From Callorhinchus milii (Eukaryota): a stretch of 64,000 nt of DNA. A program made the translations under genes and the position numbers. The DNA is taken from NCBI RefSeq assembly GCF_018977255.1, contig NW_024704742.1, positions 81,718,001 through 81,782,000 on the forward strand. The letters run 5' to 3'. Below the pieces are notes generated by a model. It saw only the letters and a list, made by a program, of their open reading frames with translations. It was not told the origin of the DNA and did no database searches. Below, piece by piece: positions 1 through 64,000 of this stretch (its first letter is position 1; every line of letters begins with the position of its first letter).

Positions 1-11
1 CCAGAGAAGCA

Positions 12-288
12 CTGAATCAGACTTTGTGTTTTGAAGCCCCATATTGGGACTTTGAGCTTACAGTGACGCTGACATACCAATACAGTGTGCTGAGTGATTC
101 GAAGTGCCCCCTTTTAACATCAGCCTGAACAGGCCGACGAGGACTTCAGTTTAATGTTAAACTGAAATTGGTCACATGCTTCATGGCCATTTGTGGGAGA
201 CTGCTGTGTGCAAAATTGACTTCCGCATTTTCCTACGAAATGCACAGTCAGTACATTTTTACAGTACGGCAAGTCCTGTGAAGCACTT
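12..288 (+). mobile_element. Degraded Deu-domain SINE (old family)
   Basis: Head remnant 'ctgaatcagac...tgaagcccca' and 3' Deu-type block 'tttgtgggagactgctgtgtgcaaaattgacttccgcattttcctac...ctgtgaagcactt'. Confidence 0.6.
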
Positions 289-494
289 CACCTTGCTCCC
301 TCCCTTGCTTCCTTCAAGGCATATCTCAAGACACTCCACTTTGACGGTGCCTTTGATCACCCTCCTATCCTTCTTGCCCTCCACCCCTGCTGCTCCCAAC
401 CACCAGCTCAGGTCTAAATGCCTGACTGTTCAGTGCCTTGGGATGTCCTCCCGATGTGAAACATGCTATACAAATGTAATTTATTATTGTTGTT
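289..494 (+). mobile_element. L2 LINE 3' end
   Basis: Matches the 3' end of the L2 copies at 18255-18762 and 20856; tail 'cagtgccttgggatgtcctcccgatgtgaaa...tacaaatgtaatttattattgttgtt'. Confidence 0.8.
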
Positions 495-2873
495 AAAACT
501 GGTTTCAGCCTGAATCTTAGACTTCCCCGACATGAAATGCTCTATATCAAATGTAGAGTATTATTATAATTGTTATTATTGTTGATGCTGTGTAAGAAGA
601 GGTGGGAAATTAGCACAATAAAGTGAAAAACAAGTTAAATGAAATACCAGTGTGGCAGACAAGCCCAACAATTGAAGTAGGATTGAATAACTTGCATGCA
701 CATAATTGTGGTAGAACATAGCAATGTCTCTTCTTCAAAGAATCTTTATTTTGACAGTAGCAGCTTAGAACAGCAGTGACATGACAGTGCTGCTGGTGGG
801 TGAACAGCAGGAGAGAGTTCAGTGTATGCAAGCTGTCCTTGCCATATTTCCATCAACTATGATAAGGTGACTCACCCAGTTTAACAATGTAGCATTCTCA
901 ACATAGCAAACGCCCTGCCCTGTCAGAAATAAGGTCTGGTACCAGGCCATTTCAAATGGGATTCCTTAATAATGAAAAGGGGATGCTGACTCACAGGAAT
1001 GCTATTCTGACAAAATCTACTTTGAAGCAGAGGTCCCACACTACAGTGTACTGTGTCAGTCATAAATCTGGTTAATGGAAAGAGTCCCCACTTGGTTTCC
1101 CTTTTGAGGAATCCTGTTAAAAATCAATACCAATTAGATCCTATTCTTGTAAAAGACCTAGAGAAAGCTGGGCCCAAGAGAATGTGGACAATTGGCCCGT
1201 TTGATGATAATGCAGCTCATGGGGGTGTGAGGTAGGGAGCTTACAGATGTGTTTATGGAATGGGAATTACTCTCTGTGAGAGAGTAATTGCATGATAATT
1301 GCATGTGAATGATTAAATAATGATAAATAATAATAACAATAACGATCCTTACATTTGATGTTGCAGCTCTTTTAATCCACTTTTTTGCCTCTCTCCTTTA
1401 TGTCTCTATTACCCAAATATCTGTTTATCTGCTACTACCAGCATTCTATCAGTGTAGCTCAAGCCAAACACAGCACACTGTCGAGCAGCTCAATATTCTC
1501 AGGTTCCACCCATCACCAATCATCTCCCCTGCCATTTTCACTGTGGCCTAGAGAAGGGAGTATTTCCTTGCCAACAATTCCCAGGATAAAATTGGTCATT
1601 CATGTCATGACTGTTTGCCGCATTTACACATTCATCAGATTTTAGAGTGAATCCTCTGAAGCACTTTAAGACATCTTGATGATGTGATAAGGCAGTATAT
1701 AAAATGCAAGGATTATTATTTGAATGATTTTTACATTTCATTTTGATTTGTATTTGATATTTTTGCATTTGATATGCATGGATTATTATTTTAAAATAAT
1801 ATCTTTAAAATAATAATCATTGCATTTGATACAACGCCTTATAACAATGTTGAAATGTCTCTAAGCGCTTCTCAGGATTTATTGTACTATAAAGTGATTG
1901 TGTAATTTGAAGGCAAACTCCGTAGAAAATTTGTGACAGACAGCCATGAAATGAATGAACAATTTTACTTGATAAAATTATCAGATTTTTTATCTGGTAA
2001 TGAAATTAAAATCAATTTTCAGTTATTCCTCCAGGCACCTGATATGCTACAAACCACGACTGTCAAATCCAAGGCTGAGGAGTCAGTGCTGTTTCTCTAT
2101 CAGTGTCCATTCCTTGTGTGTTTTTTCCCTCTATATAAGTTAAAGCAATAAATCACTTTCCATCTCATGTTCCCGCATCAGTGCAATAATTAATCATCTT
2201 GTCCGGTAGCGTTTAAACACGCTGTCTGGTGACTCGTAATTTGTGAGCTTTCAATGCTCCCCGATACCCTGTAAATTTAATTTAGCTGGATAAATAGTGC
2301 TGCATTCAAACAGTGATAAAAAATAATGGTCCTGTGTGAAGAAGGGGGTTAGTCTTTCTGTTTCCTTTTTAAAAATTGCTTGGCGTGCTGACACCTGTGT
2401 AAATGTTGTGGAAGGTTACTGTAAGATAGTTTTATAATAGGGTAATCTCTTAGGTTCCACCCAGCTTCTGTGGGGTCAATAAGCTTGCTGCATTAACAGG
2501 TAAATCTATATCTAGAAGTACATTCTTCAGACACGCCTGTCATCTGGTGTCTTGAACTTAATGGCAGGGAAAGAGGAAAGATGATCCTTTTTGATGAAGA
2601 AGATGGAGCCTTCAAGTGAGATACATGAACATAGGTTTGATGGTAAGCTATAGCATTCTCTGGCAACGTCTACACACTGGTAACTGAAATGTCATACTCA
2701 GCTTGTCCGGTTAGGTGGGCGGGTGGTTGGGAGGGCACCTACAAACTTCAACCCATTTACAAATGCCTCTTCAGGAAGTAATTGAGCTGATTAGGCAAAG
2801 ATTGACCAAGCCAGAATTCTAAATGTGTGGTTTTGCTTTAGGATTACAAGAAAACTCTGTCATGCTGACACCT

Positions 2874-3028
2874 GGAGTCCTGTAGCTCAGTGGTTAGAGC
2901 ACTCGCTTTGCAAGTGAGAGACCTGAGTTCAATTCACTTTACAGTGTGTTCTGCGAAGCGTTTTGGGACGTCCTCCTGACGTGAAAAGCGCTATATCAAA
3001 TGCAAGGATTATTATTATTATTATTATT
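2874..3028 (+). mobile_element. Young tRNA-Ala-derived SINE, internally deleted (head fused to tail)
   Basis: A-box 'tagctcagtgg', anticodon arm ctcgc-TTTGCAA-gtgag and B-box-like 'gagttcaattc' joined directly to the 3' tail and (ATT)n; flanked by ACCT duplication. Confidence 0.9.
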
Positions 3029-3109
3029 ACCTGTGTAAATGCAATGGAAGGTTACTGTAAGCTAATTGTTTTATTGGGCAATCTCTTAGGTTACACCCAG
3101 CTTCTGTGC

Positions 3110-3205
3110 AAAAGGTTGTCAACCTGAAGCATTAACTCACTTTCCTCTCTCCATAGATGCTGCTTGACCTGCTGAGTGTTCCCAGCAACTTCTGTTTCTA
3201 TTTCT
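3110..3205 (+). mobile_element. Penelope-type terminal-repeat remnant
   Basis: 'actcactttcctctctccatagatgctgcttgacctgctgagtgttcccagc' matches the right arm of the 32035-32264 element. Confidence 0.65.
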
Positions 3206-3354
3206 TTTCTTTTTGAATATCACCCTAGAGTTTGGAGATGTAAGTTGCTGAACTGTGGTCATGTCCATGCTATATTTTTAAAAATAGTTATGCCGCACTA
3301 AACAGTCATTACATGTGACAGATACGACTGAAATGCTTTGAGACGCTTTAACAT

Positions 3355-3450
3355 AAAATCATAGAAATTTATAGCATGGAATGAGACCAGTTAGCCCATC
3401 AGGTCTGCACTGGCTCTCAGAGCCTTAATGCCCTGCCCTACCCACATGCC
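3355..3450 (-). mobile_element. CR1 LINE 3' end, degraded
   Basis: 'aatcatagaaatttatagcatggaatgagaccagttagcccatc' resembles the reverse complement of the CR1 3' end at 6250-6415. Confidence 0.55.
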
Positions 3451-4349
3451 ACTTCAAGCCTTTGACTCACAATGGACTCTGACAACCGGACTCAAAAAAC
3501 ACAAATTCTTTCTTTTTTTGCATCAGAAAAAAATGGGCCTGCATATCTAATCAAACAGTTACATTTAGCAAAGAAAACAAGGAAATAGCTTTTAAAACAG
3601 ATCATTTGTAAACTGTGTGTGGTTTCGAGCCACCAGGGTCAATAAAAAAGGAATTCATTGGGAAAAGTCACATTGACAAAAAGTGTGAGCCAAACCAATC
3701 TTTAGGATTTCTATTAATCTTTATCATTAAGTGCTTCAAGACATTATTCCATGTGAAGGGCACTATATAATTGCAAGTTATTGATGTTGTCATTATTTAA
3801 TCATTTACAGGATTGGGAGTGAACCATTTTCCTCTCCCTTCACTGCGACCACTCCAACACTTCCCCTCTCTCCCCCATCACCACAGCCCCCACTCCACCT
3901 AACTTCACCACAATATTTTGGAACAAACCAATGCAGTCTCTGCCACCACCAGCCCCTCTGCATCACCCTGCATTCAAGTCCCTCGGAAAGAGATTCATAA
4001 AGTTTTCAACAAGATTGAAAATGAAACCCGCAACAGTTCACATTTTATTACACCTACCCAGTAAATCTGATGAAATGAATGTGGGTGAATTACTAGTAGC
4101 CATTAAATCAAACCAGGGAGACAGACAGAATGTGTTTTGTCAAAGATGAGAATGTTGCCCCCAAACTGAACACTAAAATTTTAAGGCTTGAAACACCTCC
4201 AAATCTTAGCCTTTAAAACGATTTTGTCTTAAAATTTAAGATTGCACCAAATTGTGAACAATTTTAATAATCAGTCTTAATCTAGAAGCTCTTTTCCTGT
4301 AGTCCTTGAAAGGAAACCAGCTTTTAAATTAATAAAGACACGAACAATA

Positions 4350-4450
4350 TTTCTTTCCCTCATCTACATGTTTCCAATTGGTGGCATCATCTGTAGACAT
4401 GGGGTCAACTAGTTCCACTTGTTTGAAGATGACACCAAAATCTACTTTTC
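4350..4450 (+). mobile_element. L2 RT fragment
   Basis: Translates roughly as LIYMFPIGGIICRHGVN.FHLFEDDTKIY, a decayed version of the [27 protein letters not shown] block in ORF 21874-22386. Confidence 0.7.
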
Positions 4451-4888
4451 TTCCTGCAGATAACAGACAGCAAGCTCTGGATGAAAAACATATTTTCTGC
4501 AGCTCAACATGAACAAGATGGAACCATGCTCTTGGCCCCTGCAAGCTGTTGTTGCTGTCAAATTTAAGAAGTTTCCACAATTTTGCACAATCTTAAATTT
4601 AAGGGTTGTTTTGGCTAAGACTAGCTGACAAACCTTTACAAGGTAAAACATCTGTTTGACATTACTCATATAGCCTTTTGTCAATGCGTGAATATAATGT
4701 GAAATTCCATTAGTTGCTGAGTTACCACATGGAACTGAATGGAAATTTTATCTGTAAGTGTCTAAAAGAACTGGTGGAAACAACAACAACAAATTACATT
4801 TGTATAGCGCCTTTCATGTCGGCAAGACATCCCAAGGCACTGAAAATGTGCTGAGGAGACACAGGGGATCACCACAGAGACATATGGA

Positions 4889-5200
4889 GGAGTCCTGTAG
4901 CTCAGTGGTTAGAGCACTCACCTTGCAAGCGAGACACCTGGGTTCAATTCCAGGCAGGGCAAAACCTTGGTTTCCTCACTCCACACGCCTAATAATAATC
5001 CCTCCAAAACTAAAAAACAATAATAAATTGGTCATTTTCAATCCATGACTGTTTGTGGGACACTGCTGTGCGCAATTGGCTGTTGCATTTCGCCCACAAA
5101 TATAGAGTCAATTCACTTTACCGTCTATTCTGTGAAGCTCTTTGAGACATCGAGACGACGTGAAAAGCACTATATCAAATGCAAGGATTATTATTATTAT
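4889..5200 (+). mobile_element. Young tRNA-Ala SINE, full-length short form
   Basis: tRNA-like head, body 'ctgtttgtgggacactgctgtgcgcaattggctg', tail 'aaagcactatatcaaatgcaaggattattatt'. Confidence 0.92.
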
Positions 5201-5908
5201 ATGAAATGTCACATCTGCAAACCCACAAACTCCATCCAGACCATGCTCTCTCTTTGTTAATTAAAGATCTTCAATATCACAGAAAAGTATGTTTTAGGCA
5301 ACTGCAGCAGGAACAAGGACAAAGGCCGGTGTACCAGCTGGGTCACAATAAAGCCATTGAACATAAGTTGTGGACTACTTCCATGCCGTAAACAAGGAGA
5401 AACTTAGAAATAAGAAACTATGGAATGAGCGCATGAAGAAATGAGCAACAATGTGAGGATAAACAGTGTAATCCCCATTACTGCATCTTCTCGTCCATGT
5501 GGATCTGGGAAAAGATTGGTTCTAAATCCAAAGACAAATAGCACATATATCACATGGTTTAGAGCCTAATCAACAGGATTATCTACCTGCTGGTTTCTGT
5601 GTGTTTTATTCTCTTTGTATTATTTGTTCTGTAGTAACAAGATTAACCAGTTAGCAATTGTGTGCATGTTACAAAATCATTCATTATTTAAAACTTCAGC
5701 TTTTTTCTGATATATTTTTTTTGTCGACTGATCAAATGGATATTTCACCCACAAAACACAATCACACCACTTTACAGTATATTATGTGAAGCACTTTGAA
5801 ACATCCTCCTGATCTGAAAACTTATATACCAAATGTATGGATTAATTTTATATTGAATGCAACACCTTTCCTAAAATGTGCATTATGGTCATGTTTAACT
5901 GATGTTTA

Positions 5909-6230
5909 ACCTGTAGCTCAGTGGTTAGAGAACTCACCTTACAAGCGAGAGACCTGAGTTCAAGAATCACAACAACTTGCATTTATATAGTGCCCTGCAC
6001 TTGAGGTAGCACCTCAGAATGCTTAACTGTGGTGGAACTTGACACTGATCCAGGGATAGGCATGGTCGAAGGGAGAAGTCTTCAGGTTTGATCTGAACAC
6101 AGGCAAGGAGGAGGCAAGACAGAGGGATTAAGGCAGAGTACCATAGTTTTGATGCATAGTGTCTGAAACGGTGGAACGGAGGGGACGAGGGATGTGCAGA
6201 AGGCCAGAGTCCAGCTGAAGGGGGCAGATA
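5909..6230. mobile_element. SINE head only (5909-5963, +) abutting an L2 3' end (~5968-6230, -)
   Basis: 'cctgtagctcagtggttagag...gacctgagttcaa' followed by 'acaacaacttgcatttatatagtgccc' (reverse L2 tail). Confidence 0.7.
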
Positions 6231-6249
6231 GAGGAGTCGGGAGTAAGCA

Positions 6250-6415
6250 GGTTTTAAGAGAGAATTGGATACGTATCTGGGGAAGATGGGGTTGCAGGGT
6301 TATAGGGAGAAAGCTGGTGATTGGGGTTAGTGAAAGTGACTTGCTTTGTCAAAGAGCCGGCACAGACTTGATGGGCCGAACGGCCTCCTTCTGTGCCGTA
6401 ACATTCTATGAATCA
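6250..6415 (+). mobile_element. CR1 LINE 3' end
   Basis: End of ORF2 (FKRELDTYL) then 'gatgggccgaacggcctccttctgtgccgtaacattctatga', the CR1 terminal stem-loop and tail. Confidence 0.85.
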
Positions 6416-6600
6416 CTGAATGGGAAGGGATATGTGCCCGAGCTGCAGACAAGAAGATGGTGGCAATGCTCTCAGCTATTTTATGCTAAGATGTGTTGCT
6501 TATTGGGAAGCTCTCAGGGAGTTCATTGTACCTACCATTCACCTAGTGAGGGCTCAAAGCTTCACTTGTCAGATGATGAACGACCAACTAATGATTATCT

Positions 6601-6763
6601 TCCTTGGGGGGAGGTAAGCGGGGTTTCCTTCGAGTTGAACTGGATTCACAGTGAGATGCCTGGCAATGGAATGTTGGAATTGAGCCAGCCCATTGTGGTA
6701 GTCTTGGTAGTCCACTTCCTGAGCCAAGTGGGTCCGTAGTATTTCAGGGCAGACCAGTCACTG
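6601..6763 (-). repeat. Unclassified ancient dispersed repeat, copy A
   Basis: Reverse complement aligns with 63233-63393 (16-nt exact match cagtgactggtctgcc plus a further diverged block) and with the 3' part of 33280-33544. Confidence 0.7.
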
Positions 6764-7324
6764 GGGGCAAGCAGTCAACCCACTGAGTTTAACAAAATGG
6801 AGGGAACAAGTAGAAGAATAGGGTAGAATTTCACAGAGATAGAGAGGTGTTGGGATGTGGAGGGTTGATAGCTGAGGGTGAGGAGGACCTTGAAGTCCAT
6901 CTGGAGCATTAGCAGGAACAGAAATCTATATCAAAATTATCTCAAAATCTCAATCTTTGTGGTAAGTGAAGTGCTTTATTGATCTCAACATCTCCAGCCA
7001 ACAACCTACTTATCCTTTCACTAGTAGCAAGGTTACATGAAGCCTGTTGAGATCCACAGTTGAAAATACCCATTTAAGACCACTGCGTGGCTAGGTCCCA
7101 AGGTTATGCAAAATCGACTCAAGGAAGCACTAAAATTAAGTTGTTTAAAGTACTGACATCTACTGATCCAGTATCGAATCAGTTTCAGTGAGGCTGTTGA
7201 ATTATGCACCTTAAGCAGAACCATCCCTTTAAACCAGCAGCTTTCTGATCTGGGTGTATATGGGATGAATCTTTGCCTGAACAAACCACCCTCTCAATGC
7301 TCTGCCTGCATCAAGCATCAAGCA

Positions 7325-8171
7325 TCCTATATCCCTGATGTTCTGACAGCCTGCCTATCAAACCTCAGGAGCTGGATGAGCGCAAATTTCCTTCAACTGA
7401 ACTTTGACAAGATGGAAGCCATACTCTTTGACTCTCGTCAATATCTAAAACCTGATGGTTCTCACCTCTTTCACTTACCCGACCTCCCACTAAAACTCTC
7501 CAAACCCATATGCAACCTAGGCGTCAGGTTCGACCCCCAATTATTCTTCCTCCCCCACATCCGGTCCCTCACCAGCACCGCTTTCTTCCACCTCCGACGC
7601 ATCGCCCATCTCCGCCAATACCTCCCTCCGAAAGCCACTGATACCCTGGTCCATGCCTTTGCCACCTCTTAGCTGGACTACTCCAACGCCATCCTCGTCG
7701 GTCTCCCCTCTACTACCATCCATAAAATCCAGATTATTCAAAACTCTGCCGCCCACATTCTCATCCGCTCCCTGATTGCTCCAGTCCTTGTCAGACTGCC
7801 TGTCCCAGAGAGGATCAACTTTAAGATCCTCACCCTTGTCTTCAAATCTCTCCACTCCTCTGCACCCCCCTACCTCTCTGACCTCGTCTCTCCTCAAAAC
7901 AGTTCCCGTTGCCTCCATTCCTCCAGGTCTGGCCTCCTCCTTGGCCCCCGAGTCCTCCACTCCATCCTCGGTGGCCGTGCCTTCAGCCACTATGCTCCGA
8001 GGCTCTGGAACTCCCTGTCTCACTCGCTTCGCTTCACCCCCTCTCTTCCTATGTTCAGGTCTCTGCTGAAGATCTTTCTTTTCGACTGCGCCTTTGGTCA
8101 CCTTCCTCCCTTTCCCTCTGGCTCGGTATGGCGTGGAGGGCGTTATATAAATCCAAGTTGTTGTTGTTGTT
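7325..8171 (+). mobile_element. 5'-truncated L2 LINE (ORF2 C-terminal region), second L2 tail type
   Basis: ORF 7265-7672 contains CLSNLRSWMSANFLQLNFDKMEAI...NLGVRFD...FFHLRRIAHLR...LVHAFATS; ends 'ggagggcgttatataaatccaag(ttg)n'. Confidence 0.93.
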
Positions 8172-8176
8172 ATAAT

Positions 8177-8268
8177 AAAAACTCAAAATACTGCAGATGC
8201 TGGAAATCCGAAACAAAAACAGAAGTCGCTCGGAACAATCGGGTCCATGACCCTTTGTCAGAACTGTC
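8177..8268 (-). mobile_element. Penelope-type terminal-repeat remnant with degenerate hammerhead core
   Basis: Reverse strand reads cagtt-CTGACAA-agggtc-atg-gaccc-GA(ttg), then 'ttcggatttccagcatctgcagtattttg'. Confidence 0.7.
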
Positions 8269-8390
8269 CAATAGCTCAGCGATTAGAGCACTCGCTTTGC
8301 AAGCGAGAAACCTGGGTTCGATTCCCGGCAGGGTGAAACCTTGGGCAAGTTTCCTTGCTTCATATGCCTGATAATAATCCCTCAAAAATC
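8268..8390 (+). mobile_element. Young SINE, 5' half
   Basis: 'tagctcagcgattagagcactcgctttgcaagcgagaaacctgggttcgattcccggcagggtgaaaccttgggcaagtttcc'. Confidence 0.88.
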
Positions 8391-9649
8391 ATCTGGGTCC
8401 CAGACACACCTTTTCTCTCGCTTGTCTGCCTATTTTGCTGCAATTCTTTTCCCTTGTGTTCTGCAGTGTTAACACCTCTTTTCCCCTGTTTTGTTGCAAA
8501 CCCCCCTTTGTTTTGCATTATTAACACCTCTTTAACCCATCATCCCCTTTCCTCTACCCCATTTTCTCCTTTGTCTGTACCATTAAGCAAGAATGTTACA
8601 GAACAAATGCAAGAATGAATATGAAGAATAAACATAATAATCCTTGCATTTGATATATCTAGCGCATTATCATGTCATTGACATGTCTCAAAGTGCTTCA
8701 CAATCTTCAATGTCAGCGCCTTGGGATGTCCTCCCGACTTGAAAGGTGCTTTATAAATGTAATTTTGTTGTGGTTGTAATGACTGTGCATTGCAGGCAAA
8801 CACAGAAAAACAGCTCATAACATTATTGGGGTCTAATTTATAGCATTTCTTAATGGGATTTCTTACACAGAGGGAGAAAGCATTATGGTAATCAAAAGTT
8901 CATGCCAACTGAAAGAAGTCTGCTCTGACTTCCGAAGCAGGGTTGGATGGGAATTCTAACATACCACATATTAGACTGTAAATTAATAGCTCCACCAAGG
9001 ATTCAGGACATGAAATCAATTTTGATGCAACTAAATAATTGAGAGAAAATAGCACACGAATGAAAACAGACTTCTTATTAAGGAATCTCACTGGAAAACT
9101 CGTACTTTACACCGCTTCTATTTTTCTCTCAAAACGTTGATCAACTTGCTGTGCATTTCCAACTATTGCTGATTTTATTTCGGGAAAATTAAAGAACCCT
9201 TCAGCCCATCGGTGGAAAGGTATGCTGGTTTAGAGTGGCGTAGGATTGTAACATTCTTCTGCAACTGCTACTGGTAATGTGACATCCCTGGTCTGACACC
9301 AAGTCACTGTTGATACCGCACCAGCAATCTAATTGAATGTTGCTTCATCCTCCAGAGGCCTTGTGCTGCCAAAAGACCAGGTGAATTTGGCAGCCACTCC
9401 AGAGGTATTGATGTCCCTGAGGGTACCACGGACAGAATGGTACAGATTATGTTACTGATGGCCATCATACTATATTTTCTGTGGCACACATGGTGCAGCA
9501 CTATAACAAGCAGACGTCGCCCCTTCACTCCTTGTATTACTAATGTCTGCCTTGTGACTTGCAGTAGTGATGGGAATGCATTGTGTCTGCGTTGGGATGG
9601 TGGGGAGAACTGGTACGTGCATTGAATAAAAGTGACGAGGTGATGTTGA

Positions 9650-9870
9650 ATCTGTAGAGAACATTGGTTAGATCACATTTGGAGTACTATTTCCAATTCT
9701 GGTCACCACACTACAAGAAGAGTATAGCAGTGATGGAAGGAGTACAGAAGCATAGGTTTACCAGGATGATACTAAGGCTGGCAGTTTACTGCTAACAGGA
9801 TATACTGGAAAGCTAGAGAAGAGATGTTTATGATGGGACCTAATAGAAGTGATCAAAATTATAAAAGGGT
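9650..9870 (+). mobile_element. CR1 ORF2 fragment
   Basis: Translates as LVRSHLEYYFQFWSPHYKKSIAVMEGVQ, the CR1 C-terminal motif also present in ORF 37115-37849. Confidence 0.85.
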
Positions 9871-10441
9871 GCTGCTGATCTGGAATCTCAAGAGACTCAT
9901 TGCAAAACGATTCCCCTGAAATTGGTGCTGGTGGTGCTGACTCCCAAATCTCACGCTGAAGCTAGATTTCAATGTATATTCTGTGATGGGCTGAGGGGTT
10001 CTTTAATTTTCCCGAAATAAAACCAGCAATGGTTAGAAATGCACAGCAAGTTGATCATCTTGAAGAAGTGATGAGGCGCTATATCAAATGCAAGGATTAT
10101 TATTATTATTTTTGCTGGTAGCTCCCATGCCCTGTCCTCACCTTCTTCTCTCAGTCTTTATATGTATGTATGTAGATATGTAGATACTCATCTACATGAG
10201 AATGATGTCTCACTTTGAATGGTCAAATGATACAGTGGATCACAACCAGATGTTCTTCTTTCCTCTTTCTCTGACTACAGCAAAATGCAGATTAATTGAA
10301 CTTGCATCATGTCCTTTAACATTCCACTTCCTATTATGGAGCCCCTGAGCCCTCATCCCTCCCCCAACGTATGCCTCAGCACTTGCTTTGTTGAAGAAGG
10401 ACGTACAGAGTTGTTAGCAGAGAAAGCTTCAACTTCTCCTG

Positions 10442-10661
10442 TAATAATAATAATAATAATCCTTGCATTTGATATAGCGCTTTTCACGTCGGGAGGACGT
10501 CCCAAAGCGCTTCACAGAACACACTGTAAAGTGAATTGACTGTATATTTGTGGGCGAACGCGGCAGCCAATTGCGCACAGCAATGTCCCACAAACAGTCG
10601 TGGATTGAAAATGACCAATTTATTATTGTTTTTGGTTTTGGAGATTATTATTAGGCGTGTG
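10442..10661 (-). mobile_element. Young SINE, 5'-truncated
   Basis: Near-identical to the 3' two-thirds of 27875-28198. Confidence 0.92.
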
Positions 10662-11659
10662 TACCCTTCTCAGGGCCCAAGCCCCTTGCGGTGCCTTGTC
10701 TTGCACAAGGGGAGCAAGTTTTAAATGATTATGTGCACATCACGTCCGAGTCCCTGAACCACGAAGGAGAAACCGAGATGCATTTCTCGCATATTTCACA
10801 CACAGAACAACTTTCATTTTGTGTGTGTGCAAAACTGATAGCCTTATTTACAGCCTCAGGAATGTTCTTCGAGTCTGCTGGGAATGCCTGAGGAAAAATG
10901 GCAGCAGACAAGGATAAATTGCTGACAGCGCACACTTTGAAATCAAAAGTTCCTAGGAGCAATCTGCTCTGTCAGTGCATTTATGTCTAAATTATTTAAT
11001 ACCTCACAAAAGTCCAAATTGACATCAACAACAACAAGATTACATTTGTATAGCAGCTTTCATTACTAGAAGATGTCCCAAGGTGCTGGACAGAGTACAG
11101 CATTTCAGACCTGAGCTTGGGTCGGGGAGGGGGGGGGTGTGGAAGGGAGGGGAGTGACCAATGGCATGGTCGAAGAGGAGGGTTTTGAGGTGGGATATGA
11201 AGGAGGCTAAGGTGACATCTCAAAGTGCTTCACAGAATAGACTGTAAAGAGAACTGACTGTATATTTTGTGGGCGAAACACGACAGCCATTTGCGCACAG
11301 CAGTGTCCCACAAATGTTTTGCTGGTAGCTCCTGTGACTTGTTCTCACCCTTTACTCTCAGTGTTTGGTGCAGATGCTCATCTACATGAGGATGGTGTCA
11401 CACCATGAGGATGGTGAATGACTAAATGATACAGTACATTACAGCCAGATGTTCTCCTTGCTTCTTTCTCTGACGAAAGCAAAGTGCAGATAACTTGAAC
11501 TTGAACAGTCCAAATAACAGACATTGATTAAGAGTAGAACTCTTCAGTCTTGAAAGAAGATATGTGTGAGGGGAACTTAAAGAGGGGTATTGCATTTTAA
11601 ATAAGATTGAGAAAGTACACACAGAACAATACTTTATTGCACCAAGACAGCAAAGCAAG

Positions 11660-11850
11660 CAGACATAGGTTTAGAGTTGTAAAAGGCAATTTCAGAATAG
11701 ACACCAGGAAGATTTTTCTTTACCGAGAGTGTGATCAACGACTAGAACAGGTTACCAGGCCATGACACTGGACTCAGTTTAAGATTGGGTGTTCTGGAAA
11801 AATAAGATCAAATGGGCCAAAGGGTCTTATTGATCTGAACTCATCTTGTG
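11660..11850 (+). mobile_element. CR1 3' fragment, degraded
   Basis: 'acataggtttagagttgtaaaaggcaatttcagaatagacaccaggaagatttttc...' is homologous to 40175-40410. Confidence 0.7.
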
Positions 11851-12644
11851 AAGGTACTGTTAGAGTTTAACTAGCTAAAACTGCTTAGCTTGTCGTTGAA
11901 GCTTTTCACTGCTTGTCCAGCTAGGCCCATGGCTTGCAGGGTTAATATTAGCCGAGTGAGTAAAATGCCAATGAGCTTCAAAAAGCTGTATTTATGAATG
12001 TGCCACATTCTGCTCCTTCTGAAATGCTATATGAATAAAGTATATCTTCACCCAGGCTGAATTTTTCCCTATAGGTTTCCTAACCTAATTGGCATTTGGG
12101 TGTAGCTAAAAATTCTCTGTACTTTTGAGAACAAAGTTGCTATCTGAGCAGCCTGTGCTACTTACTGGCTATTATCCATCACAATACAGTATAATGAAAG
12201 ACCTTTCTAAACAGTCTCTGTAATTCACACATTATATTTAAGACTGTTCCTGGAAGCTTTCAGTGGGGTAGAAATTAAGGATTATTGTTGCAACCAGGAG
12301 AGGTGCACTAAGTAAATGTATCCTTGTCTTCAGGCATTCTTGTGGACACAATTCAGAATAATAACTGCCTCTTGTAGCACCTTTAACTTCTTGATACACT
12401 GCTCCTCTGACATGCCAGACTAATTCTTTTGTGGAACAGATCTTGCACTAGGTTGATATGTATCGGCAGCTGTTGTATCATCAAAGATAATTGTGTCCGC
12501 TGGCCACTGTCTCTTCTTACTCCATTACCAGATACTCTACAAAGATGCTTGCCCATGATTTTATAGTCAGGATATATTAAGATTACAGCAAAAGGAAATG
12601 CAACTCAAAAGCATCCTTCTCCATATGTTTCTATGTCAGGCTGG

Positions 12645-13005
12645 CACTGTCATAAGCAGTTTCATCTCTGAGTCAGAAGATTGTGGGTTCAAGCCCCATG
12701 TTGGGAATTTAAGCAAATATAATCTAGGCTAATGCTCAAGTGCGGTGCTGGGGTTGTGGTTAAACCGAGGTGTTGTCTGCCCATTTGGGTGGATATTAAA
12801 AATCCCATGGCACGATTCAGAAAGAGAAGGAAGTTTCTCCTGGTTTTCTGACCCACAATCCCCCAGCTAAAATCTGTCATTCATTCTATGGAACATTTTG
12901 GATGTTGCTGCATTCACATACAAAATTTAGAGAAAATCCTGTGAAGTGCTTTGAGACTTCTTCCCGATGTGAAATGTGCTATATCAGACTTTAGGATTAT
13001 TATAA
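12645..13005 (+). mobile_element. Old Deu-domain SINE
   Basis: Head 'tctctgagtcagaagattgtgggttcaagcccc' and Deu block 'ttaaaccgagg...gtctgcc...gtggatattaaaaatcccatggcacgatt', as in AmnSINE1/SacSINE1-type elements. Confidence 0.75.
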
Positions 13006-14269
13006 TAAGTGTTGTTTTTCTGAATATCCTAATAGGAGAGAGAATATACTGGAGGGTGAGCTTCATTCTTCCGTATCTCATCTCCATTTATTTCCTACCA
13101 GATTGTTAGTGACACAAACCTAAAATATAAATTCAAAAAAATCTAATAATTTATGTAACTTTCTGTAATACTTTATGCAACTGATTGAAAGACATTAATC
13201 ATCATGTAATATCATAGCATTTTTTGATACAACCTTAATTACGTTGAATTGTCTCAGAGCTTCACCAAGTTTTTCTGTAAAGTGCAATGAATTTGTAAGT
13301 GAACATGCAACAATATCCAAATAAACAGCCATGAAGTGGATGGCCAATTTAATTTGGAGGATTATTTGGCAGGGGAAACTCCCTTCTCTTTACAAATAGT
13401 GCCATGGGACCGTTAACACCACCTAAACAGACAGGCAGGACCTCAGTTTGACATCTGATCTGAATGACAATACAGCACTCTCCTCACCTGTGGCATCAGC
13501 TTGGACCCCAACAAAGTATGATTTCATTTTTATGCATGGAGATTTTAAACAAAATTGCATTGAGTTTTCTGCTTTAGCAAATTCAGATATGTACAAGCCT
13601 TTTCTTTCAGTCCCTTACTTTATGCCCTTGCACTGAAATGCTAAATATCGTTGACTGAAGATTTTTCATGATGATCCCCTATTGAACGGCAGAGGACAAG
13701 AGTCCTCTTTAAATGATATCCCCAGGCAATATAAAACAATGTTTGCTGGATGTCACAAAGCATAAATGATGGCCTGCTTTTTAACAGTCATCAAAGTTTT
13801 CAAAAATGTTCAATTAACTTTTCCTATGAGTATAATAAAATCAATATTGATGCCAATTTTTAAATTACAGTTATTGATCTGTTTCCCCAAAGTCTTGTAA
13901 CTCATTTACTGTCACTTGGGAAGTAATAGTTTACCTCCATAATCCTGATGTGCCAGTTAAGGTTTGTACAATATTTCATTAACTCTAGGGTATGTCAACA
14001 GTTAAATGTTCCCCAGTGTTGTTTCATGAGAGAAAAATACTCATAACTCAGAGCTCTAAAGGCAATTTTGAGCCACAGATTGTCAGTGCTAGAACATTGT
14101 CACAAGTTAACTTATTTACATAGTCTATGGTTTAAATTGTTTAAGTGGTTATGCAAATTGGGAAAACATCAGGTAATGGTTGTATCTATCGAACATGAAA
14201 GACTATTCTGTGTTAATTAGATTTTAATGTTCTGTCTGAAATGAATTGACATTTGCTTTAATAGTGAGT

Positions 14270-14620
14270 GACTGCTTTGAACTTATAGTCTGGACTGACA
14301 CTGCAATACAGTGCAGTGGGGTGAGGCTTCATAGTCCTAGATGCTTTTTCATGTTCAGGCGGTCATTAAAGATCTCATGACCCTATTTGAAAAGAAAAGA
14401 GAATTTCTCCAGGTGCCCTGGTCAAGATTCCCAGATAAAATGAGTATTTCACTTCATGATGTTTGTGGAACACTGCCTTGTGTAAATTGACTGCCACATT
14501 CGCCTGAAAAATACACACCCATTTGATATATAAAATGTAATTATTATTATTATTATTACTTCACAGGATATCCTGCGAAACCTTTTGAAATATGCTACAT
14601 CAAATGCAAGGATTATTAAT
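14270..14620 (+). mobile_element. Old Deu-domain SINE, degraded
   Basis: 'ttaaagatctcatgaccctatttgaaaagaaaagagaatttctccaggtgccctggtcaa...gtttgtggaacactgc'. Confidence 0.65.
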
Positions 14621-17600
14621 ATTATTGATTACACTAATTTCACTGGATTAAAATCTACTGAAAATCCTTACCTTTGTCATATTCAGTAAATGTTTCCAAG
14701 TTGTACCTGAGTGCATTCACACAAATAAACACTAAATCTGCACTGAATTAACTAACTGATATTTGCCCTGAACTGTAAAGCATATTTGGAGACAGATCAG
14801 TGATAACTCATTGTTTTTTACAAGTTCTGGAAGAATTGCATTTAGCTACACCGTTATCCTTAAAATCTGGTACCTCTACAAATGCTCTGTTTGCTGCTAT
14901 TTACATCTTTTACCTTTGGATGAATTCCCAAATTCCAAAGATATTCAATGCACACAATTTAGAAAGTATACCATGTCACCAATTCAGTTATGTTTAGTAT
15001 GTAAATCTAGCTATAGTATTTCCTAAACTCACAACTATAGTGCAATCATAATGTAGCATTTGTGTACTGAATGTTTGATACACTTCTTGACATTTCTAAA
15101 TCAATTCAAATGTAATAGCTTTTCCTACCTCAAATCAGTTTCCTTGTAGGGTTCTAACAGAACCACAGCATTTGGACAAAACAAGTAGAATGACAAGCAA
15201 TTTTGCTTGTGAATTCACATGAGATGTCACATTAGTTCGGCTGAACGTACAAAATAAAGAGAAGAAATAAGCCCAACAGCTCATAATGCATTTGGTGAAT
15301 TTAAATGTACTCTGACCTTGAGTGGAATCCAGCCCAGAAATTAAATTGTTCTCTATAAATCTTTACAGATCGCTCACGCCTTTTGAATGCCAAAACTATA
15401 TAAAAACACTTCACTGGTTGGTAGATTTATAGACTTGAAATCCCATCATCACCTCATGCCACTAAGGCGGGGTAAATTTGCTGATGTTTGGACAATTGCC
15501 CTTTACAATTTTAAACCTATGTCCTCTTGTTCTACTGTATTGATGTATATGTCCTAGGTTTACCTTTTCATCCAATTCTAAATTTTACATACCTTTATGA
15601 GATCCCTTCTGGCTTGTCTTGTCTAAAGATTGGACTTGCTGTGCTTGTGCTTTCAGAAATGCCAATGATTCAGTTTCCTCTTGAACACCATTGCAAAGGC
15701 CCAATCAGTGCCTGTGAATTGATGTTGCACGTGGGCCATTTACTTCCCTACGCGTGTTGACACATATGCAAATAACAATGGCACAAAAGGGGGAATAACA
15801 ATGGTACCGTAGTGAACAATTAATGATGCAAAGCAAATGCACAAACCATCCAAAAAATAATGCATGCCGAAAAATGCCCAAAGTGCTGTCATTTCATGCA
15901 ACATGAATAGAATAGGACTGAAATTAGGGTTATTGTTAAAATTAGGGTAATTATCCCTGAAGCCTCACCAATTATTTGTAATTGTGAAGTGAATTTATAC
16001 AATGAGCTGGCTAGTTACCTGGCTAATAATATGGAGGGTGGAATGGGCCATAGTTTACAATAGACTCCATTGTGTTATGGACTAGGTGTGTAGAATCTGT
16101 TATGAAACACTACATTTTCCATTTATTCTTAAATACAGACCACGAATGCGATACTGAACACTAAGCTCAATGCTTGGAAAGAAGCCAGTTTCATGGATTC
16201 CCACTAGCAGCTCCAATTGTGGTCCCTAACCTTTGAACTGGCATTTTATTACCATTTTGTGTGATCCCGACTGAATTCAGATGTTATCCCAAAAGGCTGA
16301 GAAGCAACTGAGGAGCAATTTGCAATTTCAACCTCTCCCTTAAATCTAGAAGAGGGAACTGTGTGCGCTCCTAACATTGTGAGCACACACATTCGCCCAC
16401 AAAATATACAGTCAATTCAGTTTATAGTATATCTTGTGAAGTACTTTGTGACATCTCAACATCAATTATTATTACTGTTATTATTGTTACTTATTTAATT
16501 TTTCTGAAAGTTTAAAAGGAGACTGATTTACAATATGAAGGGATCTTTCGAGTCAACTTTTGAAATATATTTCCCCCCATCCCCACTCTCCAAATCGTCC
16601 AACCTTTTGGTTTTGACTTTGTGGCCAACCATCCTCCAAAATAAAATTGTTACTCACTACATGGCTGTTTGTGGGACATTGCTAAACACTACTGGGCATT
16701 TCGCCCACAAAATACGCAGTCAGTTTATTCACTTTACAGTTCACTCTATGAAGGCATTGAGATATCTCACTGACGTGACAAGGCACAATATCAAGTACAA
16801 GGATTATTTTTTTTCGGGATGTGCCAAGTTATCCAGCAAACTGACATACAAATCATATCTTTACTGATGTCCTCTGAACCCTGATAAAGTGCACAGATGT
16901 CAGTCCTCAGTGGGATGCTGTATATGGCAACATTCCCCAGAATACGGCCTTGCCACCCAATTGCATCACTTGGTGCCAGAATCATACTATTGCTAGCGAT
17001 CTTAAGAGTGAGGGAGCTATTTGAAATTGTCCCGTAATTAATGTTGTGGTGTTCCCCGATAACCTTCAACCTGGGCGGAAAAGACAAATCAGTTGCAGAT
17101 TTTTACCAAGTTTATCTTTTTTTCCCCCTATGTCAAATATTCCCCCTCAACTTTCTCCTATTTTCTGACATGAAAAAAAACAATTCAGCAAAAAATAGAA
17201 AGAAAAATACCCAGGGTTTTGTTTTGTAGATAAAAAAATACTTTTAATGGTGCTTAACTATAGAATAAAATACAATACCAATACAATCGCCAAGATCCTT
17301 AATGAGGGTGGGAAACCAAAACTTATTCTGGGCTTTGTGAGAATCATTTAATTTAAGAGCTTGTGACTGAGAGCATCACAAATTGTCCAATTATTTCTGA
17401 AGCCAAATTGTTAATTGGAGGGGAAGGTATCCTAACTGCAAATAGCTTCTACTGCTTCCATATGACAAGATTGCTTGCCACTCAGATGGGATCACATAAT
17501 ATATCATAGACAACTGAATAGATAAATTGTTCACAGCTAATTCTTCAAACATGGTTTGATAACCTGAGCATTGGCGGTCTCCAGAGAGAGTAGCGTTTTT

Positions 17601-18254
17601 AGGGTAACAGTTTTGAAGCCCTGCATATCAGATGACATTTCAAACACATACTGTTTAATGTTCCCCACTTTATCCACAGAGGAAACATTCTCTGTTGAGT
17701 AGAAGAGGATTCAAACCTAATTTTATACATTATCATAGCGATGTATGACAATGACAGTCTGGGATGCTACACTGTGTGAGGTTCACTATATAAATGCAAG
17801 CTGTTATGATATGAAATAGCAATATTCTATAATGAATAAGCGTGGGATTAGAAAAAAACGCAACATGTAACAAATATATTTATTCATCATTTATATCAAG
17901 GCTGTAACTTTTAAATGTTTGATGCAGTGTACTAAATGCTGAATAGGCTGTTGTCCCATTGCATTTGATTATATAGTGGTACAAATTGAGCAGACTGAGT
18001 AATACAAGAATCATTCACTGACAATAATCTCCTGCGGTGCCATCCTAACTGTACAACCGCTATTCCAACATTATAGGACAAGCTTCATCAGGTGATAATT
18101 CGATTCCTCACTTTCTGACAATGATCCTCTGAAAGCTCCAACAGATTTATATTGTGATCAAACGATTATATCATCTCCACCTCTCTCACACCCTCCACCC
18201 CACCCACCCTTCTAACTCTAAAACTCTAAATCATTCTTGTAGCTATATTATTTA

Positions 18255-18762
18255 TAGCTCTGCAGCTTGTGCACTCTTGCGCACCAGGCTCCGTGACCCA
18301 TCACTCCCACCCTCACCCGACTCCACTGGCTCCCCATCTCTCAGAAGATCAAATTCAAGATCCTCATCCTCACCTTCAAGGCCATCCATGGCCTTGCCCC
18401 CTCCTACCTCTCTGACTTGCTGACTCCCTACCAACCTGCCTGCTCCCTCCGTTCAGCGGGCTCCGGCCTGCTCCATGTCTCCTGCCCAACCCGCCCTACC
18501 ATCGGTGGGCGAGCTTTCAGCCTCTCTGCCCCACACTCTGGAACTCCATCCCATGGTCCCTTCACCTCGCTTCCTCCCTTGCCTCCTTCAAAGCCGGTTT
18601 TAAGACCCTCCTCTTCGATCGTGCTTTCAATTGCCCTCCCACTCTCTGCCTTCCCTCACCCCATCTCCATACTCGGGTCCGGACCCCTGACTGTCCAGTG
18701 CCTTGGGACGTCCTCCCGACGTGAAAGGCACTCTATAAATGTCATTTTGTTGTTCTTGTTGT
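18255..18762 (+). mobile_element. L2 LINE 3' end (same family as 20856-24345)
   Basis: Aligns over ~500 bp with the reverse complement of 20856-21365; encodes a frameshifted LHWLPISQKIKFKILILTFKAIHGLAPSYLSDLL block; (GTT)n tail. Confidence 0.93.
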
Positions 18763-20611
18763 TATGTTTAACTTTGCAGCTCATAGAAAATGTGGTGAGT
18801 ATAGCAATTATTTTCTGAAATTGGTTATGATAAAGAGCACTGAAATTCATGCTCTCTCTCCCCTGTGCCAGAAACATATTATTTCCACTCGGGATTGAAA
18901 CCTCTACTAATCTTGCAAAGTATAGTTCTTCAATAATTATCACTGCAAGCTGCAGTGATAATTTAGCACCAAACATTTACACCGGCATGGTCAGCAGTAG
19001 CCACATGGCAGTGTGTCAGAGTGTCCCAGACCCATTCGGCAACAAAACACACAGTTATTGCACTTTATAGTTCAACCTGTCAAGGGCTTTGAGATATTCC
19101 TCTGATATGTAAAGTGCTTTATCAAAAGCAAGCACTATGATCATTAAGGCACCATGGAGAAGGAAAACTTGCCTCCAAATACAGTCACTACACTTTACTC
19201 TAAAATCCTGTGAAGCACTGTAAGGCAATCTGACGACATGATAAGTTGCACTACATCAAATGCAAGGATAGTTATTATTATTAGAAGGAACAAGCAAACA
19301 AAATGCCGTGAGAAGCGTAGGATGGAAGCGAACTGTCAGAGAATTGGTGAAGAAAACGTCCCCGAGGCTTTCAGATGATTTTTTAAGAAAAGAGCTGAAG
19401 AAGTAGGAAGTTTAAGTGAATTGAAGAAGAAGGAAAGGAAAGAAATTGTAAAATGGGTCACTGAGGATTTTTGTAGTCAGCATTAGAGCTGTAATTTTAT
19501 GGTGGAGAGGGGGCAATAAATGTAACGTGAAGTGAGAGCAATCAGTGGCCTTTCACTCACAGAGATGGAAGAGCCTGTCACAGACACACACAACTAATCA
19601 GCTCTCGACACTGACTGATATTCACACCCACATCTAAATCTATCATATTGACCGAATACTGTTTACCGTTTACTCAGTGGATGAATAAACTGGAGGTAAT
19701 GTACAGCACCTAGGCAAATAGATCATTAATTCTCCTTAATTTGCTGCATGAAGTTTAAATCTTCCCTCCGTAAACGGATTCCGTTTCCTCTCCGTCCAAT
19801 TTAAAATCTGCTGTGTGTCAGTTGCACAGGTGCTGACTTTCTTTCACAAAGTTGCTGTGCCTGATCCCAATATCTGGCCTCATGACTGCATTGCCGTTTG
19901 GAATTAAATGCATCTCAGCATTTAATAGCATGTTAATTTCAAACATTAGGAAAGCTAAGGGTTTATCTACCAGGGTAAGCTGTGCAGGGCTTTCAGATGT
20001 CGTTTGCTTGCCAAAGCTGATGTCTTACTTCATCATTTCTCGCTTTGCAAAGCAATGCTTTCAAAATTTAAATGTGGAGTTAATTGCATAGCATTAATGT
20101 GTTCTTTTTTTATTAACCACAAACTGTACTATCAAATGGTTCCTTAATGGATCGTAAATTCTCTGTTCTGCACTGATCAGCATCATTGTGAGCTCCTGTT
20201 GGCACATTGGTGATTATTTGGCATTTAATTAATTGGGACTCCAAAAGTCTGCACTGGTGTAAATTTTAATTGGACAAAGAGTAAGTAAGCATTTTCTAAG
20301 TGAAAATATTGATAGCAGAACCTGGCTGCTGTCCAGTTGCTATTTACAGGCCAAGGAGAAGAAAATCCAAAAAGATTGTTAACAAACAAACTGTTTTACT
20401 AGACTCATCCTTACCTGTAGCTAAACAAGCACCAAATGATAAGTCAACAAGTTACCTAAAGCTAGGGCTGTGCAGTGATCTCAATCAGAGGTATGGATCG
20501 ATTAAAAAACTAGTTTTATTAACCTGATTTATTAAGCGTAAGAGCACCATAGAAAATAATTTTCCAAACAGCTGGATAATTGGATATGATCATACATACT
20601 GTAAAATACAT

Positions 20612-20815
20612 TAGAATATACAGCATAGAAACAGGCCGTTCAGCCCAACTGGTCTATGCCGGTGTTTATGCTCCATATGAGCCTCCTCCTGCCCTTCCTC
20701 AACTAAGCTTTCAAGCATAACCTTCTATTTCTTTCTCCCTCATATACCTATCCAGCTTCCCCTTAAATACATCTATGCTATTTGCCTCAACAACTCCTTG
20801 TGGTAACATGTTCAA
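20612..20815 (-). mobile_element. CR1 LINE 3' end
   Basis: 'tacagcatagaaacaggccgttcagcccaactggtctatgccggtgtttatgctcca'; close sister copies at 26704-26795 and ~57320. Confidence 0.8.
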
Positions 20816-20855
20816 AATCTGCAATAGCTTCCCAGCACCAAATATCTCTTATACT

Positions 20856-23800
20856 TAACAACAACAAAATTACATTTAAAGAGCGCCTTTCACATCGGGA
20901 GAACGTCCCAAGGCACTGGACAATCAGAGGTCAGGACCCGAGTATGGGGGTAGGGTCCCAACCTCTGACTGTGGGGTAGGGGTGAGGGAAGGCAGAGAGG
21001 TGGGAGGGCAACCAAAGGCACGTTCGAAGAGACCAGCTTTGAAGGAGGTAAGGGAGGAAGTGAGGCAAAGGGACCATGGGATGGAGTTTCAGAATGTGGG
21101 GTCAGAGAGGCTGAAAGCCCGGCCACCGATGATAGGGCAGGTCGGGCGGGAGACATAGAACAGGCTGGAACCCGCTAAACGGAGGGAGCGGGCAGGTTGG
21201 TAGGGAGTCAGCAGATCAGAGAGGTAGGAGGGGGCAAGGCCATGGATGGCCTTGAAAATGAGGATGAGGATCTTGAATTTGATCCTCTGAGGGATGGGGA
21301 TCCAGTGGAGTCGGGCAAGGGTGAGAGTGATGGGGTCACGGAGCCTGGTACGCAAGAGTACACGAGCTTCAGAGTTTTGGATGACCTGCAGCTTGTGAAG
21401 GGAAGAGATGGGAATGCCGATGAGGAGGGAGTTTCCATAATCGAGACTTGATGTGACGAATAACTGAGTGAGGGTTTCAGGAGTCTGAGGGGTGAGGCAG
21501 TTGCAGAGTCTGGCAATAATAATAATAATAATAATAATAATAATCCTTGCATTTGATATAGTGCTTTTCACGTCGGGAGGACGTCCCAAAGCGCTTCACA
21601 GAACACACTGTAAAGTGAATTGACTGTATATTTGTGGGCGAACGCGGCAGCCAATTGTGCACAGCAATGTCCCACAAACAGATTGAAAATGACCAATTTT
21701 ATTATTGTTTTTGGTTTTGGAGGGATTATTATTAGGTGTGTGGAGTAAGGAAACTTGCCCAAGGTTTCGCCCTCTGCCTGGAATTGAACTCAGGTCTCTC
21801 GCTTGCAAAGTGAGTGCTCTAACCACTGAGCTACAGGACTCCACATGTTGTGGAGGTAGTGTTTCTGATTGACTTAGTGAGGTTGAGTGTGCAGTCGTGG
21901 AGGCTGATGCTGCCAGCGCCCGAGTTGGGCCTCGGTCTTGCTAACGTTCGTCCAGGACTTGATGTCAGACAGGCAGTCGGTCAGGACGCCAGTGGTCCTG
22001 GAGTTGACGATGGAGGCAGAGAGATAGAGTTGGGTGTCATCCGCAAATATGCGGAAATTTACCCCATGTCTGTGGATGATCTTGCCAAGAGGCAGCATGT
22101 AGAGGGTGAAAAGGAGGGGACCGAGGACAGAGCCCTGAGGAATGTTGCACAAGACGGTGCGGGGGCTGGAGGAGAAGCTGTTTGCAGAGACAAAGTGGAG
22201 GCGGTGTGAAAGGTAGGATCTGAACCAGTCAAGGACAGAACCTTGAAGGTTGAGGTGGGAGGAGAGGCGGTGGAGGAGGATTGAGTGGTCCACGGTATCA
22301 AAGGCGGCGGAGAGATCGAGGAGGATGATGAGGCAGAGGGAGCCCTGGTCACATATGGTCAGGATGTTATTTGTGACCTTGACCATAGCAGTTTCCGTGC
22401 TGTGGGCAGCACAGAAACCCGATTGGAGGGTTTCATGGAGGGAGTGGGAGGAGAGGAAAGAGCGAAGCTGGGAGGTGATGGCTCTCTAAGACAGAAAAAG
22501 GAGGTGGGAGATGGCCCGGTAGCTGGATTGCTGGGTCAAGGGAAGGTTTCTTCAAAGTGGGGCTTATAGTGGCTGTTTTGAGGGGGATAAGAACAGTGCC
22601 AGATGACAGGGAGAGGTTGATGATGTCGGCGAGTAGTGGGGCAAGGAGGTGGAGCTGGGATTTAAGGAGAGGGGTGGGGATGGGAGCAGGTGATGAGCCT
22701 CATGGAGGATATGGTGGTGATGACAGGGGAGGGGGTGACAGGTTCAAAGGTCTGAAAGGAGGGATGGGTAGTGGTCGGAGTGTGGTGGGGGAGGTTTAGG
22801 GAGAGGGTGGAAGTTGGGAGGGCAGTGGCAGCTGAGCGGATTCCCTCAATTTTGGTGTCAAGGAATTCCAGCATTTCCTCACAGTGGGAGTCGGAGGAAA
22901 GAACCTGTGAGGCATGGCGGGGAGGGCGGAGGAGCCAGTTGGTGGTGGAGAACAAGAGCCTGGGGTTGCCCTTCGCCGCCAAGATTAACCTGGAGTAGAA
23001 GGATGATTTGGCCGAGGTGAGAGCGGAGCGATAGGTTTTGATGTGGTCCAGCCAGATGTGCCACTGGACCGTTAGGCTGGATTTGAGCCATGTATGTTCA
23101 GCAGCCCACACCTGGGCCTTGAGCGAGCGGAGGTAGCTGGTGAATCAGGGTTAGGATTGGGAATAGGAGGCAGTTTGGGAGGTGAGGGGGGCAAAGGCGT
23201 CAAGTGTGGTGGAGAGGATGCTGTGGAGGAGAGACGGTGGTAGATTTGGAGACAGTGGGGAGAGGGATATAGTGTTGCGGGAGATGAAATGGTGGTCAGA
23301 GATGGCCTTGTCAGTGATGGTGACATCCGAGACCCTGATGCTCTGGGTAATCACCAGGTGGAGCGGGTGGCCATGAATGTGTTTAGCAGAGTGGATGTGA
23401 AGGGAGAGGTTGAGAGAGGAGAGGAGACGTCTAAGGAGGTGGAGCAAGAGGGGGTGAAGTGGAGGTTGAAGTCGCCTAGGATGAAGAGGCGGTCGGAGCA
23501 GAGTCAGAGGGAAGCTGGAAGGGTGGAGATGTCAGAGATGAAGGTGGGAGAGTATTTTGCGGGGTGGTGAATTAGGAGAATTTTTAGTGAGAGATGGGAG
23601 GGATGGCAGAGGGCAAGGTGTTCAAAAGAGGGGAGTGAGCCAGCATTGGAGATGAAGGCCACACCACCGCCACGACGGATGGGGTGTGGGGCATGGTGTT
23701 AGATATAGCCACGTGGTGTGGCCTCAGTGAGGGGGAAGGTGTCACCTGGGTGATCCAGGTTTCCGTGAGGGCCATAATATTGGAGATGGAGCGCCCATTT

Positions 23801-24345
23801 TGAAGGCCAATGTGGAGCGGACATATGGCAGGGGCATGTGTGGGATAGGAGGGGATAGTGGATTGGTTGGCAGGGAGGGTAGGGATGCGGATGAGGGAGG
23901 AGAGGTTAGACTCCGGGGTCTGGGTCCGGGGTGGCTTGCAGCGGTAGTGGGGAATGGGACAGTCGATGTGGCTGCTGCTGGACAACGAACACTGAGTGCC
24001 ACGATGAGCCCGGCGGAGGATTCCCAGGCTGGAGCAGAGGAAGGCAGTGGGGGGGGGGGGGTTAAGCAGAGATAGGAGGTGGGGAGGGCGGAGAGAGAGA
24101 GCAGGACAGAGCGGGAAAGTTGCAGGCAGGGAGGTATTTTGAGGGAGGGCCAGTTTGGGTCAGGGGCAGCAGCCAAGATACGCACTCTGGGACGAGAGTC
24201 GACGGGTTTAGTGGGACATTGTCAGCCTGCAGGAGGCTGTGGCGCAGAGTGGGGAGGGCGCTCATTGTGGTTAGCAACGAGCAGCCTGCAGGGGAAGGAC
24301 GGGGAGGGAGACAGACTGAGGATGGGAGGGAGGGAGACACTGATA
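20856..24345 (-). mobile_element. Near-full-length decayed L2 LINE (APE endonuclease + reverse transcriptase), frameshifted and interrupted by a SINE
   Basis: APE motifs LQNGRSISN..IMALTETW (23584-23985) and HIHGHPLHLVI..ISDHHFI (23151-23447); RT motifs LLDLSAAFDTVDH, PQGSVLGPLLF, FADDTQLY (21874-22386); C-terminal VTSSLDYGNSLL..LHWIPI (21089-21514); (GTT)n tail at 20856. The 5' boundary is approximate. Confidence 0.95.
21515..21844 (-). mobile_element. Young full-length SINE inserted in L2 ORF2
   Basis: Complete head-to-(ATT)n copy; the L2 frame ...LHNI|ARL... resumes on the other side. Confidence 0.95.
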
Positions 24346-24390
24346 TAAGCTATACTGTACTGTACCCACTACCAGATTCAAACCTGGTGG

Positions 24391-24406
24391 GCGGAAGTGA
24401 CGTCAC
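24391..24406. promoter_or_regulatory. Overlapping ETS-CRE composite motif GCGGAAGTGACGTCAC
   Basis: Exact ETS core CGGAAGTG overlapping a full CRE TGACGTCA, with both CpGs intact. Function not shown. Confidence 0.5.
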
Positions 24407-25309
24407 CCAGAATGTTGGGAAAATCTGGAAGTCCAAAATAGCGGCTCCCCCAGCCAGGTAAAGCAATAAGAACGTTTATCACTTCACATCTGCTAAAAAA
24501 AAATGCGTATAATGATACTAATGAATATTTAAGCGAGCACCAGAATTTGCGAGAGTGTATTTTATTGATTAAAAAGAACTAAACACACCTAACCTTGTCG
24601 GGCTGTGTGAAATTACTGCAGTGCTCATGGATTAAAAACAGGTCAAGTAAAGATGAATTATCACTCAAATGTCAGCATAAACAAGACTGAACCAAATTGG
24701 TAATAGGTTAACAGATTTCTCTAAGGACAGGAATCAATCAATCTTATTTATTGGGTACTACTTTTTATTAGAATTGCCAACCTGTCATGTGCATCCAACA
24801 ATCTTTAGCAAAAGCAGGAGCAAAACACAGAAGGGAATCTGGAGCTGAGACCAAAGCAACACATTCTTAAAAGGGTCGAAATTCAAACAGTAAGCTCCAC
24901 TCAGGGCTGAAATAGTTGTTATTATTATTGTTATTATTATTAAAATAGTAAGCAAATAGGTAGAACTCAAGCTTTAATGAGATCCTGGCTGAGCAGCAAT
25001 CTTCGCCACTGTTAAATGTTCCGAGATGCTATCCTGAGCGAAAGCTACTATATAAATACAAGTTGCTGTTGTTGATGGTATTGATGCTGGATGCGAGTCT
25101 GGCCCAGTTGGTAAAAAGTTGTCAGTTGGAAACCTACAACTTTCTAACTCAGTCGCCTCTGAATTAAAATGTTGCGGGATCAAATCCAACACCGGGACTT
25201 GGAACTCACAGTCTAAACTGACACCGCAGTCAGTGCTGGGGGAGTGCTGCATTGTCAGAGGTGGTGTCCTTCAGCTGAAATGTCAGTATAATATTAATCT
25301 TTACATTTG

Positions 25310-25735
25310 ATACAACACAATTTACATTTATATAGTGTCTATCACTTTCAGAGGATGTTTCAAAGTGCTTCACAGGCACTTACTGTACAGTTAAATAACT
25401 GTGTATTTTGTAACAAATTAACAGCCAATTTGCACAAAATAATGTCCCATTATCATGAGGTGAGCGACCGATTTTATCTGGAGGAATTCTTGGCCAAGGC
25501 ACCAGAAGAACTCTTCTTTTTTCAAGTAGTGCTACGGGATCTTTAACAGCCACCTGAACAAGCAGACAAGATTTCAGTTTCATATTTCATCTGGTGGACA
25601 GTAACTCTCACAATGCAATACTCCCCCAACACTGCATTAAATTGTCAGCCCAGACCGTGAGTCCAAATTCCTAATGTAAGCCTTGAACCCACAACCTTCT
25701 GACTTAGAGCCAAGATTGTAACCAACTTAACTAGA
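25310..25735 (-). mobile_element. Old Deu-domain SINE, near full length (partial + strand copies at ~25120-25290 and ~25750-25920)
   Basis: Reverse strand: head 'ctctaagtcagaaggttgtgggttcaagg', Deu block 'gtctgcttgttcaggtggctgttaaagatcccgtagcactacttgaa', L2-like tail. Confidence 0.8.
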
Positions 25736-25924
25736 CACCGCTTACAAATCCAGGTCAAACTGCCTGTTCAGGTAGACGTTAAAGATTCCATGACACTATT
25801 CTTAAAGAGAAGGGAGTTGTTCCCAATGTCCTAGCCAATAATCCCCCAGATAACATTGGGAACTCACTTCATGACTGTTTGAGGAATATTGTTGTGAGTA
25901 AATTGACTGTTTTGTTTGCCTATA

Positions 25925-26300
25925 AATATTTGGAGCATTTTGTCCAGTTCTGGTCTCTACACGTTAAGAAGGATATAGCAGCGATGGAAGGAGTACAGCA
26001 CAGATTTACTAGGATGATATCAGGGCTGGCAGCTTACTGCTATCAGGATAGACTGGATAGGTTAGGCCTTGTTTTGATAGAGGAGACATTTAAGGGTGTC
26101 CCTAATAAAAGTGTTTAAAATTAGAAAAAGCATTCAATAAGGTTAAAATAAATAGGTTATTTCCCCTGGTTGGGGAGTCCATAACCAGGGAACAGAAATA
26201 TAGCTTAGCAACTAAATGAGAATTTAGCAGAACTTACTTCATATGCAGAAGGTTAGTGAGATTGTGGAAATTGCTGCCTGAAGCAATTATTGAATCTATA
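25925..26300 (+). mobile_element. CR1 ORF2 fragment
   Basis: ORF 25879-26118 contains LEHFVQFWSLHVKKDIAAMEGVQHRFTRMISGL..YQDRLDRLGL. Confidence 0.88.
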
Positions 26301-26691
26301 GTATAACAATAACAACAACAACTTGCATTTATATTGTACCCTTCAAGCATTGCGGAATGCTTAACAGAGACAGAGCTTGATGCTGAGCTGGAGGGAGGTG
26401 ACTGTAAGCAAGAGGAAAGTCTTTAGACATGAAGATGCATTCAAGAAGAAGAGGGGAATAAGAGTGTATGGGAGAGAGTAAAGGAATGGGTGAAGATTCA
26501 TGCAGAGTATAAGCACTGGCACAAATGGGTTCAGCTGAGTGTTATCCTGTTGTCCTGTTATATAAATCATGTGAAATGTTTTGAGATGTCCTCGTGATGG
26601 GAAAGGCACAATATCAAATGCAAGGATTATTGGGATTATTATATTTCTTCTTATGAGAACTGGGTTAAAGGAGAGGATATACATTATAATA

Positions 26692-26795
26692 CATTAGAAT
26701 AGATTAGAATATACAGCACAGAAACAGGCCATTCGGCCCGACTGGTCTATGCTGGATTTTATGCTCCACATGAGCCTCCTCCTGCCCTTCCTCAA
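26692..26795 (-). mobile_element. CR1 LINE 3' end
   Basis: Close copy of 20612-20703. Confidence 0.8.
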
Positions 26796-27874
26796 CAAAT
26801 TTTAAACTATGTCAGCCATATGTCAGCCAGGCAAGGTTCTTGCTGCCTTGGAACATCCTCCCGACATGAAAGGCTTAGTACAAATACAAATGAATTTTTT
26901 TGAATTTGTTGTTGTTACTGTCATTATCAAAGTGATATCTAAAGAATGCTTGCGTACATGGCATTTGGATAAAGACGAGACTAGTTTGCTTACGATTTGG
27001 AAAAGCTCTAATACCCACTGACAAGATGCTAATGAAAAATAGCTATCTAGGTGTTCTACACCTGTGGAACCATACTCCATCTTAACTCAGATAAGCATTT
27101 ATTCAATTAATTTATTGACCATGGCTAATGTGGAAAGCATGGCTTTGTTTTAAAATAATGAGAGACGGTGGGCTCGTTGTCTTTTGCAATTAATCAAAAT
27201 TGGCGGATAATCAAGGTTCCACCTCCACAATTTCACAGATGCTCAATCCATGTGGGGTTCAGTAAAATTCCAGCTGCTAATGGCTCAGCCACTCTTGACA
27301 ACGTGCATTAAGAATATGATGCCTGATGTTAATCGCACACTGACAGTCATTTATTTTTGTACAAGTTCTAACATATACCAGTAGTGAACCCAAGCTAATG
27401 TTCCACACCACTTTACACTACAATATTTTAGATTTCAGCGGCTCAGATAAGCATAAACATCAGCGTTAGTTGCAGTTCTGTTGCCGATCCATGTGTGCAT
27501 TTGCTGATAACCAAAATAACTTTGAAGAATCAGTTATCATACTGTTTATGCTAGCATAACTTTAAAGCTTTGTGTTTAGCGGCTTATTGGACACGAAAAG
27601 TGTGCTGACAAAGGTTTTAAAGTAACAATATGATTCCAGCTCATCACAGCTACTAAAATTCATGCAGGGCTGATTAGCTTTCTAATGTCACAAAAGAGGC
27701 AATCTCTGGCGATGACTGAGCATCTTTGAGAAGAGAGACTTTAGGATTACACCAGATTGACACTTTTCACCCTACATTGTCCTTCTAAAGGAGTTTATGC
27801 TGTCGCTGCACACAAAACGCTGTTGAGATGTGGATAGTTGTTAAGCAGCTACTGATGGCAAATTTAACAACAGC

Positions 27875-28198
27875 ATAATAATAATAATAATAATCCTTGC
27901 ATTTGATATAGCGCTTTTCACGTCGGGAGGACGTCCCAAAGCGCTTCACAGAACACACTGTAAAGTGAATTGACTGTATATTTGTGGGCGAACGCGGCAG
28001 CCAATTGCGCACAGCAATGTCCCACAAACAGTCGTAGATTGAAAATGACCAATTTATTATTGTTTTGGTTTTGGAGGGATTATTATTAGGCGTGTGGAGT
28101 AAGGAAACTTGCCCAAGGTTTCGCCCTCTGCCTGGAATTGAACTCAGGTCTCTCACTTGCAAAGCGAGTGCTCTAACCACTGAGCTACAGGACTCCAC
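27875..28198 (-). mobile_element. Young full-length SINE (best-preserved copy)
   Basis: Complete tRNA head, body, tail stem-loop and (ATT)n; many CpGs retained. Confidence 0.95.
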
Positions 28199-28199
28199 A

Positions 28200-28690
28200 T
28201 CAGCAGCAACAACAATTTACATTTGTATAGGAGTTTCAGTTTGGGAGAACGTCCCAGGGCGCTGGTCAGTCAAGCATTTGCATTGTCTCTTCATGATAAG
28301 AACAACAAATATGTTGGATGCTCAAGGCTTTGCACCTGAACTGGGGGGTGAAATTGAGTGGAATAACAGTGGGGCGGAGGGCGGCCGAAGATAATTCAAC
28401 GTGCAAAAAGTCTTGTGACATATTCTGAAGGAGGGAAGGCAAAGAGATTCTGAGATGGAATTCCAGAGCTTGGAAGCAGAAAGGCTGAAGGCTTAGCCAC
28501 CAATGATGGGGCAGGCAGGGCAGGGGACATGGAAGTGGAAGAAGCAGGTAGGTTGGTAAGAATTTAGGAAGTCACAGAGGTAGGGAGGAGCAAAACCACG
28601 GAGGGCTTTAAAAGTGAGGACAAGAATCTTAAACTCAATCCTCAATTGGAAGCCAGTGAATCTGTTTGAGGATGATCGACTCATGGAGTT
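28200..28690 (-). mobile_element. L2 3' end, degraded
   Basis: ORF 28493-28684 RIEFKILVLTFKALRGFAPPYLCDFL..CPIIGG; tail at 28200-28265. Confidence 0.8.
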
Positions 28691-29047
28691 TGGTGTGGAT
28701 TCAGACTACTTGTTTATTTCTGTAAGAAAGGAACGCTTTCCCAGGTGAGCAGAGCGACCCATTTGAGAATGGGCATGTTCCCCATTCCCAAGCGAAACAT
28801 TGTATGAATGTCTGTGGAGAACAAGGTTGGGATTCCTGCCGCCCATGGGTGACTCAGACTCTGTCACATTGTGATGACAATTATACTCCTCGACCATTGG
28901 GCTGAATTGAACTCACAGGTCCGCACTGTGACCCAAGTGAGCGAGTGAAGACTGGAGCTTAGTCAGGGAGACAAGGACAAAGATTATGGCAGATACTCGG
29001 GAAGTGGAGAAATTGTGGCTCCTGTGCATTGCAAACAGACAGGGCAA

Positions 29048-29287
29048 AGCATTGGGCAAGTTTTCTTACTCAACAGCCTAATAATAATCCCTCCCAAACA
29101 AAACAATAATAAATCAGTCATTTTCAACCTATGACTGTTTGTGGGACACTGCTGTGTGCAATTGGCTGCCATGTTTCGCCCACAAATATACGGTCAATTC
29201 ACTTTACAGTCTATCTGTGAAGCGCTTTGAAACGTCGAGAAGATGTAAAAGCGCTATATCAAATGCAAGGATTACTATTTATTATTA
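29048..29287 (+). mobile_element. Young SINE, 5'-truncated
   Basis: Body and tail match the family; ends 'aaaagcgctatatcaaatgcaaggattactatttattatt'. Confidence 0.88.
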
Positions 29288-29869
29288 GGTTACAATGTGG
29301 TGCTGTAGAGCCACAAAGCCACAACGACCCACCTCTAAGTGTTGCTCATAACGGCACAGCTTTTAACAGGTGTGAAAAATGCATCATGCCTTATAGAATC
29401 TGTTATAAAACATCGCAATTTTCAATCTATTCCTGAAGACTGTTCACCCCGAGCACAGTGAAAACCATTTACCACTTTTGACTGCAATTTCAGAGGATGT
29501 GGCAATCACTGATAATAACATCACAGGCCATTATTCTCTGAAAGGCAGTAATGTTTCTCTCACCACTATTCAGGAGAAAAGGTCTCTGAGCTGGTAACCG
29601 TTATTATCATGCTCTTGGCCTCAGGTTGTGGCCATTCATGTTTTATTTTCATGCTCTGCTGTACATGTGTGCATACAATGACCTTGCTTTCCAATTGACA
29701 ACACTGTCCCTTAGATAAATTATTGACAAAAACTTCCAAGATCCATCTATCTTGCCTCAACTATTCATAGAAACAATTAGTATAGTATTGCTAGCATTAC
29801 CTTTAAGAATGTGTTGTTTTATATTTAATCACAGAAAATCATAATAAAATAATAAGCCCAATTGGTCCC

Positions 29870-30205
29870 TGCTTCGTCCCTATCTCATGTCAAATGCAGC
29901 CAGAACCCTCAGCCACACTTTTGTCATGCCTTGATTTCTCAAACACACTCCTTGCTGGTCTCTCCAGTACCACATTTACAAGGTCTAGCTTATCTGAAAC
30001 TCTGCCATCTACATCCTGCACAAAACCCAAAGCTTCCTCTCTCAATCCCTTCAGTTTGCCCCCTCTTCCCCATCTTCCTCTTCAACCGCACCTATGGTCA
30101 CCTTCTCCCTCCCCCTAGTTCAGCATCAGGCTCTGCCATTGTCAAGTGCTCTGGGATGCCACCCAGCTTGGAGAGCGCTATATAAATTCAAAGTGGTGTT
30201 GTTTT
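29870..30205 (+). mobile_element. L2 3' fragment, degraded
   Basis: ORF 29894 SCLDFSNTLLAGL motif; tail 'gagagcgctatataaattcaaagtggtgttgtt'. Confidence 0.65.
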
Positions 30206-32034
30206 TCTAATTCTCCTCATGTACACCCTCTATTCCCTTCTCCCTCATGTATGCATCATGTATCCTCTTACATATTTGATGCTTTCTGTTTTCTTCATGC
30301 TGCCCCGCATGAAGGGCACTATATGAATGCAAGTTGTTGTTGCCATTGTTGTTTCATACAGTTCCCAGCAGTGAGTTCCACCTTCTCACCATCCTCTGCA
30401 TGAATACGTTCTGAGGCACTGCTGTACTCCTGTGAAGAATTTTGTAAGAGAATAGCACACCATGAATAAGATATAACATTGAGAGCACAGTGCGTGAAGA
30501 ATTGTCTTGTTCTCAGTTTGCCTGATGTAACTGAAGAAGTCTGATACAAATCTGATCTGGAATCAGCTGCAGCTACTGAAACCAGGGCAGCTATTCCCTT
30601 TGTTGTGATTAGACTACTTTGGACAATTTAGAGAAGCTTGAATTCACTTTGGAGTGAGTGAGAGAGAGAGTACTGATTGTGGCTGTCCACTTGCGTATTG
30701 GTTTTTCCATTTTCCTCTGATATCCGTGCTCTGGTATAGCAGTTTGTGGAATTTTCCTAAACGCTCCATTGCTTCACATCAGCTTGACACAATTTGAAAG
30801 GAAGAAATTCTTATTATGACACACTGACTATTTCCAATTTAGAGCACGTCTACGTATCCTTTCGAGTTGCTAAACACATAAGATTTGTGAACTATAATTA
30901 CTCGTTTTCTTTATAAAGATGCATGTTTAAGCAATCTAAGATGCATGATTCTCACAAAATAAATGTTACATTATTATCATTCCTGTATTGCAGAGCATCT
31001 CCCTGCTTCCCCACGTAGACATGCTTTTGGTTGAGATATTCCACTGAATCCCCAGTGATGATTATATCCCTGCCTGCCTCTCCTGTTCAACATCCAGTCT
31101 ATCTCTGTCTGTCTATTTGTGTGTTCTGACACACAAGATTATGTTCAATCTCTTCATTGTGATTTGCTAGACTATTTCTTTCTCTCTTATAAGTCTTTTA
31201 CTGAAGCAAGATGAACTCAGTGCCAAACTTTAATATCTTCCAGATTCAGGAGACTAATCTCAAACTCTTAAAGTGAATACATGAAACAGCTGTTTTCTCA
31301 TGGATGATTCACTCTCGCCTCCTTTAATTATGAATAATAATAATTATCCTTACATTTTGATACAACGCATTTTGTTTCAGAAGCATGTCTCAATGTGTTA
31401 CACAGGGTTCATTGTAAAACGGAATAAGTGTGTACTTTGTGGGTAAACCACACTGCATGTGTTCTCAATCATTGTTCATTTCTAACCATTCGTGAAGACT
31501 GGCCATGGAACTAAACACTTTCAAATAATGGCATTCTGAGGAATAAACAACACGGCTATGGATATTCGGGAATGTCGGAGGGGATTGAGTTTTAATTCCT
31601 GGAGGCAACATTTGAGTGCTGCTTCACATAGTGTTAAGGCTGCTGTGTTTTTTTAATGTTGATAAAGTCTTATTTGAGATATTTAAACTTTGTTCTCCAC
31701 ATTCCAGAAAAAAAATTCTGAAACAAAAACGCACTATTTTTCTGCTCTTTTTACCCATGTATTCATCTACATATATAATACTACTAATCATACATGTAAG
31801 TGAATAGTTAGATAAATGGGCTGACTAAAAATTAGACAGACAGACAGAAAAATACGGACAGATAGTTTAAATAGGCAGATTAAACAGATCGAGTCATACC
31901 ATTTAGCCTGACAGAGACTAATAGATATATTAGTCAGACAGAATAAATAGACAGATAGATTAAGCAAACAGATAGATTAAACAGACCGACAGATTAAGCA
32001 GACAGGCAGATTAAGCAGACATGTAGATTAGGTA

Positions 32035-32264
32035 CAAAAACAGAGAGAGCTGGGAAAACTCAGCAGGTCAGGCAGCATCTATGGAGAAAGAAAAGTGAGT
32101 CAATGTTTTGGGTCCATGACCCTTCATGTTCTGACGAAGGGTCGTGGACCCGAAACGTTGATTCACTTTCCTTTCTCCATAGATGTTGCCTGACCTGCTG
32201 AGTTTTCCCAGCTCTCTCTGTTTTTGTTTCAGATTGCAGGATCTGCAGTATTTTGTGTTTTTTT
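32035..32264 (+). mobile_element. Palindromic Penelope-type terminal-repeat insertion
   Basis: 91-bp inverted arms (32035-32125 / 32136-32226, 6 mismatches) plus a tail; flanked by ca(t/g)gtagattaggta direct repeats. The Penelope assignment rests on the hammerhead core and inverted architecture. Confidence 0.75.
32126..32165 (+). ncRNA. Minimal type I hammerhead ribozyme-like motif
   Basis: CTGACGA (32131-32137), A, stem II GGGTC-gtg-GACCC, GAAA (32152-32155), C, GTT putative cleavage triplet. Stem I is weak in this copy. Confidence 0.65.
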
Positions 32265-33279
32265 CAGGTAGATTAGGTAGCCAGGTAGATTAAACAGACA
32301 GGCAGGTTAGGTAGACAGAGTAAATTGACAGACAGAGTATATAGACAGACAGGGTAAGTAGACAGACAGATTAGGTATAAAGACAGACTGATTATTGTTT
32401 GGTTATTTTCCACGAATGACAGTGATTATGTGTTTCTTGGGCTGGTGACAATTGAGGATGCAGGTAGTGGTATTCATCCCTTTCCTTTAGGTTTAAACAC
32501 ATTTACTGCTGTGCTCCCCATAGTTATCAGACGTAGGAAGTGTTTGATCCAGTCTTGTGTTAACCTCGAAAGATACAAGGAAATTGCAGTGAATTCTGAT
32601 TGCAAGGTATTCATTTTATTGACTTGAAAGGATTGATGCACAAACCAGAAACAGAACTAAGAATCTGCTCAACTAACTAAGCTACCTCAGCCTCAGATGT
32701 TACAGTGATCAGGTGAAAAATCATCAACCTCTTATTTCTCCAGAAGGTCAATTCATCCAGAGTTGTACCTAACCCACCTGTCAATCATTTGGTTTGCCTT
32801 ACCTCTGACATCCCATCATGTGACACTGAATAAACATTCTTCAAGTATAATAATCAATGTAACAGTGTGTTTTCCAATGACCATTAGAGGGTTGTGCTCC
32901 CTCATATGGTGAATAAATAAAATCATCCAATGCTTTTGGACATTACTTCTTAAAGATGTATAAGGTTACAAGTAGCTCCATGTCTCCCAATGGATCAACC
33001 TCAATATCTTCATCTGCGCCTACAAATATCTTCACACCCCAGCACCAACCTATAAATGTGATCTTCTCCTACCAAACTCCTGTGCTCAAATCCTACCTCA
33101 TTAACCACACCTATGGACACCTCTCTCTTCCCCCTTCCTCCTCTTCCTTCTCTCTTGCCTAGTGTCTGATCTTGTCATTGTGAATTGCTCTGAGCCATCG
33201 ATTATGAAGGGTACTACATAAATGCAAATTATTGTTGAATCTTCTTCCTTCTGTGTGTGGGGCAAAAAATACCTGACTC

Positions 33280-33544
33280 ATTTGGGCTTTGGTTAACAGG
33301 AGCTGAGTGGGAAGAGTAACCCCATCCATCCCCCTAGTGACCTGTCTGCCTCTTTAAGACCTGTTGTTAGCCTAGGTGTCTGGGCTTTCATCAGCAGTGC
33401 CCTACTACAGAAATACCGAGCTCATGAACTGGACTTCCGAGCCTAACCCAGAGGGTTGACTCAATTTCCACAATCCAGTGTCAAGCTTGTCAACTTGGAG
33501 CCAGCTCAGCTCTAGGGAGACCCCACTTACCTCCCCTCAAAGGA
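33280..33544 (+). repeat. Unclassified ancient dispersed repeat, copy C
   Basis: 5' part aligns with 63180-63410; 3' end 'ccagctcagctctagggagaccccacttacctcccctcaaagga' aligns with the reverse complement of 6601-6645. Confidence 0.7.
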
Positions 33545-33894
33545 GGATTCATCTAGAAACTTGCATTTATATAGTGTTGTTGTTCTTCTTCACACAGGAT
33601 AATATCTCAAAAAGCTGTAGAGTGACGGGGTTGGGTGTGAAGCAAGGCTCAACACTATTGTGTCGCACCTATTCACTTAAGTGACTGGTCGAAGAGAAGA
33701 AACCAAAGCAGTTTTTATTATGCAAGGCTGCTGATTTAAACAGCAGAACCATTTCTTTTTGCAATAGACAAACATATTTTCTTGAACAGAGTGTTCTGGT
33801 TTGGAATACATTCTGACTTCTCAACAGAGCAAATATTATGCTGTAGTAAGAGAACACATTTCCTATCCTTTAAAAAAAAGCAGACACAAGGACT

Positions 33895-33960
33895 AATTTG
33901 CTGAGTTTTCCCAGTTCTCTTTGTTTTCAGATTTCCAGCATCTGCAGCATTTTGTATTTT
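33895..33960 (+). mobile_element. Penelope-type terminal-repeat remnant
   Basis: 'tgctgagttttcccagttctcttgttttcagatttccagcatctgcagcattttgt' matches 32197-32257. Confidence 0.65.
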
Positions 33961-35399
33961 GTAGAAGGATTAATTGGACAAGGCATGATTTGTCTACAAT
34001 GTCTGAACATTGACACTGTCTAAATTATATGCTACTGTGAAGTTGTGTTGGAGTGTTTGGAGTTAAATCCTTTGTTAGGAGACAGCACAGTGAACATACA
34101 AACAGAAAATGACAAATGATCCTATTTGTGGAGCACCAGAAGGTACAATCAGGCTGGAGTTGATGCACACCAAAAAAAGGTCAAACATTTTGCTCGCTCC
34201 AGAAATGGCAAAGCATAGATGAAGCTCTCTATTTCTTTTCTATCACTTCCTGTTGTATTTCCATCCACATTAGGTGGAAGTTCAAGGCACCCAAAGGCTA
34301 GATATCATTCATCCTGGAAAAGATTGGCTGAGTTCAAAGTGAATTTGGAACAACACCTATATCAGCCCTTTTGCCAATAGCTATTAAGATACAGTACTTG
34401 TGTCTCACAGTATTAATGTTCAGCATGATGTCAGTCACTCATTAAAACATCCAGACCAAGGATCCAAATTATTAGCTGAGCCACCCGAGTTCTTCACTTA
34501 CTTTCTTTATTGCCAATTATTTTTCTCAACATGGGCTGTTCTTCTCCCCTCATTCAAAATCCATGGGCAGAACAAACACATGATTGATAAGTTTAAGTAC
34601 ATAATTTTGCTTTGCAAATAATAAAACTTTTTCTAAGCACTCCTCAGACATCCATGCATGATACACAAGGATCACAAAGTGTGACATTCAAGTAGCTCAC
34701 TCAGCTATCAATGTTCAGAAATGAACTGATTCTCCTGAGCAATTGAGGTAACCAAGTGCCTTACAGATGGCTTTCTTCAGTTGGGTAATGTAAGGATTGA
34801 AGTACTGTAAGAAAACATTGTTTCTCTAATTTGGCGTAGAATGGTCCTCCTCTCACCAGCACATCCATCCACCTAAGCATTTCTTAGATAGTTCAAACCA
34901 AGAACTCCACTACCACTGTTTCAGATTTCCGTATTCCATCCAGGAACTACAGCTTAGCACAAGCGTATAGACTCACTTGAAAGAGTTTGCACTTCATGTC
35001 TGTGTTCTGATTCTAATTGAGGCAAGTTGAATAGCATGGAATTGGTATCCTGCAAGCCCTGTGAAATTCTGCAGTTTTCTGTATGTCACACAAATTGTCA
35101 GTAAATATAACAGCAGAGTGGTGCTTTCAAGTTTAACAGCACTGATATCAAAACTTTTTTTCAGTAGGTACATTACCAATGCGATAGTTAAATCTTAAAA
35201 TAGGTGCAAACGAATTCAGCCAACCGTGGAGTGCAGAAGGAGTGTAATGATGAAGTGGTAAATTCATCAACTCTGTTTCCATCAAACCAGATGTCAACTT
35301 GGCTCAGTCAGTTGCATTCTCTCTCGTGAGTTGAAACCCCTAGTACGGGTTCAGGCCCCACATTTTTAGCTCAGTGTCTAGTCTAGAAGGTCTGACCTC

Positions 35400-35675
35400 C
35401 TCACTCCCCAAACCACCACCCAGTGCCTCCACTTGAATGGCATGTCCCTCGCACCCTCCCTCTGCCATCGGAGGTCACGCTTTCTTCAGCTTCTACACCC
35501 CGAAACTCTGGAACACTCTCCCTCAATCCCTCCACCTTGTCCCCTCTCTCCCCTTTTTCAGGTCCTGCCTGGCTACTTCCCCCCACCCGGACTCGGAGTC
35601 AGGCTCCGCCACTGTTAAGCGCTCTGATGCACTACTCTGTATGGAGGGCGCTATATAAATGCAAGTTGTTGTTGT
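35400..35675 (+). mobile_element. L2 3' end
   Basis: ORF 35437 AIGGHAFFSFYTPKLWNTLPQSL; tail 'gagggcgctatataaatgcaagttgttgttg'. Confidence 0.85.
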
Positions 35676-36972
35676 AGTCATAACATAACAGATTATTTAC
35701 ATACTTACTGTGCTTGCTTCTTCCCATTCCCTAATTGGCTGATCAAAGTTTCTTCTCTGACTTTGCTCCAAAGTAATCCAGAAATCTCTGGTATCTGTCA
35801 AAAGTCATATACCTCCTCTACTCTCTGAGCATCTGGCTGCATTCTGCTTGTGTTGCGATATACCCACTAACTCCACCATGAACACTGCACTTTTCTTGCT
35901 GGTTCTGGAGGTTGTCTAGCTAATGGATGGTTGCATGATCCAAGAAGGCAACAAGGATTATTTATAAGTCACATTAATAATAAACAATCGTAATTTACAA
36001 TGCAAAGATTATTTCTTTTGATATTCATTTCTCTCGCTCACTGCTATTATGATATTTCAAAATCCTCCTCTTTTTTCAGCTCAATAAATGTGGGTCTGAC
36101 CCAAAATAATGGGCTCACTTCATAATGGGCTCTCAACACTGGAACAGTACACAAGTTCTCCTTAATTTGAGTTTCGGCTACAAATCCAGTCACGAGACTT
36201 CATTGGGAAAATCCTGTGAAGCGATTTGAGACATTTCAGCGATGCAATAGATCGAAGCATTGAAGGAATATATTTATGAATGAGTTGCAATAAGCTAAAT
36301 TAAATTATTTTTATAAATTATAAATTAATTTTCACTAATAATTTTGACTGGTTTCTGTGGGGTAGGAATTCCAAGCAAAGTTAAATGCAGACAATATATC
36401 TGTAACTCCTGATAATCTACCTGCCTATGCACATCTAGGTTTTTACTACAACTAGCAAACAAATGTGCGTTGAATTGTGTACTACAATTATGGAGACAAG
36501 GAATATCAATTGATTTGCAAATAGCATGTATGTTTGCTTTTCCAGGGGTAATAATCACTTCAAATTTTTTTTAAAATCAATAATAATAATTTGGGCATTC
36601 AATCCACGGCTGTTTGTGGGACACTGTTGTGCTTAATTGTCCGCTGTGTTACTCCCACAAAATATATAGTCAATTCACTTTATAGTATATTCTGTGAAGC
36701 GCTTTTAGACGCCTTGAAGACGTGATAAGGCGCTGTATCAAATGTAAGGGTTATGATATTTATGTTACTCACATGTGGAAGTTGGGCAAGTGCAGGATGA
36801 CTTGGCTGTTGAAGGCTTGTCCATACATGCTAACAGTTACATATACAGGGTGCTGGTGTGTGCCTGGCACCCAAGGGACTGTGGCCCATTTAAATGAAAA
36901 AAGGAAGTTTGGCCAAATAGAGAGAAGGAGAGAGAAATTGAAATTGAAAGAATTTTTAAATTAAAGTTAAAG

Positions 36973-37860
36973 TACATAAGAGCATAAGACTTAGGAGCAG
37001 GAGTAGGCCATTCGGCCCCTCGAGCCTGCCCCGCCATTTGATAAGATCATGGCTGATCTTCAGACCTAACTCTAATTACCTGCCCTATATCCCATATCCC
37101 CTAATCCCTCTATTTTATAAAAATCTATCAGTCTCAGCCTTGAAGATGTTCAAGGACTGAGCATCTACAGCCTTCTGTGGTAGTTTATTCCATAAATTCA
37201 CTATCCTCTGAGTGAAGAAATGTTTCCTCAACTCTGTTCTAAAAGGCTGACCCTTAATTTTAAGACTGTGACCCCTGGTTATAGATTCTCCTACCAGGGG
37301 AAACAGACCCTCAGTGTCTACTTTATCCAGCCCTTTAAGAATCTTATATGTTTCAATAAGATCCCCCCTAATTTTTCTGTACTCTAGAGAATACAGCCCT
37401 AGTTTATTCAGCCTATCCTTACAGGTCAGTCCCCTCATCCTAGGAACTAACCAAGTGAATCTACGCTGCACCCCCTCGAGGGCAAGTATGTCCTTTTTTA
37501 AATAAGGAGACCAAAACTGCACACAATACTTTAGGTGCGGCCTCACCAAGGCCCTATGCAGTTGCACCAATACTTCCCTACTCTTGTACTCTAAACCTTT
37601 TGCAATGAACGCTAACATGCCGTTCGCCTTCTTAGTTGCTTGCTGCACCTGCAAACTAACTTTTTGAGACTGGTGTACAAGGACACCCAAATCGCTCTGA
37701 ACACTAACACTATCTAATTTCTCCCCCTCTAGAAAATAATCTGTTCTTCTGTTTTTTCTACCTAGGTGAATAACTACACACTCCCCCGCATTAAATTCTA
37801 TCTGCCACCTACTCGCCAACTCCCCTAACCTATCTATATCCCGTTGCAATCCTTTTGCAT
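36973..37860 (-). mobile_element. 5'-truncated CR1 LINE with open ORF2 C-terminal frame
   Basis: 244-aa ORF 37115-37849: QRDIDRL..WQIEFN..DLGVLV..KKANGMLAFI..LVRPHLKYCVQFWSPYLKKDILALEGVQRRFT..RGDLIETYKI..TRGHSLK..FFTQRIVNLWN; CR1 3' stem-loop and (TCTTATG)-type tail. Confidence 0.96.
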
Positions 37861-39994
37861 AATAGTAAAAAATAGCATGGCTGAAAGTTGATGAAAACCT
37901 ACCTCAAATTATTCCTTAATTTCCATTAGAAACAGCTTTATTAGAGAAGCTCCTTTGTGATCTGAGCGGTGCATATTTTCAAATGCAATGATTGTGATTT
38001 ATGGGTATTTGTGTAACAGATTATTTACATGCTGTGCTTGCACTTTCCCATCCCCTACTTCGCTAATCAAAGTTCCTTTTCTGTTAATAATAATAATATT
38101 CCTTGTGTTTGATATAGCGCCTCATCAAATTGTTGAGAGAACTCAAAATTCTTCACGGAATTTACTGTAAAGTGAATTGACTATTATATTTTGTGGGCAA
38201 AACAAAGAAACATGTTGTTGAATGTTACATGCACTGAAGAAATCCATACCATAATTTTGCTTGTGCCTCCTTTAAGATGTAGGATTTCAATAGCTTTCAG
38301 AGCTGAACTTAGACAAAAAAATGACCTGGGTATAGTAAAGAAAACAGTCTATATTTAGAGTTTTAATATGAGGCAGGTGAGAGAAGCTCAGAGCTTCATG
38401 CATTTTGCACTATGACATTTTGTTGCAAATGCCTTGAAGGTATTGAAAATAATTGGTGACCATCTTTGTTGTTTTTTCCTCCCTTGGCACTGAAGCCAAG
38501 GTCTGTCCTTACAGCCTGTGACTGGGCACTAAGAAGTGATTATGATGAAGCCCAGAACACATGTCACAAGCGAATATCTGTCCTCACATCAGCTACATGT
38601 GGGATGAATATCACTGACAGATTGAAGAGCTATATTTTACAGGCAAATAATTGGACAACTCGTCTGCCAATGTGAGCAGGTGTATGTCAAAAATCGAGAC
38701 AGCAGAACACAGCAACATATTATAGGCAGAAGTAATAAAGTAGTAACATTTAATTCTAGGTACGGTACCTAGAATTTTCTTTACCAAGATCTTCAGTATT
38801 TATGTGCATTCAGCTGAATTAAAGTGATTAAAATGGAAAATTATGTAGCGATCAATAATAAGTGTCAGTAATATTCTTGCTGAATTCCTGCTGAGTGCAA
38901 TATTCCACTGACAGTAGGATTCACAGGAATTCAAACAGTGATGCTTTGATAACACAACAATTATTCAGTGTTTAAATAGATGATAAGGCTAATTTATGCC
39001 ACTTCAACATTGGGGTCTAATAGAAGTTGGTTTTGTGAAGTCTGGCCTTTTGGTTCATGAATTTGACAAAGTACACTGTAAGAAATTTTAGATTTATTTG
39101 GCACCTTTCATGGTGGGAAGACGTCCCTAGACATTCAATAATCCTGGCTGGGCACCCAAACTAGGGGATGGGAGCCAAGAGGGGTTAGAGGAGAAAGGTG
39201 ACCGAAAGCGTAATCAAAAAGGTAGGTTTTGAGGCAGTCCTTGATTGAAATGAGGGAGGGAGAAAGCTGGATGGAGTTCAAGAGAGTAGTTACAAAGAAA
39301 CAATCATGAATGTGTTAACCCTGTAAGTGAGCTCAGCTTTCCCAGAGTCAATGCTACTAAGCAGCAGAAAACGTCAATGGTGATCCTGAGGTGCTGCCTT
39401 TGGGGGTACAGACAAAGCCACACATGCCTATGGAGGCAGCTGGGACTCAGCAGCACAGGCAGCACGAGAGTAAAGTTAGTGGAAATTGATTACTTTTCTC
39501 ATTTTTGTCTGTTCATGTCGACGATTATTTTTCAGTTTTGTTTGATGTTTATTGGTATCCGACAAAACAAATAGTCGATTTCCTGGATATCAGGTCACCT
39601 GGAATGGATATCACTTCCTCTATGCTACTTATAATAATAATATTAATAATAATAATCTTTATATTTGGTTTAGCTCCTTTGATGTTGGGAGTACACCCTC
39701 AAGCCGTTCACACTGTAAAGTGTAGTGACTATGTTTTGGGGGCAAATGCCGCAGCCAAGTTGCATACCATAATGTCCCACAAACAGCCATGAAGTGAATG
39801 ACCAAATTAATTTATGGAATGTTGGCCAAAACACCAGAAGAAACTCCCTCCATGCACATTATGTGCAGGAAGCGTCACTAACATCGCATATGGAATACAG
39901 ATCAGTTTGGTTGCTGACTCCTGATCACTATCAATGACCTCTGCTGGAAAGTGCAGGAGAGGGGATATCAGGTACCATGGAGGAAGGGGAAGTG

Positions 39995-40410
39995 CTCTTC
40001 GTGCCCAGTGTTAGAGGAATGAGCTATGAGCGATGATTAGACAAGCTAGGGCTCTTCAGGCTAGAGAGAAGCCAACTCAGAGAAGACCTTATAGAGTTGT
40101 ATAATATTTTAAATGGAGTTGAAAAAGTAAACATAGGACAATATTTTGGGATGCACCAAGACAGTGGAGCAAGAGGTTATATGTTTAGAGTTGCAAAGGT
40201 CAATTTCAGGACAGATACCAGAAAGTGTTTATTTACCAGAGGATAATTAACAACTGGAACGGGTTGCCAAGGTTGCCAGGAAGAGTGGTTCAGGCCAAGA
40301 CGGTGGGACTCATTTAAAAAAGCAGCTTAGTGCTGTGATGGGAAGATGGTAGGGTGAGCATCTTGGAAGGATGAGATAAGATGAGTTAAAGGGCATTCTT
40401 CAACCAAATC
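39995..40410 (+). mobile_element. CR1 ORF2 3' fragment, degraded
   Basis: Translates as LDKLGLFRLERSQLREDLIELYNILNG; a short sister fragment lies at ~51425-51475. Confidence 0.8.
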
Positions 40411-40818
40411 CATCTTATTATCTTGCGGGAGAAGACAGGGGTTGCAGTGTTATGAATGCTGGATGTTCAAGAGCTTATATAGATCAGAACTAGGGAGTCT
40501 GCAGAGCATAATGTTGGAATAATTGAGCTTGGTTACATTGAAGTGTCACTGAAGGTATCTGCTTCTTGGGAAAGAGGTTATGGGTTTGTCCAAGGTTTTG
40601 AAATAAGTTTACAATTTTTTTTATTATTATTAAGGCAACATCAGTGTTTATGCCTCAGTAGCAATGTTGTTTTGCTACTTTGATTCAAATCATTCCAAAT
40701 CATTTTTTTTCTGCAGGCCTTCCTTCATATTCCAAATCTCATTTTCTACAATTACCAGATCCTTTCAATGCTATTTGTTGGTTTGCTGCAAGAAAATATA
40801 TTTTCCAATTTTATATAT

Positions 40819-41070
40819 AGGGCGAAACCTTGGGCAAGTTTCCTTACTCCACACGCCTAATAATAATCCCTCCAAAAAAAAAACAATAATAAATTGGTAA
40901 TTTTCAATCCACGACTGTTTGTGGGACATTGCTCTGCACAATTGGCTGCCGTGTTCGCCCACAAATATACAGTCAATTCACTTTACAGTATATTCTGTGA
41001 ACGCTTTGGGACGTCTAGAAGACGTGAAAAGCGCTATATCTAATGCAAGGATTATTATTATTATTATTAT
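40819..41070 (+). mobile_element. Young SINE lacking tRNA head
   Basis: Starts 'agggcgaaaccttgggcaag', ends (ATT)n. Confidence 0.92.
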
Positions 41071-43080
41071 ACTCCTTCACCATACAGATCATCCAGACAC
41101 ACTGAAACGTAGTTCATATGTGCCAGCATTTGGTTCTATTTTGGTAACTGAGATTGCTCGCTATAAGTCAAGCATCATCTTTCTGCTTGGTAAACTAGTA
41201 AATTGGATATATTCAAGCTAACTGCTATTGGATAGCTTAACATGCTGCTTGCAGTAAAAAGCAATGGAACTGAATATTTGCCAGTAGTGGCTTAACCCTT
41301 TCAGTGCCTTTATGCTCACAATATAGGGTTTATAATTTCCTGTGGTTTCCAAATCAATGTAACTGTATTATCGGTGTATCTCAGTGCTGTAGTTCAGTGG
41401 GTGTTCTTCACCTGAGCAGCACACTCTGTAACATGGCATGTTGACAAAAGCCCTACAAAGAGGCATTTTAGAAGATTTGCAACTTTACATTCCTTAATAA
41501 CTGTTAGCTTAGATCACTGGTGGTCAATTGTGGACCGCAGGGCAATCGAGAAGCGGCCCCCTCTGAACATTTGCATGGGTCTAGTTAAGAATGTGTTCGA
41601 TTGGTAGTCTGTTTTCTTCATTGAATAATTTTTGTCTTAGGCATCAATCAAGAAATATTCAATCAAGAAAATGTATTTTGTTGGCCAACTATAAAGGTTG
41701 GCCACATGTTTAGGTTACATTTTACCTGGGTGCTGCAAGCATTATCATTATGAATACCAAGCTCTATTTTACTATGTGGATAAATATACATCCTGACAGG
41801 TCTGACCACTGCTACTTTAAAAATGTTCTGTAATATATGTCTCCCAAAGTTTATGAGTTACCAATTTGGAGCCATGTGCTCCCTGTCACCTGCTAAAGTT
41901 AAATTACTTCTTCGAGACTTTCCTGAGCTGAAGAAATCTAATGTAGATCTGAGAGTATGCTGAGGCCAATGTATGGTCATTCTTCAAGCTCTTGGATAGA
42001 TTAGGTTAGCCTCAGTCCAGAGTTTGTTGATTTTAAGGTTGTTCTATCTTCATGACTTCTGAGCTCCAATGAAGCAAGACATCTTACTTTAGAAGTGATC
42101 CATCAGACACAGTGTACGCTTCAAGCAATGTACAATGAACGAGGCATAAGGTGGCAGACCTTCCTTCTTGGATCCGATGGGAAACTTGACTCTTAACTTT
42201 CATTTTTTGGCTTTGCAGCAGTGGCAGGACGCCATATAGATGCTCAGCCACCACTCACCATCCCCCCACCCCCACCCATCAGTTCTTAGTAATCGCGTGT
42301 GCATGGGTGAAGCTTCGAACTTGCGCACAACTCAATTTTATTTTCTGTTAGTTCAAAAACAAGTGTCAATATTTTATACAGTGTAGGGTTCATCAGATAA
42401 AGTGACAGAATAGACATAGAGATGGAGAAAATATATATTATACATAATATACATGTGTATATATATATATAGAGAGAGAGAGAGGGTGGGTGGGTGAGTG
42501 GGGGCAGACTGCAGTACATGATAGCCTCAAAAGGGTTAGGGACATTACACAGGAATTGGTTTAGCCTCTGCCCGCTCCACTGTTGAAGCTGCTATGGTTC
42601 TATGAGCTACTGTCGTTCATCGTGAATGTAATCCAACTCAATTCACCTCCTACGGAATAGGGAAACAAGTAAAAATCCATACAACATCTCACTAATGTTG
42701 TATCCTACATTATGTCTTCTTGCCTGGTTGCAATCATGACACTTCCATGATCCCAGCAGCTCTGGAACTTTCATATTTTACACAAGATTCAATCATAACT
42801 ATCTGTACTTAACATTAATACCCTCAATCCTACTCCTAACCAGATATTCATCCAGGTCTTTATAAAGGTGTTAATGAACATAGCATTAACTGCTGATCTG
42901 AGAATATCTTCCCCATATACATGACTCTATGGGAAAATATCAAATACTTCAGATCTTGTCTTGCTTACGTATTCTTAATTTTATACTTATCTCTTTGCGT
43001 TCTCCACTTGTGCAAACAATGAAATTAGACACGTATTTATTATTATTATTATTTGCTACTATTATGGCTCAATTTATTAA

Positions 43081-43390
43081 TGTAGAGTCCTGTAGCTCAG
43101 TGGTTAGAGCACTTGTCTCGCAATCAGAAGCCTGGGTTCGATCCCCAGCGGGACAAAAATCTGGGCAAGTTTTCTTATTCCACATGCCTGATAACAATCT
43201 CTCAAGAAAAAAAATAATAATTTGGTCACTCAATCCGTGACTGTTTGTGGGACACTGATGTGTGTAATTGGCCGCCGCGTTTCACCTACAAATATACAGT
43301 CAATTCACTTTAGGGTATATTTTGTCAAGCGCTTTGAGACGTCTAGAAGACATGAAAAGCACTGCATCAAATTGCAAGGAATATTTTTTT
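43081..43390 (+). mobile_element. Young SINE, full-length short form
   Basis: Head 'gagtcctgtagctcagtggttagagcac', B-box 'gggttcgatccc', family body and tail. Confidence 0.9.
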
Positions 43391-43544
43391 TTGAAGGAAT
43401 TATTACCCCCAGAAAAGTGATCTGATAATAATGATAATAATCCTTGCATTTGATATAGCGCCTTATCATGTCTTTGAGATGTCTCAGGTTCTCTCGTTTG
43501 CGAGGCGAGTACTTTAACCGCTACACTATAGTACATATGCACAA

Positions 43545-43683
43545 AGACACACACAGACTCACACACTCACACACACATATTGACTCCACACACACTAACT
43601 ACACATACACACACAGACTCACACACACACACCCACAAAGACACACACTGACGACACACAGACACACACACACAGACACACAA
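43545..43683. repeat. Imperfect (CA)n microsatellite
   Basis: Directly visible CA/CAGA run. Confidence 0.95.
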
Positions 43684-43707
43684 TGGACTAACAACTGGGT
43701 TCCTACT

Positions 43708-43863
43708 AAATAGATCATTATTTGGGGAGGACAAGTTTGCAGGGCTATGGAGAGACAGCAACGGAAGTGTAGGATTATTTGGATTGCTCTTTTCAAAGAG
43801 TCAGCACAGACACGATGGGCCAAATGGCCTCCTTCTGTACTGTACAATTCTATGATTCTATGA
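43708..43863 (+). mobile_element. CR1 LINE 3' end
   Basis: 'gatgggccaaatggcctccttctgtactgtacaattctatgattctatga', CR1 hairpin plus (ATTCTATG)n tail. Confidence 0.88.
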
Positions 43864-45466
43864 ACTGCTAGGTAAACAGAGGGCGTGCGGAATAAGGAAA
43901 CTTGCTTAGGGTTTCACCCCACCCCCAGGGATCAAACCCAGGGCCTCTCATTTGCGAGGTGAGTGAGCTATCTACTACACTATAGGACTCTGATAGACAG
44001 AAGAAGTGGGTAGTAGACAGTATAAGGATGGATAGCCACTGAAGTACGAAGGCATAGAATGCATAGGAAGAAGCAGTGAGCGGTAAGTGTCAAAAGAGAA
44101 AGGAAGGCGGAAAGACAACACAGCAGTAGCAATAGAGTGAGTGGAGCGGAAATCAAGCATGCCATATGAGTAAATTGTTGAGCAGGGAATTTTATTGATT
44201 GGTTTGACAGCCTTGAGGCAAATTATTTATTTAATATTTTATTGTGTCAATGTGTTGTATGAAAAAACAATTGATTTTTTGTCCATTTAAGGACTTTTAC
44301 TCGAGGGAGAAATGGTAATTATTTATTTGCTAGTTTATTGTAGCAAATGGCAACCAGGGACAGCCTGTATTGGTAGTTATGAATGTCAAATCAAAGATGG
44401 AGGTGAGAATTCAGTAGAACTAATAAGTGAGAAAGTTATCAATTTGTCCATGATTGCCAATAAAGCCAGTTGCTTCACCAATACTGCAGGGAGCAAATGA
44501 AGACAGTTTAAGTGGACGATGGATAGAAACTGATAGAAGAGATTGATTGGGGCATTATTTTGGAGGGGCTAAGCAAGATATAATCGGCGAACCATTTATT
44601 AATAATTTATTAAATTGTTCTGAGTGAATCCATCTGGCTCACGGGAGCTAACTGGGAATGATTTAGATGACAGTCCTATTAGGGAAGTATTTACTTATTT
44701 ATTGAATTGGTGAGTGTGCAGGAAGGCAGGTGGGTAAACCACCCAAGCCACAGTTAAGTGACTGGGGGCTTGGAAGAACAAAAAGGTGTCAGGAGAAGCT
44801 GTTTATAACCCAGAGTATGATCGATTCCAATCAAAAGCACAAGAGTTCAAGGTTGAAAGAGGCACATGGCTGGTGACAGTATATTCAGATCCACTTGAAG
44901 ACCTAAGTCATAAAACAAAGGAAAAGATGAAAAAGAGTCATTTCTATATGTGCTGTTGTTTCCAATCTCTGAAGCACACACTTCTCTGTCATCCATCTCA
45001 GCCTCAGTCATGTACACTCTTCTCTTTTCTTTCTGCGCTTGGAGTGGGAGGGAAGCAGGGAATAAACAGTCTGGATTCTCGAAAGGGAAAAGTCCGAGTT
45101 TAATCCAAGGGATGGCTGGGACACACCTGTGCCCACCAACATTCCATAAGTTTCTCTCTCTCTTTGGGGAAGGAAAGGGCATCTGGGAAAACATTGAGAT
45201 GCTAAAGGGACATAAGGGAGCTCCAGAGTTATTGAAACATCAGGGGGCCAAAAAATTATCAGTGTATAAATAATGGGTGTAGGGGAAGTACATTTCATTT
45301 CTTGCAGCAAATCTTTTCCATAGAACTAATTTAATGGAAACAAAATCCTAAAAACATAACTGAACAACTGGCCAGTAGGAGCTCAACAATTGCAAAAGTC
45401 ATTAAACTGTATTGAGGTGACTGAATAAAATACTTCAATAAAATCATGAAGTGAATGACCAATTTT

Positions 45467-45680
45467 ATAGAGTCATACAATCCTAAGCAAAGAAGGAGGC
45501 CATTCATTTCATCGTGTCTGTGCTGGCTTTTTGAAAGAGCTATCCAACTAGTCTCACTATCCCACTGTTTCCCCATAGCCCTGCAATTTTTTTTCTTTTC
45601 AAGTAAATATCCAAATCCCTTTTAAAAATTATTATTGAATTTGCTTCCATAACCCTTTCAGGCGGTGCATTCCAGATCAT
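45467..45680 (-). mobile_element. CR1 LINE 3' end
   Basis: Reverse complement resembles 43708-43863 and 6250-6415. Confidence 0.82.
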
Positions 45681-45728
45681 GACGATAATTTACCTGGGGC
45701 ATTGTTATGCTGTTTTTGATTATCTCTC

Positions 45729-46107
45729 AGTCCTGTAGCTCAGTGGTTAGAGCACTTACCTCGCAAGCGAGAGATCTGGTTTCAATTCCTGGCAGGGCAA
45801 AATGTTGGGCAAGTTTTCTTACTCCACACACCTCTGTTTACCCCTGCAGTAAGTAGGAACCTGTTTTTTAGTCGATTGGTGGATCACTTTTCCGGGGATA
45901 ATAATTCCTTCAAAAAAAATTATAATAATAAATTGATCACTTCAATCCACAACTGTTTTGTGGGATACTGCTGTGTGCAATTAGCTGCCACATTTCGCTC
46001 ACAAAATATAGTCAATTCACTTTACAGCATATTCTGTGAAGCACTTTTGAAACGTCTTGAAACCATGATAAGACGCTATATCAAATGCAAGGATTATTAT
46101 TATTATC
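45729..46107 (+). mobile_element. tRNA-Ala SINE, long form (extra ~65-bp segment at ~45834-45898)
   Basis: Same head and tail as the short form, plus 'ctgtttacccctgcagtaagtaggaacc...gatcacttttccgggg'. Confidence 0.9.
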
Positions 46108-48309
46108 TAAGCACAGTTACCAACTTGGAACAATATTGCTGGAAGCAAGGTAAGGCTTTTGAGATGTTTATTTTATGTAAGGAGAACTGCATGACTGCTA
46201 GTTGATGTTGTTGTTGTGTACCAGATTGCTATAGCAGGATCTAGGTAGATCAGGAAACAGAAGAAAATAACGTTAACAGGAAATAACATCACCTTTGGAT
46301 GCTGGGAAGAGAATTAAAAGTTGTAATTCTATCTGGGAGCCCTTGTGAAACTGCTCAAGGTTTGTTCCTGCAGTTTCTAACATCACCACCTGTACTCATC
46401 AACTGAACTACAACTTTATAACTTTCTCTCAATAAACTCCTGAATCTCAACCTAATATGGTCACTGAAGAGATTTACATTAATATAGATGTGAATAATAC
46501 AAGCTTATATGTTTAAAATATCTGTACGTTGTTCAATTATCTAGGAACTCACATGTTAGAACGAATTGTTCAATGCTTCCAACAGTTTTAATATGTATCC
46601 AGATATAATAATAATCTTGAATTGGTAATGCAACTTTCACATGGGGAGGCCATCTCAAAGCTTTTCATAGGATTTAGTGTAATGATTGTATATTTTGTAG
46701 GCAAACACAGCAGTCAACTTGCACTCAGATACATCCCACAAGCAAAATCTTACTGGATGTTAGTTTACATTTTATGGATGATCTCATTACAAAGACAGAG
46801 GAAACTGACTGCCACTTTTTTACAATCAGAAAAATTTGATGAGATCCATGTCACATCATGAGCCTGCAAATCAATGAAAGCTTTTGCCAAACAAGCTTTC
46901 AGAAGTAGGGCACTGTTTTGTTATGAACAAGATGGTTCTTGTGGTGCACAATTCTGTGAGGAGGATATACCTGACCAGTGTTTATTTGTTTCCTGAGGAA
47001 GTTAGTGGGGATATATTCTTTCAGAAGCTGACAGAAAGCAAATGGCTCTGCATTTAGCCCTGCAGCAAGAAATCCTTCCTTCCTCCTTTGTTTACTTCCA
47101 CAGCCAGTGAAATTAAACCCCACATAGTCACAGATTCCAACCTTTTTATAGGCTCTATTGCAACAAGATTGGAATACTCCAGACTCCATAACACATTCAA
47201 GCTGTTCCACAAATCATTCCATTTCACATGCAATATTAAGCTGGGTAATGATACTCAATAAGAACTTGGAGTGAGGCAGTGATTTGTTGAGATGCGTGTA
47301 ACAGCCCCGGTGGTCCGACAGCTCATAAAGCAATATAGATTGCCACTGATTTAAGATGGCATTCTCAATTCCTTGACATAGCCTAGCCCGTAAAATCTTT
47401 AATATACCTTAAAGCAAGTGGAGTCCCTCAAGAAACAGTATTTGGAAAACAATTTGAGATGCTGATAAAGTAAAATTTCATGATCACTAAAGCCAAGCAC
47501 TTTTGCAGAGAGAGAGAAAAAGTTTTCAGTTCGCACATTATTATAAGCATTTCAACTTTTACAATTTTTGAATCATATTGATAGCTGCATAAGTATTTCA
47601 GATATCCTACCTCCCACGCACCTTAGAGTGAAATGATTTGTTCCCATGGAATTTCAGCACTTTTTCATATAAAGTTATCAATCTGTATTTGCTCCCAACT
47701 TGTAGGTAATTACCTTTGGAACAAACACAACATTTAATGTGAAATTCAGAAAATCTGACCTATGTAACTGGTATTCTATTTTTCATTATGTTTTTATTCC
47801 CCATTTTCTTTCACTTTTCAGACAGATCCACCTTTTTTTAATATCAATTTCGCTCCTTGCACAAGAATCTCTGTCTCTCTCTTTTTCTCCATTGCATTCT
47901 TTCTTTTCTTGCTTTGACCAAAACAGGTAAATACTACATGTCAGTACTCAGACTGAGATCCTGGCAGGAAAGTGGCACTGAAAGTTAGGGAAAAAATCTT
48001 GAATTACACAAGCATGTACTGTAACTGGAGGTGGGAGTTTTCCTGAGTACTTGTTTGAACCCGCAGGAAGAGGTAATGTCTGATTATTCAGCAATCTGAT
48101 GCACATGCGGCTTGCACTACAGAAAGCCCTTCAACCAATCTGATCTCACCCATTCAGAACACCCTGCCTAACGTCACAGCACCAAGTTTCTTTTTAAATG
48201 AGTCCAGTGACCTGGTCTCAATCACCCTTCCTGGTAACCTGTTCCAGTTATTAATTATCCAGGAAGAAATGCTTCCTGGTGTCTATCCTGAAATTGCTCT
48301 TTACTCTAA

Positions 48310-48600
48310 CCCCCGACCCACCCGCCCCACCATTGGCGGGAGAGCCTTCAGCCACTCTGCCCCCAACCTCTGGAATTCCATCCCGCAGTCACTCCACCTC
48401 ACCCCCTCCTTAGCCTCCTTCAAGTCCTGCCTCAAGACCCTCCTTTTCGACCATGCCATCAGCCACCCCCCTTCCTCTCCCTCCCTTCCTCCCCCAACCC
48501 CAGCTGGGGTCTGAAATGCTGTACTCTGTCCAGCGCCTTGGGATGTCCTCCTAATGTGAAAGGCGCTATACAAATGTAATCTTGTTGTTGTTGTTGTTTG
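48310..48600 (+). mobile_element. L2 3' end
   Basis: ORF 48269 RPTIGGRAFSHSAPNLWNSIPQSL..FKSCLKTLLF; (GTT)n tail. Confidence 0.9.
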
Positions 48601-50282
48601 TACTTTTGTTCTACTGTCTCGTAGATCTGAAAGTATGTTGTTTTGGGTTTGTTTTTTCAATCTCGTTTCACAGTCAGGGCTAGAATGAAACAGACAAAGT
48701 AAGAAAGGTAAAGGCAGCCAGAATAAGAGAGGGAGAAAAACAGAGAGCCAGAATAAAATGATCAGAGTGACAGCAACAATAACAATTTTCATTTACATAG
48801 TGGCTTCTTTGCCTGACTCCAGCTTCCGATCACTCTTTGAGCCATCCTATAGTTGACTAAACACATGATAACTTAATATCCACAGTTTCATAGTCACAAC
48901 AGGATCAGCCACAACTATTGCAGATAGTTTGCTCTCTACAGTATTACCAAGGTCATTGGTATTGCACCCACAGAAAGGGTTTATTTTCCTCCAAAAAAAT
49001 TTCTAATACTTTTCCAGGACTTCAAGAATGAAACTCCTTTATCTCTCTCAGCCATTCCATTCTGCTGTATACAGACTTTTCAACCCAGGTTTAGCATCAT
49101 TTGACTTTACTCTTTCTAATTCCTCTCAATTTTGATGATGCTCTAATTTCCTTGTAATTGTGGGGTGGTGGGGGGAAGGGTTTAAGCAGAGTCTTTGTGG
49201 AGCTAAGAAGGTTCTAAGGTGACCTGCTTGGCATTGCAATTGAGTCAACTCTCCGTGGCAGTCTCGGTAGTCCGTCTGACCATAAACTTGGTGCTGTTTA
49301 TCACAAAGTGTGTGGTCCTTAATCCAAGTTTCACAGTGATACGTAATACCCCAAATCACCAGATGCACATTTGAAAACCTTTCTGAATTCACATTACACT
49401 GCAGTCCCTCATAATTGTTACCAGGAGCTTAATATAAAATCAATATCTTTGAAAACTTAGAAAACTGAGAGCAGTTTTGTAATTAGTTCCCTTGATCCAT
49501 TCTGTACTACACATGCACACTGGAAAGAAACAACTCAGAGGGGATTTACAACTCTTAATTGGGACGGCGAAAGTGAACTGAAAAAAATGCTTAATATTAT
49601 TTTTTACAAAAATTCTTAAAGATATGGCAAGGCAGCAGGACAAGAAGACATGGGTTCAAGATTGTGAAGGGCAATTTTGGGAAGGCATTAGGACGCATTT
49701 CTTTACATAAGGGATGGTCAACAGTTTACCATGAAAGATAGTTGAGGTCAGGACATTGAACTTCATTAAGAATCTACGATTTTTTGGTCTGATACATGCA
49801 GAAACCCATTATGATGCTTAATAATATACAAACTAGTGGGATTTTCACATATGTTGTATCAGAGAAACAGTCAGGTGGGCATTCGGGAAGGATGAGATTA
49901 AATATAAATGCCTTACCTCTCATGATGGCTTTAGTAACTGATAAAAAGTATCATATGCCAAAAAATAAATTTGCTTCTTTTTTATAAAATGAAAGCATGA
50001 CATTTTCTGTTCTTATTTCAGTCTTTAATTTAAGCACTGACTGTGATTTGTAATAGGTTTATTTCAAGGAAAATGATTGTCCATCTATATTTTGCAGAGA
50101 TTTGATTTTGGGGGCATGGAGCAGTCACAAGGGTACATTGGGTTGTGTCTGTTCGCTAGCACGAACACACTGGAGCTAACATTGTTGAGGTCACTCTCAG
50201 GGGGGAGCATTTTGATTCACACCAATACACAACAAAACTGTCCAAATGTGCAGTGGTAAAAAAAATTCACCTGACAACCCTC

Positions 50283-50388
50283 GCTCGTATTTGAGCAAAG
50301 GGACCCTCAGCACAACAGCACAGCTTTCATTAGGGCAGTCTTGAAAGCTGTGCTGTTGTGCTGAGGTTCCCTTTGCTCAAATACGAGC
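50283..50388. repeat. Near-perfect inverted repeat (47-bp arms, 1 mismatch, 12-nt loop)
   Basis: 50283-50329 vs reverse complement of 50342-50388. Confidence 0.95.
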
Positions 50389-53300
50389 TCAAATACCCTG
50401 CCATTAACGTAGGGGGAAACCAACTTGCATTTATCACTGACAGTTATTCTTCAGTTTTATGATGTTCCTTTGGCCTATGCAGACAGTTCAGTAAAATCTA
50501 TTATGTGATTGAAAGCAAATGTTTGTTGACGACTTTCACCACAGAATGACAGCAAAACCAACTTAACAATCTCAAAAGAAAGACTATGAGGAGGATGGTG
50601 GTGCATCAGTGCATGTTACAGTGGTGAAAGCCTGAGTGAAAATATCATTAATATTTCAGTGCAGTAAAAACAATTTCTATTCAAGAAACCTAAACATATG
50701 AAAGGAGAAAGGACTGTTCAGTCCTTCTTTCAACAGACTTTGTGCAGTGTATATCCTCACAGATTTTAGCTCTCTTATTTGATCTCCAGACAAAGATGAA
50801 TAGCTTTAACTAAAATGTCCCAAGAGAAATTTCTGAAGTTGTTCTCTGAAAACAAGGAACTTGCATCTTAAATACAACCTCTAACATCAAAACAGCTCAA
50901 AGTGCTCATCTAGAGTACTGCATAAGCAGTGGGTGAATATATACTTGGTGGGAGGGTGGGGGGAGCTGAATGATCGGTCCCTTTTAAGATAGGCTCAGCC
51001 TCCATGCCAGTATCAAAGATGGCCACCTCACTTCCCTCTTCCTCACCTTGCCAACTTTAAAGATGGCCATCCTCGGCCCTCCTTATCGTGCAGACGCCTA
51101 GATCCATTGGTCAATCAGAGTTGATGGCAAGCAGTTTGCTGGACTGGGAGTGGGCAGGCACTGTCGATGCATGGGAGAGGGCAAGAGGGGGCCCAAAGAT
51201 GCCATGGGTTGGGGTTGCTTCTCACTGACTGTTTTCCTTCTCAGGCTGAGGGCTTTCCCATCCCAGCTCCTCTTAAAGAGATGAGCTGTAAATAGATGAG
51301 GGGCTGGGGGGTGGTTGGGGCGGGTGGGTTGAGGCCTCTCTAGCCCTAGCCACCCACCACCTATGTCTATCACATAAGCGGGCTGCCCAGGTTCCAGAGG
51401 CAGTGTAGACGAGAGAACGAGGGTGATCCCCAATATTAGTGGAATGAGCTATGAGCAATGATTAGGCAAGCTGCTAGAAAGCTAACTTTCTTCAGTCTTG
51501 GGAAAGGCGATTCAGAAGAGATGTTATAACACCTCAAAATGACAATACCTTGGACAATGTGCTCAAGAACTCGTGATCTGGGGTTTGAACTAACAACCTT
51601 CTGATGCAGGGATTACCAATACAACAACAACAACAAGATTCCATTTATAAAGCGCCTTTCACGTCAGGATGACGTCCCAATGAGCCAAGCTGAGACCACC
51701 AGAAAACAAATGTAGAAAAACGTTGAATATTACCCTATAATTGCAATCTATGTTATTCACTCCCCATTCAATTAAACTGCACTGATATTCTTTGGTCTTA
51801 GCAGCATAATACGTTGTACAAAACACTTATGTTTCTCACCCTCAACCTTTTATTATTTGTTTTTATTAAGAGTTGTTTTTCATCCTACTTATTTTATGGA
51901 ATTTAATTAATATTAGGTTACAAAATAATAATAATCTTTGCATTTGATGCAGTGCCTTTCATATCAGGGGGACATAATGTGTAGTGACTGTATTTGGCAG
52001 CCAATTTGTACATAGCAATGTCTCGCAACCAATGAAGTGAATGAACAATTTTTTGGGGGGGATTTTTGGCCAGAAACTCTCTTAGCTTTTCAAATAATGC
52101 CACAAGATCTTTAATCTTCACTTGAAACGGCAGATAGAACCAACTGAGTCTGTTTGAAACTATCAGTATTACACCATTAACTCAAATAGCTCCAACAAAA
52201 CTGTTAATGGTTGTTGATGAGAGTAATGGGGGGGGGGGGAAATCTGGCACTTTGCTTGTGGTAATTATCACATAAAACACCGCACGTTTATTCCATTCCT
52301 TAATTACTGCCACATTCCAGTGGCCTGTCAATCAGTTTTATCTTGTGTTATTCTGGGCCACAGGCCTGTTGATTGCTAAACATCAGTGTTGGTCTAGAGA
52401 GAACACTGATTTCTCTATCAGTCGTCTGATCAACAGATATTAATCAAAAGAAATCAGTCATAGAAAAAAACATACAATTCAAAACTAAAATGGCATCAGA
52501 GAAGTAGGAAGAAGATGGTTAAACTTAATAAGAATAAAATAAGAAGAAACCTTGCATTGAATATAACGCCTTTCACAACAGGAAGCCATCTCAAAGTGCT
52601 TCACATTGTACAGGCAAAGTTGCTTGCAGAGGGATGTGCCACTTACTGTTAATTATCAAATGTTCATCATTTAACACACACAATGCTCTAGAAATATCAT
52701 CTGTCAGTTATTCCTCAAAATCCAAGTATCAGAAATGTTATGCTAACTTAATACTATTTGGAAGTGAGCTGACTTGGTGCAAAAGTGGGTCCAACATTGA
52801 AAACCCAAGTTGTATTTTAAGCATGGGCTTTTGTGCGGTGTTATATAATTGTCATCCCTAGACCAAAGACAACAATTGAGCCAATTATTATAGACAGATC
52901 AATTGACTGAAGTTACAAACCAGTTAGAGGTTACAAGAGTTTAGCAATATTGCACAGACAGTACAGTTGATACCAGACATTAATAATGGATTTGGACAAC
53001 CAAGATCCCTTTTTCAAAAATGTCAAGTAATCGCTGTGTACAATCAGTGTCCATCTGTTACACCTTGATGTAAACATAAAAAGAGGATTTAGCCCCATCA
53101 CTAGTTCGTGCAATTATTGAATTTTTTCGCAAGATCTACATGGGGGAAGAGTGCAAACGATGTAACCCCTATTGTTCTAACTCTGTTTTGTTGCTTGTTC
53201 TCCATTTCCTTCACTCCACTGACTAGAGCCACATCATCAGCCACCAAGCCCCTATCCTCTCTTACTCTCTTGCAGAACCACTTTGCCTTGCTACCGCTCT

Positions 53301-53865
53301 TCTTGCTTTCAAAAGCCCCCAGAAAACATATATTTTCGACCATGCCTTTGGCTGACACCTTAAACTCTCTCACAGTACAGTTGCCAATAGTGTTGAGGCA
53401 CCTTCTTAAACACAGGTTGTTAGTTAAATTCAGGGGAAATTTAACTATTTATAACGCAATACAAACTACACTTGTATAGTGCCTTTCATCATATCTGGAG
53501 GCCATCTCAAAGCATTTCACATTCATGAAGAGGATGGGGAGGGGAAAGATGACCGAAAGCAAGGTCAAAGAAAGCAGGTCATAGGGCAGGCCTTGATCGT
53601 TGGTAGGGCGGAGCTGAGGTAGAGGGACTTCAGGATGGAGTTCCAGAGAGCTGGAGCAGAATGGCTAAAAGTTTGATTGTCGATGCAAACATATGTAATA
53701 TGATCTGCATTCATTTGGTGGAATAATAATGGCTGAGATATGCAGAGTGCCTCTAGTTACAATGTGACCTTCATAGCCCACATTAAAGAAATCCACCATT
53801 CAAATATATTCCTCAAAATAGTTACTGTAATTGTGAAAATAAATACAATAATAATCCTTACATTT

Positions 53866-54446
53866 AATAATAATAATAATCCTTGCATTTGATATAGTGC
53901 TTTTCACGTCGGGAGGACGTCCCAAAGCACTTCACAGAACACACTGTAAAGTGAATTGACTGTATATTTGTGAGCGAACGCGGCAGCCAATTGCACACAG
54001 CACTGTCCCACAAACAGTCGTAGATTGAAAATGACCAATTTATTATTGTTTGTTGTTTTGGAGGGATTATTATTAGGTTTCGCCTGGGGCAAGTTTCCTT
54101 ACTCCACAGATCAGAAGGTATCAGGAGGACTTCACAGTGCTTCACAGGATATAATAATAATAATAATAATAATCCTTGCATTTGATGTAGCACTTTTCAC
54201 GTCGGGAGGACGTCCCAAAGCGCTTCACAGAAAACACTGTAAAGTGAATTGACTGTATATTTGTGGGCGAACGCGGGAGCCAATTGTGCACAGCAATGTC
54301 CCACAAACAGTCGTAGATTGAAAATGACCAATTTATTATTGTTTTTTGTTTTGGAGGGATTATTATTAGGTTTCGCCTTGGGCAAGTTTCCTTACTCCAC
54401 AGATCAGGGGGTCTCAGGAGGACTTCACAGTGCTTCACAGGATATA
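53866..54446 (-). mobile_element. Tandem dimer (293-bp period) of a rearranged, 5'-truncated young SINE plus flank
   Basis: Paired ORFs at 53904/54197 are offset by 293; both units share the same 24-bp inverted fragment and ~45-bp flank. Confidence 0.92.
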
Positions 54447-55574
54447 CTGTAAAATGTAGCGACTGTGTATTTTTTAGGCCAATGCAGCAGTCGATTTGCA
54501 CACAGCGATGTCTCACAAACAGCCATGAAGTGAATGACCAATGTTATGGCTTGTGCAAATCCATCCACTTGAAAGCTCTCCAATGCCAACAAAAGTGGAC
54601 TGTCAAGGATGTTAAATTGTCTTTCACGTTATGTCAAAAGCAATGCTCTGAGAAACAATCTTAGCTGCAGTCAAGTGGGAAAGACTGAGTGTCTTGCACT
54701 GTAACCTTCAATTATTTTTGATGATTTCTACAATTGTTATAATAATAATAATCCTTATATTGTTACAACACGTCTCAGGTCTGGAGTATGTCTGAAGGAT
54801 GCCTCAAAGCGCTTCATAGGATATACTGTAAAGTGTATTGACTGTGTATTTTGTAGGAGAACACAGAAAATATTCTCATGAGTGATAGTCATTAAAAGAA
54901 ACAATAATGGAATACTTCTTAGTGGTATGTATTAATTGCAGCAGAAATGACATCAGGTTCCTGGCTTCAATTGTACTTCTTACCTTTTATTCTAGTACAT
55001 ATTTGCCTTGCAATCCACTAAAGTATAATCGGAGCTTATAGTGCTCATAAAATTGATCTTTGCCATTCCCATGATAACACGGAATGAGACATTGATGAAC
55101 CAACTGCCTTTTGGGTAGCGTGTATGTAATGAGGTTACCAGCGTTGTAAGTGAAATTGTAGTTTCTCCACCATCATATTTTATTTTGCTGCATTTGACGA
55201 TCTTAATATTCAGTGGAAGAAAAAGGTATTAGATATCAAATTGAATATAACGAAAAATTTTAGGTGAGGTTATCTCCAGAAGAACATATTTCATTCAGCC
55301 TAATGTATATCAATTCTGAACTCAGTGCCTAGTTCACTGCATTAGGAGGTTTTTCATTATCTCTTTCCTTTGAAGCAGGCCATGTAATGAGTGGTCATTT
55401 TGGACAAATCTACATATAGGCCACATTTAGTAACTATCAAAAGCTTCCTTGTGTGCTCATCTCCTCTTATAAAGCTCGGCAAATATAATCAACCTTTGTA
55501 ATTGTTGCAGGAATGGTTCACCATTAATCTTCTCTTCAGACAGCTGCAAATATTACCTTGAAGGATTTCACATT

Positions 55575-55825
55575 TTCTGTGTGTATGTCTATTTGTGGGT
55601 ATGTGTATGTGTATTTGTGTTTGCATTTTTTTACTTTATATGCTTATTTATATGTTTTGTGTTTGCAATTTTTGTATTTGTATGTGTATTTATATGTTTG
55701 AATGTGTGTATATGTGCATCTGCATGTGTTTGTGTGTGCTTTGGCATGTAATTCTGTATGTATTTATGAGTGTGTTTGTGTATGAATGTATATTTGTGTA
55801 TTTGTCTGTGTGTGTTTATATCTGC
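55575..55825. repeat. TG/TA-rich low-complexity tract
   Basis: Degenerate (TGTA/TGTG)n; explains the C/M/V/Y-rich ORF 55595-55840. Confidence 0.9.
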
Positions 55826-57319
55826 ATTTTTTTAAATTGAATTGCAGATATGTACTATAATTTTCAGTCCCACAATCTGTTACATTTTAGATCCGGTACT
55901 TTATCTTTTGACTATTTGCACAGGACTTCAACGTCTAAAATTTATATTGGAAACTTAAATTTGGTTTGTTCGCACAGGATTGACCTGGATTGCAAAATTG
56001 ACTTTTGCCAGATGACCAGGTTTCTGTTCCAAATCTGAGAGTGCTTTAACCTCGGGCTAACATGTAAAAGAAGTGGCCTGCCAAAAAAAAAGCAGAGCCC
56101 TGGCAGCGCAGCCGGATTAATTATTAAAAAGGTATGCACTGTGCTAACCTTTTTTAATAACTCAATATATGAATTGAAACTGTAGCATTTTTCATAAATC
56201 ATTTCATGCAGTGATGAATCACATTAACAAACTACTGTATAATATATTGGTACGTTTCAGGACAGGAATGAGGAGTACAGTGTCTGCCCTAGATTCTGTT
56301 CCTTTGTTCTAAATACACAGCCGTCAGATCTGTGGTCTCTCGTGCAGTAGAATGGTACTAAAGGAAGCTCTCTCTACTGGCTAAAGAGGCAGTTAGGTCT
56401 GTATCACATGGCTTCACATCATTTTGTAATGTGTACATCTCCGCAGCACGTGTCAATGGCAAATGACCTGGACATTACAGGAGGTGAATCCGTCCAAAGT
56501 TAAATTGGTTTCAACGAGGGAGAAGCGAGATAGAAATTTGTCTAAAAGAGAAGCCAAAGCACTCAAAGGTGTGCAAAAGAGACAGTAAAGGCAGTGCAGC
56601 CGAGTTGGACTGATGCAAGTGGCAGGTTTATTGGTCTATTCTACAGGAGCACCAACAGACATTTGTGGAATGTGCTTTACCCGGTTGCTTAAACTGCAAG
56701 AGCAATCTGTGAAAGAGAGAGGGCACTGTAGATATCTGAATCTCTTGCTAAACAAAAAAGTAGTATATTCATCAGAAGAGCAGGCATAAAACAAAATGAA
56801 TGGAGATAAAGGTAGAAAGAAGGAGGATGTGGAACAGAATATGAGTAAATCAAATTATGTATCGGATCATAATCTTTGTCATCCACATAGAGAAAGGGAA
56901 ATATTTAAGAAGCATGTTGTCCTTTATCAGAAGATAACAGGATAAAATCAATGTCATTGTGAAACCAAGAGCAGGTCTGGGTAAGAACACAGTGCTGATT
57001 GTAATGTAATTAATTCTTTACATAGTGAATACCTTTGATAAATAAGGCAAAAAAAAAAACCTATTTTGTCAAAGTCTTCTCTGCTTCATGGTAAACAGTC
57101 ACATTGCAAAGCCATTGCATGCGAAGATAGTGAGCCAGGAGACAAATGCAGAACCATCGGTAATACCAGAAACTAGTTTGTTTTCTGAAGCAAAGTAGCT
57201 GATTTAAAATGGGTGTTATATGAATAACTTATTTTTGTAAGTGAAATAGTTTACCCACAGACATCAGTTTAAACCAATTTAAATTAAGCAGTTAAATGTA
57301 CATAGATTTATTTTAGGCC

Positions 57320-57600
57320 ATACAGCATGGAAACAGGCCATTCAGCTCAACTAATCCATGCTGGTGTTTATACGGGTCTCCAAGCACTCCGTGTTCCCTC
57401 CCATACTCTTCTATCCTTCTCCCTCATGTGTGCGTCTGTCTTCTTAAATGCAGCTATGATATCTGATTCAACCACTGCTTCAGACAGAGAATTCCACATT
57501 CTCACTACCCTCTGCGTGAAGTATTATAGTTCCTCCTAAATTTATCTTTTAGATCCCCTAGTCACTATTTTTTACTTATGTCCTGTGGTTGCGGACTCTA
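57320..57600 (-). mobile_element. CR1 3' end, degraded
   Basis: 'tacagcatggaaacaggccattcagctcaac...gaattccacattctcactaccctctgcgtgaag'. Confidence 0.78.
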
Positions 57601-58089
57601 ATCAGTGTGAACAGCCTATTTATTGCTAACCTTTTATTTTGATTTAATTACAATGTATAATTAAATAAGGTATGTTTACTTTAAGTACCATGAAGCTGCA
57701 TTAATTTGTCGCAATAGGCCATTGAAAACAACAGTGACAGTGATTAAATCTTCATTCTCTACTATTGTATAGAGATTGCACTCACAACCGAAGCCAATCT
57801 CTTTTGATACGTTTGCATCACTTCTCAACATGGTATTAAAAATGTGATGTTTCAAAATCATCAATGGAAATCCTGCAGCATAATCAGAAATATTATAAAC
57901 ATTGTATTGTTTAAACCATTTTGAGAAATAATTCAAATGGATCACTGTTCTTTCAATTGTTTGACACAATAAGAATCCTTACACTTGATATAGTGCATTG
58001 TCATGTCATTGAAATGTCTCACAGCACTTTCACAGGACTTACTGTAAAATTAGTGACTGTGTACTTGAATGCAAACACAACAGCTGTTA

Positions 58090-58500
58090 CCAGATAATCC
58101 TTATATTTGATATATGTTTTTTCACACCTATGAGATATCTCAAAGCACTTCACAGGATTTACTGACTGTGTAATCTGAAGGCAAATGCAGTAGCCAATTT
58201 GCGTACAGCAATGTCTCCTAAACATCCATGAAATGAATGATCAATTTTATTTGTGGGTTGGCTAAGACATCAAGAGAAACTCCCTTCTCTTTTTGAACAA
58301 TGCCATGGGAGCAGACAAACAAGACCTTTGTTTAACATCTCATCCAAAGGACAGCACCTTTGGCAATACAGAAGTCTCAAGCACTTTTGTCATTTGTCAG
58401 CTTAGTCTGTGAGTTCAAAGTCACTACGTGGGGCTTGATTGCACAATCTTCTGACTCAGAGTCATGAGGTGTGTCAGTCTGGCTTCCAACTGAACCAGAC
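58090..58500 (-). mobile_element. Old Deu-domain SINE
   Basis: 'tgccatggga...gtttaacatctcatccaaaggacagcacc...cacaatcttctgactcagag' (reverse Deu block and head). Confidence 0.75.
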
Positions 58501-59377
58501 TGACACAACACCTTGCATTTCTATTCGTATATATATGGGAGAAATTAAATACTGTTCAATGCTAACACCCGTCACGACTGCTGGAGACCATTGAAATGTA
58601 TTAGAAAGTAAAGCAGCAGGCTGAAAATGTGGATTTGTTTACATTTACCTGTTATGCTTCCTCATTTAATAATCCTTGCATTTGATATTGTATATTATCA
58701 TGTTGTCAGGGCAGCTCAAAGCACACAGGATAAACTGTAAAGTACAGTTACTGTGTATTTTTGTAGGTGAAATGGGCATCTAATTTGTGCATAGGATATA
58801 TCCCACAAACAGTAGCAAGGTAAATGGCCATTCTTGGCTTGAATATTGGGAGAAACTCTCTTCTCTTTAAGTACTTGTTGTAGCTATAATTTTTGACCGT
58901 CGCCGCAAATTTAGGAATATCACAGTTTTGACTGCTGCATGTCTTTAAAATGAAAGTATTACTGGAATCTTTAGGCTTGCTTTGAGCCGGTTATTACTAT
59001 TCTTCTTCCTCTCCACTTTCCAAGGTCTCCGGCCTCTCCCAGCACCTCGGGACGTCCTCCTGAGGTGAAAGGCACTCTACAAATGTGATTTGTTATTATT
59101 TGCCTTCCACATGGCTGAATCATCTTACTGATGGACCTCTTCCAGCAGCTTCTTTCAATTTCCTCTTGAAATTAGTTTTCTACTTGGTGGAACCTCTTTA
59201 TGTGGTCAAGGTAATTTCTGACATTCTTCCCAGCCCATTTGTTTCTGTTTCGAAGATTGCACTGAAAATGAGACCCATTGCAGCACAGGCTTCACAAGCC
59301 AGCTTCACAGAACTGCAGCAGGTCTGGAAAAGCCAAAGTATTAGCTTTACACCATTTAAAGTCATAAAAATAATAAA

Positions 59378-59550
59378 AAATTGGACACTTATTCCATGAC
59401 TGTTTGTGGGACACTGCTGTGTGCAATTGGTTGCCAAGTTTCGCCCACAAAATATACAGTCAATTCACTTTACAGTTTATTCTGTGAAGCGCTTTGAGAC
59501 TTCTTGAAGATGTAATAAGGCGCTATACCAAATTCAAGGATTATTATTAT
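59378..59550 (+). mobile_element. Young SINE 3' half
   Basis: Family body and tail. Confidence 0.85.
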
Positions 59551-59889
59551 CATCTTCAATCCTCAGTTCACAAATTGTGTGTATCTGTCCCAGCAATTTC
59601 TACCACTTTGCCATCAGCACAAGTAATCCTGAGCTCTTTTGGAAGGATCAGAGTCATTGTGTTTTTCTTTCCAGGCTGTGAAGGTGATCAATTTACAAGT
59701 TAACAGTTTGTATTTGATTTGACAGATAAAATTGCTGCCAACGGTTTTACTACTACATGTAAAGTTTACGCATTTGAATGACATGATCTTTGTTTTGTTT
59801 ATATAAGGAATATGTCATAAAATGACACCATCTTTGTCCATAGTGAAGAATACCATGTTAGTGCCTTGCTTGTCTGCCTGATTCAGCTA

Positions 59890-60071
59890 ATAGCACTCCT
59901 GCCTCTGAGACAGAGGGTTGTCCTTCGGATGAGACATTAAACCAAGGTCCTATCTGCCTTTTTAGATGGATGTTAAAGATCCCAAAAAGAGAAGGGAATA
60001 TCTCCAGGTGTCCTGGCCAACAATCCCCAAAATAAATTGGTCACTCATTTCATGGCTTTTTGTGGGACATT
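59890..60071 (+). mobile_element. Deu-domain SINE fragment (clearest Deu core in the window)
   Basis: 'gtccttcggatgagacattaaaccaaggtcctatctgcc...gatggatgttaaagatccc...ctccaggtgtcctggccaa'. Confidence 0.82.
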
Positions 60072-60482
60072 GAGAAATCTGGGTTCGATTCCTGTCAGGG
60101 CGAAACCTTGGGTAAATTTCCTTACTCCACGTGCCTGATAATAATCCCTCAAGAAAATAAAAAGAATAAATTGGTCACATCAATCCACAATTGTTTGTGG
60201 GACACTGCTGTGCACAATTGGCTGCCGCGTTTTGCCCACAAAATATAGTCAATTGACTTTATAGTGTATTCTGTGAAGCGCTTTGAGATGTCTTGAGACG
60301 TTTAAGGGATATGGGGATAAGGCAGGGTTAGGTTATTAGCTGGAGTTAGATTAGAAGATCAGCCATGATTGAATGGCAGGGGCAGGCTCGAAGGGCCGAA
60401 TGGCCTACTCCTGCTCCAACATGTTATGTCTAGAAAACGTGAAAAGCTCTGTATCAAATGCAAGGATTATTATTATTATTAT
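60072..60482 (+). mobile_element. Young SINE with a CR1 3' end (~60301-60427) inserted in its tail
   Basis: SINE tail is split by 'tttaagggatatgggg...ggctcgaagggccgaatggcctactcctgctcc', same CR1 family as 36973-37860. Confidence 0.88.
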
Positions 60483-60847
60483 CATCATCATCATCTCCAC
60501 AACATGATAAGGCACTATATCAAATGCAAGGATTATAATGTAGGTTCAAGACCCATGTTGGGACTTGGAACTCATTTCATCTAAGATGACACTCCAATGC
60601 AGTGCTGAGGGTGCACAGTAATGTTGGAAGTGGCATCTTTCTGATGAGATGCTAAAACAAGCCTCCAAATAAAACCTGTCCTTCACATCATAACTGTGGG
60701 ACAATTCAATGCGGAAACTTTTCCCTTGCTTACAAAATACACAGTCACTACACTTTACAGTTAATCTTGTGAAGCACTAACATCCTACTGATGTAAAATG
60801 CAAGGATTAATATAGCATCTCAGAGATGTTATATGGATATCTGGAGT

Positions 60848-61200
60848 GCAGTCTTGTAGCATATTGGTCAGAGCACTCGCCATGCAAGCAAGGGGACCTG
60901 GGTTCGATTTCCAGGTGGGGTGAAACGTTAGGTAAGTTTCCTTATTCCACACGCCTCTGTTTGTCTAGCAGTGAGTAGGAATCCGATTGGCAGATCGCTT
61001 TTCTGGGGTTAATACTCCCTTCAAAAAAATAATTTAATTACTCAATCCATGACTGTTTGTGGGACACTGCTGTGTGCATTTGGCTGCCACATTTCGTCCA
61101 TAAAAGACAATTTATTTTGCAGTATATTCTGTGAAGTGCATTGAGATGTTTCAAACATGTGATAAGGTGCTATATCGAATGCAAGAATTATTATTATTGT
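60848..61200 (+). mobile_element. tRNA-Ala SINE, long form
   Basis: Contains the extra segment 'cctctgtttgtctagcagtgagtaggaatcc...gatcgcttttctgggg'. Confidence 0.85.
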
Positions 61201-63179
61201 AATACAGTACCTATCAAGAGTCATCCACTAGCTTCTTTTTTAACAAAAATATTGTATTTTCTTTGTGCTCATTGTTAAAAATATAATGCTGTCTCATATA
61301 TGGAAGAAAGGTGTGGCAAATCAATCATTTTGACAGTGAGGTCAGTTTCATTTGTAGGTAGTTGTGCAATGTAATTACAAAGTGCAGTGTTCTATTCACA
61401 TGCGGAACTGTTCCAAACTAAAATTGGAACGGATAGTGCTCCAGGAAAGTAGCACTAGGATTGAGTAGAAAGCAATATATTCTTTTTATGGTAAAAGCCA
61501 CGAAAGAAGCAAATACTGTTACTTCTGCTCCAAGGCTTAATGAACTGCAAAATAGTCCTAACACTGCTTAAACTCCAAGCAGTCTCCCTTTCGTCTTTCA
61601 CGGCATGCTTCAAAATGTGCCTCTTCGACTGTGCTTTCAGTCATCTCTCCCCCCCACCCCAGCTTCCCCCCCATCCCAGCTGGGGTTCCCATCCAGCACT
61701 GTGAATGCGCTTTGAGATGTCCTCCTGATGTGAAAGGAGCTGTGTAAATGTAAATTGTATTGTATTCAATGCAGTGACCAACAGAATTACTACGCTTAAA
61801 TAATTAATCAAATGATTATTAAGCACTTGTCTGGAGAGTGTATCTGCACTCTATGTTGCCTTTCACATAGGACGTCTTTGAGCTCTTTACAGAGGCAATG
61901 TGAGTCATTGAGCAGAGGCGATTGAAGGAGGAGTGTAAGGATGTTGCCCAAAGTAATGGTCAAAGAGCTATGTTTTTAAGAATCCAGGAAAGAAGATATA
62001 AGGAGGAGACATTTTGAACGAGGGCTTCAGTGGTCATGGTGGAATAGAGACTAAAACTTTGAGGGCAAGGCTGAGGAGGTTTATTGAGTCATCTGACACC
62101 TGAGGCAAATTCTCAGCCACATGACATGATGATGCAAATTCTACATAGTAGTCAGAAGGCTTGATGGTCCAAATGCTCCAAGGTTCCTCAGAGTCTGCAT
62201 TATTTCTGTCTAACCTCAATACATTTCTGTGAGATGAATAATTCAATCTTGGACGAAGACTAATTTTCTCCTCTGTTCTTCCCTTAAAACTGCCTCAGAC
62301 ACTGCTTCCCAAATAGTATCTACACAAATGTTTTGTTGCTTGTTTAAATATCTATCCTCATTACTCATTTAACAGTGCAAGTACAAGCATTTTTATTATT
62401 GTAAATTAATGCTCAGGAAGGAAATGAATCAGTGAGTGTATCTCTGTTACTGGCGGTTGGTAGTAAGACCTCACAATGGCACTGGTGAAACATTGTTATG
62501 TTCCCACTAATATTTAAAATGTCACTGAAATTATGAAGCTTGAAACTGAAACTTGCAACACAAGCCATTAACATGCATGGCTGCTGGAGTTCTATCTGCT
62601 AAACGTTTTAGTGGGATTTTTAAAAAATATAGACAAAATCTTTCAGGGAGATGAAGACATATTTCTGGTAGTCCAAACTACAATGACATTAATTTATCAA
62701 TAATATAAATTACATATATTTGAGTTATACAGTTACATCGGTATGCAATATGTTACAATATATTGTAAGTCATACTGTATAATATACCCCATAAACAGTA
62801 GGTTACGTCAGTATACGGCATGTCACCTTAGTATACTTGTTTGATGCATAATCATTGATTGGGTGAAATTTTAAAAGGCAAGGGATGCTGCTAATAAGTG
62901 ACAATGTCAAGACAGACAATCTCTTGCCAGCCTTCTAAGGTGATGGGGCTGAGACAAGTGGACTTTATATTTCTTTGGATATCTGAGTATCTTACACATA
63001 TAGAAACCCATCTCCATGCTTACTTAATTCAGGGGAGTATGAGGCACAAGGCTTGGGGACTGCAGAATGCGTGTTGGATAATGCTGGACTCTAACCAGCT
63101 AAAACCACATAGCTTGCCATAGAAAGCACTGTCTGGCAAGCTTTCCACTGCTTATCCAATTAGAACAAGCCTAACCATT

Positions 63180-63410
63180 ATGGCTTTGGTTTGTAGGATT
63201 AACAGTATCTGATTGGGAAGAATCCCTGTGCTCAGTGACTGGTCTGCCTCTCCAGGTTCTGTCAATGAGCCAGGCTGGCTGTACTATCATCATCAGTGTC
63301 CTGGAATACTGCGGACCGGCCAGGTTCAGGAACCAGATTACTCAGACCGCCATAGAGGGCTCGATTCCAATATTCCATTGCCAAACATGTCACATTGGAG
63401 TTCCTAATTT
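63180..63410 (+). repeat. Unclassified ancient dispersed repeat, copy B
   Basis: Aligns with 33280-33500 and with the reverse complement of 6651-6763. Confidence 0.7.
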
Positions 63411-64000
63411 ACTTCCTGTTGCCAATGAGGAGAGTCATGGCTATGGGGGTCAATCACCTATCTTTTATCTAACGTGTAGTACAATGTGATGCTGTCTACA
63501 TTTGCAGGTTAGTATGTAGCTGCATATAGTGACAGAGATTTGTCTTAATCAAACCAATTGTGGTTAGCCTACAATGATGCTTGTGATTGTTTCTTCCTTG
63601 TTTCCATAGTCAATATTTAAGCAGCTCAGGCTAGGATATCCATGACTCACATTGGCTGCTTCAACGGCATGTCAGTGTTATGACAATTGCTGTTCAAACA
63701 ATGAACAACACAGCCACAAGTTTGAGATATAAAAAGGACTAAAGTGGGGAGAATTTGATTATAAGTTGTTGTAAGTAAGCACATAAGTATCCAATGAAAA
63801 ACATGTGTTTTCACTATTAATAACAGTAATTCTTGTATTTGTTATAACATCTTTCACATCAGGAAGACATTGCCAAGCACTTCAGAGGATTCAATGTGAA
63901 ATGGAGTGATTGTATAATTTTGTAGGTAAACCCTGCAATCAATTTGTGTGCACAAATAGCTATGAAGTGAGTAACCAATTATATTTGGGGGATTGTTGGC

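Follow-up and report, generated by a model that had tools for sequence, protein, structure and literature searches.

A fold-back insert with a minimal hammerhead motif in Callorhinchus milii as a probable doubly 5′-truncated insertion of a Penelope-like element

The palindromic insert at 32035-32264 of the 64,000-nucleotide stretch of Callorhinchus milii DNA that was analyzed (the window) is probably a dead, doubly 5′-truncated insertion of an endonuclease-bearing Penelope-like retroelement (PLE). The insert is asymmetric. [quoted passage not shown] The tail occupies the last 37 bp (32228..32264, + strand), has a T-rich end, and is found on one side only, without a mirror partner. Neither this tail nor the short helix I of the hammerhead (3 bp) is mentioned in the original prediction. 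The Penelope-type origin proposed there is supported by this layout and by the motif. Layout and motif are already in print, and the locus is a further case of described genomic debris.

PLE insertions are described by Craig et al. as 5′-truncated, often with an adjacent inverted 5′-truncated copy at the 5′ end, and as bearing a tail of 30-40 bp on one of the two ends (PMC8557442). Both properties are found here: the inverted 5′-truncated copy is joined head to head to the direct one, and the 37-bp tail is present at a single end (32228-32264). The family to which the insert belongs is, in addition, dispersed and high in copy number, and its copies are truncated to varying degrees at the 5′ end. 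Arkhipova et al. report an inverted pseudo-LTR (pLTR) that lacks 37 bp relative to the direct ones, together with a 31-bp tail (PMC3846280). A head-to-head inverted partner, a one-sided tail, a target-site duplication, and a short candidate frame are thus common to the insert and the PLE insertion units of these two accounts (PMC8557442, PMC3846280). The halves differ in measuring only 93 and 137 bp here and in carrying no coding body, and the insert is seen without its parent. The duplication is also longer, with 15 bp compared to 8-10 bp in the rotifer elements (PMC3846280).

The inverted arms span 32034-32125 and 32136-32227 (92 nt, 93% complementary, 6 mismatches). They can be extended to 32034-32127 and 32134-32227, which gives 94 nt with 7 mismatches around a 6-nt loop at 32128-32133. 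Three of the six mismatches are CpG changes that result in G-U pairs, two are further G-U pairs, and one is an A-C mismatch, which confirms the earlier description of 91-bp arms with 6 mismatches, three of them CpG changes to G-U. At the arm differences 32091, 32162, and 32186, the family majority letter is present in one arm. All seven arm differences are C-to-T or G-to-A changes. The four CpGs within 32034-32227 are all retained in the right arm and all gone from the left arm, a split with a chance of 2/70 that does not allow for the intact core having attracted attention. The two arms could derive from different templates.

The insert splits a host minisatellite with a period of 17 (31830..32394). 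The 15-mers on its left (32020..32034) and right (32265..32279) are identical at 14 of 15 positions, while the runner-up 15-mer in the array reaches 12. As the host is a 17-bp minisatellite, similar flanking 15-mers are possible by chance. In a register test, the insert was deleted together with one of 25 trial overlaps (0-24 bp), and the 17-bp period was scored. Deletion of the insert plus 15 bp gave the best register, with 12/17 at lag 17 and 28/34 at lag 34. The register with zero duplication scored 3/17 and 7/34, and the second-best overlap 8/17 and 17/34. Because only the 15-bp overlap restores the period across the junction, the target-site duplication that had been suggested is real. 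In both same-species runs, contigs enter the insert from its left flank (31700-32060), with differing flank alleles, and no joint that bypasses the insert (an empty allele) is found among the 15 joints listed of 156 in the read contigs. The insert seems old. A short inverted match to the minisatellite unit lies ~800 bp upstream, at 31097-31130.

The hammerhead is a minimal type I motif on the + strand (32128..32162), recognized from its sequence and by a descriptor search. Helix I consists of 3 bp, of which two are G-U, between 32128-32130 and 32160-32162. It is followed by CUGANGA at 32131-32137, an extra A at 32138, a 5-bp stem II (32139-32143 with 32147-32151), GAAA at 32152-32155, and the palindromic AACGTT at 32154-32159, and the cut is predicted at 32159/32160. 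The core is thus present as originally written (32131-32159), and the assignment to the minimal type I hammerheads with a palindromic stem III is borne out at the level of the motif. The minimal-hammerhead descriptor matches once in the window (32131-32159), compared to a mean of 0.085 and a maximum of 2 matches in 200 Markov-1 resamples. All core traits of minimal hammerheads are found, namely CUGANGA, GAAA, UH, an additional base following A9, a G10.1-C11.1 pair, and a palindrome at positions 15.2-16.2. The type I core, the extra base, the G10.1-C11.1 pair, and the palindromic positions are those described for the minimal hammerheads of metazoan PLEs, which mostly occur as single scattered motifs, as here (PMC4209133). 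Pairs on opposite strands, 100-700 bp apart, also occur (PMC4209133). Helix I is 4-5 bp in the metazoan motifs (PMC4209133), whereas the insert combines a stem II of 5 bp with a helix I of 3 bp, whose pair probability is below 0.01. Substitution of the majority letters of the family at 32127 and 32162, as derived from the contigs, would lengthen helix I to 4 bp. The available text of the survey and two of its supplementary files name no cartilaginous fish (PMC4209133).

The search with the Rfam hammerhead models that the original prediction had proposed gave no match in the insert region. No hammerhead model matches at gathering score in the window, and none at E up to 10 in stretches of 501 and 71 bases. 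This outcome is expected because the motif has nearly no stem III. Sub-threshold matches to Rfam microRNA precursors were attributed to the generic long hairpin. At gathering score, the only Rfam matches in the window are seven tRNA-like SINE heads.

Only one of the two halves carries the intact core. The inverted copy begins at hammerhead A6 and is therefore without C3-G5. On the − strand, the left arm has additionally lost all four CpGs, G12 included. Without C3-G5 and G12, there is no ribozyme on the − strand. Among the family contigs, the catalytic G8 is replaced by A in 8.6-15.5% of the depth, the catalytic G12 is changed in 7.5-10.6%, and the loop G at 32144 is changed in 5.3-10.5%. All three are CpG sites. 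The 40 variant rows listed of 53 contain no non-CpG core change and no compensated stem II change at ≥5%. The copy at 3109 has two compensated stem II pairs, one of which is attributable to CpG decay. As G8 and G12 vary at the rate of CpG decay, the inserted copies look unselected, and the data fit an intact master motif with copies that decay neutrally.

The + strand of the insert folds with −181.5 kcal/mol (z = −24), and none of 200 shuffles is equally good. In this fold the probability of stem II is 0.0. Forcing the hammerhead in the full insert carries a penalty of 40.6 kcal/mol, compared to 4.6 kcal/mol in the direct half alone. In folds of the nascent + strand RNA, the core is captured by the left arm upon emergence, again with a stem II probability of 0.0. 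The original prediction had described a built-in off state, in which the antisense arm sequesters the ribozyme. The sequestration itself is reproduced in the computed + strand folds, but there is no sign of selection for it. The "built-in" part gains no support from the changes at G8 and G12, which affect 7-16% of the family depth, like those at the loop CpG. In these models, burial of the ribozyme is physically right for + strand RNA, yet it is a by-product that requires no design. The hammerhead would be a passenger inherited from the parent's pseudo-LTR, and if the + strand of the locus is transcribed, the hairpin would bury it as a side effect.

Three further copies of the family are found in the window, none of which is palindromic. 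The first (3109..3204, + strand) is an older solo copy with a decayed core that ends near the inner, tail-less boundary, at the equivalent of 32230. The second (8177..8264, − strand) is a solo copy with an internal deletion and a full tail that starts at the equivalent of 32127/32128. The third (33899..33960, + strand) is a short solo copy with a full tail and a worn flanking duplication of 11-13 bp. For the copies at 3109 and 8177, a search for flanking duplications gave none. Two types of ends can be differentiated in the window: the tail end at 32264, 8177, and 33960, and the inner end at 32035 and 3204. The − strand copy abuts, head to head, a truncated tRNA-derived SINE at its 5′ end, which starts at 8265 (8177-8391). 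No tandem of the family unit was found in the window, and the family's upstream motif is not present there at up to 3 mismatches.

The family was followed in four public sequencing runs, two from the same species (X3 and X4), one from a second organism (X7), and one that is presumed to be RNA (X18), by mapping their contigs onto 31700-32700 at 80% likeness. The runs contributed 7,926, 7,598, 18,122, and 2,828 contigs, nearly all of which lie inside the insert. Contig depth in the insert reaches 1e4-1e6, and the summed depth over the insert is 9,000-340,000 in the same-species DNA runs compared to 5-11 in most flank bins. Contig depth is not equal to copy number, and hairpin centers are possibly under-assembled. 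The family is plainly very abundant, the second organism included. The flanks are uncovered in X18, which says nothing about expression of the present locus, and X7 gives no continuous cover of them. Contigs become loose behind 32261, which marks the 3′ end. Loose ends before 32128 occur in 221, 195, 483, and 83 contigs, and their upstream sequence is shared with an agreement of about 0.4, which indicates that the parent continues in the 5′ direction. The upstream consensus of the family is pyrimidine-rich with CAG at its end (32128). A drop in depth from 32156 to 32135 was rejected as a truncation profile, as short contigs near the break of the reference yield the same picture. Pattern scans with two patterns across viral, metagenome, and prokaryote genome contigs gave no match in five of six. 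The one match, in a bacterial contig with 67% GC (L001), covers 22 bases only and was considered chance.

Fold-backs recur in the family, and their centers differ. Among the rows listed, at least 13 joints connect a left arm to a right half, and they represent 11 distinct centers besides the type of this insert. The left arms of the joints listed stop at sense positions 32137 to 32183, and the right halves start at 32128 to 32220. The depth across the center of this insert (32125-32128) is 0.3-0.8% of the depth at 32135. A center depth below 1% of the arm depth and the differing centers of the other fold-backs indicate that the palindrome is formed during insertion and does not itself move as a unit of 230 bp. 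In the presumed RNA run X18, one contig contains the joint 32124-32128, which is nearly the center found here, at a depth of 165 and with zero cover of the flanks. The family may therefore have a well-expressed fold-back at a different locus.

The insertion likely involved two start sites for reverse transcription. The protein of the parent would nick both strands 15 bp apart within the minisatellite, and each free 3′ end would prime reverse transcription on the element RNA. One copy would start at the outer site (the tail end, 32264) and the other at the inner site (32227), which lies 37 nt further upstream. Synthesis of the two copies would end early, near the hammerhead, and they would subsequently be joined. 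As both halves extend 26-32 nt beyond the predicted cut, the template would have been uncut by the ribozyme. The step with two primers is our inference, and self-priming is an alternative to it: the junctions described by Arkhipova et al. are mostly head-to-head and were explained by self-priming with an antisense template (PMC3846280). Support for two starts comes from the Poseidon element PAc of Anolis, in which the tail lies between two reverse-transcription starts, located 111-118 nt into a reading frame with its start at stem II (PMC11167929). For the same element, Frangieh et al. report that both target strands are cleaved, that a protein dimer is predicted, and that uncut RNA is the main template (PMC11167929). 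PAc and the insert would thus share an uncut template and a tail delimited by two starts, which in PAc are some 110-120 nt downstream of stem II (PMC11167929). In the insert, the distance from stem II is 89 nt for the inner end and 126 nt for the outer end. The steps of PLE insertion after priming are described as still unvalidated (PMC11167929).

An ATG-opened frame runs through the element end on the + strand (32183..32264), with 15 codons up to the inner end and 27 with the tail. Its ATG directly follows a pyrimidine-rich stretch with a terminal AG, and it might tentatively be regarded as a candidate start of the parent's reading frame. Comparable short frames of 12 and 22 codons are found in Pen2a_Av (PMC3846280). 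The PAc frame has its start at stem II (PMC11167929), whereas the only candidate ATG here lies 44 nt further. A Pfam scan of all 175 window frames of at least 70 amino acids detected no GIY-YIG domain, no PLE protein domain, and no host gene. It gave one real match, to RVT_1 at 21877-22485 (E 2.9e-20), and four sub-threshold matches. The RVT_1 match presumably belongs to an L2-like LINE. Broken LINE remnants are located at 21089-24221 (−), 7157-8100 (+), and 37115-37903 (−), and we take the LINE remnants of the window to be of the L2 and CR1 types.

A different origin of the 5′ end would make the direct half a complete copy instead of a truncated one. It would then be the full-length copy of a defined, non-autonomous, SINE-like mini-PLE RNA of ~136 nt, which is copied by a PLE protein from both nicks. 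The 5′ end of this RNA would coincide with the base of helix I, where a splice-acceptor-like AG may determine it. Both solo and fold-back inserts would result. The present copy does start at 32128, and the copy at 8264 starts at the equivalent place ±1, although the latter start was possibly set by the SINE junction. The pyrimidine-rich upstream consensus terminates in CAG at 32128, and in D. virilis an intron terminates where helix I begins, at its 5′ end (PMC4209133). No clear consensus emerges from the loose ends before 32129 (X4, 56 contigs; X3, 65 contigs), but the larger class, before 32128, shares upstream sequence, so that many copies extend further in the 5′ direction. Other right halves begin at 32130-32220 among the joints listed, and loose ends accumulate at 32128 because the reference itself is interrupted at this position. 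The classes of 5′ ends are, moreover, taken from the loose-end rows listed, beside which there are 1,023 further rows. A full-length direct half is unlikely on this evidence. For the family as a whole, it is doubtful that it represents a defined ~136-nt hammerhead-headed mini-PLE RNA, with a 5′ end fixed at a splice-acceptor-like AG, that is copied from both nicks at two start sites and forms a new hairpin at each insertion.

The model of the original prediction, in which the whole 230-bp palindrome is a mobile unit with a self-silenced ribozyme, is very improbable. A single clean duplication does enclose the entire insert, and both arms carry subfamily letters in common (32204 is T, as in about 57% of the X4 depth). 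A center depth of 171-269 in X4, compared to 5-11 in the flanks, suggests some other loci with a similar center, and one joint, 32124-32128, is common to X3, X4, and X18. Against these observations stand a center depth of only 0.3-0.8% of that at 32135 (below 1% of the arm depth), the many differing centers elsewhere, the three solo, non-palindromic copies within the window, and catalytic bases that decay at CpG rates. A ~230-bp non-autonomous unit is thus not upheld.

Equally remote are a solo insertion that acquired its left arm later by a replication template switch, which the small palindromes of stem II and AACGTT could have seeded, and a miniature inverted-repeat DNA transposon (MITE), which has similarly long inverted arms. 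The left arm terminates at the inner end of the family (also seen in the solo copy ending at 3204) and adjoins the duplication, only one side has a tail, halves occur on their own, and the hammerhead motif is intact. The one-sided tail, the solo halves, and the variable centers argue against a MITE or fold-back DNA transposon. Animal non-LTR retrozymes resemble the insert in that they are non-coding, carry a type I hammerhead, and are derived from PLEs (bioRxiv 10.64898/2026.07.22.740005), and they have been reported from one chondrichthyan (bioRxiv 10.64898/2026.07.22.740005). Retrozymes, however, consist of units arrayed head to tail, every one of which has a ribozyme (bioRxiv 10.64898/2026.07.22.740005), whereas the insert joins two copies head to head and has a single intact core. 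A non-LTR retrozyme was ruled out by the head-to-head pair, the left arm without C3-G5 and G12, and the lack of a tandem.

Further repeats are present in the window. An abundant tRNA-derived SINE of ~320 bp with an (AAT)n tail is found at 2880, 4891, 8265, 21774, 28128, 43086, 45729, and other positions, and truncated copies form a tandem pair at 53865-54446. A palindrome of ~106 bp (50283-50388, 90.6% self-complementary) is unrelated to the family and is possibly a small MITE.

As a truncated PLE insertion, the single locus has little weight, being one old copy among very many. No literature on this family in cartilaginous fish was found, and Repbase and Dfam, which were outside the search, possibly catalog it. 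If the family were a defined mini-PLE RNA after all, its thousands of junctions would document in the genome how PLEs insert by two primers, and the family would be a large source of endogenous hairpin RNA in chimaeras. Palindromic repeats are substrates of A-to-I editing in frog (PMC5625713), and by analogy intronic copies of the family would be natural editing substrates. The family offers many tiny fold-backs with clean duplications, two types of ends, and variable centers, and counts of their junctions could separate two-primer insertion from self-priming.
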